NCBI GenBank assembly: GCA_965209055.1
Contig: OZ242374.1
Location: forward strand, 2,912,001 to 2,976,000
Length of the DNA stretch: 64,000 nucleotides
Direction: 5' to 3'
Origin: Acidobacteriota bacterium
Lineage (GTDB): Bacteria > Acidobacteriota > UBA6911 > RPQK01 > JAJDTT01
A program made the position numbers and the translations under genes. The notes beneath the pieces were generated by a model. It was not told the DNA's origin. It did no database searches and was given only the letters and a program-made list of their open reading frames with translations. Positions 1 through 64,000 of the stretch are shown piece after piece; within the stretch, counting starts at the first letter, position 1, and every line of letters begins with the position of its first letter.

Positions 1-1090
1 CCCAGGGACGGGCAATGATGGAGGGCTCCCCGTCGCGGAGCTGTTCGACGACCTGGTCCCGGTGGATCGGGACCCGGGACCGGTCCCATCCGATGTGCAG
101 TTGAGGCGAATGGTTGGCGATGGGGGGGACGAACCTCCGGGTCCGGGTTCCCCGTATCTTCTCGACGCTCCTGGCGATGGTTTCGACCCGCCGGTCCCAC
201 TCTTTCCAGTCCTTCTCGTGATCGAGCTCGAGGTAGGTCTCCACCGCCACCATCATGGCCAGCATCTCTTCCTTGTTGACCTTCATGCCCCGGCCGATGC
301 TGTCGGCATGGGGCAACCCGTTGAGCCTGGCGGCTGCGATCAGGTCCTTGCGCCCCAGCAACAGCCCGGTGCTCTGAGGACCGCGCATCGCCTTGCCCCC
401 GGAGAAGGTGACCAGGTCGAACCCCATGCGGATGAACCTGCCGAGATTCTCCGCGGGTGGGACGTCGGCCGCGCAATCGATGAAGGTGGGAATCCCGAGC
501 TTCCTGCCCAGCCCGGCGAACTCGGCCGCCTGAATCTGGCCCTTCTCGTCGGCCAGGTTGAGAAACAGCATCATGGCTGTCTGTGAACCGGCTGCTGCCT
601 CCAGTTCTTCCGCCGTCTCCACCTCCACCATCCGGACCCCGCAGTTTCGCACGGCGTGGTCGTAGACGAATCGATGCGACTTCTGGATGATGACCTCGTC
701 GCGCATTCCGGAGGTGTCCGGGAGGCGGCGGATGAACTCCTGGTTTTTCCCGGTCATGCAGGCGGCCGTGCCCAGCGTCAGGGCCGAGGCGGCCCCGGCG
801 CTGACCAGGGCGGCCTCCGAGCCGACCAGGGAAGCGATCCGCTTGCCCACGGCGTCGTGGAGTTCGTCCAGGTTGACGAATTTCCGGGTGGCGTATTCCC
901 AGGCATGCATCACTTCGGGCCGCATCAAGCTGCCCGAAAGGGCCGTGGAGGTTCCCGCCGCGTTGATGATGGGACGGACGCCGAGTTCTGCAAAATAGTC
1001 TCGATTGTTCAATCTGCCGAACAACGGGCGGAAATTGGCCAGGAAGGGCGAGGTCGACAAAAGGGTCAGGAACCATCTCCGGTTGAACAT
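1..1090 (-). CDS. SelA-like / DgaE-family PLP-dependent enzyme; 3' end runs off the window
   Basis: Absent from the ORF track. Manual translation from ATG 1090 (GGAGG RBS upstream): MFNRRWFLTLL...ELGVRPIINAAGTSTALSGS...SAGAASALTLG...IDCAAD...FSGGKAMRGPQSTG...GRGMKVNKEE, which are typical SelA-like motifs. The NRRWFL start resembles a Tat signal. Confidence 0.85.
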   Translation of the reverse strand, partial: MFNRRWFLTLLSTSPFLANFRPLFGRLNNRDYFAELGVRPIINAAGTSTALSGSLMRPEVMHAWEYATRKFVNLDELHDAVGKRIASLVGSEAALVSAGAASALTLGTAACMTGKNQEFIRRLPDTSGMRDEVIIQKSHRFVYDHAVRNCGVRMVEVETAEELEAAAGSQTAMMLFLNLADEKGQIQAAEFAGLGRKLGIPTFIDCAADVPPAENLGRFIRMGFDLVTFSGGKAMRGPQSTGLLLGRKDLIAAARLNGLPHADSIGRGMKVNKEEMLAMMVAVETYLELDHEKDWKEWDRRVETIARSVEKIRGTRTRRFVPPIANHSPQLHIGWDRSRVPIHRDQVVEQLRDGEPSIIARPW

Positions 1091-1203
1091 GGGCCGGTCT
1101 CCTCCAAAGGCGGGTTCATGGGAATGACGTCAGCCTGAGATTACGCCGCCGCCGCGCATTCTGGCAAGCCGGATCGGAGGGGGAGGGGGAACCGGCGATG
1201 ACT

Positions 1204-2364
1204 CTATGCCGCCGCCAAACCGGGAACGATGGTGGCCTTGACGCATCGCATCCCGGACGCGGCTTCGGTGGCCGCCATGATCCCCTCCCGGCTGAACGGG
1301 AAGAGGACCTGCATCCGGTCCCACGGATAGCGGTCCAGGCACCGTTCCAACATCCGGATGCCCAGCGGAATGTCGTTGGCCGTGAAGGCCCAGCTCCCCA
1401 GTATGGTGATGTCCTTGGAGCAGATGCGGTGCCAGTTGGTCTCGATGGAGCCGGCGTCGGTGAACTGCCCCATTTCGACGTAGGTGCCCCCGTCCCGGAG
1501 CATCTCGATCCCTTCCGGGCCCGCCGCCGGGTGCCCGCTGGCCTCCACCACCAGATCGGCTCCGAATCTTCCCGCCAGCCGGCGAACGGCTTCGATTCGG
1601 GATCGAGGCTCCGGGTGTTCTTCCAACGACACGGTGGCGGCGGCTCCGAAGCGGCGGCAGAGGGCCAGACGCGGATTCTCGGGCGCGCCGACCACCACCA
1701 CCCGTCCGGCTCCCATCTCCTGAGCGGCCACCAGGCAGAGCAGGCCGATGGGACCCGATCCCTGGATGACCACCGTGTCGCCCGAGCGAAATCCGCCCGC
1801 CGAGACGGCCCGGTTCAGGGCCCGGACGCAACACGCGAGAGGCTCCGAGAGAGTGCCCCGCAACGACGACAACCCCTCGGGCAGGCGGTAGATCTTGGTG
1901 GCGGGAAACATCTCCAGGTCGACGTAGACCATCTCGGCCCATCCGCCCCAGAGATGAGGGGGCTTCTCGAAGGGGATGTAGCGGCCGTAGTAGGTGGGTT
2001 GGAGACACTTGTTGGCCTGGGCCGGATAGTGGACGCAGTAGTAGCACTCGCCGCAAGGCATCAGCGGCGGGAGCATGACCCGGGCGCCCGTTTCCAAGGG
2101 CTCTCCCATGAAGTCCGAATCGAGCTCCGGACCGATCTCCTCGATCACGCCCGCCAATTCGTGGCCCAGAGTCAGGGGCCAGGGGAGAGGTTTGGGCCAA
2201 TGACCCTTCAATATGTGCAGGTCGGTGCCGCAGACGCCGCAGGCCTCGATCCGGATGAGCGCCGCCTTGCGGGGCGTCGCCGGCCTCGGGACGGTGCGGA
2301 TACGCGGAGAAGTCCCGGGACCGTCGTAGGTCGCCACCTGAATCCGGGTCATTTCGAGCGCCAT
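1204..2364 (-). CDS. Zn-dependent alcohol/polyol dehydrogenase (MDR family)
   Basis: CGVCGTDLH, GHE, structural Zn motif CGECYYC...C, GSGPIG Rossmann motif. Confidence 0.92.
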   Translation of the reverse strand: MALEMTRIQVATYDGPGTSPRIRTVPRPATPRKAALIRIEACGVCGTDLHILKGHWPKPLPWPLTLGHELAGVIEEIGPELDSDFMGEPLETGARVMLPPLMPCGECYYCVHYPAQANKCLQPTYYGRYIPFEKPPHLWGGWAEMVYVDLEMFPATKIYRLPEGLSSLRGTLSEPLACCVRALNRAVSAGGFRSGDTVVIQGSGPIGLLCLVAAQEMGAGRVVVVGAPENPRLALCRRFGAAATVSLEEHPEPRSRIEAVRRLAGRFGADLVVEASGHPAAGPEGIEMLRDGGTYVEMGQFTDAGSIETNWHRICSKDITILGSWAFTANDIPLGIRMLERCLDRYPWDRMQVLFPFSREGIMAATEAASGMRCVKATIVPGLAAA

Positions 2365-2574
2365 TATGTCGCCGCCGGAGACGGCCGGCAAATGACCGTC
2401 CGCCCGAATGACGTGCGGCAGAACGCCCGGCCGGGATCGGTTTGCGGCCGTGGCGACTTTCGCCGGGGGCTGGTACGCTTTACTGCGAACTTTCGGGTCC
2501 GTGGATTCGGCGTGAGGCGTTTAACAGTCCGTGACGACGTTTGCCACGGGCTGTCAACGGAAAGGAATCGAGGA

Positions 2575-3735
2575 ATGGATCGCAGACAGTTTCTCAAGGA
2601 GACCGCCTTCACCACCGGCGGAGGATTGCTGGGATTGGAGGCCGCCCGGAGCCTCCGGTCCGGAACAGCCCTGGCGGAGTCCTCTGCGGAGTCCGTGCGC
2701 GTCGGGATCATTACGGAGCCGGGAGGCCAGCACCTGAGCTGGTTCACCCGGACTCTGGGCGTCCTGGAGGGTGTCGAGATGGTCGCCGCCGCCGACGAGT
2801 CGGGCGAATTCTTCGAGAAGGGCCGCGAGTACCTGGGACCCCGGGCCTCCGAATTTCAGACCTTCAAGGATTACCGCCGGATGATCGCAGAGGTTCGTCC
2901 CCAATTGGTGCTGATGGCCCTGGAGCCGGTACACACGCCCCCGGTCGTGGAGGCGGTCCTTGAGGGGGGAGCCCACGTGCTGACGGACAAGCCGGGCTGC
3001 GTGCGCCTGGCCGATTTCGAAAAGGTGGCCCGCTTGGCCGAATCCAAGAATCTGGAGCTGATGCTGGGCCTCACGAACCGGACCAATCCCGCGGCCCGCA
3101 AGGCCCGGGAACTGGTGGAATCGGGCTTGCTGGGGAAGCTCTACGGGACGTCGGTTCACCTGGTGGCGGACCACACCCGTCTGACCAGGCCCTCCTACTG
3201 GACCCGATGGGTGGCGTCCCGCGAGCGGGCCGGCGGCGGCAAGCTCATCTACCACGGAATCCATTACCTGGACCTGGCCCATTACATCGCCGGAGACACC
3301 ATCACCGAGGTTGCCGGATTCGCCGAGAAGGTCGGCGACCAGCCGGTCGACCTGGAGGATTCGGCCGTCCTGGCCTACCGGATGAGTCAGGGAACGGTGG
3401 GGACCCTGAACACGGGTTACTATCTGCCCCAGGGATACAGCACCCTGGTCAAGTTCTGGGGCTCGTTGGGCTGGCTCCAATTCGACCTGGCCGCTGGTCC
3501 CCCCATGACCTGGTACTCCACGCACCCGGACGCCCCGGGCAAGGTCCGATCGTACTACTACCCCCAGGAACCGAACACCTACACGCTGATGATGGAAGAG
3601 GCGGTGAATGCCGCTCGCGGGCTGGGCCCGTTTCCCATCACCACCCGGGAGAGCTTGAATTCACTGAGGGTGGTCTTTGCCGCCTACGATGCGGCTCGTG
3701 AAGAGGTCAGCCGGACGGTGGCCTATTCCGGATAG
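2575..3735 (+). CDS. Gfo/Idh/MocA oxidoreductase with Tat signal peptide
   Basis: MDRRQFLK twin-arginine motif; HVLTDKP (EKP variant); GGGKLIYHGIHYLD. This is the real 3' part of ORF 1198..3735. Confidence 0.9.
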   Translation: MDRRQFLKETAFTTGGGLLGLEAARSLRSGTALAESSAESVRVGIITEPGGQHLSWFTRTLGVLEGVEMVAAADESGEFFEKGREYLGPRASEFQTFKDYRRMIAEVRPQLVLMALEPVHTPPVVEAVLEGGAHVLTDKPGCVRLADFEKVARLAESKNLELMLGLTNRTNPAARKARELVESGLLGKLYGTSVHLVADHTRLTRPSYWTRWVASRERAGGGKLIYHGIHYLDLAHYIAGDTITEVAGFAEKVGDQPVDLEDSAVLAYRMSQGTVGTLNTGYYLPQGYSTLVKFWGSLGWLQFDLAAGPPMTWYSTHPDAPGKVRSYYYPQEPNTYTLMMEEAVNAARGLGPFPITTRESLNSLRVVFAAYDAAREEVSRTVAYSG

Positions 3736-3737
3736 CC

Positions 3738-4781
3738 GTGATGCAGGAGGTCCGGGAGAAGAGGACGATGCCGGAGATCCCCAAAGTCGGCTGGGGCATC
3801 ATAGGCGCCGGAGATATCGCGCACCGGGTGATGGCGCCGGCCATGCGGGAATGTCCCCACAGCGAGCTGGCGGCGGTGACCCGGACGACCCTCCGGGGAG
3901 CCCGGGAATTCGCCCGCCTGCACGGCGCCGGGCGCGGCTACGACAAGCTGGAGGATCTGCTGGCCGATTCCGAAGTCGAGGCCGTCTACGTGGCGACTCC
4001 CGTGGCCCGTCATCTGCCGGATACGCTGGCCGCCGCCTCCGCGGGACGCCACGTCCTGTGCGAGAAGCCGCTGGCGCTGAACGTTGCCGAAGGCGAGGAA
4101 ATGGAGGAAGCCTGCCGGCGGGCGGGGATCACCTTCATGACCTGCTACTACCAGCGCTTCAACGCCAGGCATCGCAGGATGAAGGAACTGCTGGAGGCGG
4201 GCGCCATCGGGCAGGTCACCTCGGCGCGTGTCAATTTCTCAGGCCGGAGCCTGGTCAACCCGGAGGCGTGGCGCCAGGACCCGGCGTTGGGCGGAGGCGG
4301 TCCCTACATGGACAATGCGTCTCACGCCATCGACCTGCTGCGCTTCTTTCTGGGCGAAGTGATCGAGGTCGCCGCCTTCACCGACGTGCTGTCGGGCGAC
4401 TATGCCGTGGAAGATACGGCCAGTTCCCTGCTGCGCATGGCGAACGGCGCCCAGGCCGTCGTCACCGCCCACTGGAGCAGCGGGGACCCGGACGAGGACC
4501 GCAACTCCATGATCGAGATCGTGGGAACGGAGGGCATCCTCCAGTCCTCGCCGCTGCATGAGAAGTTTTCCCGGGGACGATTGTTGTTGTCCACCCGTCA
4601 GGGTGAGGAGAGGTTCGAGTTCGAAGAGAGCACCCACGTTCAGGTTCTAACCGAGTTCGCGGAGGCCCTGGCCGAAGGCCGCGATCCGGCCATCACCATC
4701 CAGGACGGAGTGGCCGCCCAGCGGGTCGTGGAGTCGGTCTATGCCTCGTCCCGGAGCGGCCGGGCCATCCAACTGAAATAG
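3738..4781 (+). CDS. Gfo/Idh/MocA oxidoreductase
   Basis: GIIGAGDIA, HVLCEKP, GGGPYMDNASHAID. Confidence 0.92.
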   Translation: MMQEVREKRTMPEIPKVGWGIIGAGDIAHRVMAPAMRECPHSELAAVTRTTLRGAREFARLHGAGRGYDKLEDLLADSEVEAVYVATPVARHLPDTLAAASAGRHVLCEKPLALNVAEGEEMEEACRRAGITFMTCYYQRFNARHRRMKELLEAGAIGQVTSARVNFSGRSLVNPEAWRQDPALGGGGPYMDNASHAIDLLRFFLGEVIEVAAFTDVLSGDYAVEDTASSLLRMANGAQAVVTAHWSSGDPDEDRNSMIEIVGTEGILQSSPLHEKFSRGRLLLSTRQGEERFEFEESTHVQVLTEFAEALAEGRDPAITIQDGVAAQRVVESVYASSRSGRAIQLK

Positions 4782-4805
4782 AGGACATCCAGAGGAGATT
4801 TCGCC

Positions 4806-5852
4806 ATGTCCGAAGACATCCGCGTCGGCATCATCACCAAGCACAGGGGACCCCACCTGAGCCACTACATGAGGTCGTTCGCCACCTGCCGGGGAGTGAA
4901 GCAGGTGGCCATCGCCGACTCCACCGGACGCCATTTCAAAGACGCCGGGGAGATCCTCAAGGAGCGCTATCCGGAGCTCAAGACCTACCGGAACTACCGG
5001 AGAATGCTCTCCGCCGAGAAGCCGCAACTGGTGTTGGTGACCACGGAGGCGCACATGGCGCCCAAGCGGATCCAGGCCGCCCTGGAGTCCGGCGCCCACG
5101 TGGTGTGCGAGAAGCCATCCTGTGTCCGAATCGAGGACTTCCGGAAGCTGGCGGATCTGGCGACGTCCAGGAACCTGTGCCTGATGCTGGCCATGGCCAA
5201 TCGGTTCACTCCTCCGGTCCAGAAGGCTCGGGAACTGGTTCAGTCCGGAAAGCTGGGAAAGCTCTTCAGCGCCGATGTCTACATGGTGGCGGACCAGACC
5301 CGTTTGACCCGGCCCAGGACGCAAAATTCCTGGGTCTCCAAGAAGGCCCTTTCCGGCGGGGGACACCTGATCTGGCTGGGAATCCACTGGCTCGACCTGG
5401 TCCAGTACATCACCGAAGATCGAGTGCGCAAGGTGGCGGGCTTCACCAGCAACGTTGGGGGCCAGCCGGTGGATATCGAGGATGCCGCCGTGCTCAGCCT
5501 CCTGTACAGAAGCGGCATGGTGGGCACCATGCACTCGGGTTACTACCTGGACCGCGGATACCACAGTCACATCGCCATCTGGGGCGAGAAGGGCTGGCTC
5601 CGGTTCGACCTGACGGCGCAGCAGCCGCTGGAATGGTACTCGACCCTCGAGGGGATGCCTCAGGGGATCCAGACCTTCTCGTACAGCCGGGGGACGAACT
5701 TTTATCTGGGGATCATCCAGGCCGCGGTGGATTGTGCCCAGGGTTCGGGAGACTCGGGAAAGAGCGCCGAAGAGAGCTTGAGCGTGCTCAAGACCATCTT
5801 CGGCCTCTACCGGGCGGCGGAGACGGGACGGACGCAAACACTCGGGTCGTAG
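4806..5852 (+). CDS. Gfo/Idh/MocA oxidoreductase, paralog of 2575..3735 lacking the Tat signal
   Basis: HVVCEKP, VADQTRLTRP, GGGHLIWLGIHWLD; GAGGAG RBS. Confidence 0.9.
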   Translation: MSEDIRVGIITKHRGPHLSHYMRSFATCRGVKQVAIADSTGRHFKDAGEILKERYPELKTYRNYRRMLSAEKPQLVLVTTEAHMAPKRIQAALESGAHVVCEKPSCVRIEDFRKLADLATSRNLCLMLAMANRFTPPVQKARELVQSGKLGKLFSADVYMVADQTRLTRPRTQNSWVSKKALSGGGHLIWLGIHWLDLVQYITEDRVRKVAGFTSNVGGQPVDIEDAAVLSLLYRSGMVGTMHSGYYLDRGYHSHIAIWGEKGWLRFDLTAQQPLEWYSTLEGMPQGIQTFSYSRGTNFYLGIIQAAVDCAQGSGDSGKSAEESLSVLKTIFGLYRAAETGRTQTLGS

Positions 5853-5958
5853 CCGGCGCATTCCCCGATTCGCAGGGCCGGAATGGCGCGGTGACTTCGT
5901 CCCCGGGTTCAAGGTTCCCGAGACTCTCGCCGGTTCATTTCTGAAAGGAGAACGAACC

Positions 5959-6495
5959 ATGAGCCGTATCAATCGGGCAGTGATCAAGGCTGCTCTGGCC
6001 GGCGGGTGCGTGCTGTTCGTCTGGGGCATCGTCTACTGGGTGGTTCTCCCCTTTCACCAGGGAGTATTCGAAGAATTTCGGGATGAGGACGCCGTCGCTT
6101 CGGTCCTGACGCAGAATGCGTCCCAGTCCGGCATCTACATCTATCCGGGCGGGCAGGACGAAGAAGCCGTGGCGAAAAAGGCGCGGGGTCCGTCTGCCTT
6201 CGTCGTCTTTCATCCCGGGGGAATGACATCCATGGTCCGGCCCCTGTTCACCCAATTGGGCATCCAGGTCCTGGGAGCGTTCCTGATCTCCCTGCTGCTG
6301 GCCAGGGCCCGAATTGGCGGCTACTGGGGACGGGTGGGATTCGTGGTTCTCCTGCTCTTGACTGCCGGAGTCCTGTGCCATCTCCCGAACTGGAACTGGT
6401 GGCATTTCTCCACCGGGTATATCGTCCTGGTCTTTGCGGACCTCCTCGCCGGTGGACTTCTGGCGGCTCTGGTTATGGCCCGGATCATCAGGTAG
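5959..6495 (+). CDS. Integral membrane protein of unknown function
   Basis: About four hydrophobic segments; AAGGAG RBS. Confidence 0.8.
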   Translation: MSRINRAVIKAALAGGCVLFVWGIVYWVVLPFHQGVFEEFRDEDAVASVLTQNASQSGIYIYPGGQDEEAVAKKARGPSAFVVFHPGGMTSMVRPLFTQLGIQVLGAFLISLLLARARIGGYWGRVGFVVLLLLTAGVLCHLPNWNWWHFSTGYIVLVFADLLAGGLLAALVMARIIR

Positions 6496-6502
6496 GGATT
6501 CC

Positions 6503-7552
6503 ATGGCGCTTGCCATCGCCTTGCTGGTTCTCACCGGTCTGGTCCCTTCAACGTTACAGGCGGCATCCAAGAAGACCGCTCGCGAGGGTCCGTACGAGCT
6601 CCGGGGCCGGATCGTGCTGCCGGACGGAGGATCTTTCCGTGGAAGCGCCCCCGTTGTGATCCTGGAGGCGGTGCGGTTCCCACTACGGCGAAGGGTCCTC
6701 GCCGGCTGGAATGGTCGGTTCCGGATTAAGAAGCTCCCCCAGTCCTCCTACAAGATGGCGATCCTGGTTCCGGGGATGGGCGAGATGAAGCGTACCGTGG
6801 ACGTCGGGCCCACCTTTGCCGACAAAAAAGGACGAATCGAGGCCACTTTCGTGTTCGAACCTACCGCATTGGCCGAGCCCATGGCCACGGTCACGGCGAC
6901 GCGTTTGTCGGTGGACTCGAAGGCCGTGAAGGCGTACCGGAAGGCGTTGAAGAAACTGGAGAAAGGAGAGTCGGCCGAAGCGGTCAAGGAATTGGAGAAG
7001 GCGGTCGCGATCGATTCCAGATACGCGGAGGCCTGGAACCGCCTGGGGACCATCGCTTACGTCTCCCGGGATTTCCCCCGGGCCGAGCATTGTTTCCGCC
7101 AAGCCCTCGAACACTCTCCAGAGTCCTATCCGCCCGTGGTCAATCTGGGCGCGGTCCTGCTGGAGTTGAACCAGACGAACAAGGCGCTGGCCATGAACCT
7201 TCGGGCCGTCCGGATGAAGGAAAAGGATCCACTGGCCCACGCTCAGTTGGGAACGACCTACTATCAACTGGGGCGTCACGAAAAGGCGGTCGAACACCTC
7301 AATCGGGCGAAGCAACTCGCCCCCCGGCACCATTCCGGCCCCCAGTTGATCCTGGCCGACATCTATTGGTATCGGAAGGACTATGCGGCGACCGCTGGAG
7401 AGCTGGCCGAGTTTCTCCACTACCATCCGGATTGGCCGGATGCGGCCCGGTTGAACGGTCTGCTGCAGCGGGCCAGGGCTCTTGCCGCCAGACCGGTGCA
7501 ACCTCATGCCGGCGAAAAACGGGAGGCCGAAGGAGGCGAATCGAGACGATGA
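6503..7552 (+). CDS. Secreted TPR protein with N-terminal carboxypeptidase-regulatory-like domain
   Basis: Signal peptide; TPR motifs [20 protein letters not shown]. Confidence 0.8.
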
Positions 7553-8742
7553 CCGGCATCACCATGCTGGGGACCGGCCTCATCGGCGGGTTCTATACGG
7601 AGGCGCTGCAACGCAGGGGCCGGGAACAGGTTCTGACGGTCTATTCCCGGCGGCTGGAGCGGGCCCGGGAATTCGCGCGCCGGTGGGGCATTCCCCGTTG
7701 GACGGCGGACCTGGAGGACGCCGTGGGAGATTCCCAAACCCAGGTCGTGGTGGTTGGGCTTCCCAATGACCTGCATCTGAAAGCGGTGGAGCTGGCCGCC
7801 CGCGCGGGCAAGGCGGTCCTGTGCACCAAGCCACTGGCCCGGACTGGTGCCGAAGCCCGGCGCATACTGGAGACGGTGGAGGCGGCGGGCGTGTTTGCCG
7901 GATATCTGGAAGACCTGGTCTACACCCCCAAGACGTTGAAGGCCGTCGAAACGGTGCGGTCGGGCGCCCTGGGCCGGATTCTCTGGGTCCGTTCCCGGGA
8001 GGCCCACTCGGGGCCCCACAGCGCCTGGTTCTGGGACCATTCCCGGACCGGCGGGGGCGCCATCGTCGACCTGGGCTGCCACTGCATCGAGATCATCCGC
8101 AGTTTCGTGGGCAAGGAGGTCTACCCCAGCGAAGTCTTGTGTTGGGCCGATACCCTGGTCCATCCGGTGGAGAGCGAGGACAACTCGGTGACGCTCATCC
8201 GTTTCGACGGCGGGGCACTGGGGCAGTTCGAGGTGAGCTGGACCTTTCGCGGGGGCATGGACCTGAGAGACGAAGTCTCGGGAACCGAGGGCACCATCTG
8301 GCTCAACCACTTCCTCAGGACCGGGTTCGAGGTCTACTCCTCGAAGGGAGGGGCCGGCTACGTGGCGGAGAAGGCGGAGGCCGAGGCCGGGTGGACATTT
8401 CCCGTGGGCGATGAGGTGGAGCAATTGGGATTCGGCCGCATGTTCGATGACATGTTCCGGTCCATGGAGGCTGGACGCTCCCCGCGGGAGACCTTCTATG
8501 ACGGCTACGTGGTCAATGCAGTCATCGACGCCTGCTATCGCTCCGCCGAGTCCAAACGGTGGGAGCCCGTTGATCCGGATCCCTGGCGTGGAATTCGCGA
8601 GGCGCCGGCCGGCGGCGCGGTGGCCGAGACGTTGGGAGGGAGTCTCGTTGTAAAGCGGGAGCGAATGCCGGATGGACGCCTGAAGTTCATCTTGAAGGAT
8701 CCCGAGTCGGGCCGGATCACGGAACGCTGGGAAGAGGTTTGA
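7549..8742 (+). CDS. Gfo/Idh/MocA oxidoreductase
   Basis: [24 protein letters not shown]; ATGA overlap with the upstream stop codon. Confidence 0.9.
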
Positions 8743-8770
8743 CCCGGAGTCTCTCGCCTCTTGAGAAAAA

Positions 8771-9003
8771 GGAGCGATTTCCAATTGCCCAGGAGGGGCG
8801 ACTTTCCTGTCGCCCATTGGGAGCCCAGGAGGGGCGACTTTCCTGTCGCCCATTGGGAGGGGACCTTTAGTCCCCCCCTCTTCCCGGCTGCCAAGCGATA
8901 CGTTGGGTGGAAAGCGTAAAGGGGGACTCCGTCTTCCTAACCCCCCTTCCCGGCGACAGGAAAGTCGCCGGTCCCAATCGGCGGTAGGAAAACCGCCGCT
9001 CCC
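8771..9003. repeat. REP/REPIN-like palindrome cluster with a 34-bp direct duplication
   Basis: CCAGGAGGGGCGACTTTCCTGTCGCCCATTGGGA occurs twice (8789, 8826), with inverted units CGGCGACAGGAAAGTCGCCG and GGCGGTAGGAAAACCGCCGCTCC; lies between convergent genes. Confidence 0.85.
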
Positions 9004-9004
9004 C

Positions 9005-9823
9005 TCAGTGCTCCATGACCATTCCACCGTCGATGTTGATGGACTGGCCATGGATCCAGGAGGCCGCCCCGGTGCAGAGATAGGCGATGAACGCCCCCAC
9101 TTCCTCCCGGGTCCCGGTGCGTCCGATGGGGTGCGACTCTCCCATCTTTTCCCACTCTTCTCCCCGGCCGAACCGGTCCATGCGTGACGTGTCCACGGCG
9201 GCGGGGCAGATGCAGTTGACGTTGACCCGGTGGGGGCCCAGTTCCTGCGCCAGGGACTGGGTCATGCCGACCTGGGCGAAATTGGCGGCGCAGTAGGCCA
9301 GGGCTTCGGCGGCTCCCCGCTTGCCGGCCGAAGAGGCCACATTCACGATCTTCCCCCCGTCCCCCTGCCGGATCAAAGAGGGGATCACCGCCCGGGCGCA
9401 AAGGTAGGTGCCCCGGACCTTGACGTCCAGCACCCTCTGGAAGACGTCCGGGTCCAATTCGCCGGTGGGGACGCGGTCGCGGCCGATGGGCATGGCCGCG
9501 TTGTTGATCAGGATGTCCACCCGGCCGAACTCCTCCAGGGCGCGTGCGACCATCCTGTCCACATCTGCCACCCGGGTCACGTCCGCCACGAGGGGGAGGG
9601 CTTTTCTGCCCAGTCCGCGTACCCGCTCCGCGGTGCTCTCCACATCCCGCCACCCCAGTCTCCGCTCATCGGGTGGAAAGGTTTCCGGGTCGCGGCCGGT
9701 GCCGGTGACCGCGATGTCGGCCCCCAAACGGGCCAGGGCCATGGCGGTTTCGAAACCGATGCTCCTGAGACGGCCGGCTCCGGTGATGATGGCCACTTTG
9801 CCCTTCAATTCGCCCATCTCCAT
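9005..9823 (-). CDS. SDR family oxidoreductase
   Basis: ITGAGRLRSIG, NNAA, YCAAN (YxxxK lysine replaced by N), IDGG. Confidence 0.9.
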   Translation of the reverse strand: MEMGELKGKVAIITGAGRLRSIGFETAMALARLGADIAVTGTGRDPETFPPDERRLGWRDVESTAERVRGLGRKALPLVADVTRVADVDRMVARALEEFGRVDILINNAAMPIGRDRVPTGELDPDVFQRVLDVKVRGTYLCARAVIPSLIRQGDGGKIVNVASSAGKRGAAEALAYCAANFAQVGMTQSLAQELGPHRVNVNCICPAAVDTSRMDRFGRGEEWEKMGESHPIGRTGTREEVGAFIAYLCTGAASWIHGQSINIDGGMVMEH

Positions 9824-9944
9824 GCCTCCCTGCCGCACAGTCTACTATGGCGCCCGGTCCGCCAGGCCTCCAGCTTGCCGCAGTCCTGGAAAGGACGTAC
9901 TATTCTGGTCTATACGGGACATCAATCTACAAAGGAGGGACGCC

Positions 9945-10442
9945 GTGAAGATTCGGTACTTGCCGGCAATCGCATTGTTTCTGGGGGCGTCCGCGACGCT
10001 TCTTTCCCATCCCCACCTCAACAAGATGGTGAAGGCCACGCTTCCGAACAAGGTCGAGGCCAGCGTCACCTACTACACCGTGCCGGCCAACATGGAGCAT
10101 GTGAAGAAGGTCCAGGTCGGGGACTTCGTCCCCACCCGCGCCGTCCTTTCCCTCTCCGGCGGCACAGCTTCCGGGTCCACCATGATTCAGGCGGGCGACT
10201 ACACCATCGGCGCCATCAGGAACGCCGGCGATTGGACCCTGGCGCTCTATCCGGGCAAGCCGGCCCGCGGCATGGCTCCGGACAAGTCCAAGGTGATCTC
10301 GCTGGATTCCAGCTTCTCCGATTCGGAGGGAACCGCTCACCACGTCTCCTTCGATCTGGCGCCGGGCCACGGCAAGCTGGAAGGCAAAACCACGTTGATC
10401 TGGCACTTTGGCAATCTCTACCTTGCCGGAGCCTTGCAATAG
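9945..10442 (+). CDS. Secreted protein, DUF2911-like
   Basis: GTG start with AAGGAGG RBS; signal peptide; AGDYTIGAI...WTLAL segment resembles DUF2911. Confidence 0.6.
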   Translation: MKIRYLPAIALFLGASATLLSHPHLNKMVKATLPNKVEASVTYYTVPANMEHVKKVQVGDFVPTRAVLSLSGGTASGSTMIQAGDYTIGAIRNAGDWTLALYPGKPARGMAPDKSKVISLDSSFSDSEGTAHHVSFDLAPGHGKLEGKTTLIWHFGNLYLAGALQ

Positions 10443-10525
10443 GCGGTCTTCGTCATCATCCCGCGTGACGGGGAGAGCGAGGCGGGGTCCGGGTCGACGT
10501 GAGAAGGGCCGCGGGTTCTCCGGGC

Positions 10526-11395
10526 ATGATTCCCGGCATCGTGAGCAACTGCTGGCAATGGCAGTTGGAACAGGGATCCGGGCTGGAGGACCTGCTGGGC
10601 CAGGCGTTGGATCGAGGGTACCTCGCCGTTGAATTGAGGCAGACCTGTCTCGGTTCTTTCGAGGAACCGGACGGCTTTGTGCCCAAGGTGCCGGCCCTCG
10701 GACGCTTGGCGGACCGTTTCCCCGAAATCCAGTTCGATCTGGCCCTCGCGTTTCCGTTCCTGGGTCCCGGCGGAGTCGTTGAAGACCCGTTGTTCCAAAC
10801 GGGAGTGGAGGGCGCGCGGGCGCTCTCGGGCCGCTTTCGTCCCCACCTGCGGCTGGTCGACCTGGAGACGACCGGCGAAATGCTGCGGGACCGGGAACCG
10901 CAGGCCGCCCATGAGGTGGCCCGGCTCGCCGAACCGCTGGCGGACGCCGGAGGCTGGCTTTCGCTGGAGCATGCCCGGCAGCCCTGGACCCGCTTCACCC
11001 GGGTGATGGGCGAGGCCCGCCGCCTGCTGGGAAGCCGTTCGGACCATCTCCGCCTCTGCTACGATCCGGTCAATCTGTTGTTCGCTTCCGACCGGCCCGA
11101 TCCGGCCGGGGTCGTCCGTAGCCTGGACGCCGCCAATTTGTCGATGGTCCACCTGAAGCAGTTCCATGCAGGGGAGCTCCAGATCTCGATCGAGGCTGGA
11201 GAGATCGACTGGGAGGCTCAGATTTCGGTGTTGGCACGGCATGGATACACGGGGCCGGCCCATTTCGAGGTCCGGCCGGACGAACGAATCTGGGAGAACC
11301 TCGACCGGAGCCGGGTCTACCTGGAATCACTCGGCGGGCGTTTCAGGGACACCCGGTCCGGAGGAGAAGTGGAATGGGAAGATCGACGAATGTGA
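10526..11395 (+). CDS. Sugar-phosphate isomerase/epimerase (xylose-isomerase-like TIM barrel)
   Basis: VELR, LSLEH, LCYDPVN, VHLKQ, GEIDW, HFE metal-binding pattern. Confidence 0.8.
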   Translation: MIPGIVSNCWQWQLEQGSGLEDLLGQALDRGYLAVELRQTCLGSFEEPDGFVPKVPALGRLADRFPEIQFDLALAFPFLGPGGVVEDPLFQTGVEGARALSGRFRPHLRLVDLETTGEMLRDREPQAAHEVARLAEPLADAGGWLSLEHARQPWTRFTRVMGEARRLLGSRSDHLRLCYDPVNLLFASDRPDPAGVVRSLDAANLSMVHLKQFHAGELQISIEAGEIDWEAQISVLARHGYTGPAHFEVRPDERIWENLDRSRVYLESLGGRFRDTRSGGEVEWEDRRM

Positions 11396-12372
11396 GTTCA
11401 GGAATCCTTCTGTTGTGCCTTGGCCTTTTTTCCGCCGGAGTGCATCTGGCCTGCGGGGGCGAGCAGGCGGCGGACCGCCATCGAATGACGGCCGCGGACA
11501 TCGAGCGCTGGATGACGGAACTCTCGAACTGGGGCCGGTGGGGCGAGGGGGACGAGATGGGTGCGGTGAACCTGATCACCCCCGCCAAACGGCGGGCAGC
11601 GGCCCAATTGGTCCAAGAAGGGGTCTCCGTGTCGCTGGCCCGGAACGCGGAGATGACCGAGGCCGTCGACAACCCCTATCCCTTCGTGCAGGAGATGAAG
11701 ATGACGCCTCCTTTTGCCAGCGACGTCTTCTCCGTCCGCTATCACGGATATGCTCACACCCACATCGATGCTCTCTGTCACCTGATGCATGGGGGAGAGC
11801 TCTACAACGGCTTTCCGGAGTCGGAAGTGACGGTCGCGGGGGCCAACAAGCTGGGGATCCTGGAGCTGAAGAACGGCATCTTCACCCGTGGAATTCTGAT
11901 GGACATTCCGAGGCTCAAGAAAGTGCCCTATCTGGAACCGAAAACGGCCATCTATCCCGAGGATCTGGAGTCCTGGGAACGGCAGGCCGGGGTTGAAGTG
12001 GCCAGTGGCGACGCGGTCTTCATCCGGACCGGCCGCTGGGCCCGGCGCGACGAGAAGGGGCCCTGGGACGTGGGGAGCAGCTCCGCGGGGCTTCACGCGT
12101 CCTGTGTCAAGTGGTTGCGGCAGCGGGACGTCGCCCTGGTGGGCAGCGACGCCGCGTCGGACGTCCTCCCGTCGCGGATCGAGGGCGCCGGCCAGCCGGT
12201 CCATCAGTTGCTGCTCGTTTCCATGGGAGTCCCCATCTTCGACAATTGCGACCTTGAGGCGCTGGGGAACGAGGCCGAGAGACAGGGGCGCTGGGAGTTC
12301 CTGCTGACGGCGGCTCCGCTTCCGGTTCCGGGAGGGACCGGCTCTCCGTTGAATCCCATCGCGACATTCTAG
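11374..12372 (+). CDS. Cyclase family (kynurenine-formamidase-like) metallohydrolase with signal peptide
   Basis: SNWGRWG.GDEMGAVN, HTHIDALCH, GGTGSPLNPIATF C-terminus. Confidence 0.9.
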   Translation: MGRSTNVSSGILLLCLGLFSAGVHLACGGEQAADRHRMTAADIERWMTELSNWGRWGEGDEMGAVNLITPAKRRAAAQLVQEGVSVSLARNAEMTEAVDNPYPFVQEMKMTPPFASDVFSVRYHGYAHTHIDALCHLMHGGELYNGFPESEVTVAGANKLGILELKNGIFTRGILMDIPRLKKVPYLEPKTAIYPEDLESWERQAGVEVASGDAVFIRTGRWARRDEKGPWDVGSSSAGLHASCVKWLRQRDVALVGSDAASDVLPSRIEGAGQPVHQLLLVSMGVPIFDNCDLEALGNEAERQGRWEFLLTAAPLPVPGGTGSPLNPIATF

Positions 12373-12381
12373 GAGTCTGCC

Positions 12382-13428
12382 ATGCAGAGAGTGAGAGTGG
12401 GCTTGATTGGAGCCGGCTGGGTGGCGGTGAATCGGCACCTGCCCGCGCTTCAGAAGATCCCGGAGGTGGACCTGAAGCTGATCTGGTCCCGCGATCCCGA
12501 AAAGGCTCGGGACGTGGCCGGCCGGTTCGGCGTCCGCGCGACCGTCTCCCGGTGGCGGGATGTGATCCACTCGCCCGAGGTGGATGCGGTCATCATCGCC
12601 ACGCCGCCGGTGCTGCACCTGCCGGCCACCGTCGAGGCCCTGAACGCCGGGAAGCATGTCCTCTGCCAGGCCCGAATGGCCCGGAATCTGGATGAGGCGC
12701 AGAAAATGTTGGAGGCGGCGCGGTCCTCACGCCTGGTGACGGCCCTGTATCCGCCGCTGCCCGGTCTCAAGGGCGACCGGGCCATGATCCGTCTCCTCCA
12801 CGAAGAGGAATACGTGGGGATCATCCGCGAGGTCCGGATTACCGGGATGAGCGTGGACACCGATCCCAACAGTTACCGGAGCTACCGTTGGGACCCGCAG
12901 GTCTCGGGAATCAACACCATGACTCTGGGCATGTGGAACGAGGTGGCCAATCGGTGGTTGGGGCCCACGGTCCAGGTGGCGGCGCTGGCTCAGTCGCACC
13001 GCCATGGGGGTTCCGCCGATATGGGAGTGCCCGACTCCGTGGCGGTGGCTGCCCGGCTCGAGTGCGGCGCCACCGCCACTTACCACTTCTCCAATTGGGC
13101 CGCGGGATCGCCCGGAAGCCGGATCGAGATCTACGGCGACCGGGGCGCTCTCGTCTACCAGCTTTTTGCGGAGGAGATTCGGGGGCTCACGGGAACCGGC
13201 GCGGAGTTCAAGACGATTCCCGTCCCCAGTGAGGAACAGCGGGTGCAGGACACCGACTCCCAGTTCATCCGCGCCATCCTGCAAAGGACGCCGGTGGCGC
13301 CGTCTTTCCAGGAAGGACTGCTCTACATGCAGTTCCTGGAAGCCGTTGCCCTTTCGTTGAAGACGGGCCGGTCGGTCTCGCTGCCGCCCGAACCGCGAAT
13401 GGAAACCTGGGACCGGTTCCTGACCTGA
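12382..13428 (+). CDS. Gfo/Idh/MocA oxidoreductase
   Basis: GLIGAGWVA, ATPP, GKHVLCQARMA. Confidence 0.9.
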   Translation: MQRVRVGLIGAGWVAVNRHLPALQKIPEVDLKLIWSRDPEKARDVAGRFGVRATVSRWRDVIHSPEVDAVIIATPPVLHLPATVEALNAGKHVLCQARMARNLDEAQKMLEAARSSRLVTALYPPLPGLKGDRAMIRLLHEEEYVGIIREVRITGMSVDTDPNSYRSYRWDPQVSGINTMTLGMWNEVANRWLGPTVQVAALAQSHRHGGSADMGVPDSVAVAARLECGATATYHFSNWAAGSPGSRIEIYGDRGALVYQLFAEEIRGLTGTGAEFKTIPVPSEEQRVQDTDSQFIRAILQRTPVAPSFQEGLLYMQFLEAVALSLKTGRSVSLPPEPRMETWDRFLT

Positions 13429-13470
13429 TCCGGTCTGACCCGAATCCTGCCGGGAATTGGCGGCGTGCTT

Positions 13471-14265
13471 TCAGGCCACGGTCCAGCCCGCGTCCACCAT
13501 CAGGTTGTTCCCGGTGATGTGGCGAGCCGATTCGGAACAGAGAAAAAGAATGGCCTGGGCCAGCTCTTCCGGTTCCACCAGCTCCTTTTGGGGGATGGGC
13601 CCGAACATGACCTTCTCCAGAACCTGCTGCCGAGAGAGTCCGTGCAGTTCCGCCTGCTTCTCGATCTGGTTCTCCACCAGGCGCGTCCTCGTATAACCGG
13701 GTGAGACGGCGTTGACCGTGATGCCCCGGGTGGCCACTTCCAGGGCCACGGTGCGGGTGAGTCCCAGCAGGCCGTGCTTGGCGCTCACGTAGGCCGTTTT
13801 GTAGGGCGAGGCCACCACGGCGTGAATGGAGGTGAGGTTGACGATCCGTCCCCACCCTTGGGACGCCATCCCGGGTACGAAGCGCCGGATGTAGAGAAAG
13901 GGTCCCCGCAGGAGGATGCCGTTGAGCCGGTCCCACTCCGGAATGGGGAACTCCTCCACCGGACTGAGGTATTGCACGCCGGCGTTGTTGACCAGAATCT
14001 GAACCGTCCCCAGCGCACTTGTGCAGTCTTCGTGGACCCGTTCCACATCGTCTTCCGCGGCCACGTCCGCGATCAATGCCAGCGCCCTGCCGCCCTGCTG
14101 CCGGATGGAAGCCGCCACGGCTTCCACGGCGTCTCGCTCCAGGTCCACGCAGCAGACGGCGGCGCCTGCCGAAGCCAGGGTGAACGCCACCTCGCGTCCG
14201 ATGCCGTTGCCCGCGCCGGTCACCAGAGCAACTCGTCCCTCCAAATTCACCGTCGAGTCATTCAT
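13471..14265 (-). CDS. bdh: 3-hydroxybutyrate dehydrogenase (SDR)
   Basis: NNAGVQYLSPVEEFP, SIHAVVASPYKTAYVSAKHG, RLVENQI are HBDH signatures. Confidence 0.85.
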   Translation of the reverse strand: MNDSTVNLEGRVALVTGAGNGIGREVAFTLASAGAAVCCVDLERDAVEAVAASIRQQGGRALALIADVAAEDDVERVHEDCTSALGTVQILVNNAGVQYLSPVEEFPIPEWDRLNGILLRGPFLYIRRFVPGMASQGWGRIVNLTSIHAVVASPYKTAYVSAKHGLLGLTRTVALEVATRGITVNAVSPGYTRTRLVENQIEKQAELHGLSRQQVLEKVMFGPIPQKELVEPEELAQAILFLCSESARHITGNNLMVDAGWTVA

Positions 14266-14597
14266 GGTCCGATTTCCTCTTGCTCCAGTTCCTCCAGAGC
14301 CCGGACCAGTTCTTCCCGCGCATGCTGGTTGCCCTGGGTTTCGGCGATCCGGATGCCCCGCGCGAGGGTCTCCCGAGCCTGCTCGATTCCTCCCGACAGG
14401 ACGAGAGCCGCTCCGAACTGATAGTAGGCCGGGACGTACCGAGGGTGGAGCTCCAACAACCGGCCGAAAGCCTGGACGGCTTCCTCGATCCTGCCCAGCC
14501 GCTTGTACTCCATGGCCAGCCCATAGAGCGGGAATGGATCGCCGGAGCCCTGCGCCGCCAATTGCCGGAGCCTTTCCAACCGGGATGGAGCAGACAT
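14262..14597 (-). CDS. Small TPR protein
   Basis: DPFPLYGLAMEY...YVPAYYQFG TPR pattern; overlaps the bdh start. Confidence 0.85.
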   Translation of the reverse strand: MSAPSRLERLRQLAAQGSGDPFPLYGLAMEYKRLGRIEEAVQAFGRLLELHPRYVPAYYQFGAALVLSGGIEQARETLARGIRIAETQGNQHAREELVRALEELEQEEIGP

Positions 14598-14603
14598 GAG
14601 TTC

Positions 14604-15458
14604 CTACCTCTGCGCCCATTTGAGCTTTTCTCTCAAGACGTCGAAAAAGCTCTTGTTGTGGGGTTTGATCAATTCGATTCGACGACGGGAGCAGGTGCAG
14701 ACGATCTGGTCACCTTCGGCGAGTTCCACTCCCTGCTGGCCATCGACGGTCAGCATGACGTCTTCGCCCGAAGTCAGAATGATGCGGATCTCGCTCTCCG
14801 GAGGAAAGACCAGGGGGCGGTTGGTCAGGGTGTGGGGACAGATGGGAGTCACCACGGTGCAGGCCAGGGAAGGCAGCACGATGGGGCCTCCGGCGGCGAG
14901 GGAATACGCGGTGGATCCGGTCGGAGTGGCGATGATGAGGCCGTCGGCCAGAAACGTGGCCATGAAGTCTTCGCCGATGTAGGCATCGAGCTGGATGATT
15001 CGGGCCAGGGCGCCCTTGGTGATGACCACGTCGTTCAGCGCGTGAAAGCTGGCGCCGGACCCGTCGCCCCGCTTCACGGTGGCGTCGAGAAGCCGTCTCT
15101 CGTCGATCCGGTGTTGGCCCTTCAGCAGCCTTTCCAGAGCTTCATACAGCTCGTCGAGAGTGACCTCGGTGAGGAATCCCAGGGAACCCAGGTTCACTGC
15201 CAGGATGGGCGCGGTGTTGTCGCCGATGGCGCGGGCCACCGAGAGGATGGTGCCGTCGCCTCCAAAGACGATGATGGCGTCGACCCTCGATGGCATCTCT
15301 TCCCGGCTGACACCCGGGTATCCCGCGAGTTCGAAGTTCTCCAGGACACTCTCTTCCACCAGCGTCTCGCACCCTCGCCGCCGCAGCCAGAGCAGGATCT
15401 GCTCCAGGTTGCGGGCGAACTCGGTGCGGTGCGGTTTGGAAACGACCCCTACTCTCAA
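14604..15458 (-). CDS. nadK: NAD kinase
   Basis: GGDGT, GSLGFL, LND, DGLIIATPTGSTAYSLAAGG. Confidence 0.97.
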   Translation of the reverse strand: MRVGVVSKPHRTEFARNLEQILLWLRRRGCETLVEESVLENFELAGYPGVSREEMPSRVDAIIVFGGDGTILSVARAIGDNTAPILAVNLGSLGFLTEVTLDELYEALERLLKGQHRIDERRLLDATVKRGDGSGASFHALNDVVITKGALARIIQLDAYIGEDFMATFLADGLIIATPTGSTAYSLAAGGPIVLPSLACTVVTPICPHTLTNRPLVFPPESEIRIILTSGEDVMLTVDGQQGVELAEGDQIVCTCSRRRIELIKPHNKSFFDVLREKLKWAQR

Positions 15459-15497
15459 AGTCGTTGTTCTCCCCAGGAAACGGATTCGCCCGGGCTG

Positions 15498-15773
15498 TCA
15501 GTCCCGGCCTCCCCGAAGGAACTTGTCCCGGCATTCCTCGGAGCAGAAGTAGAGGTCCATGTTCTTCCTGCGGGTTCGGACCGCCAAGTCGGTAGCGACG
15601 TAGATTCCGCATTGCGGATCCTTCACCATCCGGCCCCGGACCGTGGCGCGGACTCTGCTGGAACCCCCCCGGGCACGTTTTCTCGAGGCCTTTCGGCCGG
15701 CTCCGAAAAGGCGCGCGATGAGTGCCCGCACCACCAGGAGGAGAAGCAGAAGGATCAGAATCCGGAACAACAA
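15498..15773 (-). CDS. YHS-domain membrane protein
   Basis: N-terminal TM segment; VKDPQCG...YFCSEECRDKF. Confidence 0.85.
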   Translation of the reverse strand: MLFRILILLLLLLVVRALIARLFGAGRKASRKRARGGSSRVRATVRGRMVKDPQCGIYVATDLAVRTRRKNMDLYFCSEECRDKFLRGGRD

Positions 15774-15783
15774 CCGTCCATCC

Positions 15784-16374
15784 TCAGGACTGCTCTTGAT
15801 TCAGGCGTTTGCGAGCGTTGTCGATAAATTCCTCGATCTTCTCTTTGTCGGCATGCGCCGGATGGGCCGCCAAGAGTCTCTGCCAGATCCGGATCGCCGT
15901 CTCGAGCTCACCGGAAAAGTAGTGCGCGATGCCCAGATTCTGCAGGGTCTGGGGATGATTCGGATCCAGCGACAGGGACTTCCGATAGGACTCGATGGCC
16001 GATTCCACCTGTCCCTGGTAGAGCTGGGCCGTTCCCAGGTCGGTGCGGACGCTGACGTTGCCGGGGTCCAATTCCAGGGCCTCCGTATACCAGGCGGCGG
16101 CCGCGTCCCAGCGCTTCATGTCGTAGTACGAATTGCCCAGGCGAATTCGCACTTCCGTGTCTTCGGGATGGTCCCTGGCGTGCTCCTGGAGCCGGGCCAA
16201 CTGCTCCAGCACTTCCGGCGGGGGATGATCGGATGGCAGAGCGGAGGAGTCTGCCTGCGCCTGGGGCGCCGGCTCGGGGACGGTTGCCTCTTGCTGAATT
16301 CGAGCGGCGAAGAAACCGAGGATGAACCCTATCACGACGCCGGTCGCGGCCGCCACCCGCGGCTTGTTCTGCAT
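15784..16374 (-). CDS. TPR membrane protein
   Basis: TM anchor, LPSDHPP, RLGNSYYD, RTDLGT, QNLGI. Confidence 0.85.
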   Translation of the reverse strand: MQNKPRVAAATGVVIGFILGFFAARIQQEATVPEPAPQAQADSSALPSDHPPPEVLEQLARLQEHARDHPEDTEVRIRLGNSYYDMKRWDAAAAWYTEALELDPGNVSVRTDLGTAQLYQGQVESAIESYRKSLSLDPNHPQTLQNLGIAHYFSGELETAIRIWQRLLAAHPAHADKEKIEEFIDNARKRLNQEQS

Positions 16375-16475
16375 TGGGGCGCGTATGTTATCATAATTTC
16401 CTCGGTGGGCTGTCGGAGTTTCGACGGATTCGATGAATTTGCGAGGCGCACTTCCCCTCCAAGGACCGTTAATCC

Positions 16476-17177
16476 ATGTATCGGGGCCAGGACATCGGTG
16501 ATCGCGATCAATTGGTCGCGACCTGTATCGAGATCCTGAGGTCCGGCAGCGAAGCCGAACGCTACAAGATCCTTCCCCACGTCAGCGTGACCCGCTGCAA
16601 GCGTTTCCTGGATCCGTTGCTGGAGTTGCTGCGGTCCAGGTCTGCGCAAGACAAGGAGTTTGCAGCGCTGGCTCTGGGCGCGTTGGGCGATCCGGCGGCA
16701 ATTGACCCGTTGTTCGCCGTTTTGCAGGACACCTACATATTCAGCAAGGGCCGGAACCGCTCCTTGGAAGCCGCCGTCATCCTCACTCTGGGCGAGATCG
16801 GCCACGAGAAAGCCGTCGCTCTACTGCTTCAAGTCTATGGCATGCGGTATCTCGATGAGCCGTCGGCCCACAACCGCAAAGTGAACGTGCTGTCGGCGTT
16901 GGGCCTGCTGGCTCAGCAGGGAAGTGAGAGTGCTGTCGGCGAGTTGTTGAGCCTGGCCGCGCAGGAGGTTTCAGACCGGCAGGCGCAGGCCGTCACCGAA
17001 TTGTCGGTCGCCTATTGGCATCGAGCCCATCAGGTTCCGGATACGGTCCTGAAGATGATGTACAGGATGACCGGGGCCGGCGCGGATGAAGTCAGAAAAG
17101 CGGCCGTCGCCGCCCTTTCCACGCTGGCGAACCTGGGTTGCCGCCGGGCCGCGGGTTATTTCTCCGCTCCGGCTTAA
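16476..17177 (+). CDS. HEAT-repeat protein
   Basis: AALALGALGDPAAIDPL, TLGEIGHEKAVALL, VRKAAVAAL. Confidence 0.8.
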   Translation: MYRGQDIGDRDQLVATCIEILRSGSEAERYKILPHVSVTRCKRFLDPLLELLRSRSAQDKEFAALALGALGDPAAIDPLFAVLQDTYIFSKGRNRSLEAAVILTLGEIGHEKAVALLLQVYGMRYLDEPSAHNRKVNVLSALGLLAQQGSESAVGELLSLAAQEVSDRQAQAVTELSVAYWHRAHQVPDTVLKMMYRMTGAGADEVRKAAVAALSTLANLGCRRAAGYFSAPA

Positions 17178-17309
17178 GGAGGGGCGCTCCGGCTTAAGGA
17201 GGGGCGATTGGAAATCGTCCGCTCGTCGGTCGTCGCTTGGCGACGGGGGACGGGGGAGTTCGGCGGTTAGGAAACCGCCGCTCCTGGTTAGGAAACCGCC
17301 GCTCCTGGT
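17166..17309. repeat. REP/REPIN-like cluster
   Basis: GCTCCGGCTTAAGGAGGGGC x2, GGCGATTGGAAATCGTCC, GGTTAGGAAACCGCCGCTCCT x2; lies between convergent genes. Confidence 0.85.
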
Positions 17310-17312
17310 CGC

Positions 17313-18335
17313 CTAATTGCCGCCCTTCAACTGCTTGACCAGATCGCGGGCCACCGGCGCGTTCTCGCCGTTGGGGTTGAGCTTGGCGTATTCGGCCAGA
17401 TGGTTGATGGCCCCGTCGATCTGGTTCATTCCCAGCAGGACGATACCGAGCTGATAGTGGGCTTCGGCGTGCGTGGGATCGGATACCACCGCGTTTTTAA
17501 GGGCCTCTGAAGCCTGCTTGTTCTGCCCCTTGTTGATGAAGGTGACACCCATATTGTAGTAGTTGATGGCTGCGGCGGCCGGATCGACGGCGGCGTTGAG
17601 TTCGGCCGATTTCTTGAAGGCTTTCTCCGCATTGGACGAATCGCCCATGTTGGCGTAGATGTTGCCCAGGTTCTGGTAGAAGGTGGCGTTGCTGGGAGCG
17701 ATCTCGATGGCCTTGTTGTACGCATCGATCGCTTCGTTGTGTTTCTTCAGATTCAGGTAGGCATTTCCCAGGTTGGCCCAGATGGCCGGCCTCTTGGGAT
17801 CCTTGGTGACGCATTCCCGGAACGCAACGACCGCTTCCTCATTCTGGCCCAGATTCAACGCCATGATTCCCCGGTTGTAGGCGGCGCGAACTTCCGTGAC
17901 CACGGTCTGCTGCTTCATGAACTGCTCGCGCTCTTCCTTGGTCATCTCAAAGGCCAGCTTGCCCGACTTGCCCTCCTTGAGGGTGAAGTTGACCGTGCCG
18001 CGTTTCCCGCCGCCCCTGGGGTCGAAGCCGCCGTCATCGACGCCGAAACTGGCGCGAACGCCCGACTCGTACTCGGTGCGGAAGCCCGCCTTGCGAGCCA
18101 CAACGGTGTAAGTGGCCTGGAGGTTCACCGCGCCGTGGTAGTACTTGCCCTTCTTGTTGGTCTTGAGGTTGTATTTCCGGCTGGTGTTCTCGCTTCGAAT
18201 CGAGATTTCGACACCTTCGACGGGTTTGCCTGCGGTATCCGTGACGGTTCCCTCCAATTGCCCCACCTGAGCTTCCAGGCTCGGTGCGGTGAGAAGGAGC
18301 ATCACGACGGCGATGGAGATCGTGGAGTATTTCAT
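17313..18335 (-). CDS. Secreted TPR protein with carboxypeptidase-regulatory-like domain
   Basis: Signal peptide; GTVTDTAGKPVEGV; multiple TPRs (WANLGNAY, YQNLGNIY, YYNMG, HYQLG). Confidence 0.9.
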   Translation of the reverse strand: MKYSTISIAVVMLLLTAPSLEAQVGQLEGTVTDTAGKPVEGVEISIRSENTSRKYNLKTNKKGKYYHGAVNLQATYTVVARKAGFRTEYESGVRASFGVDDGGFDPRGGGKRGTVNFTLKEGKSGKLAFEMTKEEREQFMKQQTVVTEVRAAYNRGIMALNLGQNEEAVVAFRECVTKDPKRPAIWANLGNAYLNLKKHNEAIDAYNKAIEIAPSNATFYQNLGNIYANMGDSSNAEKAFKKSAELNAAVDPAAAAINYYNMGVTFINKGQNKQASEALKNAVVSDPTHAEAHYQLGIVLLGMNQIDGAINHLAEYAKLNPNGENAPVARDLVKQLKGGN

Positions 18336-18352
18336 GAGTCCGCCTTTCTCAT

Positions 18353-20323
18353 TCAGGGCTGGCCGGTCGCCGGATCGGGCCGATCCTGGCCCCCGGGCCA
18401 CCACTCATTGGCTGAGATCCTGATGCGGTCAATATTATCGACGACGGGAAAGCTTGGCAAGCTGCGGAGGAAGAGAGAACCGTAGCGCCGCGTGCGAATT
18501 CGGCTGTCGAACACCCCCACGATTCCGCGGTCTTTCCGGGACCGGATCAGGCGGCCCAAACCCTGCCTCAGGGCGATGATCGCCGCCGGAACCGAGTAGC
18601 GGAGAAACGAGTTGTCCCCCTGTTCCTCCAGCCGTTTGAGCCGGGCGGCCACCACCGGTTCGGTGGGGACCTGGAAGGGAAGCTTGTCGATCAGGACCGC
18701 CCTGAGGGCGTCTCCGGGAACGTCCACTCCCTGCCAGAAGCTGGAGGTGGCGCAGAGGACCGCGTGGGGCGTATGCCGGAACTCGTGGAGCAACTGCGAT
18801 TTCGGACGGTCTCCTTGACGAAGCAGGGGATAGGGAAGGCGCCCCTTGAGCAGATCGTGGACCCGGTTGAGCTGCTGGTAGCTGGTGAAGAGCAGGAACG
18901 CGTGTCCCCGGGTCAGATCCAGGATTTCTTCCAGTTGCCGGACCAACCGGATCACGTATCCGGGCGAAGCCGGCTCCGGAAAACGCCTGGGAATGTAGAG
19001 GAGCGACTGTTTCGAGTAGTCGAATTCGCCCTCGGTGACCAGTTGGCGGGCGTCGCCGAGCCCCAGGCGGGTGCGAACGTACGAGAAGTCTCCGTCGGCG
19101 GTGAGAGTCGCGGAGACCAATACGGCGGTCGGGACCTGGGAAAAGAGCCTCTCGTCCAAGGTTGAGGCGACCTCGATGGGAGTCAGGTTGAGGAACGTGC
19201 CGCGGCCCCGCCGCCGCATCCAGTGGACGCTCTCCCGATCTTCCAGGTCGAAAAACCGATCCAGGTGAAGCGCCAGCGACTCCACCCGGCGCAGCAGCAT
19301 GTCCCGTTCCTGGTGGGACGGGTCCCGCAGGCTCAATTCGTCGTGCAGGTTCGACAAGGTCCTCGCCAACTGGCGGTAGGCGGGCAGGGCGGGCACCCGC
19401 AAGTCGGCCGGCGCGCCGTCGGCGCCTCTCGCCGAGTCGAGACCCCATGTTCCTTCCGCGGCCGGCAGGGCGGAAAACAACATCCCGGCGCGGGACTCGA
19501 GGTCGCGGACGGTCCTCATTGACTCGGTGTCGGGGTAGGACGCGGCCAGGTCCCGAGCCAGCTCCTCCACCTGGTAGCTGCTGACTCGCTTTCCCAGGTG
19601 GGTGCAGGCGATCTCCTCGACCGCGTGGGCTTCATCCAGGATCAGCGTGGAGAAGTCGGGGAGGATGCTCCCCAGTTCATCGACTTCCAGGGCCAGATGC
19701 GCGAAGAAGAGGGCGTGGTTGACGATGATGACGTCCGATTCCAGGGCTTTCTGGCGCATTCGCGTGATGAAGCAGCCATCGAAGTGCGGGCATTTCTGGC
19801 CGGTGCAGTTCTCGCTGCGGGCATCCAGATCTCTCCAGAGTGGATCCGAATCGGACATCCATTCCAGTTCGGAACGATCCCCGGTTTCGGTCTCCAGGGC
19901 CCACTCCGATACGGCCTGCCGGGACTGGAGCCACTCTTGGGACAGGGAAGGCGCCCTGGTCTGCCGTTCCAGCTTGCGAAGGCAGAGATAGTTCTGGCGC
20001 CCCTTCATGGTGGTCACCTTCAGGTCCGGGAACAGGTGCCGGCGAATGAAAGGGATGTCCTTCAGGTAGAGCTGTTCCTGAAGATTTCGTGTCGCCGTGG
20101 AGATGATGGTCTTGCGGCGGCTGGCGAGGGCCGGAACCAGGTAGGCCAGGGTCTTGCCGGTTCCGGTGCCGGCTTCGGCACAGAGGTGATGGCCTTCCCG
20201 GATCGCTTCCAGGACCGAGAGGGCCAGTTCCAGTTGGGAAGGCCGGAACTCGTAACCCGGGAGCTCACCGGCCAGCATCCCTCCCGGGGAGAACACCTCC
20301 TGAAGCGTGAATTTCGACGCCAT
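18353..20323 (-). CDS. DinG/YoaA-family Fe-S ATP-dependent DNA helicase
   Basis: Q motif, EAGTGTGKT, KGRQNYLC plus Fe-S cysteines, DEAH, SATL, QGLGRLIR. Confidence 0.95.
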   Translation of the reverse strand: MASKFTLQEVFSPGGMLAGELPGYEFRPSQLELALSVLEAIREGHHLCAEAGTGTGKTLAYLVPALASRRKTIISTATRNLQEQLYLKDIPFIRRHLFPDLKVTTMKGRQNYLCLRKLERQTRAPSLSQEWLQSRQAVSEWALETETGDRSELEWMSDSDPLWRDLDARSENCTGQKCPHFDGCFITRMRQKALESDVIIVNHALFFAHLALEVDELGSILPDFSTLILDEAHAVEEIACTHLGKRVSSYQVEELARDLAASYPDTESMRTVRDLESRAGMLFSALPAAEGTWGLDSARGADGAPADLRVPALPAYRQLARTLSNLHDELSLRDPSHQERDMLLRRVESLALHLDRFFDLEDRESVHWMRRRGRGTFLNLTPIEVASTLDERLFSQVPTAVLVSATLTADGDFSYVRTRLGLGDARQLVTEGEFDYSKQSLLYIPRRFPEPASPGYVIRLVRQLEEILDLTRGHAFLLFTSYQQLNRVHDLLKGRLPYPLLRQGDRPKSQLLHEFRHTPHAVLCATSSFWQGVDVPGDALRAVLIDKLPFQVPTEPVVAARLKRLEEQGDNSFLRYSVPAAIIALRQGLGRLIRSRKDRGIVGVFDSRIRTRRYGSLFLRSLPSFPVVDNIDRIRISANEWWPGGQDRPDPATGQP

Positions 20324-20398
20324 GATCCGTACCCGGTGAAGGTATCACGGGGCACCGAAACCGGGGATGCGCCCGCCGGACCCGGTTGGAGCCCTGGC

Positions 20399-21658
20399 TC
20401 ACGCGGACTGCCGGAGGCGGCCCGCATAGAAGGCGTGACGCCGGGTCAGAGACACGACTTCGCGGCCGATTCCGTCCAGGACACCCTCGTCGTCGCAATG
20501 CGCAAGAGCCTGGCCGATCCAACGGCCGATTCGATCCATCTCGGCCTCCTTCATGCCGCAGGTGGTCACGGTGGGGGTCCCGACGCGGATCCCGCTGGTG
20601 ACCAGAGGGGGGTGGGCGTCGAAGGGGATGGTGTTCTTGTTGACCGTGATCCGGGCCCGCTCCAGCGTCGCTTCCGCCTGCTTGCCGGTCAGGCCTCGAG
20701 ACAGGACGTCCACCAGGAAAAGGTGGTTGTCGGTGCCTCCCGAAACGATCCGGAACCCCTGTTGGGCGACACTCCGGGCCAGGGCCCCGGCGTTGGAAAG
20801 AACCTGTTCCTGGTAGCTCTTGAAGCCGGGGCTGAGGGCTTCCTTGAGACAGACTGCCTTGGCCGCGATGATGTGAACCAGAGGCCCGCCCTGGGTGCCG
20901 GGAAAAACCAGCCGGTTGAGGCGCTTCTTGTGCTCTTCGCGGCAGAGGACGATCCCGCCTCGGGGGCCGCGCAGGGTCTTGTGGGTCGTCGTCGTGACGA
21001 AATCGGCGTAGGGAACGGGGCTGGGATGCAGGCCGGCGGCCACCGGACCCGCAATGTGGGCAATGTCGGCCAGCAGATATGCTCCGACGCCTCGAGCGAT
21101 CCGGGAGAGGCGATCGAAGTGGATGGTGCGGCTGTATGCGCTGGCCCCGGCGACGATCATTCGGGGTTTCTCCCGTTTGGCCAGATCCTCCAACTCGTCG
21201 TAGTCGATCTCTTCCGTATCGCGGCGGACGCCGTAGGCGGCGACGCGAAAATACTTTCCGGAGAAGTTGAGGGGATGCCCATGGGAAAGGTGGCCGCCGT
21301 GAGACAGGTTCATGCCCAGAATCTTGTCTCCCGGCTCGAGCGCGGCCAGATAGACGGCGATGTTGGCCTGGGTCCCCGAGTGAGGTTGGACGTTGGCATG
21401 GTCGGCGCCGAAGAGCTGCCTGGCCCTCTCGATGGCCAACGACTCCACCACGTCCACGTGCTCGCAGCCCCCGTAGTACCGGCGGCCCGGGTAGCCTTCC
21501 GCGTACTTGTTGGTGAAGACCGATCCCATGGCCTCCAGGACGGCCTCGCTGACGTAGTTCTCGGAGGCGATGAGCTCCAGGGTCTCGCTCTGCCTGCGGG
21601 TCTCTTGGAAGATGGCCTCGGCCACCTCCGGGTCTGTCTCGTACAAGGATGGATGCAT
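20399..21658 (-). CDS. glyA: Serine hydroxymethyltransferase
   Basis: [35 protein letters not shown]. Confidence 0.99.
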
Positions 21659-21814
21659 GGCGGCTATTTCTCCAATTGCGGCCCGGGAACGGTTCCCTTG
21701 GCCGGTCGTACCATTATGATGCTATGCGTGCCCGGGGCGCCTTGACCAGCGGGTTCTTCAGCGGGCGGGTGATCTGCGGGGTCTCTCGCCACGGACTGTC
21801 GAGCGCCGGCGGAG

Positions 21815-22252
21815 TCAGCGCTCCAGCGAGGAAATCTTGCGGACCCGGCGGTCATGGCGGCCACCTTCAAAACCGACCCGGAGCCATTCCCGCACCATGG
21901 AAAGAGCCAGCTTCGGCTCGAGAGTCCGAGCGCCCAAAGCCAGTACGTTGGCTTGATTGTGTTGACGGCTGAGACGAACCGTTTCCAGGTCGTGGCAGAC
22001 GGCCGCCCGCACACCGGAGATCTTGTTGGCGGCGATGGCCATGCCGATGCCGGTGCCGCAGACGAGGATGCCGCGCTCGGCGCTGCCGGAAGAGACTCCC
22101 TGGGCCACGGACGCCGCGAAGTCGGGATAATCGACGCTGTCGTTCGTGTGGGGCCCCCGGTCGGTCACCTCGTGATTATCGGCTTCGAGCAGATCCTTGA
22201 TCCGCTCCTTCAATTCCACCCCGGCGTGATCGGCGCCAATCCAAATCTGCAT
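21815..22252 (-). CDS. rpiB: Ribose-5-phosphate isomerase B
   Basis: GADHAG, VDYPD, CGTGIGM, FEGGRH. Confidence 0.97.
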   Translation of the reverse strand: MQIWIGADHAGVELKERIKDLLEADNHEVTDRGPHTNDSVDYPDFAASVAQGVSSGSAERGILVCGTGIGMAIAANKISGVRAAVCHDLETVRLSRQHNQANVLALGARTLEPKLALSMVREWLRVGFEGGRHDRRVRKISSLER

Positions 22253-22325
22253 GCGCGACGGTCCTGCCGATGGATGGTAGCTCACTTGACTTGACCCGGT
22301 CAAACCGATAGAAACAGCGCTTCCC

Positions 22326-24029
22326 ATGCGCTGGTCCCGGTTCTTTGCGCCCACCTTGAAGGAGACTCCTTCGGAGGCGGAGGTGCCCTCCCATCGCCTC
22401 CTGCTGCGCGCCGGATTCGTCCGTCAGTTGGGTTCGGGCATCTATTCCTTCCTTCCCCTGGCGAGGCGGACCTTGCGGAAAATCGAGAACATCATCCGCC
22501 ATGAGATGGACGCCATCGGCGCTCAGGAGTTCGTCCTGCCGGCCCTCCACCCGGCCGAGCCGTGGAGGGAATCGGGCCGTTGGGAGGCCATGGGCGACGA
22601 GATGTTCCGGCTCAACGATCGTTCCGGCCGGGACATGTGTCTCGGGATGACTCATGAGGAGATCTTCACTACCATCGCTCGCGACGAAATCAGGTCCTAC
22701 CGCGCGCTGCCTCAGATCTGGTACCAGATTCAGCTCAAGTTCCGGGACGAACCCCGCCCCAAGTCCGGCCTGCTGCGGGTGCGCCACTTTCACATGAAGG
22801 ATTCCTACAGCTTCGACCTCGACGAGAAAGGGTTGGACCGCAGCTACCGGCTTCACGAGCAGGCCTACCGCAGGATTTTCGATCGCTGCGGCCTCCGGTA
22901 CCTGGTGGTCGAGGCGGACTCGGGAGCCATGGGGGGCAGCGTCTCTCACGAGTTCATGGTTCGGACCGATGCCGGAGAGGACCATGTCGTGACCTGTGCC
23001 TGCGGGTATGCCTCCAACCTGGACCGGGCCGTCTCGGCATTGGAGGCGCAGGAAGACGAGGCGGCGGACCTTCCGCCCCGGAAGGTGCATACGCCGGGCC
23101 GCAAGACGATTCAGGAGGTGAGCGACTTTCTGAATGTCCCTCGGTCACGGCAGATCAAATCTCTGGTCTACCTGGTGGGGGAGACGCCATGGCTGTTGTT
23201 GCTGCGGGGCGACCACCAGCTCAATGATCTGAAGCTGAGCCGGCTGGCCGGCAGCGGCGACTTCCGAATGGCCCGGTCCGAGGAGATCAGGGAGCTGTTC
23301 GGAGCCGGCGCGGGCAGCCTGGGACCGGTGGGCGCCGACTTCGTCAAGGTGGTGGCCGACCGGGGCCTGGAGGGCCGGCGGAACCTGGTCTGCGGCGCCA
23401 ATCAGGACGACTACCACCTGCTGCATGTCACTCCGGGACGGGATTTCCAGGCGAGCTTCCAGGATCTGCGTTCGGTCGAGCAGGGGGACGCCTGTCTGAA
23501 ATGCGGTCAGCCGGTGCAGGTCGAGAAGACGCTGGAAATCGGACATATCTTCAAGCTGGGATACAAGTACAGCGAGTCCATGAAGGCCCGCGTGCTGGAC
23601 CGGCAAGGGAAGGAGCGGCCCTGGATCATGGGCAGCTACGGAATCGGCCTCGAGCGGATCATGGCTGCCGCGGTGGAGCTGTACCACGACGAATTCGGCA
23701 TCGTCTGGCCGCGGGCGTTGGCGCCGTTCCAGGCCGTGGTCACGGTCGTGCGGGCGGACGACCGGAAACAACTCGCGGCCGCCCGCGAGATCTACCGGAC
23801 CCTCTGGGACCGCGGCATCGACTGTCTCCTGGATGACCGGAACGAGCGGCCCGGATTCAAGTTCAAGGACGCCGAACTCATCGGGGTTCCGATCCGAATC
23901 ACCGTGGGACGGGCCCTCCGGCAGGGACGGGTCGAGATCTTTTCCCGCCAGGACGCCAGCAAGAGGGAAGTCCCGCTGGGCGATGCCGTAACCACCGTCG
24001 TGGAGATGCTCCAGGCTTACCCGGTCTGA
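22326..24029 (+). CDS. proS: Proline--tRNA ligase
   Basis: GMTHEE, FRDEPRP, MKDSYSF, editing (INS) domain, EIGHIFKLG, GSYGIG. Confidence 0.98.
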   Translation: MRWSRFFAPTLKETPSEAEVPSHRLLLRAGFVRQLGSGIYSFLPLARRTLRKIENIIRHEMDAIGAQEFVLPALHPAEPWRESGRWEAMGDEMFRLNDRSGRDMCLGMTHEEIFTTIARDEIRSYRALPQIWYQIQLKFRDEPRPKSGLLRVRHFHMKDSYSFDLDEKGLDRSYRLHEQAYRRIFDRCGLRYLVVEADSGAMGGSVSHEFMVRTDAGEDHVVTCACGYASNLDRAVSALEAQEDEAADLPPRKVHTPGRKTIQEVSDFLNVPRSRQIKSLVYLVGETPWLLLLRGDHQLNDLKLSRLAGSGDFRMARSEEIRELFGAGAGSLGPVGADFVKVVADRGLEGRRNLVCGANQDDYHLLHVTPGRDFQASFQDLRSVEQGDACLKCGQPVQVEKTLEIGHIFKLGYKYSESMKARVLDRQGKERPWIMGSYGIGLERIMAAAVELYHDEFGIVWPRALAPFQAVVTVVRADDRKQLAAAREIYRTLWDRGIDCLLDDRNERPGFKFKDAELIGVPIRITVGRALRQGRVEIFSRQDASKREVPLGDAVTTVVEMLQAYPV

Positions 24030-24077
24030 TTCCCGGTCCCAGCCCGGACCGGCGATCTTCCCGCCGTCCAAGAAAAG

Positions 24078-24260
24078 GGAAGGGCGATTTCCAATCGCCT
24101 GGTCTTCGTCGCCAAGTTTGTCAGGTAGGAGTTCGGCGATTGGAAATCGCCGCTCCAGTTCGGCGGTTAGGAAACCGCCGCTCCTATGGGAGGGGCGATT
24201 TCCAATCGCCCGGTTTCCCTTCGTTCGCCGGCGTCCAAGAATCGGCGGTTGCGAAACCGT
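24078..24260. repeat. REP/REPIN-like cluster
   Basis: GGCGATTTCCAATCGCC, GGCGATTGGAAATCGCCGCTCC, GGCGGTTAGGAAACCGCCGCTCC, GGAGGGGCGATTTCCAATCGCCC. Confidence 0.85.
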
Positions 24261-24381
24261 CGGTCCTTTCCTTGTTTCTACCGGGCGTCCGCCGGACCGG
24301 GCCGGTGGGGAAGCTCCTTGCAAATTCGCCACTCGAATCCCGGGTCCACGGTCAATCGGCGTCGATTTTTTCCGAAATTTC

Positions 24382-24450
24382 TTGACACTTGGTCTGCGAT
24401 AGGAATATTGTGGTCAAAATCGGTTCAAAAAGGGATAAATAGGTCTAAGT
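24382..24450 (+). promoter_or_regulatory. dcw/mraZ sigma70 promoter with MraZ-box-like repeats
   Basis: TTGACA (24382) and TATTGT (24406); GG dinucleotides at 24402, 24412, 24422, 24432 and 24442 in an AT-rich context. Confidence 0.75.
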
Positions 24451-24467
24451 AACGTCGGATTGTCACT

Positions 24468-24908
24468 GTGTTCAGAGGAAACTTCCCCACCAAGATCGAC
24501 GCTCAGGGGCGTATCAAGATCCCTGTGGCGCATCGCAGGATCTTCGAGGAGAAGTACGGCACGGAACTTTATGTCACCAGTACCAACGGCGAACACGTCC
24601 TGATCTATCCCCTCAGCGAATGGGAGCAGATCGAGAGCAAGTTGCTGGAGCCGCCCAAGATGCTGCCCGAGAAGGTCAAGTTCCTGCGCAACACGAGCTA
24701 CTACGGCCAGATGGTCTCCATGGACAGGCAGGGGAGAGTCCTGATTCCTCCCCACCTCCGGGAACGTGCCGAAATCTCCAACAGCGTGGCGGTCATGGGA
24801 TCGTTGACCTATCTGGAACTGTGGAATCGGAAACGCATCGAGAATCGGCTCGATAACGATGAGTATACGCGTGAGGACGCGATCGCTCTGGCGGAGTTGG
24901 GGATTTGA
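24468..24908 (+). CDS. mraZ: Transcriptional regulator MraZ
   Basis: MFRG...IDAQGRIKIP and second DRQGRVLIP repeat; LELW. Confidence 0.96.
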   Translation: MFRGNFPTKIDAQGRIKIPVAHRRIFEEKYGTELYVTSTNGEHVLIYPLSEWEQIESKLLEPPKMLPEKVKFLRNTSYYGQMVSMDRQGRVLIPPHLRERAEISNSVAVMGSLTYLELWNRKRIENRLDNDEYTREDAIALAELGI

Positions 24909-24910
24909 CC

Positions 24911-25954
24911 ATGACCGGAACGGATACGGCCCACATACCGGTGCTGTGCAGGACGGTTCTGGACCACCTCCAGGTCCGGCCGCGAGGCGTCTACGTCGAT
25001 TGCACGGTGGGTCCCGGCGGTCATTCCCGGGAGATCCTGAAGAGGTTGGGAGCGGGACGCCTGGTGGTTCTGGACCTGGACGAAGATGCGCTCCGGCTGG
25101 CGGCTCGCCGCCTCGCGCCATCGAAGGCCAAGCTGAGCCTGCACCGGGAGAACTTCAGGAATCTTCCCCGGTTGCTCCGGAGACTCCGGATCCGCCGGAT
25201 CGACGGCTGTCTGGCCGACGTGGGGGTTTCCTCACTCCAGTTGGACATGGCCGAGAGGGGATTCAGCTTCCTGAAAGAGGGACCCCTGGACATGCGGATG
25301 GACCGCGCCCAGACGGTTACGGCGGCGAGCCTGGTCAATGATTCGCCTCCCGAGCGGCTGGTGGAGATTCTGCGGGCCTACGGCGAGGTCACGGGGGCGG
25401 CAAGAGTGGTGGCGGCGATGGTCGAGGAGCGCCACCGGAAGCGGTTCGAAACGACCACGGAGTTGGCGGCGGTGGTGGAGCGAGTCAAAGGTTGGCCCCG
25501 GGGGACTCGTCTCCACCCCGCAACCCAGGTCTTTCAGGCCCTTCGAATCGAGGTCAACCAGGAATTGAAGAACCTGGAAGCGTTCCTCTCCGGCGTCGTG
25601 GATTTTCTGCGGCCGGGAGGCCGGCTCGTGGTGTTGGCCTTTCACAGCCTTGAGGATCGATTGGTGAAGCGGGCCTTTGCCCGGGAATCGGGGAAGTGCA
25701 TCTGTTTTTCTCCCCGGGATCTGTGCGGATGCCCCCGGCGCCGCCGCGTGCGAGTCCTGACCCGGCGGCCGGTCCGGCCATCGGGACAGGAGATTCGAGC
25801 CAACCCGCGCGCGAGAAGCGCCAAACTCCGGGCCGTTGAACGGCTGAACGCCTCGTCCGATAGTTGCGGCGCCGCCGGTTCCCGCACGGAGCGTGGCCGG
25901 AGGGCGGAAGGATTCCGATGGGGTGACGGGGTGAGGGAAGCGAACAGAGGATAG
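24911..25954 (+). CDS. rsmH: 16S rRNA m4C1402 methyltransferase
   Basis: HIPVL, DCTVGPGGHS, DVGVSSLQLD, FQALRIEVN, FHSLEDR, NPRARSAKLR. Confidence 0.97.
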   Translation: MTGTDTAHIPVLCRTVLDHLQVRPRGVYVDCTVGPGGHSREILKRLGAGRLVVLDLDEDALRLAARRLAPSKAKLSLHRENFRNLPRLLRRLRIRRIDGCLADVGVSSLQLDMAERGFSFLKEGPLDMRMDRAQTVTAASLVNDSPPERLVEILRAYGEVTGAARVVAAMVEERHRKRFETTTELAAVVERVKGWPRGTRLHPATQVFQALRIEVNQELKNLEAFLSGVVDFLRPGGRLVVLAFHSLEDRLVKRAFARESGKCICFSPRDLCGCPRRRRVRVLTRRPVRPSGQEIRANPRARSAKLRAVERLNASSDSCGAAGSRTERGRRAEGFRWGDGVREANRG

Positions 25955-25959
25955 GGCAG

Positions 25960-26358
25960 ATGGTGGATTGCTGTTTTCAACAATTTCGCAACCGTCCGGT
26001 TCAGGAGAGGTCCGGGGCGAATGGTTGGCAGATGCTGGGCTGGTTGTTGGCGGTGGGCACAGTCGCGGGGTTGGTCCTCGTTTACGCGGGCCTGCGGATG
26101 GGGATCCTGGAATCCCAGTACGAAGCCGCGCGGCTGCGGAAGGAGAACACGGAGCTTCGCGAATTCAACAACGCGCTCCGCGTCGAGCATGCCACGCTCA
26201 TCAATCCCGAGACCATCGACCGGCGGGCCTCGAGCCTGGGTCTCATCGCTTCCAGTAACGGGTCGGTCAGGATCATCGAAGGAAAATCCCGCCTCTCCGA
26301 GCCGGGAAGCGAGCTGGTCGCCGAGGCCCGCAACCGTTTCGAGGTTTCGCCGGAATGA
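25960..26358 (+). CDS. ftsL: Cell division protein FtsL
   Basis: Single TM plus leucine-zipper-like coiled coil; located between rsmH and ftsI. Confidence 0.8.
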   Translation: MVDCCFQQFRNRPVQERSGANGWQMLGWLLAVGTVAGLVLVYAGLRMGILESQYEAARLRKENTELREFNNALRVEHATLINPETIDRRASSLGLIASSNGSVRIIEGKSRLSEPGSELVAEARNRFEVSPE

Positions 26359-28484
26359 GTGCCGATTCCCAAGACCGCAACCGAGCCCTGGTCCCAAGAC
26401 GGGTAATTGTGTTCTACATGCTCGTCCTGGCCTCGGTCGTGGGCCTGGTCGTCCGCCTGGTGGACCTCCAGGTCTTGAAGCGGGACCATTTCCGCCAACT
26501 GGCGCAGGCCCAGAGCGAGGGTCACGTCTACGTCAGGGTCAAACGTGGCGAAATTCTGGACCGGAATCTCCGGGAGTTGGCCGTCAGCGTCGAGAGCGGC
26601 TCGGTCGGGAGTCACGCCGGGCAGGTTTCGGAGCCAGGAAAGGCTGCCACGGCCCTGGCCCCGTTCCTGCCTTTGAGCCAGGAGGAGATCCGGGAGACGC
26701 TCGATTCCAACACCGGCTTCACCTATCTGGCCAGAAAGATCCCTCCGCACCAGGTCACGACCATCAATGCGCTGAAGCTCAAGGGCATCCAGGTCGACTG
26801 GGACGTGAAGCGAACCTATCCCCAATGGGAACTGGCGGCTCACGTCCTGGGTTTCGTCGGGGTGGAAAACGAAGGTCTGGGCGGGGTCGAGTACCTCTAC
26901 GACGGAGTGATGCGCGGCGAGAAGACTCGCGTCAATCTGAAGGTGGACGGCCGGCGGCACGTCTACAACCGTGAAGCCTCGGGCACCGGTTCCGGAGGGA
27001 ACATCGTGGTCCTCAATCTGGACGAGTCCATCCAGTACTCGGTGGAACAGATCCTGGGGGATACGATACGCGAATGGAAAGCGTCGTCGGGATCGGCGAT
27101 CGTCATGGACGTTCACACCGGCGAAATCCTGGCCCTGGCCTCCCATCCCACCTACAACCCCAACGACTACACCAGTTACGGCCCCGCGGAAAAACGAAAC
27201 CGCGCCATCCTCGACATCTATGAGCCAGGGTCGACCTTCAAGCTGGTGACACTTTCGGCCGCCTTGGAGGAGGGGCTCGTCCAGTCGGGAGAACTGGTGG
27301 ACTGCCGAGTCGGAACAGTGCGTCTGGGCCGCAAGGTCTACCGGGAAGCCAAGAGGAGCTACGGCACCCTCAGCTTCGAGGAGATTCTGGCCAAGTCGAG
27401 CAATGTCGGCACCATCAAGATGGGACTTCGACTGGGTGAGGAACAATTGTATTCCTTCATCCGGCGTTTCGGGTTCGGAAGCAAGACGGGAGTCGAATTG
27501 CCGGGCGAACAGGTCGGACTGCTGGTCCCGCCGGAGCGCTGGTCCCGAATCTCCATCGGGGCTCTCTCCATCGGACAGGAGATTGGAGTCACGCCCATTC
27601 AGATGGTGCGGGCTCTGGCGGTTTTCGGAAACGGAGGCTATCTGGTGAAGCCTCGCCTGGTCCGGCACATCCTCTCCGAGGATGGGAGGATACTGGAAAA
27701 GAGCCGGGTGGAACGTGAGAGGGTGCTGTCGGAGGAGACCGTCCGGACCATCAGGAACGCCATGGGCATGGTCGTGGAGCGGGGGACGGGACGCAGGGCC
27801 CAGCCGACCGGATACTCGGCCGGCGGAAAGACCGGCACCGCTCAGAAGTTCGTTGACGGCAGCTATTCGCGCACCCGCTTCGTAGCCTCGTTTGCGGGAA
27901 TCGCCCCCCTCTCCAATCCCGTGCTGGCCGCGCTGGTCGTCATCGACGAGCCTCGAGTCCACCACTATGGCGGACTGGTGGCCGCTCCCGCCTTCCGCCG
28001 CATCATGGAACGGGCTCTGGTCAGTCTCCATGTCCCTCAGGATCGACGGCTGCCGCAGCCGAACAAGCGGCTGGCCCGCCAACAGAAGAAGCGGCCGAAC
28101 CGGCGGGTGGACCTGGCGGCGTCGCCGGCCGAGGAGCCGTGGACGCGGGATGGACTGGCCGCGGAATTGTCGAGCCTGATGGGAGACGGGAATCCGGACT
28201 CGGATGGAGGTAAATCGGTGACGGTGGCAACCGGGACCTTTCCGCTCCCGGACCTGAGCGGTCTCAGCCTCCGGGAGGCACTCCGCAAGGCCGGCAGTCT
28301 CTCTCTGAGGTTGAGAGTGACGGGCAGTGGCGTGGTCGTGGCGCAGCATCCCAAACCCGGGACTCCGGTTTTCCCCGAATCCATGTGTCAGGTCCATTTG
28401 GACGGCACGGAAAGCTCCACCTATGAGACTCAGCAACTTGCTCTCGGCCGAAGGAGTCAGAGCGTTCGTGAGAGCCGTCGCTGA
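26355..28484 (+). CDS. ftsI: Penicillin-binding transpeptidase FtsI with C-terminal PASTA domain
   Basis: RGEILDRN, EPGSTFK, SSN, GKTGTAQK; PASTA-like PDLSGLSLREA...GSGVVVAQHP. Confidence 0.95.
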   Translation: MSADSQDRNRALVPRRVIVFYMLVLASVVGLVVRLVDLQVLKRDHFRQLAQAQSEGHVYVRVKRGEILDRNLRELAVSVESGSVGSHAGQVSEPGKAATALAPFLPLSQEEIRETLDSNTGFTYLARKIPPHQVTTINALKLKGIQVDWDVKRTYPQWELAAHVLGFVGVENEGLGGVEYLYDGVMRGEKTRVNLKVDGRRHVYNREASGTGSGGNIVVLNLDESIQYSVEQILGDTIREWKASSGSAIVMDVHTGEILALASHPTYNPNDYTSYGPAEKRNRAILDIYEPGSTFKLVTLSAALEEGLVQSGELVDCRVGTVRLGRKVYREAKRSYGTLSFEEILAKSSNVGTIKMGLRLGEEQLYSFIRRFGFGSKTGVELPGEQVGLLVPPERWSRISIGALSIGQEIGVTPIQMVRALAVFGNGGYLVKPRLVRHILSEDGRILEKSRVERERVLSEETVRTIRNAMGMVVERGTGRRAQPTGYSAGGKTGTAQKFVDGSYSRTRFVASFAGIAPLSNPVLAALVVIDEPRVHHYGGLVAAPAFRRIMERALVSLHVPQDRRLPQPNKRLARQQKKRPNRRVDLAASPAEEPWTRDGLAAELSSLMGDGNPDSDGGKSVTVATGTFPLPDLSGLSLREALRKAGSLSLRLRVTGSGVVVAQHPKPGTPVFPESMCQVHLDGTESSTYETQQLALGRRSQSVRESRR

Positions 28485-29886
28485 GGCGGGCGACCCGGAG
28501 ATCGAGTCCCTCGCTTACGACTCCCGGCAAGCGGAAACCGGAAGCCTTTTTTTCGCCATCCAAGGGTTCGAAAGCGACGGACATCTCTACCTGGATCAGG
28601 CAGTGAAACGGGGCGCGGTTGCCGTAGCCTCCCAACGGCCCGCTCCGGACGATTGCGGCTTTGCCTGGATCCAGGTGTCCCGTATCCGTCGCTTCATGGC
28701 CAGCGTCGCCGATCGTTTCTTCGGACAGCCTTCGGCCAGGCTGAGGCTGGTGGGCATTACCGGGACCAACGGGAAGACCACGACCGCGTTCCTGGCGCAC
28801 TCCATCATGAGCCAAGGGGAACCTTCTCTCGTTATGGGCACCCTGGGAGCCCGTCTCGACGGCAGGAATTGGGCCTCGGAGCGAACCACGCCGGAATCCG
28901 TGGACATCCAATCCATTCTGAACCAGGCAGTCGAATCCGGCTGCGGCCGGGGCGTGATGGAGGTCTCCTCCCATTCCCTCGCCCTGGACCGGGTCTACGG
29001 CTGCCGCTTTCCGGTGGCCGTCTTCACGAATCTGACCCGGGACCACCTGGACTTTCATCACACTCGGGAGAACTACCTCCAGAGCAAGCGCCTATTGTTC
29101 CGGTCCGATTACAACCCCGGTCTGGCCTGGTCGGTGATCAATCACGACGACCCGGCGAGCCGCCGGCTCGATCCGGAAGGCGAGGCCGTGACCTTCGGCA
29201 TGACCCCGGAAGCGCAGGTTCGCCCGATCACGCGGAAGACCACGGTTGACGGGACGCGGGTGGAGCTCGAGTGCCGGGGTCGCCGCCTGGCCTTGAGCAG
29301 TCCCCTGGTGGGAAACCACAACCTCTACAACATCATGGCGGCGGTGGCGGCCTGCCATGCATTGGGGATCGGAGACCGGCAGATCTGCGCGGGCATCTCC
29401 GGACTCGCCCGCGTCCCCGGCCGTTTCGAGAAGGTCGACGTGGACCGGGACTACACGGTGGTCGTGGACTACGCTCATACGCCGGACGCGCTGGAGAACG
29501 TGTTGCGCCTGGCCCGGGGCTTGACCTCGAACCGTGTGCTCTGCGTCTTCGGCTGCGGTGGAGACCGGGACGCGTCCAAGCGGCCGCGGATGGGCGAGAT
29601 CGCCACCCGCCGGTCCGATTGGACCATTTTGACCACGGACAACCCGCGGAGCGAGGATCCGGAGGCCATCCTCCAGCAGATCAGGGCAGGAATCCCTCCC
29701 GAACGGGACAACTTCGAGACCATCGCCGATCGAAGGGAGGCCATCGGCCGCGTCGTGAAGCTGGCCGGGACCGGAGACATGGTCCTGGTGGCGGGCAAGG
29801 GACAGGAAACCTATCAGGAAATCCAGGGGACTCGAATCCCCTTCGACGATCGGGAAGTGGTGAGGGATTCGGTGTGTTTGGACTAG
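28423..29886 (+). CDS. murE: UDP-MurNAc-tripeptide synthetase (mDAP-type)
   Basis: GITGTNGKTT, MEVSSH, DYAHTPD, DNPR (mDAP specificity motif). Confidence 0.97.
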   Translation: MRLSNLLSAEGVRAFVRAVAEAGDPEIESLAYDSRQAETGSLFFAIQGFESDGHLYLDQAVKRGAVAVASQRPAPDDCGFAWIQVSRIRRFMASVADRFFGQPSARLRLVGITGTNGKTTTAFLAHSIMSQGEPSLVMGTLGARLDGRNWASERTTPESVDIQSILNQAVESGCGRGVMEVSSHSLALDRVYGCRFPVAVFTNLTRDHLDFHHTRENYLQSKRLLFRSDYNPGLAWSVINHDDPASRRLDPEGEAVTFGMTPEAQVRPITRKTTVDGTRVELECRGRRLALSSPLVGNHNLYNIMAAVAACHALGIGDRQICAGISGLARVPGRFEKVDVDRDYTVVVDYAHTPDALENVLRLARGLTSNRVLCVFGCGGDRDASKRPRMGEIATRRSDWTILTTDNPRSEDPEAILQQIRAGIPPERDNFETIADRREAIGRVVKLAGTGDMVLVAGKGQETYQEIQGTRIPFDDREVVRDSVCLD

Positions 29887-31298
29887 ATTTCCGGCAAGCG
29901 GCCCAGGTCATGGGCGCCCGAACCTGGGGCCGGGACCTGGGTCGGCAGGCGCGTCGGCCTCTGCCCCGGGTCGTCATCGACAGCCGGCAGGTGAAGCCGG
30001 GCGATTGCTTCTTCGCCATCAAGGGGGATCGCCTGGACGGGCACGATTTCCTGGAGGCCGCCATGGAGCGCGGAGCGGCGGTGGGGGTCTGTTCCCGCAC
30101 GCCGAACCTGGATGCCGGCGCCTATGAAGACCGGATCTTCCTCCGCGTCGCCGACACCACCCTGGCGCTGCAGGAACTGGCTGCCGAACTCCGCAGACGG
30201 TGGGGCCGGAGCCTGGTGGGCGTGACCGGCAGCATGGGGAAGACCACGACCCGCACTTTCACCACCCGGCTGCTCGAATCCGGACACCAGGTTCTTCAGT
30301 CTCCCGCCAACTTCAACAACGCCTTCGGAGTGCCCCTTTCCCTTCTCCTGTTGGAGGAACGGCATGACCTGGCGGTGCTGGAACTGGGCATGAACCATGC
30401 CGGCGAGATCCGGCGGCTGGCCCGGATCTGCCGTCCCGATCTCGCCGTCATCACCAATGTGGCGCCGGTGCATCTCGAATTCTTCTCCAGCGTCGACGAG
30501 ATCGCTCGAGCCAAGGGCGAGATCCTGGAGGACATGGCGCCGGCGGGGGTCTTCGTCTACAACGCCGACGACCGCCGGGTGGCGGATCTTGCTTCCGCCT
30601 TCCATGGGCGCAGCGTCTCCTTCTCCCTGGAGAGGAAAGCGGACGTCCAGGTCACGGACGTCCGGGTGGTCGACTCGAACAGCACCCGGTTCATCCTCCG
30701 GGCCGGATGGGGAGAGTCCTCCTGCCGGGTGTCCTTCGTCGGCCGCCACCATCTCTACAACCTGGCTGCGGCCGTGGCTGCGGCCCGGACCCTGGGTTTG
30801 AGCCGGGAACAGATCGAAGGGGCGATTCCCAGCCTGTCCCCACTGCCCATGCGAGGGAAGATCCGGGGGTTGGAGATGTCCGGTTCCCGGCGGATCAGGA
30901 TCTTGGACGACTCCTACAACTCGAACCCGCAAGCCGTACGGATGGTGTTGGAGGCCGTGGGAAAGTCGGCCGGCGCCGGCCGCCGGATCGTCGCTCTGGG
31001 AGAGATGCTGGAGTTGGGTCCCGAGAGCGCGGTCTGGCATCGCCGGGTCGGAAGGATGGCGGCCCGCATCGAGCCTCATCTCCTGGCGGCGGTGGGCGCG
31101 GGAGCCCGGCCGGTTCTGGATGGAGCTCGCGAGGCAGGTTTGGCAGACGGCAGGACCCTCTACTTCGGGACTTCGGAAGAGGCGGCGGAGTACCTGGCCG
31201 GCTTCATTTGCAGCGGCGACTTCCTCTTGATCAAGGGGTCTCGCGGAGTCGGAATGGAACGCATCGCCGCACTTCTGGAAAAGGGGAAGGGCTCTTGA
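29874..31298 (+). CDS. murF: UDP-MurNAc-pentapeptide synthetase
   Basis: IDSR, GVTGSMGKTT, NFNN, ELGMNH, DDSYNSNP, KGSRG; start approximate. Confidence 0.96.
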   Translation: MFGLDFRQAAQVMGARTWGRDLGRQARRPLPRVVIDSRQVKPGDCFFAIKGDRLDGHDFLEAAMERGAAVGVCSRTPNLDAGAYEDRIFLRVADTTLALQELAAELRRRWGRSLVGVTGSMGKTTTRTFTTRLLESGHQVLQSPANFNNAFGVPLSLLLLEERHDLAVLELGMNHAGEIRRLARICRPDLAVITNVAPVHLEFFSSVDEIARAKGEILEDMAPAGVFVYNADDRRVADLASAFHGRSVSFSLERKADVQVTDVRVVDSNSTRFILRAGWGESSCRVSFVGRHHLYNLAAAVAAARTLGLSREQIEGAIPSLSPLPMRGKIRGLEMSGSRRIRILDDSYNSNPQAVRMVLEAVGKSAGAGRRIVALGEMLELGPESAVWHRRVGRMAARIEPHLLAAVGAGARPVLDGAREAGLADGRTLYFGTSEEAAEYLAGFICSGDFLLIKGSRGVGMERIAALLEKGKGS

Positions 31299-32407
31299 TC
31301 TATCACCTGTTGTACGCTCTTCACGACCAGTTCTCGGTCCTGAACGTACTCCGCTATATTACGTTTCGCACCGCCTACGCCACGTTCACGGCTCTGGCCT
31401 TGAGCCTGATTCTGGGTCCCTGGCTCATCGCCAAGCTCAGGGACTATCAGATCGGTCAGTTCATCCGGGAAGACGGTCCCGAACATCACCTTCAAAAGGC
31501 CGGCACCCCCACCATGGGCGGAGTGCTCATTGTCGTCAGCATCGTACTGCCCACCCTTTTGTGGGCTGATCTGGGAAACCTTTACGTCTGGATCGCCGTC
31601 GCTTCCCTGATCCTGTTCGGTGCTGTGGGCCTGGCCGACGACTACCTCAAGGTCTCCCGGAAGAACTCGACCGGCCTGCGGCCGCGGCGCAAAATCATGT
31701 TCCAGGTGCTGATCGCCTTGGGCATCGGGCTGACTCTCGTAGCGCTCCACTATCAGGGGCTCTACAGCATTCAGTTGAGCGTCCCCTTCTTCAAGCGTTT
31801 CACGCCGGAACTGGATCTGGTGGTGCTGGGGGTCTCGACCTTCATTCCCCTGATCGTGTTCACGGCTCTGGTCATCGTGGGAAGCAGCAACGCTGTGAAC
31901 CTGACGGACGGCCTGGATGGACTGGCCAGCGGCCTGATGGTGATTTCGGCTTCGGCCCTGACGGTTCTGGCTTACGTGACCAGCCACGCCACTTTCGCCA
32001 CTTATCTGGGGCTGATCAAGAACACCTACGCCAGCGAGCTCTCCATCTTCTGCGGAGCCATGGTGGGAGCCAGCCTGGGGTTTCTCTGGTACAACTCCCA
32101 CCCCGCCGAGATCTTCATGGGAGATGTCGGGTCCATGTCTCTGGGTGGCGCCATCGCCACCGTGGCGGTGCTCATCAAGCAGGAACTCCTGCTGTTGTCC
32201 ATCGGGGGCATCTTCGTCCTGGAGGCCCTGTCGGTCATCTTCCAGGTCCTTTACTTCAAGGCCACCGGGAAGCGCATTCTGCTAATGGCCCCCCTGCACC
32301 ACCACTTCGAGCTGCTGGGCTGGGACGAGCCCAAAGTGGTGGTGCGTTTCTGGGTGCTGGGCCTGCTGTTCGCACTCTTCAGCCTGACCACGCTGAAGAT
32401 CAGGTAG
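31295..32407 (+). CDS. mraY: Phospho-N-acetylmuramoyl-pentapeptide transferase
   Basis: KAGTPTMGG, NAVNLTDGLDGLA, FMGDVGS, MAPLHHHFE. Confidence 0.98.
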   Translation: MIYHLLYALHDQFSVLNVLRYITFRTAYATFTALALSLILGPWLIAKLRDYQIGQFIREDGPEHHLQKAGTPTMGGVLIVVSIVLPTLLWADLGNLYVWIAVASLILFGAVGLADDYLKVSRKNSTGLRPRRKIMFQVLIALGIGLTLVALHYQGLYSIQLSVPFFKRFTPELDLVVLGVSTFIPLIVFTALVIVGSSNAVNLTDGLDGLASGLMVISASALTVLAYVTSHATFATYLGLIKNTYASELSIFCGAMVGASLGFLWYNSHPAEIFMGDVGSMSLGGAIATVAVLIKQELLLLSIGGIFVLEALSVIFQVLYFKATGKRILLMAPLHHHFELLGWDEPKVVVRFWVLGLLFALFSLTTLKIR

Positions 32408-32428
32408 AAGGGGGGCGAGGGTTTGGCG

Positions 32429-33787
32429 ATGAAGTTGTCGGGGCGGAACATCCTGGTGGTCGGACTGGCCCGGACCGGTCTGGCCGCGGCCAACTTCCTG
32501 GCTGCGAAGGGGGCCCGCGTCAGCGTCACGGATCTTCGCACGAGGAATGATCTGAGTGACCAGATCGCAAGGCTCCAGGGGAGGGTTCGGTTGGTGCTGG
32601 GACGTCACCGGGAAGCGGATTTCACCGGAGCCGACATGATCGTATTGAGCCCCGGGGTGCCGTCGGGGATCCCTCCGCTGGTGCGGGCCCGGGAGCGGGG
32701 AATACCGGTCTGGAGCGAGATCGAGCTGGCTTGCCGTTTCCTGAAGGGCACGCTCATCGGCGTCACGGGAACCAACGGCAAGACCACCACGACCACACTG
32801 ATCGGCGAGATGCTGGCCGCGGGCCGGCGGCCCCACGTCGTGGCGGGCAACATCGGAGTCCCCCTGCTGGAGAAGCTGGAGGACGCCAATGACGAAACGG
32901 TCTGGGTCGTGGAGCTCTCATCCTTTCAACTGGAGACGACCCGGACGCTGCACTGCCGGGTGGCCGTCGTCCTCAACGTAACTCCGGACCATCTGGATCG
33001 TCACGCGAGCTTCGAAGACTACTGGCAGGCGAAGCGCCGCATTCTGCTCAACCAGGAAGCGTCGGATTTCGCCGTGTTCAACCGGGACGAACCCAATTCC
33101 AGGCGCATGGCCGACGGTGCCGAGGCGCGTCCCCTCTTCTTCAGCCGGTTGGAACGGTGCGCGGGCGCTTTTTCCCGGGACGGAAAGATCTGGATTCAGG
33201 TGGACGGCGAGCCGCACCAGGTGATGGACAGGAGCCAGGTCCGGCTCAAAGGGGAACACAATCTGGAAAACGTTCTGGCCGGCGCGGCCGCCGGCTTCAT
33301 GGTGGGCGTCGGACCCGAAGCGATCGCCCGTGCCTGCCGCCGCTTCGCCGGCGTGGAGCACCGCCTGGAATGGATCCGGGACCTGGAGGGGGTCTCCTTC
33401 TACAACGATTCCAAAGCCACCAACGTGGAATCGGCCGCCAAAGCCATGGAAGCCCTGGAGCAGCCCCTGGTCGCCATCATGGGGGGGACCAACAAAGGGT
33501 CCGACTTCCGGGTGCTGAGGCCGCTGGTCAAGAGGAAGGTCCGGCACCTGGTCCTTTTGGGAGAGGCCAAGGACAGTCTCGTGGAGGGGCTGCGCGGAAC
33601 CGCCCCGGTGAGCGAGGTCGGAGGGTTTGAGGAAGCGGTTCGCCGGGCGTTCGTCGTGGCGGTGCCCGGAGACGCGGTGCTGCTGGCCCCGGCCTGCGCC
33701 AGTTTCGACATGTTCCGCAACTATGAGGAACGGGGCAGAGCCTTCAAGGATCTGGTTTCACGGTTGACCGGAGGTGAGTGGCAGTGA
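32429..33787 (+). CDS. murD: UDP-MurNAc-L-Ala--D-Glu ligase
   Basis: GVTGTNGKTTT, ELSSFQL, NDSKATN, PACASFD. Confidence 0.98.
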   Translation: MKLSGRNILVVGLARTGLAAANFLAAKGARVSVTDLRTRNDLSDQIARLQGRVRLVLGRHREADFTGADMIVLSPGVPSGIPPLVRARERGIPVWSEIELACRFLKGTLIGVTGTNGKTTTTTLIGEMLAAGRRPHVVAGNIGVPLLEKLEDANDETVWVVELSSFQLETTRTLHCRVAVVLNVTPDHLDRHASFEDYWQAKRRILLNQEASDFAVFNRDEPNSRRMADGAEARPLFFSRLERCAGAFSRDGKIWIQVDGEPHQVMDRSQVRLKGEHNLENVLAGAAAGFMVGVGPEAIARACRRFAGVEHRLEWIRDLEGVSFYNDSKATNVESAAKAMEALEQPLVAIMGGTNKGSDFRVLRPLVKRKVRHLVLLGEAKDSLVEGLRGTAPVSEVGGFEEAVRRAFVVAVPGDAVLLAPACASFDMFRNYEERGRAFKDLVSRLTGGEWQ

Positions 33788-34914
33788 CCCGGAGAACGAC
33801 GTACGACCCTGTGATTCTGTTGGTCCTCCTGGTTCTGGTGGGCTTCGGCCTGGTCATGGCCTTCAGCGCCTCCGGAATGGTGTCGCTGGACCGGTACGGC
33901 GTTTCCACCCGTATTTTCCAAAGGCAGCTGGTGAGCGTCGGTATCGGCCTGGTGGTCTTCTGGATCGCGGCGCATTGGGACTATCGGCGCTATGCGACTC
34001 CCGCATTCATCTATCCGGCGCTGGCCGCCACCGTGATTCTCCTGGTTCTTCCCTTGGTGCTGCCCACTGGTCAGGATGTCCGGCGCTGGATTCCGGTCGG
34101 GCCTACGAGGTTCCAACCCTCGGAACTGGCCAAGCTCGGGGTCGTGGTTTTCGCGGCCTACTACCTCACCCGATACCGCTCGAGCCTCCAGTCGTTGGCC
34201 GTGTTGGCGCCGTTGCTGGGGATTGTGGGGCTGGTCCTGGCTCTGATCGTGGTCGAGCCCGATCTGGGTACCGCCTGCGCCATCGCGCTCACGGTGGGAA
34301 CGGTGCTCTTCCTGGCCGGCGTTCGCCTGATCTACCTGATCGGCCTCGCCGGCTTGAGTATTCCTGTCGTCCTGGCCCTCATTTTTAGCGCCTCCTACCG
34401 CAAGGACCGGATTCTGGCCTTCCTGAATCCGGACGTCGACCCCTCCGGCATCGGCTACCAGATTCGCCAGAGCCTCATCGCCGTGGGCTCCGGCGGATGG
34501 ACCGGACTGGGTCTGACCCAGAGCAAGCAGAAGCTCCATTTTCTGCCCGAGTCCCACACCGATTTCGTCTTCGCCGTCGTGGGGGAGGAGCTTGGATTGC
34601 TGGGTTCGCTCGTCATGGTGGCGCTCTTTGTTCTGCTCTTCTGGCGAGGAGTGCGGATCGCTTTCCGGGCCGACACCGATTTCGGCTCTCTGCTGGCCAT
34701 GGGGATCGTGTGCATGGTGGTCCTGCAAGGCATGTTCAACATGTGCGTCGTGGTCAGCCTGCTGCCCACCAAGGGAATTCCGCTCCCGTTCGTCTCGGTC
34801 GGCGGATCCTCCATGTTGGCCATGATGGCCGGCATGGGCATCCTGCTGAACATTTCCCGCCGCTGCCGGACCGACCGGGAGGAGGCCGTTCCCCGGGACC
34901 GGGGGGTCCAGTGA
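33778..34914 (+). CDS. ftsW: SEDS peptidoglycan polymerase FtsW
   Basis: RWI, FQPSELAK, EPDLGT, LPESHTDF, PFVSVGGSS. Confidence 0.97.
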   Translation: MAVTRRTTYDPVILLVLLVLVGFGLVMAFSASGMVSLDRYGVSTRIFQRQLVSVGIGLVVFWIAAHWDYRRYATPAFIYPALAATVILLVLPLVLPTGQDVRRWIPVGPTRFQPSELAKLGVVVFAAYYLTRYRSSLQSLAVLAPLLGIVGLVLALIVVEPDLGTACAIALTVGTVLFLAGVRLIYLIGLAGLSIPVVLALIFSASYRKDRILAFLNPDVDPSGIGYQIRQSLIAVGSGGWTGLGLTQSKQKLHFLPESHTDFVFAVVGEELGLLGSLVMVALFVLLFWRGVRIAFRADTDFGSLLAMGIVCMVVLQGMFNMCVVVSLLPTKGIPLPFVSVGGSSMLAMMAGMGILLNISRRCRTDREEAVPRDRGVQ

Positions 34915-36020
34915 TCGAGCGAGGGTTGCTTTTTGCCGGAGGAGGCACCGGAGGTCATGTCTACATGGCGGTGGCGGTCATCCAGCGCCTGCGGGAGTTG
35001 GGGTCGAGTCCTGAGATTCTCTTCGTGGGAACCCGCCGGGGAATCGAAAATCGAATTCTGCCGGATATGGACGTGACGGTGGAGAGGATTACCTTGGGAG
35101 GACTCAAACGAACCGGTCTCCTGAAGGCGTTTCAAACCTTGCTGCAACTTCCGGCGGCGCTGCTCCGGGCCGCGGGAATCCTCCGCCGCTTTCGGCCCGC
35201 GGCCGTGGTGGGGCTGGGAGGCTATTCCTCCGGGCCCGTGGTCCTGGTGGCGTCCTGGATGCGAATCCCGTGTCTCGTGATCGAACCCAACGTTCACCCG
35301 GGTCTCGCCAACCGGCTTTTGGCTCCCTGGGTGGACAGGGTTGCGGTGGCGTTCGAAGAAACAGCCGGACGCTTTGGACCGAAGGCCGAGTTGACCGGAA
35401 TCCCGGTTCGACCCCAATTCCACCGGGACCGTAAACGTCCGAACGCGGGTGGGCCCCTCAGGGTGCTGATCTTCGGAGGGAGTCAGGGAAGCGTCGCCAT
35501 CAATCGTCTGGTTTGCGAGGCACTGGAAGAGCTCTCGCCCGGCCGCATCCGGCTGATTCACCAGACGGGGCCCCGGGACCGCAGCCGGGTGGAAGAGCGT
35601 TACCGGAAGTTGGGCTTTTTCGGCGCGGTTCTGGAGTACATCCACGATATGCCGGATCGGCTGCACTGGGCCGATCTGGTGATCTGCCGGGCCGGAGCCT
35701 TGACCCTGGCCGAAGTCGCGGCGGCGGGAAAGGCCTCAATCCTGATTCCGTATCCCCATGCGGCCGATGACCACCAGCGGACCAACGCCCAAGCCCTGGT
35801 TCGCCGGGGCGCCGCCCTGATTCTGGAGGAAGGGGAGGGGGCGGGACCCGCACTTGCCCGGATGATTCGCGATTTGGACCGTGACCGTCTTCAACTCGGG
35901 GCTCTGGCCGAAGCCAGTGGAAATCTGGGCGCCCCCCGGAGTTGCGACCGGATCGTCCAGGTGCTCGCGAAACTGGTCGACATGGAGAGGAGTGGACCGG
36001 ATCGAAACCGGACACCGTAG
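34911..36020 (+). CDS. murG: Undecaprenyl-PP-MurNAc-pentapeptide GlcNAc transferase
   Basis: GGGTGGH, GGYSS, GGSQG, RAGA, DDHQRTNA. Confidence 0.97.
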   Translation: MIERGLLFAGGGTGGHVYMAVAVIQRLRELGSSPEILFVGTRRGIENRILPDMDVTVERITLGGLKRTGLLKAFQTLLQLPAALLRAAGILRRFRPAAVVGLGGYSSGPVVLVASWMRIPCLVIEPNVHPGLANRLLAPWVDRVAVAFEETAGRFGPKAELTGIPVRPQFHRDRKRPNAGGPLRVLIFGGSQGSVAINRLVCEALEELSPGRIRLIHQTGPRDRSRVEERYRKLGFFGAVLEYIHDMPDRLHWADLVICRAGALTLAEVAAAGKASILIPYPHAADDHQRTNAQALVRRGAALILEEGEGAGPALARMIRDLDRDRLQLGALAEASGNLGAPRSCDRIVQVLAKLVDMERSGPDRNRTP

Positions 36021-36044
36021 GGGCGCCCCTCGCAGGTGCGCTCC
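36017..36044 (+). repeat. Single degenerate GTAG-type REP overlapping the murG stop codon
   Basis: GTAGGGGCGCCCCTCGCAGGTGCGCTCC: GTAG followed by an imperfect palindrome. Confidence 0.55.
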
Positions 36045-36092
36045 TGGGGCCGAACGACGCCAGAGAAGATGCGAATGGAGCAGGTGAAGGGA

Positions 36093-37475
36093 ATGGGGTC
36101 CAACCGGACGGAAGGTCTCGATCAGTTCCGGAAGGTCCATTTCGTCGGCATCGGCGGGGTGGGGATGAGCGGAATCGCCCAGATTCTGGCCCAGAAGGGT
36201 TGGGAAGTCTCAGGTTCCGACCTGGTCTGTAGCGACGCCGTGTCCAGTCTCCGTTCGATCGGGGTCAGGGTCAGTATCGGACACAGCCCGGACCATCTGG
36301 GAGATGCTGAGATCGTGGCCTTTTCCAGTGCCGTCGGCAGGGACAATCCTGAACTCCAGGAGGCTCGCAGACGGGATATCCCGGTGGTGCACCGGGCGGA
36401 CCTGTTGGCCCGGATCATGGCCGGCGGCGAGGGGATCGCCATCTCGGGAACCCATGGCAAGACGACCACCACCTCCATGATCGGCGTGCTCATGGTCGAA
36501 GCCGGCCTGGACCCCACGATCCTGGTTGGAGCCCGGGCCGTGGACCTCGGCGGCAACGCACGTCTCGGAAAGGGGCCGTGGGTCGTAGCCGAAGCGGACG
36601 AGAGCGACGGCAGCTTCCTGAAGCTCCGGCCCAGGCACGCAGTGATCACCAACGTCGACCGCGATCATCTGGATTTCTACGGAGGACTCGAGGAAATCGG
36701 CGACGCCTTCGTCGCCTTCATGAACCTGCTCCCGGCAGACGGCCGTGCGGTCGTCTGTACCGACGATTCCAACCTCAGGCGGCTCCTGAAAAACGTTCAC
36801 CGGCCCGTGATAACGTACGGCACGGCGCCTGCTGCCGACGTCTGGGCCGAGGCGGTGGAGTGGACGTCCGGAGGTTCTTCCTTCGTGTGCGTCCATCGGG
36901 GCCGCCGTTTGGGGAGGCTCCGGCTGAATGTGGCGGGCCGGCACAACGTATTGAACTCTCTGGCCGCCGTTGTGGTGGGTCTTGAGTTGCAGGTGCCCTT
37001 TGACGTGATCCGGCGGGCGCTGGGAACGTTCTCCGGCGCACAACGTCGTCTGGAGTTCAAGGGCATGCGCGAGGGGGTCCGTGTGATGGACGATTACGGT
37101 CACCATCCGGTTGAGATCCGAACCACGTTGGACGCGTGCCGCCGAATGGGACGGAGAGTGGTCGTGGTGTTTCAGCCGCACCGTTACACGCGAACCCTCC
37201 ATTTGAGGTCGGAGTTGGCCGAGTGTTTCCAGGATGCGGATCTTCTTTACCTGATGGATGTCTATCCGGCAGGGGAGGCGCCTGTCGCCGGCGGGCTCGG
37301 CGAGGATCTGTACCGGGCCGTGGGCCGGCGCCGCCAGGTCTGCTATCAGCCGCAGCCCGGCGCCATGTTGCGGGCCCTGCGGGAAGACGTGATGCCGGGA
37401 GACCTGCTCCTGACGCTGGGAGCGGGCAACGTCTGGAAGATCGGAGAGGATTTTCTGAAAGGCCGGGCCGTTTGA
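36093..37475 (+). CDS. murC: UDP-MurNAc--L-Ala ligase
   Basis: HFVGIGGVGMSG, GTHGKTTTT, EADESD, DDYGHHP; start uncertain (36069-36093). Confidence 0.97.
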   Translation: MGSNRTEGLDQFRKVHFVGIGGVGMSGIAQILAQKGWEVSGSDLVCSDAVSSLRSIGVRVSIGHSPDHLGDAEIVAFSSAVGRDNPELQEARRRDIPVVHRADLLARIMAGGEGIAISGTHGKTTTTSMIGVLMVEAGLDPTILVGARAVDLGGNARLGKGPWVVAEADESDGSFLKLRPRHAVITNVDRDHLDFYGGLEEIGDAFVAFMNLLPADGRAVVCTDDSNLRRLLKNVHRPVITYGTAPAADVWAEAVEWTSGGSSFVCVHRGRRLGRLRLNVAGRHNVLNSLAAVVVGLELQVPFDVIRRALGTFSGAQRRLEFKGMREGVRVMDDYGHHPVEIRTTLDACRRMGRRVVVVFQPHRYTRTLHLRSELAECFQDADLLYLMDVYPAGEAPVAGGLGEDLYRAVGRRRQVCYQPQPGAMLRALREDVMPGDLLLTLGAGNVWKIGEDFLKGRAV

Positions 37476-37495
37476 AGGCGCCGGAGGTATAGAAG

Positions 37496-38308
37496 ATGCC
37501 AGTCCAACGCCCTAACAAGCTGCGTAAATTGCTGATCTTTGCCGGACGCCTTCTGGGGACGGGTCTCTTGATCCTGGGGCTGCTGACGGCGCTTCGACAT
37601 GCGGCTTACTCTTCCCAGGGTGGGGCGCTTTTCGGGATTCAGGATATTCGCTTCGAGGGGGCCCGGCATCTCTCCTGGCAGAAACTCAGGACGTTCATGC
37701 TCGAGACCTATTCGGGGAACATCCTGCGGGTCGACCTGGAACAGCTCAAGGATCTGGTGGAATCGGAGTCCTGGGTGAAGGCTGCGACCGTGCGCCGCCA
37801 GTTGCCCGGCCATCTCATCGTCAGTGTCCGGGAACGAGTTCCGGTGGCAGTCGCCGCAATCGACCAGGATCTCTACGTCGTCGACGAAGAGGGCGTCGTG
37901 CTGGACCGGTACGGATCCGGCCACCTGCAGTTGGATGGGCCGATTCTGAAAGGCCTGGGGAACATCGCCCGCGAGAACCCTTCCGCGACCCGGGAGAATC
38001 TCGAGAAGATGGGAATCTATTCCAGGTTGATGTCCGATCTCGGTTCTTCAGACGGGGACTATACCCTCTCCATTTCCGAGGTCCTGCTGGCGGACCCGGA
38101 GCGGATCGCCATCGTGAGGGAGGACGACCCGGTCCCCATCTACCTGGGAAGCGGCCGTTTCCGGGAGCGGTATGAGAACTTTCTGGCCCAGAAGGACATT
38201 TACCAGCAACTCAAGAAGGAGTACGGCCGCATCGAATATATCGATGTCTCCTTCGACAACAAGATCATTTTCCATACTCCGGGCGAGTCTCGTGAAAGGA
38301 GTACATAG
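37496..38308 (+). CDS. ftsQ: Cell division protein FtsQ/DivIB
   Basis: TM plus POTRA domain (WVKAATVRRQLPG..V.ER.PVA), VDEEGVV. Confidence 0.9.
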   Translation: MPVQRPNKLRKLLIFAGRLLGTGLLILGLLTALRHAAYSSQGGALFGIQDIRFEGARHLSWQKLRTFMLETYSGNILRVDLEQLKDLVESESWVKAATVRRQLPGHLIVSVRERVPVAVAAIDQDLYVVDEEGVVLDRYGSGHLQLDGPILKGLGNIARENPSATRENLEKMGIYSRLMSDLGSSDGDYTLSISEVLLADPERIAIVREDDPVPIYLGSGRFRERYENFLAQKDIYQQLKKEYGRIEYIDVSFDNKIIFHTPGESRERST

Positions 38309-38362
38309 GGGAACCGGACTGGACCGGAGATTCGCGGTCGCAAATTGGATGGAACCAGATCG

Positions 38363-39601
38363 ATGAGGAAGAAAACGCTGGCCGGAGTTGATGTCGGAAC
38401 CACCAAGATCTGTTCCGTCATCGCGCAAGTCGAGCGAGAGGTTTTTCGGGTTTCCGGGGTGGGGGTGACTCCGTCGGCCGGTCTCAAGAAGGGCGTGGTC
38501 GTCAATTTGACGGAGACCATCGAATGTGTGAAGAGATCGCTCGAACAGGCGGAGCGGGACGCGCGCGTCGGGGTCGATTCGGTTTTCGTGAGCGTGGGCG
38601 GGGTCCACGTGCAGGGCCTCAACCGGTCCGGCAAGACCGACATCAGGAGCAAGACGGGCGAGATCACCAAGGAGGACATCAGTCGGGCCCTCGCCGATGC
38701 CAAATCGATTCAACTCCCCCGGGGTTACGAGGTCATTCACATGCTGACCCAGGGCTTTAACGTGGATGGACAAGGACATACCAGGGATCCGCTCGGTCTG
38801 ATCGGTCGCCGTCTGTCCGTCAATCTTCATCTGGTGCTCAACGCCGCCGCCGCGCTTCAAAACGTCGTCAACGCAGTCAACAAAGTCGGCGTGGGAGTGA
38901 ACGGTGTGGTGATGCAACAGTTGGCATCCGCCGAGGCCGTGCTGACCGAAGACGAAAAGGAACTCGGTGTCATCCTCTTGGATATCGGCGGGGGAACGAC
39001 CGATTTCGCTTTCTACCGGCTGGGAAGCGTCTGGGAGTCGGCGGTCCTGCCCATAGGTGGAGATCTGGTCACCAAGGACATCGCCATCGGGCTCAAGGTG
39101 ACCCTGGAAGAGGCGGAGCGGCTCAAGAAGGATCAAGGAACGGTCTTTCCGGAGCGGGTGGATGAAGAAGCAGTGCTTGAGATCCGCGAGATCGGGACCG
39201 GCCGCCCCCGGAGTCTCCTCTACCGGGATCTGTGCCGAGTGATTCAGGCCCGCTGCCGGGAGATTCTGATGGAGGTGCGGAAGCTGGTGGACGGGATCCA
39301 CATGCGCAGGGAAATGCTGACCGGTGTGGTGCTCACGGGCGGGGGAGCACTTCTGGATGGCCTTGCGGAACAAGCCGAGGAGATTCTGGAGATTCCGGCA
39401 CGCATCGGCTATCCCATGCCCCTGGAATCGGACAAGGAATTGGCCTTCGATCCTTCCCACGCAACGGCTCTGGGCCTGGTGAGATACGCAAAGGACCTGC
39501 ATGGCCCGGGGTCCGGCAACGGCGCCGGGACGATGTTGCAGGAACCCCAACGGGGCACGCGGGGAGGCCTGATGAATTGGATCTTGAGCAAGATCACTTA
39601 G
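38363..39601 (+). CDS. ftsA: Cell division protein FtsA
   Basis: [22 protein letters not shown]-terminal amphipathic helix. Confidence 0.97.
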
Positions 39602-39663
39602 CGTTTGGAGGGCGCCGCGGCCCTGAAGGCCGTTGGTGTGAAGATTCCTCTGGGAGGCAACTC

Positions 39664-40821
39664 ATGGACCATCCGGAACTGGAAGATAACGGCAGCATGA
39701 AATGGGTCTTTGAGGACGACTTGGGAAGTGAGGCCCGTATCAAGGTCATCGGTGTCGGCGGCGGGGGTGGAAACACCGTCAATCGCATGGTCCGGATGGG
39801 GGTCCAGGGCGTCGACTTCATAGCCGCCAACACGGACCTCCAGGCGCTCAGGCAGTCGAAAGCGGGGATCAGAATCCAACTCGGCAACAAGATCACGAAG
39901 GGGCTTGGAGCCGGCTCGAACCCTGATATCGGGCGGCAGGCCGCCTTGGAGGATACCGAGCGGATCATGGATCTGCTGGAGGGGTCGGACATGGTCTTCG
40001 TGACCGCGGGCCTGGGCGGCGGGACCGGAACCGGAGGCGGACCCCTGATCGCGGACCTGGCCCGTCAATTGGGAGCTCTCACCGTGGCCGTGGTGACGAC
40101 CCCTTTTGTCTTCGAGGGACAGCGGAGAACGCAGCAGGCGCAACGGGGTCTGGAAGAGTTGATGGAAAATGCGGACACGGTGGTCACGGTGCCCAACGAG
40201 CGGCTGTTGGATGCCTTGGCTCCCGGCACGCCGCTGGCCGATGCCTTCGCCTTTGCCGATGACATCCTCTGCCAGGCGGTTCAGGGTATCGCCGACCTCA
40301 TCAACGTGCCGGGGTTCATCAATCTGGACTTCGCCGATATCAAGACCATTATGAGCGGTACGGGATTGGCCCTGATGGGGACCGGCGTGGGAGAAGGAGA
40401 AGGACGGGCGTTGACGGCGGCCACCGATGCGGTGAGCAGTCCATTGTTGGACGACGCCACCATCCAGGGAGCCCGGGGCGTTCTCATCAACATTACCGCC
40501 AGCGACAGTCTCACTCTGCATGAGGTCAACGAAGCCAGCGGGCTGATTCAGAATGCCGCCGATCCCAACGCCAACATCATCTTCGGCTCGGTTCTGGATC
40601 AGCGCATGGGGGACCGAATCAAGATCACCGTGATCGCCACCGGGTTCACCGGCTCGAAAGGCGGGCGAAGACACCAGGCCGACCAGGCCGCCGGAGACAG
40701 CCCCGGAGAGGCCTCCTCTTTGGACCAGACCAATGGCAAGCCCATCGCCGTCCCCCCGATTCCGGTCATGAGCCGGGAAGTGGAAGTGCCGACCATTCTT
40801 CGTCAGGGCCGAAGGTACTAG
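39664..40821 (+). CDS. ftsZ: Cell division protein FtsZ
   Basis: [22 protein letters not shown]-terminal peptide EVPTILR. Confidence 0.99.
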
Positions 40822-40851
40822 GAGCTTCCCCACCGGCTTGGTCCGGCGGAC

Positions 40852-40957
40852 CGGAGCGGCGACTTTCCTGTCGCCGGTGGAGCGGCGGTTTTCCTACCGC
40901 CGCACTCCGTTGTGACAGACTTGGCGACGAAGACCGGGCGATTGGAACTCGCCCCCC
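40852..40957. repeat. REP/REPIN-like cluster
   Basis: GGAGCGGCGACTTTCCTGTCGCCG, GGAGCGGCGGTTTTCCTACCGCCG, GGGCGATTGGAACTCGCCC; the spacer is the near reverse complement of 24101-24123. Confidence 0.85.
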
Positions 40958-40958
40958 T

Positions 40959-41378
40959 TTACGTGTTTTCCTTCATTTCCAAAAGTTTACGGACGATAGA
41001 CCTGTTCGCCGGAGGGAACCGGTAGGAAGCGAGGCGGGACAATTCGACCCATCTGCCGCGGCCCAGAGACGGGGGCGACGGCAACCTGCAGAGGAAGAAC
41101 CGGATGTCCACCGTCTGCTCCGGGTAACTGTAGTGGGCCCGCCCGTACAATTGCACCGGGCTATCAGACAGGTCCAGGCCCAACTCTTCCCGGACTTCCC
41201 GCGTCAGCCCGTCCCGAGCCGATTCCCCACGTTCCAGCTTTCCGCCCGGGAATTCCCAGCAGCCCCTGAGACTGTCCCGGGTCCGGCGCGGTTGGATCCA
41301 GACCCGGCCCTGGGACAGGAAGATGGCGACGGCCACCTCCACGCGGGGAGGCGCCGCCGCGCCGGCCGACCGGGTCAC
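40959..41378 (-). CDS. MutT-like Nudix hydrolase
   Basis: WEFPGGKLERGE...REVREELG Nudix box; FPPAN; GTG start overlaps the upstream stop. Confidence 0.9.
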   Translation of the reverse strand: MTRSAGAAAPPRVEVAVAIFLSQGRVWIQPRRTRDSLRGCWEFPGGKLERGESARDGLTREVREELGLDLSDSPVQLYGRAHYSYPEQTVDIRFFLCRLPSPPSLGRGRWVELSRLASYRFPPANRSIVRKLLEMKENT

Positions 41379-42460
41379 CTGATCCGGCCTCGAGCCTCTA
41401 CGGTCCACTCTCCAAGGACCTCCCGGCCCCGGTAGGGAAAGACGACGTCGTGGAGATTGACGGCGCCACAGACGTGGTTGGGGATGACCCGGAGCCGTTG
41501 TCCCACCTTCAGGCGCACGCCGGGCGGCAGTTCCATGAATCCGTGCTCCTCGTTCATGAAGAAAAGGGTCATCTCCGGGTAGCCCCTCACCAGACCATGG
41601 CCTTTGCGTGTGCCCGGACCCAACGGGTCGCTGGAAAAGGTCTTGGAACCGCCGTCGACGATGACTCGTCCGGGGACGGCATTGCTGATGACGGTGACCA
41701 GCAACGAGGCGGCGCACTGCTCCTCGGTACAGGTCTTCCACTCCAGCGTGTTGCGGTCGTTGAAGATGTAAGTGCCCGGCCGCATTTCGTCCAGGCCTGG
41801 GATCAGGTGGCAGTAGGGCGCGGACGGAGTGCTCCCGCCCGAGATCCGGGGGACGGGGAACTTCTCGGCCGCAAAGAGTTCCAGGAGCCGCTGCAGATCA
41901 TCGACCAGATTATTGAGGGTGTCGTTGTTGCCGTCGAAGTCCGGGTGGACATGGCCCGGATAGAACATGAGCCCTTCGAAGTCGAGGCCGGGCGTGGCTT
42001 CGATGAGACGGGCGAGACGGACCGCCTCCGGACCGGGCGGTACACCGCAGCGGCGGGCCCCCAGATCGATTTCCACGAAAACGGGGATCCGGGCGCCGTC
42101 CGCGGCGCGGCCGGCGGTGGCGACGGCCTCTTCCGAATCGAGGCTGACCGAGACTCGGGCCCGTTCCAGCACCGCCCGCAGGCGCCGGGCCTTGGCCTCG
42201 CCGAAGGGAGGATATGCCAGCATCAGGTCTTCCAGGCCGGCCTCGCTCATGACTTCGGCCTCGCCCAGCTTGGCGACGGTGATGCCTTGGGCTCCCAGCT
42301 CCAACTGCCGGCGGGCCAGGCGAGGCATCTTGTGAGTCTTGATGTGAGGACGCAGAGCGATGCCGTGCCGGCTGGAGTAATCCGCCATTCTCCGCAGGTT
42401 GTCCTCCATGACCTCCACGTCGATGATCATTGCCGGGGTTTCCAGGTCATCGAGTCTCAT
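41375..42460 (-). CDS. D-threonine aldolase / DSD1-family PLP enzyme (alanine racemase fold)
   Basis: LRPHIKTHK, GGSTP, EMRPGTYIFND, EEHG, IPNHVC. Confidence 0.9.
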   Translation of the reverse strand: MRLDDLETPAMIIDVEVMEDNLRRMADYSSRHGIALRPHIKTHKMPRLARRQLELGAQGITVAKLGEAEVMSEAGLEDLMLAYPPFGEAKARRLRAVLERARVSVSLDSEEAVATAGRAADGARIPVFVEIDLGARRCGVPPGPEAVRLARLIEATPGLDFEGLMFYPGHVHPDFDGNNDTLNNLVDDLQRLLELFAAEKFPVPRISGGSTPSAPYCHLIPGLDEMRPGTYIFNDRNTLEWKTCTEEQCAASLLVTVISNAVPGRVIVDGGSKTFSSDPLGPGTRKGHGLVRGYPEMTLFFMNEEHGFMELPPGVRLKVGQRLRVIPNHVCGAVNLHDVVFPYRGREVLGEWTVEARGRIR

Positions 42461-42486
42461 GGCGGCGCCCTCCGCATGTGAAGTTT

Positions 42487-43104
42487 CTAAATCTGTGGAA
42501 CCTCGGGCAGGATCCGGACTCTTCGGCCTTCGACTCGGACCCGGCCCTGGCACAGCAGCTTCAGGGCCTCGGGGTAGATCTGGTGCTCGTGCACCAGGAT
42601 TCGAGCGGAGAGGCTCTCCTCGGTATCGTTCTCTTCAACGGGAACCGGGTGCTGGAGGATGATGGGGCCATGGTCCAGCTCTTCGTCCACGAAATGGACC
42701 GTGCAGCCGGTGACCCTGGCGCCCCACTCCAGGGCCTGACCCTGAGCGTGCAGTCCCGTGAAGGCCGGGAGGAGTGATGGATGGATGTTTAGAATCCGAA
42801 GCGGATACCGTTTCACCAGTTCCGGGCCGAGAATGCGCATGAACCCGGCCAGGCAGACCAGATCCACCCGGGCCGCTTTCAACTCGGAGGCCAGCAGCCG
42901 GCTGTAGGCGTCTCGACCCACGCCCTTGGAGGGGATGCAAACGGTGGGGTAGTTGCGTTCCCGCGCCAGTTCCAGACCCGCTGCCGACGCGCGGTTGGAG
43001 AGGACCAGGGAGATCCGGGCCGGTATTCGTCCCTCTTCAACGGCGTCGGACAGAGCCCGGAAGTTGGAGCCTCGGCCGCTGATGAGGATGCCGACGTTCT
43101 TCAT
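42487..43104 (-). CDS. purN: Phosphoribosylglycinamide formyltransferase
   Basis: SGRGSN, LAGFMRIL, NIHPSLLP, GCTVHFV. Confidence 0.98.
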   Translation of the reverse strand: MKNVGILISGRGSNFRALSDAVEEGRIPARISLVLSNRASAAGLELARERNYPTVCIPSKGVGRDAYSRLLASELKAARVDLVCLAGFMRILGPELVKRYPLRILNIHPSLLPAFTGLHAQGQALEWGARVTGCTVHFVDEELDHGPIILQHPVPVEENDTEESLSARILVHEHQIYPEALKLLCQGRVRVEGRRVRILPEVPQI

Positions 43105-44123
43105 GCGTATCGGACCTTGCCCTCTCCCTCCCCGATTTCCCCGGTCAGGACGTACTCTTCCCCGGTCCGCTCCAGCTCCGCCGCGACGGGGCCGAAACCG
43201 TCCCGGTCCACGACCAGGATCATGCCCAGACCCATGTTGAAGGTCCGGAACATTTCGGCCTCCTCCACCCGCCCCAGATCCTGAATGAGGTGAAAGACGG
43301 GGAGATTCTCCCAGCTTCCCCGGCGGACTCGAGCGTCCAGGTCCGGAGGAAGCACTCGAGCCAGATTGTCCGTGATCCCGCCGCCCGTGATGTGCGCCAC
43401 GGCGTGGAGCGCGTCCTTCCCCACGAGATTGCGGAGAGAGGGGAGATAATTGCGGTGCGGGATCAGCAATTCTTCCCCGAGGGTCTTTCCCAGGCTTTCG
43501 ACGTAGGTGTCGACACTCATCCGCTCCCGCTCGAAAAAGAGTTTCCGGACCAGGGAGTAGCCGTTGGTGTGAATCCCGGAAGAGGGAAGTCCCACCAGCA
43601 GGTCGCCGTTGCAGACACGGCCCGTGTTGGGGACCCTGGATTCGTCCGCCATCCCCACGATGAACCCGGCAAGGTCGTATTCTCCCTCCTGGTAGAAGTC
43701 GGGCATTTCGGCGGTCTCTCCGCCCAGCAGGACGCAGCCGGCCTCCCGGCAGCCTTCGACGAGTCCCCTCACCACCTCCCGGACCACCCGGGGTTCGAGC
43801 TTTCCGGTGGCGATGTAGTCGAGAAAGAAAAGGGGCCGGGCCCCATGAACCAGGATGTCGTTGGTGCAGTGAGCCACCAGGTCCATCCCCACCGTGTCGT
43901 GCACGCCGGTCAGGAAGGCGATCTTGAGCTTGGTACCCACTCCGTCGGCGCTGGAGACCAGGATCGGCCGCTCCATTTGGCCGAAGTCGGGGCGGTAGAG
44001 ACCCGAGAAGGTCCCGAAATCGGTCAGGACCCGGGAGTCGAAAGTGGATTGGACCAGACCCCGAATTCCGGCATAGGCGCGGTTGGCGGCATCCACGTCC
44101 ACCCCGGCGTCGCGATATCTCAT
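43101..44123 (-). CDS. purM: AIR synthase
   Basis: YRDAGVD, DGVGTK, GGETAEMP, HTNGYSL, HITGGG. Confidence 0.98.
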   Translation of the reverse strand: MRYRDAGVDVDAANRAYAGIRGLVQSTFDSRVLTDFGTFSGLYRPDFGQMERPILVSSADGVGTKLKIAFLTGVHDTVGMDLVAHCTNDILVHGARPLFFLDYIATGKLEPRVVREVVRGLVEGCREAGCVLLGGETAEMPDFYQEGEYDLAGFIVGMADESRVPNTGRVCNGDLLVGLPSSGIHTNGYSLVRKLFFERERMSVDTYVESLGKTLGEELLIPHRNYLPSLRNLVGKDALHAVAHITGGGITDNLARVLPPDLDARVRRGSWENLPVFHLIQDLGRVEEAEMFRTFNMGLGMILVVDRDGFGPVAAELERTGEEYVLTGEIGEGEGKVRYA

Positions 44124-45550
44124 TTCACCGATGAGTTCCGGGCCGATCCGCGGCCGGCCAGCTCGAACAACTGTTTCTGGCCCGAATCCCGGGTCGGCGG
44201 GATGGGGTAGTCCTCGTCGAAGCAGGCCGCGCAGAAGTTCCCGCGATCGGATACGGCGTTCTTCATCCCCTCCAGGGAGAGGTAGGCAAGGCTGTCGGCG
44301 CCGACGTACTCCTGGATTTCACCGACGGTGTTGTTGGCGGCGATGAGCTCGGCGTGGGTCGGCGTGTCGATGCCGTAGTAGCAGGGCGAAACGGTTGGGG
44401 GAGAGCTGACGCGGAAGTGAACCTTGGTGGCTCCCGCCGAGCGGACCATTTCCACGATCTTGCGGCTCGTGGTCCCTCGAACCACCGAATCGTCGCAGAG
44501 GATGACCCTCTTCCCCGACAGCAGCTCCCGAATGGGGTTTAGCTTGACCTTGACCCCGAAATGCCGGATCGATTGCTTGGGCTCGATGAAGGTCCTTCCC
44601 ACGTAGTGGTTTCGGATCAGTCCGAATTGGAAGGGAATGCCCGACTCCTTGGCGTAGCCCAGGGCGGCCGTGACGCCGGAATCCGGAACCGGGACCACCA
44701 CGTCCGCGTCGGCCGGGGCTTCGCGGGCCAGCCGGCGGCCCATCCGGTAGCGGGCTCCGTGGACGCTTTGGCCGAAGACGCGACTGTCGGGCCGGCTGAA
44801 ATAAACCTGCTCGAAGATGCAGAAGGCGTGGCGCGGCGCGTCGGGTTGCCGAAAGGAATGGAGCGAACCGTCCTGGATTCGCAGGATCTCCCCCGGTTCG
44901 ACGTCCCGCAGATAGCGCGCCCCGATCAGGTCGAAGGCGCAGGTCTCGGAGGCGACCACGTAGGCGTCTTCCAACCGGCCCAGACAGAGCGGACGCACGC
45001 CCATGGGGTCCCGGATGGCGTAAATACAATCCGGACGCTGCAGCACCATGGAGTAGGCGCCCCGGACGACCCGGAGGATCTCCAGCAGGGCGTCGTCCAG
45101 ATCCTTCTGCGGACAATGGGCCAGAAGATGGAGAACGACTTCGGTGTCGCTGGTGGACTGGAAGATGGCCCCTTCCGCTTCCAGGCTCCGTCTCAACGAC
45201 CCGGTGTTGACGATGTTCCCGTTGTGGGCCAGGGCGACGGGTCCGCGCCAGGATTGCGTGACGATGGGCTGGGCGTTGGTCAGCAGGCTCTCACCCATGG
45301 TGGAGTATCGAACGTGGGCCGTGGCCGACAGGCCCGGCAGCCGTTCCAGCTTGTCGTCGCTGAAAACCTCGGCGACGTAGCCCATACCCCGTTCCTGGTG
45401 CAGGTTCGTTCCGTCGGACGAGACGATCCCGGCCGACTCCTGGCCTCGATGCTGGAGGGCGTAGAGTCCGAGGTAGGCGTGGCGGGCCGCCTCGGGGTGA
45501 GAGGCGATGCCGAAGATGCCGCACTCGTCGTGAAACTTGTCCTCGTGCAT
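44120..45550 (-). CDS. purF: Amidophosphoribosyltransferase
   Basis: MHEDKFHDE-CGIFG propeptide, QHRGQESAG, DDSVVRGTT, Fe-S CAAC; true start inside ORF 44120..46108. Confidence 0.97.
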   Translation of the reverse strand: MHEDKFHDECGIFGIASHPEAARHAYLGLYALQHRGQESAGIVSSDGTNLHQERGMGYVAEVFSDDKLERLPGLSATAHVRYSTMGESLLTNAQPIVTQSWRGPVALAHNGNIVNTGSLRRSLEAEGAIFQSTSDTEVVLHLLAHCPQKDLDDALLEILRVVRGAYSMVLQRPDCIYAIRDPMGVRPLCLGRLEDAYVVASETCAFDLIGARYLRDVEPGEILRIQDGSLHSFRQPDAPRHAFCIFEQVYFSRPDSRVFGQSVHGARYRMGRRLAREAPADADVVVPVPDSGVTAALGYAKESGIPFQFGLIRNHYVGRTFIEPKQSIRHFGVKVKLNPIRELLSGKRVILCDDSVVRGTTSRKIVEMVRSAGATKVHFRVSSPPTVSPCYYGIDTPTHAELIAANNTVGEIQEYVGADSLAYLSLEGMKNAVSDRGNFCAACFDEDYPIPPTRDSGQKQLFELAGRGSARNSSVK

Positions 45551-45746
45551 GGACTGTTGCGTTTCGGAAGGGCCCGAAGGGAGGCTGGCCTCCACGGCGG
45601 CAATATATTCCCCTGCGGACGGCAAATCAATACGAAGATGAGGAGTGAGCAATGGGATAAGGAGGAGAGACACAGGGGCGCACCGGGGAGGGGCCCCTGT
45701 TCCATTGGGAAATGCGTCCGGTTCCCAAAATTTGACGGGTTCCGGG

Positions 45747-45848
45747 TTGACAGGGGTGTGGGATATCGTCAGAATGTTGACCGCCTCCCAGGCTCTTCGA
45801 CTGGATATGTGTATCCCAGGCTCAACTAACCTAACGTAGGGGGTCTTA
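45747..45848 (+). promoter_or_regulatory. Promoter/leader of TBDR copy 1
   Basis: TTGACA-17 bp-CAGAAT; TCCCAGGCTC direct repeats at 45786 and 45814; conserved in copy 2. Confidence 0.75.
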
Positions 45849-48800
45849 ATGGACAGCAAACGATTGTGTCTCGCGCTGGTTCTGGTGGGACTGAGCTTCG
45901 GCTTGGCCCTGGGACAGGGAGACCGGGCTACGGTGGTGGGAACCGTCACCGACAGCACGGGCGCAGTGATTCCAGGCGCCGAGGTGTACATGACCCAGGT
46001 CGCCACCAACCAGGTCCACTCCTCGCTCTCCAGCGACACCGGCCAGTACGCCATGTCGGCGCTGCCGGCGGACGTGTACGAGATGAGGGTCACCATGCCC
46101 GGCTTCAAGACGGAGGTTCGCTCCGGTCTGAAGTTGGACGTGGGACAGAGCTACCGCATCGACATCGAGTTGAGCGTCGGTGAGGTGGCCGAGGTGGTGG
46201 AGGTCGCCTCCACTGCACCGATCCTGAAGACGGAAACGGCGGAGTTCGGACAGGTGATCGACAACAAGAAGATCATCAGCATCCCGCTGAACCAGAGAGA
46301 CGTCTTCGGCGTCTTGGGTGGTCTGACCCCCGGTGTCCAGCCGCTGCGCAACGTCGGCGGCGTCACCAGCGGTGTCGCGTTCAACGTCCGGGGCATGCGC
46401 CGGGCCGACAACAACGCCACGCTGGACGGCTCCCAGATGAGCGAGACCAACGGCTCGCTCCAGTTTTTCGCCAACCCCGACGCCATTCAGGAGTTCGAGG
46501 TCAAGAGCGGCCTCTACGGCGCCGAGTACGGCATCAAGCCGGGCGGCCAGTTCAGCGCCGTCACCAAGAGCGGCACCAACGAGCTGCACGGCACCATCTT
46601 CTGGTTCCACCGCAACGACAACCTGGATGCCCGGAACTTCTTCGACACCGGCCGCAAGAACGAGTTCAAGCGGAACCAGTTCGGTGCTGTTGCCGGTGGT
46701 CCGGTCATGTTTCCGGGCCTTTATGACGGCCGCGACCAGTCCTGGTGGTTTTTCGCCTACAGCGGGGAACGGATCCGCCAGTTCCGGTCGCTGACCGGCA
46801 TTATGCCCACGCCAGCGCAGCGGAGCGGCGTCTTTCCCAACACCATCATGGATCCCATGACGGGAGAACCCTTTCCCAACAACACCATCCCCGCCGATCG
46901 GATCGCTCCCCAGTCCAGGCTGCTGGGAGAACTCTGGCCGGCGCCCAACACCGACATCAGCCGGGGATTCAACTACACCAGCGCCTCCAATGCTCCGGGA
47001 CAACGGAACGAGTACATCGTCCGGATGGACATCAAGACGGGAGACGACAGCCGCTGGTTCGGCCGTTTCCTCTTCAATCAGCGGCCCATCACCTTCGTCA
47101 ACATCGTCGACGCCTTCACCGTCATCAACGGCTTGGACAACTGGGCCCAGAACATCGTCAACACCCGGAACTTCGGGACCAACGTGGTCAACGAGCTGGG
47201 TCTCCATTTTTACAGGCGCCCCTACAATCCGGGCTTTCCGCCTGGAGGCCCCGACCTGGCTAACCAGCTGAACTTTCCCAACTGGCCCAAGCGGGGTGTG
47301 GACCTCAGGGGAACGCCTCGAGTCTCGGTGACCGGCTACCCCACTCTCGGATCCCGCCCCAACCGCGGCCCCGTCCCCGAGGGACAGTGGGAGCTCAAGG
47401 AGAACGTCAGCTGGACCAAGGGCAATCACTACCTGAAGGCCGGTTACCACTACCGGTACCACTACGTCTTCTTCGGCTTGGAACGGCGCAGTGAACTCTA
47501 CTTCAACCAACCCAACTGGTACGCTGGAGACACCTTGGCCAACTTCTACCTGGGATACCTTTCCGGATCCCGGGAGGGAAGCGAGGCTCGTCTGAATCAC
47601 AACTTCCCGGGCCACTACATCTATCTGCAGGACAGTTGGAAGGCCACTCCCAAACTGACCTTGCAGCTCGGTCTCCGTTACGAGTTGCGTCAAGGCTGGG
47701 AGGACAAGCGGGGATTCTCCACCAACCTCAAGGCCGATTGTGCGCTACGCACCGAGAACCCGATTCCTGACTGCTATGATCCTCCTCTGCTCCCGCAGAC
47801 GCTCGTGTTTCCCGAGACCGGGCGGTTCCAGCCCCAGGTAAACGTCTTCACCTGGACCAAGAACGGGTTTCAGCCGCGCCTGGGTCTCTCCTACCGTTTG
47901 ACGGATCAGACGGTATTGCGCATTGGCGGCGGCATATACGGTAACGAGCCGCCGGGCGGCATGATGTACGGTGCGTCCGCTCTGGGCAATCCCCGGCCGA
48001 ACTCCGGCCAGAGGGACTTTGAGGCCCTTGCGGCGGCCCCGAACCTTTTCATCTCCAACCCCTACGATGAGTCGGTTCTGGTCGGCGCCGGCGCCGTCAC
48101 CAATGGGGGCGGATACGAAGACACCATGCCCCAGTGGTACGTGCCCAACTTCGGCTTGTCCCTCCAGCACCGCACCGGCCAGAACAACATGTTCGAAATC
48201 GGATACGAGGGCTCGCGCTCGGTGCACGAGATGCAGGTCTTCCGGTTCAACGACGCCCGTCCGGGTGCAGGGCCTCGTCAGGAACGGCGGCCCTGGCCCA
48301 ACATGACCCGGTACTACATGCTCCTGGGCAACGGCGACCAGACCTACCACGGCTTCAATTTCAAGTGGGAGAAGCGGCCGGGCCAGTATGGTCTGACGTC
48401 GCTCCTGGTCTTCAGTTGGGGCAAGAGCATCGACACCACCGGCGGGCGCCTCAGCGTCACCGGCGACCCGCGCGAAGTGAGCCGAAACCTCTGGGCCGAC
48501 GGCTTCACCTACAAGAACCGGGGCAGAGGCGAGGGCAACATCCCGATGCGGCTGGCCTGGTTGAAGGGTTGGGACATCCCCTTCGGACCTGGCCGCGCCT
48601 ACGGCTCGGACGGCTTCTTCAGCCAGATCTTCGGCGGTTGGAGTGTCTACGCCATCACCACGCTGCAGAAGGGGCACTGGTACACGGTGTCGACCGCGGA
48701 TCTGCTCGACGCGGGCAGCAACGCTTCCCAGCGGCCCGACCTGCTCCGGGATCCCAATTCCGGCAGCCGGCGGCCCGAGTCCTGGTTCCGGACGGACGCG

Positions 48801-49073
48801 TTCACAGCTCCGCCTCCAGGCCAGTACGGGAACGCGGGCCGCGGCATCGTGGAAGGTCCGGGCACCATCAACGTGGACTTCTCGCTATTGCGGGATTTCC
48901 ACCTGGGTGAGGAGACCCGGATCCAGTTCCGGTTCGAGGCCTTCAACCTGACCAATCACACCAACCTCAACTCGAACTGGAACACGTTCAACTTCAACCA
49001 CGGATCTTTCGGATCCATTGGTTCGGCGTTGACCGCAAGACAGTTGCAGTTCGGCCTGAAGATCTACTACTGA
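45849..49073 (+). CDS. TonB-dependent receptor (Oar-like, carboxypeptidase-regulatory N-domain), copy 1
   Basis: Signal peptide, GTVTDSTGAVIPGA, AIQEF, TKSGTNELHG, LGLRYE, QFRFEAFN, RQLQFGLKIYY terminus. Confidence 0.95.
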   Translation: MDSKRLCLALVLVGLSFGLALGQGDRATVVGTVTDSTGAVIPGAEVYMTQVATNQVHSSLSSDTGQYAMSALPADVYEMRVTMPGFKTEVRSGLKLDVGQSYRIDIELSVGEVAEVVEVASTAPILKTETAEFGQVIDNKKIISIPLNQRDVFGVLGGLTPGVQPLRNVGGVTSGVAFNVRGMRRADNNATLDGSQMSETNGSLQFFANPDAIQEFEVKSGLYGAEYGIKPGGQFSAVTKSGTNELHGTIFWFHRNDNLDARNFFDTGRKNEFKRNQFGAVAGGPVMFPGLYDGRDQSWWFFAYSGERIRQFRSLTGIMPTPAQRSGVFPNTIMDPMTGEPFPNNTIPADRIAPQSRLLGELWPAPNTDISRGFNYTSASNAPGQRNEYIVRMDIKTGDDSRWFGRFLFNQRPITFVNIVDAFTVINGLDNWAQNIVNTRNFGTNVVNELGLHFYRRPYNPGFPPGGPDLANQLNFPNWPKRGVDLRGTPRVSVTGYPTLGSRPNRGPVPEGQWELKENVSWTKGNHYLKAGYHYRYHYVFFGLERRSELYFNQPNWYAGDTLANFYLGYLSGSREGSEARLNHNFPGHYIYLQDSWKATPKLTLQLGLRYELRQGWEDKRGFSTNLKADCALRTENPIPDCYDPPLLPQTLVFPETGRFQPQVNVFTWTKNGFQPRLGLSYRLTDQTVLRIGGGIYGNEPPGGMMYGASALGNPRPNSGQRDFEALAAAPNLFISNPYDESVLVGAGAVTNGGGYEDTMPQWYVPNFGLSLQHRTGQNNMFEIGYEGSRSVHEMQVFRFNDARPGAGPRQERRPWPNMTRYYMLLGNGDQTYHGFNFKWEKRPGQYGLTSLLVFSWGKSIDTTGGRLSVTGDPREVSRNLWADGFTYKNRGRGEGNIPMRLAWLKGWDIPFGPGRAYGSDGFFSQIFGGWSVYAITTLQKGHWYTVSTADLLDAGSNASQRPDLLRDPNSGSRRPESWFRTDAFTAPPPGQYGNAGRGIVEGPGTINVDFSLLRDFHLGEETRIQFRFEAFNLTNHTNLNSNWNTFNFNHGSFGSIGSALTARQLQFGLKIYY

Positions 49074-49095
49074 TCCGGGTTTCAGGCTTGATTCG

Positions 49096-49131
49096 AAAGC
49101 GCGCCTGCCATTGCGGCAGGCGCGCTTTTTT
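49096..49131 (+). terminator. Rho-independent terminator
   Basis: AAAGCGCGCCTGCC-ATTGC-GGCAGGCGCGCTTT followed by a T run. Confidence 0.9.
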
Positions 49132-49153
49132 GTGGTTGAAAGAGGGTGGGCGG

Positions 49154-49179
49154 TTCTGCTCAGGCGCAGTAGCCGCCGT
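49154..49179 (-). pseudogene. Duplicated 3' tip (GGYCA-stop) of the SDR gene at 52929
   Basis: TTCTGCTCAGGCGCAGTAGCCGCCGT is identical to 52923-52948. Confidence 0.8.
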
Positions 49180-49510
49180 TGTAGCACTTTGCCATGGACC
49201 GGAACCAAGCACTTCGCGCCCTCACCGAGTCGGGCTGACCCAGCCGTCGGCGCCGTCTCCTGTCCCCACTCCACGAACCGGCCATCGATCCGGGGATCCT
49301 CAGATTTGGTCTCGGTCGTTTCGGCCTCATTGGGGCCTCAAACCGGTCCCTTCTGGCCGGACTGACCTCCATGTCCATGCCCCGCCACCCCTGATCCCCC
49401 GTCCTCTTGGGCCAAGGACCCCGAAGAACCTGTCGCCCCTCTTCGCACGTCGTGGAGAGCACTCCACAATTGAACAGAGTGAGATCGCCCTCTAATTGGA
49501 CTAATCCAGG

Positions 49511-49613
49511 TTGACAGGGGTATGGGATACCGTCAGAATTTCGAACGCCTCCCAGGCTCTTCGAGTGACTGTGTGTATCCCAGGCTCAACTAACCTAACG
49601 TAGGGGGTTTTGA
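49511..49613 (+). promoter_or_regulatory. Promoter/leader of TBDR copy 2
   Basis: TTGACA-17 bp-CAGAAT; TCCCAGGCTC at 49550 and 49578. Confidence 0.75.
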
Positions 49614-52600
49614 ATGGATAGCAAACGATTGTGTCTCGCGCTGGTTCTGGTGGGACTGAGCTTCGGCTTGGCCCTGGGACAGGGAGACCGGGCTACGGTG
49701 GTGGGAACCGTCACCGACAGCACGGGCGCAGTGATTCCAGGCGCCGAGGTTTACATGACTCAGATCGCCACCAACCAGGTCCACTCCTCGCTCTCCAGCG
49801 ACACCGGCCAGTACGCCATTTCGGCGCTGCCGGCGGACGTGTACGAGATGAGGGTCACCATGCCCGGCTTCAAGACGGAGGTCCGCTCCGGTCTGAAGAT
49901 GGACGTGGGACAGAGCTACCGCATCGACATCGAGTTGAGCGTCGGTGAGGTGGCCGAGGTGGTGGAGGTCGCCTCCACCGCACCCATCCTGAAGACGGAG
50001 ACGGCGGAGTTCGGACAGGTGATCGACAACAAGAAGATCATCAGCATCCCGCTGAACCAGAGAGATGTCTTCGGTGTTTTGGGCGGTCTGACGCCGGGCA
50101 TCCAGCCTCAGCGGAATGTCGGCGTCGTCACCAACGGTGTGGCCTTCAATGTACGGGGGCTTCGGCGAGGTGACAACAATGCCACGCTCGACGGTTCTCA
50201 GATGAGCGAGACCAACGGCTCGCTCCAGTTTTTCGCCAACCCCGACGCCATTCAGGAGTTCGAGGTCAAGAGCGGCCTCTACGGCGCCGAGTACGGCATC
50301 AAGCCGGGCGGGCAGTTCAGCGCCGTCACCAAGAGCGGCACCAACGAGCTGCACGGCACCATCTTCTGGTTCCACCGCAACGACAACCTGGATGCCCGGA
50401 ACTTCTTCGACACCGGCCGCAAGAACGAATTCAAGCGGAACCAGTTCGGCGCCGTTGCCGGCGGACCGGTCATGTTTCCGGGCCTCTATGACGGTCGCGA
50501 CCAGTCCTGGTGGTTCTTCGCCTACAGCGGTGAGCGGATCCGCCAGTTCCGTTCGTTGACGGGCACTGTGCCTACGGCGGCCGAGCGGGGTGGCGTGTTT
50601 TCCAGCGCCATCATGGATCCCATGACGGGTGAACCGTTTCCCAACAACACCATTCCCGCCAACCGGATCACTCCTCAGTCCAAGCTGCTGGGTGACCTCT
50701 GGCCTACCGCCAATACCCCCATCAGCCGGGGATTCAACTACACCAGCGCCTCCAATGCTCCGCAGGAGCGGAACGAGTACATCGTCCGGATGGACATCAA
50801 GACGGGCGACGACAGCCGCTGGTTCGGCCGTTTCCTCTTCAATCAGCGGCCCATAACGTTTGTCAACGTCGTTGACGCCTTCACCGTCATCAACGGCTTG
50901 GACAACTGGGCCCAGAACGTGGTCAACACCCGGAATTTCGGGACCAACATCGTCAACGAGTTGGGGCTTCACTTCTACCGTCGGCCCTACAATCCCGGCT
51001 TCCCGCCGGGCGGGCCCGATCTCGCCGACCAGTTGAATTTCCCCAACTGGCCAAAGCGGGGCGTGGATCTCTTTGGAACTCCTCGAGTCGCAGTGACCGG
51101 GTACCCGACAATCGGATCCCGCCCCAACCGTGGCCCCGTTCCCGAGGGTCAGTGGGAGATCAAGGAGAACGTCAGCTGGACCAAGGGCAATCACTACCTG
51201 AAGGCGGGTTACCACTACCGGTACCATTACATCTTCTTTGGCCTCGAGCGGCGTAGCGAACTCCACTTCAATACTCCGACGCGCTATACCGGAAACGCCT
51301 TGGCCAATTTCTACCTGGGCTATCTGAGTAACTCTCGAGAGGGAAGCGAAGCCCGCCTGAACCATAACTTTCCGGGTCACTACATCTACTTGCAGGACAG
51401 TTGGAAAGCCACTCCCAATCTGACCCTGCAACTGGGGCTCCGGTATGAGTTGCGCCAGGGTTGGGAAGATAAACGCGGGTTTTCCACCAACCTCAAGGCC
51501 GAATGTGCGATGCGTACGGAGAGTCCGATTCCAGATTGCTATTCGCCCCCTCTGCTCCAACAGACCCTCGTGTTTCCCGAGACCGGGCGGTTCGACCCAC
51601 AGGTGAACATCTTCACCTGGACCAAGAATGGCTTTCAGCCCCGCTTGGGTCTTTCCTATCGGTTGACAGACCGGACCGTGTTGCGTGCCGGCGGCGGAAT
51701 CTATGGGAACGAGCCTCCGGGCGGCATGCTGTACGGTGCCGCGGCGCTCGGAAATCCCAGGCCTAATTCGGGCCAGCGAGACTTCCCGGCCGATGCAAGC
51801 TCTCCGAATCTGTTCATCGACAACCCCTACGACGAGGCGGTCCTGAAAGGTACTAGTGGCCAGCTACTTCCGGGGGGTGGATATGAGGACGTGATGCCCC
51901 AATGGTATGTGCCCAACTGGGGAGTGTCGGTCCAGCATCGCGCTGGTGAAAACAACATGTTCGAGATTGGATACGAGGGTTCGCGCTCAGTGCACGAGAT
52001 GCAAATTTTCGAATTCAACGACGCGGTTCCCGGGACTGCTCCCCGTCAGGAAAGACGGCCTTGGCCCTCGATGACCCGGTATCACATGCTCTTCGGCAAT
52101 GGTGACCAGTCGTATCACGGCTTTAACTTCAAATGGGAAAAACGGCCAGGTCTGAATGGATTGACGTCACTCTTGGCCTTTAGTTGGGGCAAGAGTCTCG
52201 ACACGACTGGCGGACGTTTGGGAATCGTTGGCGACCCGCGTGGTGTGACCCGAAACCTCTACGCCAACGGATTCAGCACCAAGAACAAGGGGCTGGGCGA
52301 GGGCAATATCCCGCTTCGACTGGCTTGGTTGAAGGGTTGGGACATTCCATACGGCCCCGGTCGTGCCCATGGCAGCGATGGCTTCTTCGCCCAGATATTC
52401 GGTGGTTGGAGCCTGTATGCCATTACGACTCTCCAGAAGGGACAGTGGTATACGGTTTCGACCACAGATATGCTGGACGTGGGAAGTAACGCTTCTCAAC
52501 GACCGGATCTGGTGGGCGATCCCAATACCGGCAGCAGGCGTGCCGATTCCTGGTTCCGAACGAGTGCTTTCGCAGCGCCGCCTCCGGGACAGTACGGGAG

Positions 52601-52841
52601 CGCCGGGCGTGGCATAGTGGAAGGTCCCGGCACCATAAACGTGGATTTTTCGATGCTTCGAGATTTTCACTTGGGTGAAGAGACCCGGATCCAGTTCAGA
52701 ATGGAGGCGTTTAATCTGACCAACACCACGAATCTGAATCCGAACAACAATACCTGGAATTTTAACGCCGGACAATTCGGCTCCATCGGATCGGCCCTGA
52801 CCGGAAGGCAGTTGCAGTTCGGCCTGAAGATCTACTACTGA
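49614..52841 (+). CDS. TonB-dependent receptor, copy 2
   Basis: Co-linear paralog of 45849..49073 with the same N- and C-termini. Confidence 0.95.
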   Translation: MDSKRLCLALVLVGLSFGLALGQGDRATVVGTVTDSTGAVIPGAEVYMTQIATNQVHSSLSSDTGQYAISALPADVYEMRVTMPGFKTEVRSGLKMDVGQSYRIDIELSVGEVAEVVEVASTAPILKTETAEFGQVIDNKKIISIPLNQRDVFGVLGGLTPGIQPQRNVGVVTNGVAFNVRGLRRGDNNATLDGSQMSETNGSLQFFANPDAIQEFEVKSGLYGAEYGIKPGGQFSAVTKSGTNELHGTIFWFHRNDNLDARNFFDTGRKNEFKRNQFGAVAGGPVMFPGLYDGRDQSWWFFAYSGERIRQFRSLTGTVPTAAERGGVFSSAIMDPMTGEPFPNNTIPANRITPQSKLLGDLWPTANTPISRGFNYTSASNAPQERNEYIVRMDIKTGDDSRWFGRFLFNQRPITFVNVVDAFTVINGLDNWAQNVVNTRNFGTNIVNELGLHFYRRPYNPGFPPGGPDLADQLNFPNWPKRGVDLFGTPRVAVTGYPTIGSRPNRGPVPEGQWEIKENVSWTKGNHYLKAGYHYRYHYIFFGLERRSELHFNTPTRYTGNALANFYLGYLSNSREGSEARLNHNFPGHYIYLQDSWKATPNLTLQLGLRYELRQGWEDKRGFSTNLKAECAMRTESPIPDCYSPPLLQQTLVFPETGRFDPQVNIFTWTKNGFQPRLGLSYRLTDRTVLRAGGGIYGNEPPGGMLYGAAALGNPRPNSGQRDFPADASSPNLFIDNPYDEAVLKGTSGQLLPGGGYEDVMPQWYVPNWGVSVQHRAGENNMFEIGYEGSRSVHEMQIFEFNDAVPGTAPRQERRPWPSMTRYHMLFGNGDQSYHGFNFKWEKRPGLNGLTSLLAFSWGKSLDTTGGRLGIVGDPRGVTRNLYANGFSTKNKGLGEGNIPLRLAWLKGWDIPYGPGRAHGSDGFFAQIFGGWSLYAITTLQKGQWYTVSTTDMLDVGSNASQRPDLVGDPNTGSRRADSWFRTSAFAAPPPGQYGSAGRGIVEGPGTINVDFSMLRDFHLGEETRIQFRMEAFNLTNTTNLNPNNNTWNFNAGQFGSIGSALTGRQLQFGLKIYY

Positions 52842-52863
52842 TCCGGGTTCCAGGCTAAATTCG

Positions 52864-52901
52864 AAAGCGCGCCTGCCATTGCGGCAGGCGCGCTTTTTTT
52901 T
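52864..52901 (+). terminator. Rho-independent terminator (possibly bidirectional)
   Basis: Same hairpin as 49096 with a longer T run; sits between convergent genes. Confidence 0.9.
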
Positions 52902-52928
52902 GTGCTGAAAAGGGTTGTGCGATTCTGC

Positions 52929-53705
52929 TCAGGCGCAGTAGCCGCCGTCCAGCAGGATGGTGTGGCCGGTGACGTAGGCGGAAGCCTCGGAAGACAGGAA
53001 GACCACCGACCCCTTGATGTCGTCGTATTGGGCCATGCGGCCCAGGAAGGTGTTGCTGCAATATTGGGAGAGGAAGGGTTCCGTCTCGCCTCCGAGAGCC
53101 AAGCCTCCGGGGGCGATGGCGTTGACCCGGACCCCCTTGGGTCCCGCCCACGCGGCCAGGTACTTGGTCAGGCCGATCATGCCGTGCTTGTGGAAGTGGT
53201 AGTCGGGCGGCGTGGTCATGTCGGTGCCGGCGTAGTTTCCGAAGTTGGGCGCCACCACCGACTGGATGGAGCCGATGTTGACGACGGCGCCCTGTCCCCG
53301 CTCCATCATCCGGTCCACGAACGCCCGGGAGATGGCGAAGAAACCGGTGGAGTTGACCACCATGGATCGCTCCCAGGTTTCCAGCGGGTCGGTGTAGGCT
53401 CGCATGGTCCGGGCCACCGAGTTGTTGACCAGCACGTCGACGGCGCCGAACTGTTTCCAGACCCGATCACAGAACTCCAAGATTGACGACTCGCTCCCCT
53501 GGTCGAACCCGTCGCCGCTGGCCGAGAGCCCCCTCCCTTCCAGCTCAAGTGCCCAGTCCTCGCATCGCTGCCGGTTTCTGGAGGCGATAACAACGTGGGC
53601 TCCGGCCTCGGCCAGTCCCTCGGAAATGGGCATGCCGTAGAACCCGGTGCCGCCGGTGACGACCGATACCTTGCCGGTGAGATCCAGAAGCTGCTTGACG
53701 TTCAT
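52929..53705 (-). CDS. SDR family oxidoreductase
   Basis: VTGGTGFYG, NIGS, YHFHK (YxxxK), RVNAIAPGG, DGG. Confidence 0.92.
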   Translation of the reverse strand: MNVKQLLDLTGKVSVVTGGTGFYGMPISEGLAEAGAHVVIASRNRQRCEDWALELEGRGLSASGDGFDQGSESSILEFCDRVWKQFGAVDVLVNNSVARTMRAYTDPLETWERSMVVNSTGFFAISRAFVDRMMERGQGAVVNIGSIQSVVAPNFGNYAGTDMTTPPDYHFHKHGMIGLTKYLAAWAGPKGVRVNAIAPGGLALGGETEPFLSQYCSNTFLGRMAQYDDIKGSVVFLSSEASAYVTGHTILLDGGYCA

Positions 53706-53729
53706 GACAGCGCATACTTATATCACCTC

Positions 53730-55007
53730 ATGCCTTCGAAACGGAGATTGATCCCCATCGCCAAATCTACAAGCAGAGGAGCCGTAGCAGTGGTCCTGCT
53801 CCAGATATTGGTTGCCGCAGACGTCTCGGCCGAGGAGAAACAGGGCACTGAACCGGCGGAGTGGACGACTGCCCAGAAGCTGGCCGGAAAGTACGGTTGG
53901 CCCTATGTGGCGGGGCACAAGGGGCTCTCCCGCCAGGAGATCGTCTTTCCCCGGGTCCGGGGCCTGCAGGTGATCAAGGCGGACCTCCACATCCACACCA
54001 TCTACTCCGATGGCCAGGTCCTGCCCGAAACTCGTGTCTGGGAAGCCTGGCGGGACGGTCTGGATCTGATGGCCATCACCGATCATCCTGAGTACATGAG
54101 GCTGGCCCTGCCCCAGGACCGGGAACGAGCCTACGGCCGGGCCCTTCCGCTGGCCCGGGCCCTGGGTCTGATGCTGATTCGGGGTGCCGAGCTGACGACC
54201 CTTTCGGGACCGACATACAAGGATGAGGACTCGGATCACGTCGTCGCTTTCGTTCAGGACGAGAGTCCCTTTTTCGACGACTTCGACACGGCGGTCCGGT
54301 CGGCCCGCGACCAGGGAGCCGTCATCATCTGGGCCCATCCCGGCCCTCGATGGGTCCGGGACGCCACCCGCCTTCTGAAGTTGGGGTGGCTGGACGGGAT
54401 CGAATTGAGGAACGGCGGCCGAAAAGGGGGGAAGGGGATTGGATACCACCGGGGAGAACCGTACTTCTCCGAGGTGATGGACTGGTGCCTCGAACACGAC
54501 CTGGCCGTCATCGCCTCGTCGGATGCTCACTGGCCCATCGACCAGATGGTCGACCGGAGCCGGGGAGAACGCCGGGAAATGACCCTGGTCCTGGCTGAGC
54601 GCCGGGGCGAGACGTCGATCCGGGAAGCCATCAAGGCCCGGCGCACCCTGGCTTATTTCGGCGAGATGATCTGGGGGCGGGAAGAGTGGCTCCGCGCTCT
54701 GGCCGAGAGCTCACTCCGTTTTAGTGTCACTCCAAGCGTCCAAGAGAATCGGAAACGCCACTTCCTGTCCGTTGCAAACTCCTCCTCCTTCCCCTTTCGC
54801 ATGAAGGTCTTCAGGGCGGGAGATGAAATGGCCGCGGGTCTCCGGGAGGTGCGAATTGCGGAGCGGGGACGGACCGTGGCTCCCGTCAGCGTGAAAGAGG
54901 GGGAGACAGGCGTTCGGCTGGTCATCACGTTCACCAACCTTCTTTCCGGCGCGGACCGGCCGCTTGTCATGGAACGGCGACTGCAGGTTCCGGGAGGACC
55001 ACCATGA
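53730..55007 (+). CDS. Secreted PHP-domain metallohydrolase/phosphoesterase
   Basis: ADLHIHTIYSDG, AITDH, GAE, WAHP, SSDAH; signal peptide; start approximate. Confidence 0.85.
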   Translation: MPSKRRLIPIAKSTSRGAVAVVLLQILVAADVSAEEKQGTEPAEWTTAQKLAGKYGWPYVAGHKGLSRQEIVFPRVRGLQVIKADLHIHTIYSDGQVLPETRVWEAWRDGLDLMAITDHPEYMRLALPQDRERAYGRALPLARALGLMLIRGAELTTLSGPTYKDEDSDHVVAFVQDESPFFDDFDTAVRSARDQGAVIIWAHPGPRWVRDATRLLKLGWLDGIELRNGGRKGGKGIGYHRGEPYFSEVMDWCLEHDLAVIASSDAHWPIDQMVDRSRGERREMTLVLAERRGETSIREAIKARRTLAYFGEMIWGREEWLRALAESSLRFSVTPSVQENRKRHFLSVANSSSFPFRMKVFRAGDEMAAGLREVRIAERGRTVAPVSVKEGETGVRLVITFTNLLSGADRPLVMERRLQVPGGPP

Positions 55008-57871
55008 GTTCCGCGTACCCCGTCCCGGCCATCGCCGCTCTTGTGGGACTCCTGTTTGCATGTGCCCCTCCGGCAGAAACACTCCAGGCTCCTGTGCAGG
55101 AAGGCCGGGAGGTCTGGAGGGAGTCCAGCTTCGCCGATTTCGCCGACGGGACCCTGACCGACGGTGGGGCCAACACATACGTCGGGGCGGATGGGAGCGT
55201 CCGGCTCATCAACGAACTGGACCTGAACCAGGACGGGCTCATCGACCTGGTCCTTCCGGGAAGCCACGACAACAACTTCGACATGGAAGCCTGGATCTAC
55301 TGGGGACGGGACGATTTGGACGCCGGCAGCCGGACCGCGCTCCCGGGGGAGGGCGGCCAGGACGTGGCCATTGCGGACCTGAACCGGGACGGCCATCCGG
55401 ACCTGGTGGTGGCCAAGGGCTACAACGGCACCCGGACCGAGAACCGGTCGGCCCTCTATTGGGGAAGCGAATCCGGGTTCGACGCCGAGCGAAGGACCGA
55501 TCTGCCGACGGTTTCGGCCCAGGCCGTGGCCACTGGCGATCTGAACGGCGACGGTTACCCGGAAGTGGTCTTCGCCAGCAACGGCCTCTCCTACCAGTTC
55601 ACCCGGGAGGGGAACGACTTCAGCGTGGTGCGGCCGGTTTCAGACATCTACTGGGGCTCGGGGGACGGCTATTCTCCCCGCCGAACCACGCAGTTGCCCA
55701 CCCGTTTCGCCCGCGACGTGGCCATTGCCGATCTGAACCGGGACCGGGCGCCCGATCTGGTCTTCGCGGTTCAGGACTACAAGGGCGAACCGGGTGGAGT
55801 GCTGGTCTACTGGGGATCCGAATCCGGCTACTCGGCGGATGCCTCCCTTTGGCTGGAAGGGTTGGGAAGCGTGGCTTTGATCGCCGCCGACTTGAACGGC
55901 GACGGCTGGCCCGACCTGGCGGTGGCCAACGAGACGGCGCCCGGCTTCGACGCGGATGCCGGAGGGATCGCCGTCACCCCGATTCCCAGTTACGTCTACT
56001 GGGGGGCTTCCGGGGGGTTCGATCCGGAGCGGCGGACCGCGTTGCCCGGCTGGCGGGCCCGGGGCATCGAAGCCGCCGATCTCGACCGGGATGGGCATCC
56101 CGATCTGATCCTCTCCAACCAGGCGGGCCATGCGTCCTTCATCTACTGGGGGTCGGCAGACGGATTTCGGCCGGATCTCAGAACGGCCCTGCCCACGCTG
56201 GCCGCCGGCGCCAGCACGGCCGCGGATCTCAACGGGGACGGCTATCCGGACCTGGTCTTCGCCAACGAGAAGAGCGACGAGAGCTACGACGTCTCCTCCA
56301 CCGTCTACTGGAACGGACCAAGCGGATTCGATCCCTCCCGCCGGCTGGAATTGCCGACTCGAGGCGCGTTGTCGGTGGCAAGCGGCGACCTGGACGGCGA
56401 CGGCAAGGGCGATCTGGCGTTTGCGCAGAGCAAGGACGGCTATGCGTCCGACAAAGCCCCCAATGCCTACATCTACTGGGGCCGGACCGACGGGGACTAT
56501 TCTCCTGAGGACCGCTGGACCTTGCCCTACTCCGGCCTGAGCGCGGCCAACATCGCCGACCTCGACCGGGACGGCTGGACCGACCTGGTGCTGGCGGGGC
56601 AGATCGACATCTTGTGGGGGACGCCCGAAGGACTCTCCCGGACCGGGACCACCCATCTCCCCACGCGGAGGGGTTTCAGCGTGGTGGTGGCGGACTTCAA
56701 CCGGGACGGATACCTGGACCTGAGTCTCAGCGAGTGGACCCACGGCCGGGACGAGATGAGCCTCTTCTGGGGCGGTCCCGCAGGCTATCGGATGGACAAC
56801 CGCTTCATCCTCAAGTTTCCCGACGTGCGGCTCCACAAGGCGGCGGACCTGGACCGGAACGGCTATCTGGACCTGCTGTTTACCGGGACCAGCGACCGCG
56901 TGGCCATCTTCTGGAACGGACCCGGCGGATTCGACAACCGCAACGTCCAGCATCTTCCGTCCAAGATGGCCGTCGGAGCCGAGATCGGGGACCTCGATGG
57001 CGACGGATACCTGGACATCGTGATCTGCAATCTGTACGACCTGGAAAAGCTCCGGACCGACGAAGGCGAGCGCGCCATCGACGCGGAGCCCCAAGCGGCC
57101 CCGTTCGCTGCCGGCACCGCCGTTTACTGGGGAGGGGAAACGGGATTCTCGGAGAATCGCATGCTGCTCCTGGACACGGTCGGGAGCGAGGATGCCTCCA
57201 TCGCCGATTTGAACCGGGACGGCCGCCTGGACCTGGTGGTTTCCAGCTACCACGCCGGCGCCAATCGGCATCACCCGTCCTACGTCTTCTGGGGCGCCGA
57301 GTCGGGACTCGACCCGAAACCGGTCCTTTTGCCCACCGATTCCGCCTCCGGCGTGATGGTGGCGGATTACAACCGGGACGGGCACGACGACATCTTCTTC
57401 GTCTGCCACACCAAGGGAGGAAATCATCGCACCGACTCCTTCCTTTATTGGGGCTCGGAGGCGGGATTTTCCACCGGGAGGCGGCTCCTGGTTCCGACCC
57501 GCGGCGCGCACTGGGCGATTCATCACGACGTGGGAAACGTCTACGACCGCGCTCCCCGCTACGATTACATTTCCGCGCCGTTCCGTCTGCCTGAAAACGG
57601 CCAGGTCGAGAGCCTGAGCTGGAAGGCGCGGACTCCGCATGAGACCTCCGTTGATTTCCAGGTCCGGGGTTCGGAGACGCGGGAGGGTCTTGGTGCTTCC
57701 GAGTGGTCCGGTCCCGACGGACCGGGAAGCCGATACACTCGGCCGGGCGCCCGTTTGGATGGACTCGGCGGCAACACCCGCTGGATTCAATACAAGGCGT
57801 CACTGGTTTCGCCCGGAGGCGTCAACTCGCCGGTCTTGGAGCAGGTTGAGATAAGCTACCAGGGCGAATAG
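55004..57871 (+). CDS. FG-GAP/VCBS-repeat lipoprotein
   Basis: Lipobox LFAC; 14 D-L/F/Y-N/D-x-D/N-G/R motifs, most followed by a YWG/FWN-type strand. Confidence 0.9.
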   Translation: MSSAYPVPAIAALVGLLFACAPPAETLQAPVQEGREVWRESSFADFADGTLTDGGANTYVGADGSVRLINELDLNQDGLIDLVLPGSHDNNFDMEAWIYWGRDDLDAGSRTALPGEGGQDVAIADLNRDGHPDLVVAKGYNGTRTENRSALYWGSESGFDAERRTDLPTVSAQAVATGDLNGDGYPEVVFASNGLSYQFTREGNDFSVVRPVSDIYWGSGDGYSPRRTTQLPTRFARDVAIADLNRDRAPDLVFAVQDYKGEPGGVLVYWGSESGYSADASLWLEGLGSVALIAADLNGDGWPDLAVANETAPGFDADAGGIAVTPIPSYVYWGASGGFDPERRTALPGWRARGIEAADLDRDGHPDLILSNQAGHASFIYWGSADGFRPDLRTALPTLAAGASTAADLNGDGYPDLVFANEKSDESYDVSSTVYWNGPSGFDPSRRLELPTRGALSVASGDLDGDGKGDLAFAQSKDGYASDKAPNAYIYWGRTDGDYSPEDRWTLPYSGLSAANIADLDRDGWTDLVLAGQIDILWGTPEGLSRTGTTHLPTRRGFSVVVADFNRDGYLDLSLSEWTHGRDEMSLFWGGPAGYRMDNRFILKFPDVRLHKAADLDRNGYLDLLFTGTSDRVAIFWNGPGGFDNRNVQHLPSKMAVGAEIGDLDGDGYLDIVICNLYDLEKLRTDEGERAIDAEPQAAPFAAGTAVYWGGETGFSENRMLLLDTVGSEDASIADLNRDGRLDLVVSSYHAGANRHHPSYVFWGAESGLDPKPVLLPTDSASGVMVADYNRDGHDDIFFVCHTKGGNHRTDSFLYWGSEAGFSTGRRLLVPTRGAHWAIHHDVGNVYDRAPRYDYISAPFRLPENGQVESLSWKARTPHETSVDFQVRGSETREGLGASEWSGPDGPGSRYTRPGARLDGLGGNTRWIQYKASLVSPGGVNSPVLEQVEISYQGE

Positions 57872-57909
57872 TCGGCTTTCTCCGCAATACTTTCGGGAGG
57901 AACATTCAT

Positions 57910-58842
57910 ATGGACAGGGAACTGCTGACCTGGTTCAACGGCCGGCTGGTTCCGGATTCCGAGGTCCGGATCCATCACACCGACTCCGGCCTCAGCTTCG
58001 GCCACAATGTGACCGACTCGGCGCGGACCTTCGGGTACCGCCCCTTCAAGCTGAAGGAGCACATCGGCAGGTTCTACCGCTCCATGTCGGTGGCCCGGAT
58101 CAATCCCGGCATGACTCCCGAGCGGATGGAAGAGATCGCACTGGAGGTGCTGGAGGCGAATCGTCCCGTCCTGGACCCGGACGGTGACGTGTGGGTCACC
58201 CAGACCGCCACCGGAGGCCGGATGCGCAGCACCATCGGACGTTTCGAGTTCGACCGTCCCGGGCTGCTCATCGCCACACTGCCGCTGGGCTTCGCCGATT
58301 ACGCTCACCTCTACGAGAAAGGGGCCCACGCCGTGACCCCCTCGACCCGGCATATCCCGCCCCAGTCGCTGGACGCCAAGCTCAAGCACCGGAACCGGAT
58401 CTTCTTCACCCTGGCTGAATTCGAGGTCAAGGAGGTGGACCCGGAGGGTTTCTCTCTCCTTCTGGACATCGACGGCAACGTGACGGAGAACAAGGGGGCC
58501 AACTTCTTCATCTACCGTGACGGACGCCTGAGGACGCCCACGACCCGGAACTGCCTGGAGGGAGTCAGCCGGGCCACGGTGCTGGAGCTGGCCCGGGAAG
58601 AAGGGATTCCCGCGGTGGAGGAGGACTTCCAGCCCTACCATGTGACCACCGCGGAGGAGGCCTTCTTCTGCAGCACCTCCTATTGCATGCTCCCGGTGAC
58701 CCGCTACAACGGCAATGTGCTGGGCGAGGGCCGGCCGGGACCCGTCTATCGCCGGCTGATCGGCGCCTGGAGTAGAAGAGTAGGAATGGATATTCCGGAA
58801 CAGGCGCTCCGAGGAGCGGCGACTTGGAGCGGCGGTTTCTAA
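57910..58842 (+). CDS. Class IV PLP aminotransferase (BCAT/DAAT/ADC-lyase-like)
   Basis: WFNGRLVP, EHIGRF, AKLKH, ENKGANFF, LEGVSR, EEAFFCST. Confidence 0.9.
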   Translation: MDRELLTWFNGRLVPDSEVRIHHTDSGLSFGHNVTDSARTFGYRPFKLKEHIGRFYRSMSVARINPGMTPERMEEIALEVLEANRPVLDPDGDVWVTQTATGGRMRSTIGRFEFDRPGLLIATLPLGFADYAHLYEKGAHAVTPSTRHIPPQSLDAKLKHRNRIFFTLAEFEVKEVDPEGFSLLLDIDGNVTENKGANFFIYRDGRLRTPTTRNCLEGVSRATVLELAREEGIPAVEEDFQPYHVTTAEEAFFCSTSYCMLPVTRYNGNVLGEGRPGPVYRRLIGAWSRRVGMDIPEQALRGAATWSGGF

Positions 58843-58848
58843 CCGCCG
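58813..58848 (+). repeat. REP units forming the 3' end of the aminotransferase gene
   Basis: GGAGCGGCGACTT-GGAGCGGCGGTTTCTAACCGCCG, same family as 40852. Confidence 0.7.
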
Positions 58849-59022
58849 GCCAGGGGGGGGTAGGGGGGACGGCAACACACCCATTGAATCCAGCGATATC
58901 CCAAGAGATCCCGGAATATCTTTTAAGTGGTTGGTTTTCTTTAGTTTATACCTGTTCTCACCCCGTTTCTTCCTCCCCTGACGTCCCTTGATATCCATCT
59001 CTATCCCGTTTATTATGGTGTA

Positions 59023-60258
59023 ATGGGTGATGTAATCAGTGCTCCCCTTTTGCCCCGGAAGACCAAGCCGAAGGGCCGCCACCCCCACAAGGCGCTCTCC
59101 GCCGCTTTCGTGCGCTCCGCCCCACCGGGCAAACACTGCGACGGCAACGGACTCTACCTCTTCGTCAAGCCTAACGGAGCACGAAGCTGGATCCAACGCC
59201 TCGTCATCCGCGGCCGCCGCCGCGACTTCGGACTCGGCGGTGTGGCACTGGTGTCCCTGGCCGAGGCCCGCGAGAAGGCGCGGGCCAACCGCAAGCTGGC
59301 CCGCGAAGGTGGGGATCCCCTGACCGAGAGACGCCGCACGCACAACATGCCCACCTTCGCCGAAGCCGCCGAGCGGGTGGTGGAGCAGAAGCGGTCCGGC
59401 TGGCGCAATCAAAGGCAGGCCCACGACTGGATGGCGAGCTTTCGACGCTACGCCTTTCCTCACATCGGCCGGATGCCGGTCTCGGAGGTGACCAGCGGCG
59501 ACGTCCTGGAGATCCTCGTGCCCATCTGGCACGTGAAGTCGCGCACGGCCCGGACCGTGCGACAGCGCATCCGCACGGTCCTGGAGTGGGCCGTGGCGAT
59601 GGAATACCGGACCGACAACCCCTGCGACCGGGTCGTGTCGGTGCTCGGAGCACAGGACGACGTGGTGCGGCACATGCCGGCCTTGCCGCATCGCGAGGTG
59701 GGGGCGGCCCTCCGGAAGGTGCGGGCCTCCAACGCGATGCCCGTGTCCCTGCTGGCCTTCGAGTTCCTGGTGCTCACGGCGGCGAGGTGGGGCGAGGTGC
59801 GGTGGGCCGAGTGGCTGGAGATCGATCCGGCGCAAGGGATGTGGACGGTTCCCGGAATCCGCATGAAGACCAAACGGGCGCACCGGGTGCCTTTGTGCCG
59901 CCGGGCGAATGAGATCCTGGAGAAGGCACGCACGCTGGATCATGGAGCCACCCGGTTGATCTTCGCCCGAAGGGGCGGAAAGCCGCTCGGCTCCGGCCGG
60001 TTGCGCAAGCTGCTGCGCCGGAACGGGATCGCCGCCGTGCCGCACGGGTTCCGGTCGAGTTTCCGGGACTGGGCGGCCGAGGAGACGGATCATCCACGCG
60101 AGGTGGTCGAGGCGGCGCTGGCGCATGTGGTGAAGAACAAGGTCGAGGCGGCGTACCGGCGCACGGACCTGTTCGAGCGTCGGCGTCGGCTCATGGAGGA
60201 CTGGGCGAGCTATCTGGCTGGCGAGAGTCCGGAACGGGTGGCCGGCCGGCTCCGTTGA
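59023..60258 (+). CDS. P4-like tyrosine integrase with Arm DNA-binding domain
   Basis: DGNGLYL..K..G.RSW, GLG....SLAEAR; catalytic TAAR, MK, HGFR, LAH, AAY all intact. Confidence 0.95.
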   Translation: MGDVISAPLLPRKTKPKGRHPHKALSAAFVRSAPPGKHCDGNGLYLFVKPNGARSWIQRLVIRGRRRDFGLGGVALVSLAEAREKARANRKLAREGGDPLTERRRTHNMPTFAEAAERVVEQKRSGWRNQRQAHDWMASFRRYAFPHIGRMPVSEVTSGDVLEILVPIWHVKSRTARTVRQRIRTVLEWAVAMEYRTDNPCDRVVSVLGAQDDVVRHMPALPHREVGAALRKVRASNAMPVSLLAFEFLVLTAARWGEVRWAEWLEIDPAQGMWTVPGIRMKTKRAHRVPLCRRANEILEKARTLDHGATRLIFARRGGKPLGSGRLRKLLRRNGIAAVPHGFRSSFRDWAAEETDHPREVVEAALAHVVKNKVEAAYRRTDLFERRRRLMEDWASYLAGESPERVAGRLR

Positions 60259-60451
60259 TCCGCCGTGGTGGTTCTCCCGGCAGGCTTCGTGATCTGGGGT
60301 TCGAGCCGGATTCCGGGAGGTCGATCTTGACCGCTGAAAAGTGGGGTTCCGTGCCGCTCGGGGAGTGCACCTGAGACAATGGGGGGCATGTGCACCATGA
60401 GGGCTCTTCGATGTGCACGGCACCGTTCCTCTAACTTGCTGTCCCCATTCG

Positions 60452-60624
60452 GGTTACGGCTCGCCTCGCGGCTCGGCGGCACCGCTCGGGGAAAGCGGAG
60501 GTGGACGGGAGCGACCCCCCTTTTTTGCCTCCCGGATCGGCAAAGCGGGGCAGGCTGATGCGCACTGACCGTGCCATCGCCTCGGGGGGTCGCTCCCGTC
60601 CCAATGATCCCTGCCGGGAAGGCC
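60452..60624 (+). repeat. Repeat family B copy 1 (long hairpin, oriT-like core)
   Basis: GGACGGGAGCGACCCCCC (60503) pairs perfectly with GGGGGGTCGCTCCCGTCC (60584); homologous to 61078 and 63915. Confidence 0.85.
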
Positions 60625-61077
60625 TCTGGATCGCCTGAGCGCGTGGCGGTGCGGCACGGAACGGCGCGGTGGGCAGGCCGCCGCGTGCCAGTGCTCGTAC
60701 AAGCGTCTGTGGACGGCCCCGATGGCTGGACGGAGTGATCTGGCGGATCGAACAGGCAATCTTCTTCCAGAAATGCGGAGTGTGCTGAAAGGGACGCGGG
60801 CCGATTCGACGGCTATGGCAGCGTCAGGGCCTCGCTGAGACCGGCCATCGAGTGGCGACCAGGGGCGGAAGATCGCGCCGCCGGCGTGGAGATCGACGAC
60901 GACGTTCGCGACGCTCTCGTGGCGGGCGACACGCTTGCCGGGGAGCTCATTTTGACGGGTACAGAGCGCCCCACCGTGTCGATCCGGGAGTGTAAGGGAG
61001 ACAACGGGGGCAACTTACATCATGGGAGTCTGCCAACTTACACACGCGATTTCTCCGATCTCTTTGTCGCTCATGCT

Positions 61078-61250
61078 GTTACGGCCACATTCCCGGCTCC
61101 GCCGTGCCCGCACGGGGAAAGCGGAGGTGGACGGGAGCGACCCCCCCCTTTTTCCTGCCCGGTGCGGGCGCGGGGGCGTGGCGCAACTTACATCTGCGCC
61201 ACACCCCCTGGGGGGGTCGCTCCCTTCCAAAATATCCCTGCGGGAAGCCC
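61078..61250 (+). repeat. Repeat family B copy 2
   Basis: CGGGGAAAGCGGAGGTGGACGGGAGCGACCCCCC identical to copy 1; inner hairpin GTGGCGCA-ACTTACATC-TGCGCCAC. Confidence 0.85.
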
Positions 61251-61595
61251 CGGAGAAGAATCCGGAAGACCTGTCAGGGCTCTGCCAGGCGTCCGTTCTC
61301 GACACGCGGTGCAGGATCCAGGCATGACCACAGGCGACACGTGCCAATGGGGTCCGCAGGTGCAGGTGGATTTTCGGCGTCCTCTTGGACGAGGAGGTGG
61401 ACCGAACCCCGGAAGGCCTGAACTCGGAACGGCAGGCGGAGGTTCGCGTCGGGGTCCGCTCCAGGCCCAGCCCCCGATCCAGGGCCTGGCCGACGAGGCG
61501 GCCGGTGCGGGTGGTGGTGGTCCGGCCGTCGAGAGCCGCCTCCACGCCGTGGTGGCACCGGAGCAAGCGGCGGTCGAAGCGCAGGGCGCGGTTTC

Positions 61596-61768
61596 TCCGG
61601 CAACCCGGAACGGATGACGGACCGGGGGAACCGATCCCCCCAGACCCCTCAGTGGCGCCAGAACCCCTGGCGGCTCACCTTGCCGCCAGTGAACCTGGCG
61701 CTTCTGTTCGTCGCGCGTCCCATGAGAATGGGACCCTCACGCGGTCTCCTCGGCCTTCCAGCCGGGAG
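61596..61768 (+). repeat. Repeat family A copy 1 (multi-hairpin; candidate structured ncRNA or ssDNA signal)
   Basis: Homologous to 63415-63586, with conserved hairpins. Confidence 0.85.
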
Positions 61769-61786
61769 TGAGACGTTCGCCCGTTT

Positions 61787-61877
61787 CCGGCAGTCCTGGC
61801 CAATCGGACCCGGTCAGCTCCGAATGTCCGCCCCCAATTCCCGGAGCGCGCAGGCGCTTGAAACCTGGGAGTCGAGG
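61787..61877 (+). pseudogene. Degenerate remnant of the N-terminus of the integrase at 62168..63256
   Basis: QSWPIGPGQLRMSAPNSRSAQALETWES versus KYWPHGSGRLRMYAPNYRSAQALQTRIES. Confidence 0.8.
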
Positions 61878-62085
61878 CGAGAAACTCGTCCATGGAGTCC
61901 ACGGACCTCCAATAGGGTCGAATGGAATCCCGTTTAGAAGGTGGGATGTAATGATGTAACCTGCTCGGGAGAATAGATCATAACTACTTTATTATCAGAT
62001 ACTTAAGAGATCGTTTCCGTAGAGGGGACGGCAGTCCCCCCTTTACGCTTATCCACCGCTGACTCGCACGGAAAAAGGAAGAATG

Positions 62086-62129
62086 GGGGACTAACAGTCC
62101 CGCGCTCTGTCCTGCTGAGCTTGGGGCGC
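62086..62129 (-). other. tRNA 5'-half fragment (candidate att site)
   Basis: Reverse complement GCGCCCC-AA-GCTC-AGCAGGACA-GAGC-G-CGGGA-CTGTTAG-TCCCC gives acceptor 5' strand, D arm and anticodon arm; no T arm follows. Confidence 0.7.
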
Positions 62130-62167
62130 TTGCTTTTATTTTCAAGGGGTTACGCCACTGCTCTCCT

Positions 62168-63256
62168 CTAGTCATTCCCCCTATTTCCTGCCTGTTGCCT
62201 GTTTGTTGCCGGGCGCATTTGTGAGTCTTCGGTAGCCTGTGCCTCCCGAATGCTGGCCAGCGCGTGGGAACTGACGTACCCGGCGTAGCGCATCGTCGTG
62301 CTGATTGCCGAGTGACCCATCAGCTTCTGCACCGTCCTCACGTCCACCCCCTGCATCAGCCAATGGCTGCACCGGAATCGTCTCAGGTCGTGAAATCCGA
62401 CCTTCAACCCCACCCGCTCGGCGGCCCGGCGCAACGGCTTGTCCGGATTCACCCATCTCGTCCCGGTCCGGGTGTTGACGAAGACGTAAGGGGTGTTCAG
62501 GTAGCGAACCAGCCCGGCCAGGTATCCAGCAGCGTACTTCGACAGCGGGATCTCCCTCGTCTCGTCGTTCTTGGTGAATTCCACCCATAGCAGCCTCCGG
62601 GATAGGTCCACCCGTTTCCAGGTGAGCGACAACGCTTCGCCTTTTCGAATCCCCGTCTCGCCGATCACCGCAACCATGGCTTGCAGGTATGGGTTGTCCA
62701 TTGCCCCGACCAGGTCGCGGAACTGTTGAACCGTCAAGGGCCGGAAGACCTTCTTGGGTTCTTTCAGTTTGGGGAATCTCACCAGCGGGTGCGTGTCCAC
62801 TTCCCCGCACTCCAGCGCGTAGGAAAACAGCTTGCTGATGGCGGCGATGTCGCGGTTCACCGTGGCCGGCTGCACTTGCTTCTTTCTCTTGGCGACGTAG
62901 CGGTACAGGTCCTTGCGTTGGAACTCCTTCAGGGGAATGTTCCCCAGCATGGCGTTGAGGCTCTTGAAGGAGAGCGCATAGCGACGCCGGGAGCGCATGC
63001 GAGGTTTGCAGTACTCCTCGAAGAAACGCTCGTAGAAGCTCCGGACCGTCCAGACGGTGCGGTTCCCGCCGGCGAGTTCCTCCTTGAGCTGCTTCCATGT
63101 GCCGTCCAGGATGCTGGACTCGATTCGTGTTTGAAGCGCCTGTGCGCTCCGGTAGTTGGGGGCGTACATTCTGAGCCGACCGGATCCGTGCGGCCAGTAC
63201 TTGCTGACGACATAGCGTCGTCTCCCCCGGCGATCCTTCACCTTGTAGATGCCCAT
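62168..63256 (-). CDS. Phage-type tyrosine integrase
   Basis: AGGAGG RBS; ATVNRD, TGIRKGE, TKN, FHDLRR, MGHS, TTMRY catalytic set intact. Confidence 0.95.
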   Translation of the reverse strand: MGIYKVKDRRGRRRYVVSKYWPHGSGRLRMYAPNYRSAQALQTRIESSILDGTWKQLKEELAGGNRTVWTVRSFYERFFEEYCKPRMRSRRRYALSFKSLNAMLGNIPLKEFQRKDLYRYVAKRKKQVQPATVNRDIAAISKLFSYALECGEVDTHPLVRFPKLKEPKKVFRPLTVQQFRDLVGAMDNPYLQAMVAVIGETGIRKGEALSLTWKRVDLSRRLLWVEFTKNDETREIPLSKYAAGYLAGLVRYLNTPYVFVNTRTGTRWVNPDKPLRRAAERVGLKVGFHDLRRFRCSHWLMQGVDVRTVQKLMGHSAISTTMRYAGYVSSHALASIREAQATEDSQMRPATNRQQAGNRGND

Positions 63257-63414
63257 AGCATCTCCTCCTTTCTGGATCCGGGTTCTTCGCCGTGGGGCGA
63301 ATCCTACCACGGCGCCAGAGAATCGACGTCGGCGTTCAGGTCCTTCAGAGCGAGGACGCGGCGGCGGCTCCATCCAGATCACAACGGCGGGCCGATTTCG
63401 TCCTGGTCCGCGAT

Positions 63415-63586
63415 TCCGGCAAGCCGGAACGGATGACGGACCGGGGGGAACTCTCCCCCCAGACCCCCCAGTGGCGCCCTCAAAGAGTCAGGCTCACCAT
63501 GCCGGACTCTTTTTCACGCGCTCCTGTTTGTCGCGTCCCATATGAATGGGTCCCTCGCGCGGTCTCGGACGGCTTCCAGCCGGGAG
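63415..63586 (+). repeat. Repeat family A copy 2
   Basis: CCGGAACGGATGACGGACCGGGGG...CCCCCCAGACCCC...GGCTCACC.TGCC...GTCCCAT..GAATGGG...CTTCCAGCCGGGAG shared with copy 1. Confidence 0.85.
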
Positions 63587-63914
63587 CAGGATTTCTTTCG
63601 TGGAAGGTGCTGATTGTGGGGTCAGCAAAACGACGCACCCTGTGGGAAATCTCTGATTTTCCACACGGTGGGGAGGCTCGAACCCAGGGCCTCGGCGCTC
63701 ACTGGAAGGGATTTTCAGTTGGTAGGTGTCTCTTCTTCTTGTCCGGTCAAAATCTTTCTCGTAGCTCTGACAGCCACAGCGCGGACAGCGGTAAGCGCGG
63801 CGGCCGCGGAGCTTCTCCACCGCCTGCTTCCTGAGGGCCTCCAGCCGTTCCTGGTTGTTGTGGATATCAGGGATGCTCCTGCATCCCATCTTGCCCGTCA
63901 GGGTGTCATCTCTT

Positions 63915-64000
63915 GCCTTCCCGCTAGGGATAATTTCGACGGGAGCGACCCCCCCAGGGGGTGCTGCGCAAATGTGAATTGCGCAACACCCCCGCGCCCG
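63915..64000 (-). repeat. Repeat family B copy 3 (truncated by the window end)
   Basis: Reverse complement aligns to about 61165-61250. Confidence 0.85.

Follow-up and report, generated by a model that had tools for sequence, protein, structure and literature searches.

Results

A repeated, folded element beside integrase genes

The window that we analyzed comprises 64,000 nt of a single-contig Acidobacteriota genome. Near its right-hand end, a preliminary description had reported two copies of a structured, non-coding element, each next to a member of one integrase family. The features of this region are listed by window position; positions elsewhere are marked as genome positions.

58826–62062 (no strand): separate island holding copy 1, with a P4-like integrase (59023–60258); a 98.4% identical copy lies at genome 1064569–1067802
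61433–61604, − strand: piece of an ArdC-like gene, from its C-terminal extension, truncated at the 5′ flank of copy 1
61596–61768, + strand: copy 1 as delimited in the preliminary description (the core, flanked by 23 nt on the 5′ side and 26 nt on the 3′ side)
61619–61742, + strand: core of copy 1, 124 nt, with termini from junction comparison and 3′ end ...CCCTCACGC
61622–61641, 61642–61653 and ~61654–61702, + strand: hairpin 1, C-rich linker and the long hairpin 2 of copy 1
61717–61734, + strand: hairpin 3 of copy 1, preceded by a T-rich tract
61792–61881, + strand: N-terminal integrase remnant beside copy 1 (..SWPIGPGQLRMSAPNSRSAQAL..), 82–88% identical in nucleotides to 18 integrase copies in their 5′ coding part
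62085–64000 (no strand): part of a 2.7-kb integrative element that continues to ~64786, past the window
62088–62100 (no strand): 13-nt palindromic attachment core GGACT-AAC-AGTCC, integrase end
62101–62167, − strand: sequence past the integrase stop that resembles the 5′ half of a tRNA, with an acceptor strand, a D arm and an anticodon-like stem-loop that has the attachment core at its end
62168–63256, − strand: tyrosine recombinase, 362 amino acids from MGIYKVKD (Pfam Phage_integrase 1.1e-26, plus Int_N and SAM-like domains)
63382–63437, + strand: 3′-end remnant of an ORF141-family (RHH-like) gene, reading ..DFVLVRDSGKP
63415–63586, + strand: copy 2 as delimited in the preliminary description
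63438–63560, + strand: core of copy 2, 123 nt, with hairpin 1 at 63441–63460 and linker at 63461–63472
~63473–63522 and 63535–63552, + strand: hairpins 2 and 3 of copy 2, separated by a T-rich tract

Both copies lay where they had been placed, with homology (76% identity across 172–173 nt) starting and stopping at the reported ends, and with the intact integrase and a remnant of the same gene as their neighbors. Conserved blocks of 24 nt and 29 nt each occurred exactly twice in the window, and any match was found in 0 of 100 shuffles. Both copies also folded better than their shuffled counterparts, on the + strand (z = −4.5 and −3.3) as well as the − strand (z = −4.0 and −2.6). Judging from the junctions described below, the actual unit is the core of 123–124 nt, and the 172 nt initially delimited include flanking DNA: the 5′ 23 nt are the final codons and tail of a gene remnant. 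This remnant (63382–63437) supplies the small first hairpin (TCCGG..CCGGA) of the preliminary description, and the pairs GACC/GGTC and GGAA/TTCC, once thought to close the fold, fall partly in flanking DNA, outside the element proper. By our reading, the frame is broken by a 2-nt indel between the two copies and potential peptides are not conserved, on which grounds we rejected a coding region. ARAGORN found no tRNA or tmRNA in the window, and the element had no blastn match to 69 tRNA/tmRNA genes. Consistent with the original impression of an unfamiliar family, Rfam gave no match at gathering score in the 64-kb window, and at E ≤ 1 its sole match in the whole 2.7-kb element was a chance match of another hairpin repeat.

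Copy 2 resides within the 2.7-kb integrative element, which contained the integrase, the module and no other credible ORF. Between its two attachment cores lie, in order, the tRNA-like 5′ half, the integrase, the remnants of an xis-like gene and of ORF141, copy 2, non-coding repeats and a terminal segment. Its two ends carry the 13-nt cores (genome 2974088 and 2976772), reconstruction of the empty site gave a REP-like palindrome, and relatives of 94.5% identity occupy genome 3004454–3007202 and 6074458–6077182. The integrase gene, which has a strong AGGAGG ribosome-binding site and, as judged by eye, encodes an N-terminal arm-type domain, is one of 26 near-full copies in the genome (82–100% amino-acid identity) that are placed at one end of islands of 2.7–21 kb. 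The attachment core occurred 44 times in the genome, 18 times at 71–98 nt past an integrase stop and 17 times at a conserved far-end segment. We recognized the tRNA-like half in an alignment of the 26 downstream flanks, in which the D arm resembles those of real tRNAs; ARAGORN called no tRNA at 62101–62167. Copy 1, on its separate island, has an identical match at genome 1067336–1067508 and relatives at 93–94% identity at genome 2679203 and 183720. The ArdC-like fragment that abuts it is 80% identical to three intact paralogs, with homology ending at TCCGGCA, and an ArdC-like paralog carries ArdcN and zincin domains.

Compensatory change is confined to the central hairpin

The preliminary description had proposed that pairing was kept while stem sequences changed. 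This held for the inner stem of hairpin 2, where six of the eight pairs showed double changes, 95% of cells were paired, and none of 500 shuffles reached the observed covariation score (slid controls were 42–52% paired). The remainder of hairpin 2 did not show it, nor did hairpins 1 and 3. The supposed compensation in hairpin 1 amounted to one extra pair between the copies, and family-wide its 5′ arm carried uncompensated G-to-T changes; the supposed compensation in hairpin 3 was a T-T mismatch in copy 2, in a hairpin that is nearly invariant across the family. Hairpin 1, the linker and hairpin 3 are the near-invariant parts, and the variable parts are stems rather than loops. The stem of hairpin 2 exists in about five distinct versions, all of which keep an asymmetric internal loop, the persistence of which would not be explained by simple palindrome repair. 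In a sliding comparison of three lineages of the 2.7-kb element, identity in the module was not above that of its neighbors.

The core has exact termini and is confined to mobile DNA

With a covariance model, we located the family at 22 sites in this genome and, as strong matches, at 10 in three congeners. All 22 were inside other mobile elements, with none dispersed in ordinary intergenic DNA. Among 76 genomes of the order, a DNA search gave matches in four, all of one genus and this genome included, and blastn against 72,556 plasmids returned nothing resembling the family. A 19-base pattern scan of JGI metagenome contigs yielded 61 loci, on which the model scored at most 33.5 bits, as compared with at least 65 bits for accepted genome copies and at least 88 bits for full copies.

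Across at least six unrelated contexts on its left, the core had its 5′ edge (GGACCGG) at an identical base; these contexts include the tail of ORF141, the integrase leader, the end of a repeat that we call family B, a plasmid-like unit described below and two loci in congeners. The 3′ edge (..CGCGC) was common to five contexts, among which a 14-nt insertion and a ~30-nt deletion both began exactly there. At a paralogous locus lacking the element (genome 3164180–3164420), both flanks were colinear with a single gap of ~130–145 nt. Where the core was linked to ORF141 (copies 1 and 2, their relatives and the plasmid-like unit), it lay a few bases past the stop of this RHH-like gene, in one orientation on islands and in the opposite one on the plasmid-like unit. 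The remnants were identified by tblastn matches and by local alignment to the 3′ end of the plasmid ORF141 (z = 10 for the copy 2 remnant, z = 20 for the copy at genome 3005k). Rearrangement joints coincided exactly with the 5′ end of the core at the integrase leader and at family B. At eight loci, inverted partial copies flanked segments of ~150, 400 and 870 nt, and in all eight inverted pairs (six in this genome and two in a congener) the enclosed segment had the same orientation.

The association with integrases was real as co-residence on islands, and a functional link was not supported. The element was upstream of the integrase in only 10 of the 26 integrase copies, one congener copy had no integrase of this family within 1.5 kb, and the junction between element and integrase leader varied between subtypes. 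Shared residence on a single island family explains the association. The preliminary description had entertained an RNA partner of the tyrosine recombinase, which is further disfavored because some copies have no integrase and the variable hairpin arms are unmatched at the element ends; a guide RNA was rejected because arms and loops had no match there with up to two mismatches.

A related motif adjoins the mobilization operon of a plasmid-like unit

In another Acidobacteriota MAG, we found the core on a 4,384-nt perfect tandem unit, with one copy per unit. The unit is probably a small, circular, mobilizable plasmid, the basis for this assignment being a perfect tandem in a single contig. It encodes matches to Pfam Relaxase (4e-21), to NikA-like (4e-20) and to MobC, as well as one to NCBIfam TraI/MobA(P) at 7e-21, under the cut-off of that model, and the predicted products are a NikA/MobC-like accessory protein and a MOBP-type relaxase. 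No integrase homolog was detected on it by tblastn. A relaxase and accessory protein on the same replicon as the core were found on this unit, and not in the window's genome or in 15 genomes of its family.

A composite pattern describing hairpin 1 and the linker (G5-7 N3-10 C5-7 N0-4 A C5-7 AG) occurred nine times in the 6.08-Mb genome, and seven of these nine were copies of the element. On the plasmid unit it occurred twice, once in the element and once ending ~20 nt before the ATG of the nikA-like gene, such that the motif of hairpin 1 and C-rich linker (G-run hairpin plus ACCCCCAG) recurs just upstream of the mob operon. A hairpin also occupies the same mobC-proximal site in four related MOB plasmids, the relaxases of which are 51–57% identical to that of the unit. 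On the plasmid unit, the classical oriT position, an inverted-repeat-rich region upstream of nikA, is ~600 nt from the element, which lies the same distance from the mob operon, behind another gene.

Discussion

A candidate single-strand transfer site

Our best, though tentative, reading is that the module is a single-strand DNA site of oriT type (or a mimic of one) that a relaxosome would recognize, making relaxase-less islands mobilizable; this is close to the single-strand origin that the preliminary description had offered as an alternative. In general, the module looks more like an oriT-type transfer site or a selfish insert than like an RNA partner of the integrase. In this scheme, the module is a discrete non-coding passenger of mobile DNA. 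Hairpin 1 and the C-rich linker repeat the motif found at the classical oriT/operator position by the plasmid mob operon, hairpin 2 is a structural hairpin with pairing maintained by compensatory change, and hairpin 3 followed by 8 nt marks the sharp 3′ edge, in a layout known from relaxase substrates. A helper relaxosome could then mobilize the excised circle of an integrase-only island via the module, such that an integrase and an oriT would make a minimal mobilizable island. The copy census, termini, empty site, covariation, plasmid context and shared motif were observed directly; binding, nicking and transfer at the module are what we infer from them. The pairing constraint on hairpin 2 fits a single-strand role, and the islands carry ArdC-like anti-restriction genes, which are typical of transferred DNA and which we count in favor of the oriT-like reading.

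Several observations weigh against it. The 98%-complete genome had no match to four relaxase Pfam families (MobA_MobL, Relaxase, TrwC and TraI_2) or to the T4SS-DNA_transf coupling protein, its one NikA-like match above cut-off being at genome 2997808, and 15 genomes of the family had no homolog of the plasmid relaxase; therefore, no helper is known in the island-bearing cells. The consensus for MOBP nicking is YATCCTG/Y (nicked at the slash). YATCCTGY was absent from both strands of the plasmid unit, the element included, and the sole ATCCTG there was in coding DNA. A MOBP-like AATCCTG/C on the − strand of the 3′ flank of copy 2 was discarded, as it derives from ORF141-like codons and is unconserved in other copies. 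Because the classical oriT position is ~600 nt away, the element may be a second site with another role. The similarity between the element and the mob-operon site is partly compositional, since G-run/C-run hairpins are frequent in this genome (311 matches to GGGAC N2-7 GTCCC). Moreover, the oriT model leaves unexplained a 5′ edge as sharp as the 3′ edge and the second, truncated inverted copies on islands. We also count against it the lack of any similar sequence among the 72,556 plasmids searched with blastn, and the basis of the plasmid assignment in one perfect tandem.

Other explanations

A rival account treats the module as a small mobile insert, non-autonomous and MITE- or PATE-like, that does nothing for its carriers. 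It would enter after the ORF141-family gene in either orientation and cause adjacent deletions and inverted duplications at its ends; its hairpins would be kept because some transposition machinery reads them as single strands. We consider this account somewhat unlikely, but it draws on the exact termini in unrelated contexts, the paralogous site without the element, one target that holds the core in both orientations, and the joints at the exact 5′ end. The inverted partial copies around segments at eight loci also speak for it, inverted partial copies flanking segments being the pattern of intramolecular transposition, as do the hairpins just inside both core ends and two genes of the Y1 transposase family (Y1_Tnp) in the genome. 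Against it, terminal inverted repeats are lacking and, by our reading, the filled site has no target duplication, the bases 5′ of the left end vary (GAC, AAC, CGA, GAT and others), unlike IS200/IS605 targets, hairpins 1 and 3 are dissimilar, and all 22 copies are within other mobile elements. Many of these copies are duplicates by descent, and independent insertion events may therefore number only three to five. It strikes us as quite improbable that the 124-nt core is a new type of miniature mobile element, in effect an oriT-derived mini-transposon that a conjugative relaxase or other HUH enzyme would cut and rejoin, as single-stranded DNA, at hairpin-plus-8-nt sites. If true, this would account for the exact termini, for the two orientations seen at one target, and for the inverted duplications and the deletions next to the core, and would tie plasmid transfer machinery to transposition within a genome.

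The element could instead act as RNA, as an intrinsic terminator or 3′ end for transcripts of the ORF141-family gene (+ strand), as the 5′ leader of the integrase mRNA (− strand) or as an antisense to that leader, and we regard this as unlikely. On the + strand, hairpin 2 is followed by a T-rich tract, which reads TCCTGTTTGT in copy 2 and either TTTTATTTGT or TTTTGTTTGT in copies of b type and of congeners, a consensus scan marked terminator-like sites in both copies, and the element lies at a gene 3′ end in the c-type island and plasmid contexts. Copies 1 and 2 have a weak combination of hairpin and T-tract, the truncated inverted copies have none, and the strong examples are those of b type and of congeners. 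Truncation of the xis-like gene that precedes the integrase on compact islands means that the integrase transcript probably begins in or beyond the element. Contigs from four metatranscriptome runs covered relatives of the integrase, and one of them joined an integrase leader to the core. However, these contigs come from relatives, give no strand, ends or levels, are uninformative for the parts they do not cover, and could be DNA carry-over. A consensus scan of 61400–64000 marked no promoter-like site on either strand, which also argues against the element itself being a promoter, and the upstream sequences differ between subtypes, so no promoter is conserved. The core has the opposite orientation relative to ORF141 on the plasmid, and therefore one terminator role cannot fit both contexts; a terminator would not need hairpins 1 and 3 and the linker to be so nearly invariant, and Rfam offered no match. 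It is very improbable that the element is a site for the islands' own tyrosine integrase, whether for accessory or secondary attachment or as inverted repeats bounding an invertible switch by the recombinase gene. The G-run/C-run arms of hairpin 1 resemble the 13-nt attachment core, hairpin 2 resembles, by our reading, two inverted arms around a 7-nt spacer, inverted pairs of full and partial copies adjoin the integrase at eight loci, and the core is inverted between plasmid and islands. Yet local alignment to both element ends was no better than for shuffles, which likewise led us to reject a degenerate attachment site or accretion junction, and the sole match with z > 3 (an 11-mer in the b786 copy) falls in the integrase-leader flank, outside the element. 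The spacer of hairpin 1 is merely 2–5 nt, and the loops of hairpin 2 differ between pair partners, which makes strand exchange there unlikely. The enclosed segments have one orientation in all inverted pairs, the attachment cores are 1.2–1.3 kb away, the stem versions follow neither integrase nor attachment-core variants, and the plasmid has the element without any integrase.

Relationship to known systems

Relaxase-less mobilizable islands with only an oriT, some of them 1.7–2 kb, are described in a review (PMC5704250); they include MGIs such as MGIVflInd1 (oriT, or oriT plus an accessory factor), and MTnSag1 and tISCpe8 at 1.7–2 kb. As presented there, they are small, pair a recombinase with a cis-acting transfer site and borrow the relaxosome of a helper (PMC5704250), much as the 2.7-kb element consists of an integrase and a candidate site. 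Unlike them, most being single-copy in that account (PMC5704250), the islands here are multi-copy, with 26 integrases; moreover, our searches of the host genome found neither a relaxase nor a coupling protein, and mobilization is inferred from sequence. The substrates of RSF1010 (MOBQ) and RP4 (MOBP) have an inverted repeat, 8 nt and then nic (PMC4814116). The module likewise has hairpin 3, then by our reading 8 nt and a sharp edge, at which the cleavage point is putative, and its hairpin 1 and linker recur by a plasmid mob operon. Unlike RP4, it has no sequence match to the ATCCTG core, and the resemblance of its AGTGGCGCC to the GTGCG/CC core of RSF1010 is short.

Integron attC sites share with the module an association with a recombinase, a length of ~60–140 nt, structure conserved above sequence and folded single strands (PMC5737381). 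In contrast to integrons, the integrase here is not of IntI type (TIGR02249 scored 60.6 bits, with a cut-off of 265), each of the 26 integrase genes has its own island, cassette arrays are absent, and the element is three hairpins with large invariant blocks. The attC boxes have the consensus RYYYAAC/GTTRRRY, and we found none in the element. Bacterial MITEs and hairpin repeats (ERIC, BOX, Correia and REP/BIME) are non-coding, strongly folding, multi-copy sequences of ~100–170 nt with discrete ends and empty sites. The family shares the discrete ends in unrelated contexts and the empty sites, but the two ends of its core (GGACCGG.. and ..CCCTCGCGC) do not form inverted repeats, our reading of the filled and empty sites found no target duplication, and it has a low copy number and is confined to other mobile elements. 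It also differs from PATEs derived from IS200/IS605, with no conserved 4–5-nt left target and unlike hairpins 1 and 3, and from a fim-like invertible promoter switch, a single orientation being seen in eight of eight inverted pairs. The bridge RNA of IS110, the seekRNA of IS1111 and the omega RNA of IS200/605 are alike in that a ~170-nt structured element sits beside the recombinase of a multi-copy element. Unlike in those systems, the recombinase here is a PF00589 tyrosine integrase rather than the DEDD type of IS110, the variable parts are stems, complementarity to element ends or targets was not seen, and the element also exists without the recombinase.

If the oriT-like reading is true, these would be among the smallest integrase-plus-oriT islands known, in a lineage of uncultured Acidobacteriota, sponge- and coral-associated by their habitat labels, and the module would be a handle for finding the plasmids that move the defense-gene islands of this group. 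Covariation beside a recombinase need not imply a partner RNA, as single-strand DNA sites and hairpin inserts give the same signal. The surrounding island family may merit a study of its own: it has 26 integrases and restriction-modification cargo, it inserts into REP-like palindromes, and its palindromic attachment core mimics an anticodon stem-loop.

Two copies of an undescribed repeat

The preliminary description had reported two copies of a hairpin-rich, ~170-nt non-coding repeat, here called family A, and that observation is sound: the copies lie where they had been placed and align at 76% identity across 172–173 nt, with limits of homology that match those originally drawn. Conserved blocks of 24 nt and 29 nt each occurred exactly twice in the window and in none of 100 shuffles, and on both strands copies 1 and 2 folded better than their own shuffles (z = −2.6 to −4.5). 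No tRNA or tmRNA was called within the window. That the repeat belongs to no recognised family also held, with no Rfam match at the gathering score and none at E ≤ 1 across the whole host element. As a sequence, family A is undescribed; it apparently belongs to a known kind, the cis-acting hairpin modules of mobilisable DNA.

Features around the two copies (window coordinates)
58826–62062, island carrying copy 1
59023–60258, P4-like integrase of that island
60482–60624, 61047–61259 and 63915–64000, family B, a long GC-rich hairpin repeat
61596–61768, family A copy 1 (core 61619–61742)
~61792–61881, + strand, integrase remnant, a piece of the 5′ coding part of the gene at 62168–63256
62085 to ~64786 (beyond the window end), compact integrative element
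62168–63256, − strand, tyrosine recombinase (Pfam Phage_integrase, 1e-26)
63415–63586, family A copy 2 (core 63438–63560)
63592–63758, segment following copy 2

A discrete core with sharp edges

Comparing all copies together with their flanks delimited a core of 123–124 nt, which comprises hairpin 1, a C-rich linker, hairpin 2 and hairpin 3. At least six unrelated left contexts join the core at one and the same 5′ edge, the G that opens GGACCGG. They include a gene-remnant tail in copies 1 and 2 and their relatives, an integrase leader (four copies in the host genome and two in one congener), the end of family B, an abundant repeat, in the truncated inverted copies, a 4,384-nt plasmid-like unit and two congener loci. 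The 3′ edge, common to five contexts, falls directly after CCCTCGCGC, and indels begin exactly there: a 14-nt insertion in one subtype and a ~30-nt deletion in another. The 23 additional 5′ nucleotides of the repeat as first described are the final codons (ending DSGKP) and tail of a remnant of the ORF141 family, ribbon-helix-helix-like genes found at 10 places in the host genome; the remnants aligned with the 3′ end of the plasmid ORF141 at z = 10 and z = 20. A paralogous locus (genome 3164180–3164420) shows both flanks, the end of the gene and the shared downstream segment, without the core, and global alignment against it left a single gap of ~130–145 nt, on which grounds the core appears to behave as a discrete insert a few bases past the ORF141-family stop codon.

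Islands often carry a second, inverted copy ~150, 400 or 870 nt away, which abuts a family B end and stops after hairpin 2. There are six such inverted pairs in the host genome and two in one congener, and the enclosed DNA is oriented alike in all of them. The segment that follows copy 2 contains GGGTTCGAGCC, a run resembling the T-loop of a tRNA, together with a conserved hairpin richer in AT. ARAGORN called no tRNA in this segment, which recurs behind ORF141-family genes that lack the element. A rearranged locus (genome 481442–481911) has a partial copy that begins within the left hairpin 2 arm and runs into the downstream segment, present there as an inverted copy; another partial copy near by has lost 9 nt between its two CCCCCCAG repeats.

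Covariation is real yet local

We aligned 20 sequences over hairpin 1, the linker and hairpin 2. RNAalifold and pair counting gave 21 pairs with 95% of cells paired, as against 42–52% in slid controls, and none of 500 shuffles reached the covariation score. Compensatory change had been proposed for the element as a whole; the covariation is real yet local, being borne out in the inner stem of hairpin 2, where six of the eight pairs changed on both sides to give about five stem versions, and essentially absent from hairpin 1 and the outer stem of hairpin 2, in which a single pair showed one double change. Hairpin 1 tolerates G-to-T changes without compensation, and hairpin 3 and its flanks, being nearly invariant, say nothing about pairing. 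Because the aligned sequences are related and many are duplicates, the independent events are few; templated repair of quasi-palindromes could also yield a degree of compensation in the absence of selection. Across the stem versions, however, hairpin 2 retains its asymmetric internal loop, which argues for constraint on this hairpin.

The copies reside on integrative islands

The tyrosine recombinase beside copy 2, which is Xer-like by NCBIfam at scores far under every cut-off, has 26 near-full copies in the genome with amino-acid identities of 82–100%. Homology between these copies ends ~110 nt ahead of the start codon and ~90 nt past the stop. The latter ~90 nt resemble the 5′ half of a tRNA (acceptor strand, D arm and anticodon-like stem-loop) and terminate in a 13-nt palindrome, GGACT-(AAC or GTT)-AGTCC, that occurs 44 times in the genome. 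Eighteen occurrences lie 71–98 nt past an integrase stop, 17 lie at the far end, closing a ~200-nt conserved terminal segment, and nine adjoin neither end, most of which look like unoccupied REP-like palindromes. Matching the two end types yielded islands of 2.7 to ~21 kb. The 2.7-kb element of the window has 94.5%-identical copies at two further places, its excision in silico regenerates a REP-like palindrome, and no credible ORF besides the integrase was found in it. Copy 2, divergently oriented and separated by 158 nt from the integrase start upstream of which it lies, is therefore an internal part of this compact integrative element.

Copy 1 sits on a different island, which has a 98.4% copy at genome 1064569–1067802; its 5′ flank interrupts an ArdC-like gene and its 3′ flank abuts the integrase fragment. 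Both integrase neighbours that had been named are thus present. The partnership with a recombinase that had been suggested as one possibility was not supported: the association reflects shared residence on one island family.

Many islands have, directly upstream of the integrase, a short ORF with a weak, sub-cut-off match to HTH_17 (excisionase-type; E = 0.017). Restriction-modification genes of Type ISP and Type III-like kinds, and with them a Schlafen-like gene, were found on the two larger islands that we opened. The terminal palindrome mimics an anticodon stem-loop, and the insertion sites resemble REP-like palindromes. A REP-like hairpin, GGCGGTT N2–6 AACCGCC (~200 genome copies), often lies 30–100 nt beyond the integrase end, as at the integrase copies at 348k, 1126k, 5217k and 6055k. 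At the integrase copy at 1143855–1144943, a Y1 transposase-family (IS200/RAYT-like) gene (1142970–1143203) lies just past the attachment end, and repeated hairpins of another type occur in the flank.

A plasmid-like unit carries the core together with mobilisation genes

A pattern scan for hairpin 3 in one genome per species found 13 loci, with the core at 100 bits or more in 11, mostly congeners. One 20,989-nt contig, from another Acidobacteriota MAG, repeats a 4,384-nt unit in perfect tandem (100% identity over 3,616 nt). It is probably a small circular replicon that was assembled into a concatemer; the alternative is a genuine tandem array. Each unit has one core, and tblastn found no integrase homolog in it.

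Proteins of the 4,384-nt unit
NikA/MobC-like protein, Pfam 4e-20
MobA/VirD2-type relaxase, Pfam 4e-21; NCBIfam TraI/MobA(P) 7e-21, below cut-off
ORF141, 141 aa, N terminus ribbon-helix-helix-like by eye, no Pfam match

The core lies ~10 nt beyond the ORF141 stop, inverted relative to its orientation on islands. No recognisable Rep gene was found in the unit. A 320-aa ORF has 35-nt tandem repeats, possibly iterons (L158 2436–2534), and a weak KorA-type HTH match (E = 0.005).

What the core might do

We tentatively read the core as an oriT-like site. A composite motif (G-run hairpin, A, C-run, AG) occurs nine times in the 6.08-Mb genome, seven of them core copies. The 4.4-kb unit has two occurrences, one belonging to the core and the other ending ~20 nt before the nikA-like start codon. 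In such mob modules the oriT and accessory-protein site usually lie just upstream of the nikA-like gene. We opened five related modules; in the Agrobacterium one the stretch ahead of the relaxase was all coding, and the four that showed the region upstream of mobC (Phaeobacter, Sphingobium, Labrenzia and a planctomycete; relaxases 51–57% identical over the nuclease domain) all had a hairpin and, after it, a short conserved run in the same place. In the oligonucleotide table of PMC4814116, the RSF1010 and RP4 relaxase substrates consist of an inverted repeat, 8 nt and the nick; similarly, in the core 8 nt separate hairpin 3 from the sharp, indel-rich 3′ edge. Relaxase-less islands with an oriT alone, some of them shorter than 2 kb, form a class described in PMC5704250, and the host islands also bear ArdC-like genes. 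A single-stranded role of the core would account for the retained pairing of hairpin 2.

Our estimate is held down by several observations. The host genome lacks a relaxase of the four families sought and a coupling protein, and no homolog of the plasmid relaxase was found in the 15 family genomes searched. The MOBP nick consensus was not found in the 4,384-nt unit, on which the core lies ~600 nt from the mob operon, and G/C-run hairpins are common in the host genome. A transposable insert would account better than an oriT for the truncated inverted copies and for a 5′ edge as sharp as the 3′ one, although we consider a MITE-like selfish insert rather unlikely. Action as RNA (terminator, leader or antisense) seems to us improbable, and a site for the integrase very improbable; a small remainder of the probability goes to none of these readings.

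Distribution and neighbouring repeats

We found 23 family A places in the single-contig, 6.08-Mb host genome by blastn and 22 with a covariance model built on the 20-sequence alignment. In three same-genus genomes the model picked out six, one and three places; a fourth gave a single weak match and the family's other genus gave none, so that 5 of 15 searched genomes had a match; a DNA search of 76 genomes of the order matched four, all of a single genus and the host among them. In JGI metagenome contigs a pattern scan gave 61 loci, to which the model assigned at most 33.5 bits, and none was accepted. The public runs in which the region is present carry sponge, coral-reef or marine metagenome labels.

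The P4-like-integrase island has ~15 paralogs near 73% identity and a palindrome, GGGGAC-GGCA-GTCCCC, at its right end. ArdC-like genes with ArdcN and zincin domains (genome 1990500–1994500, paralogs at 476k and 2522k) adjoin tRNA-Leu(taa), for which ARAGORN gave six genome matches, suggesting island-borne duplicates. Family B has an outer stem of GGGAGCGACCCCCCC / GGGGGGGTCGCTCCC; its 15-nt arm motif has 168 genome matches at ≤2 mismatches, some by chance, and its end, CCCTGCGGGAAGGCC, is the start of island cargo.
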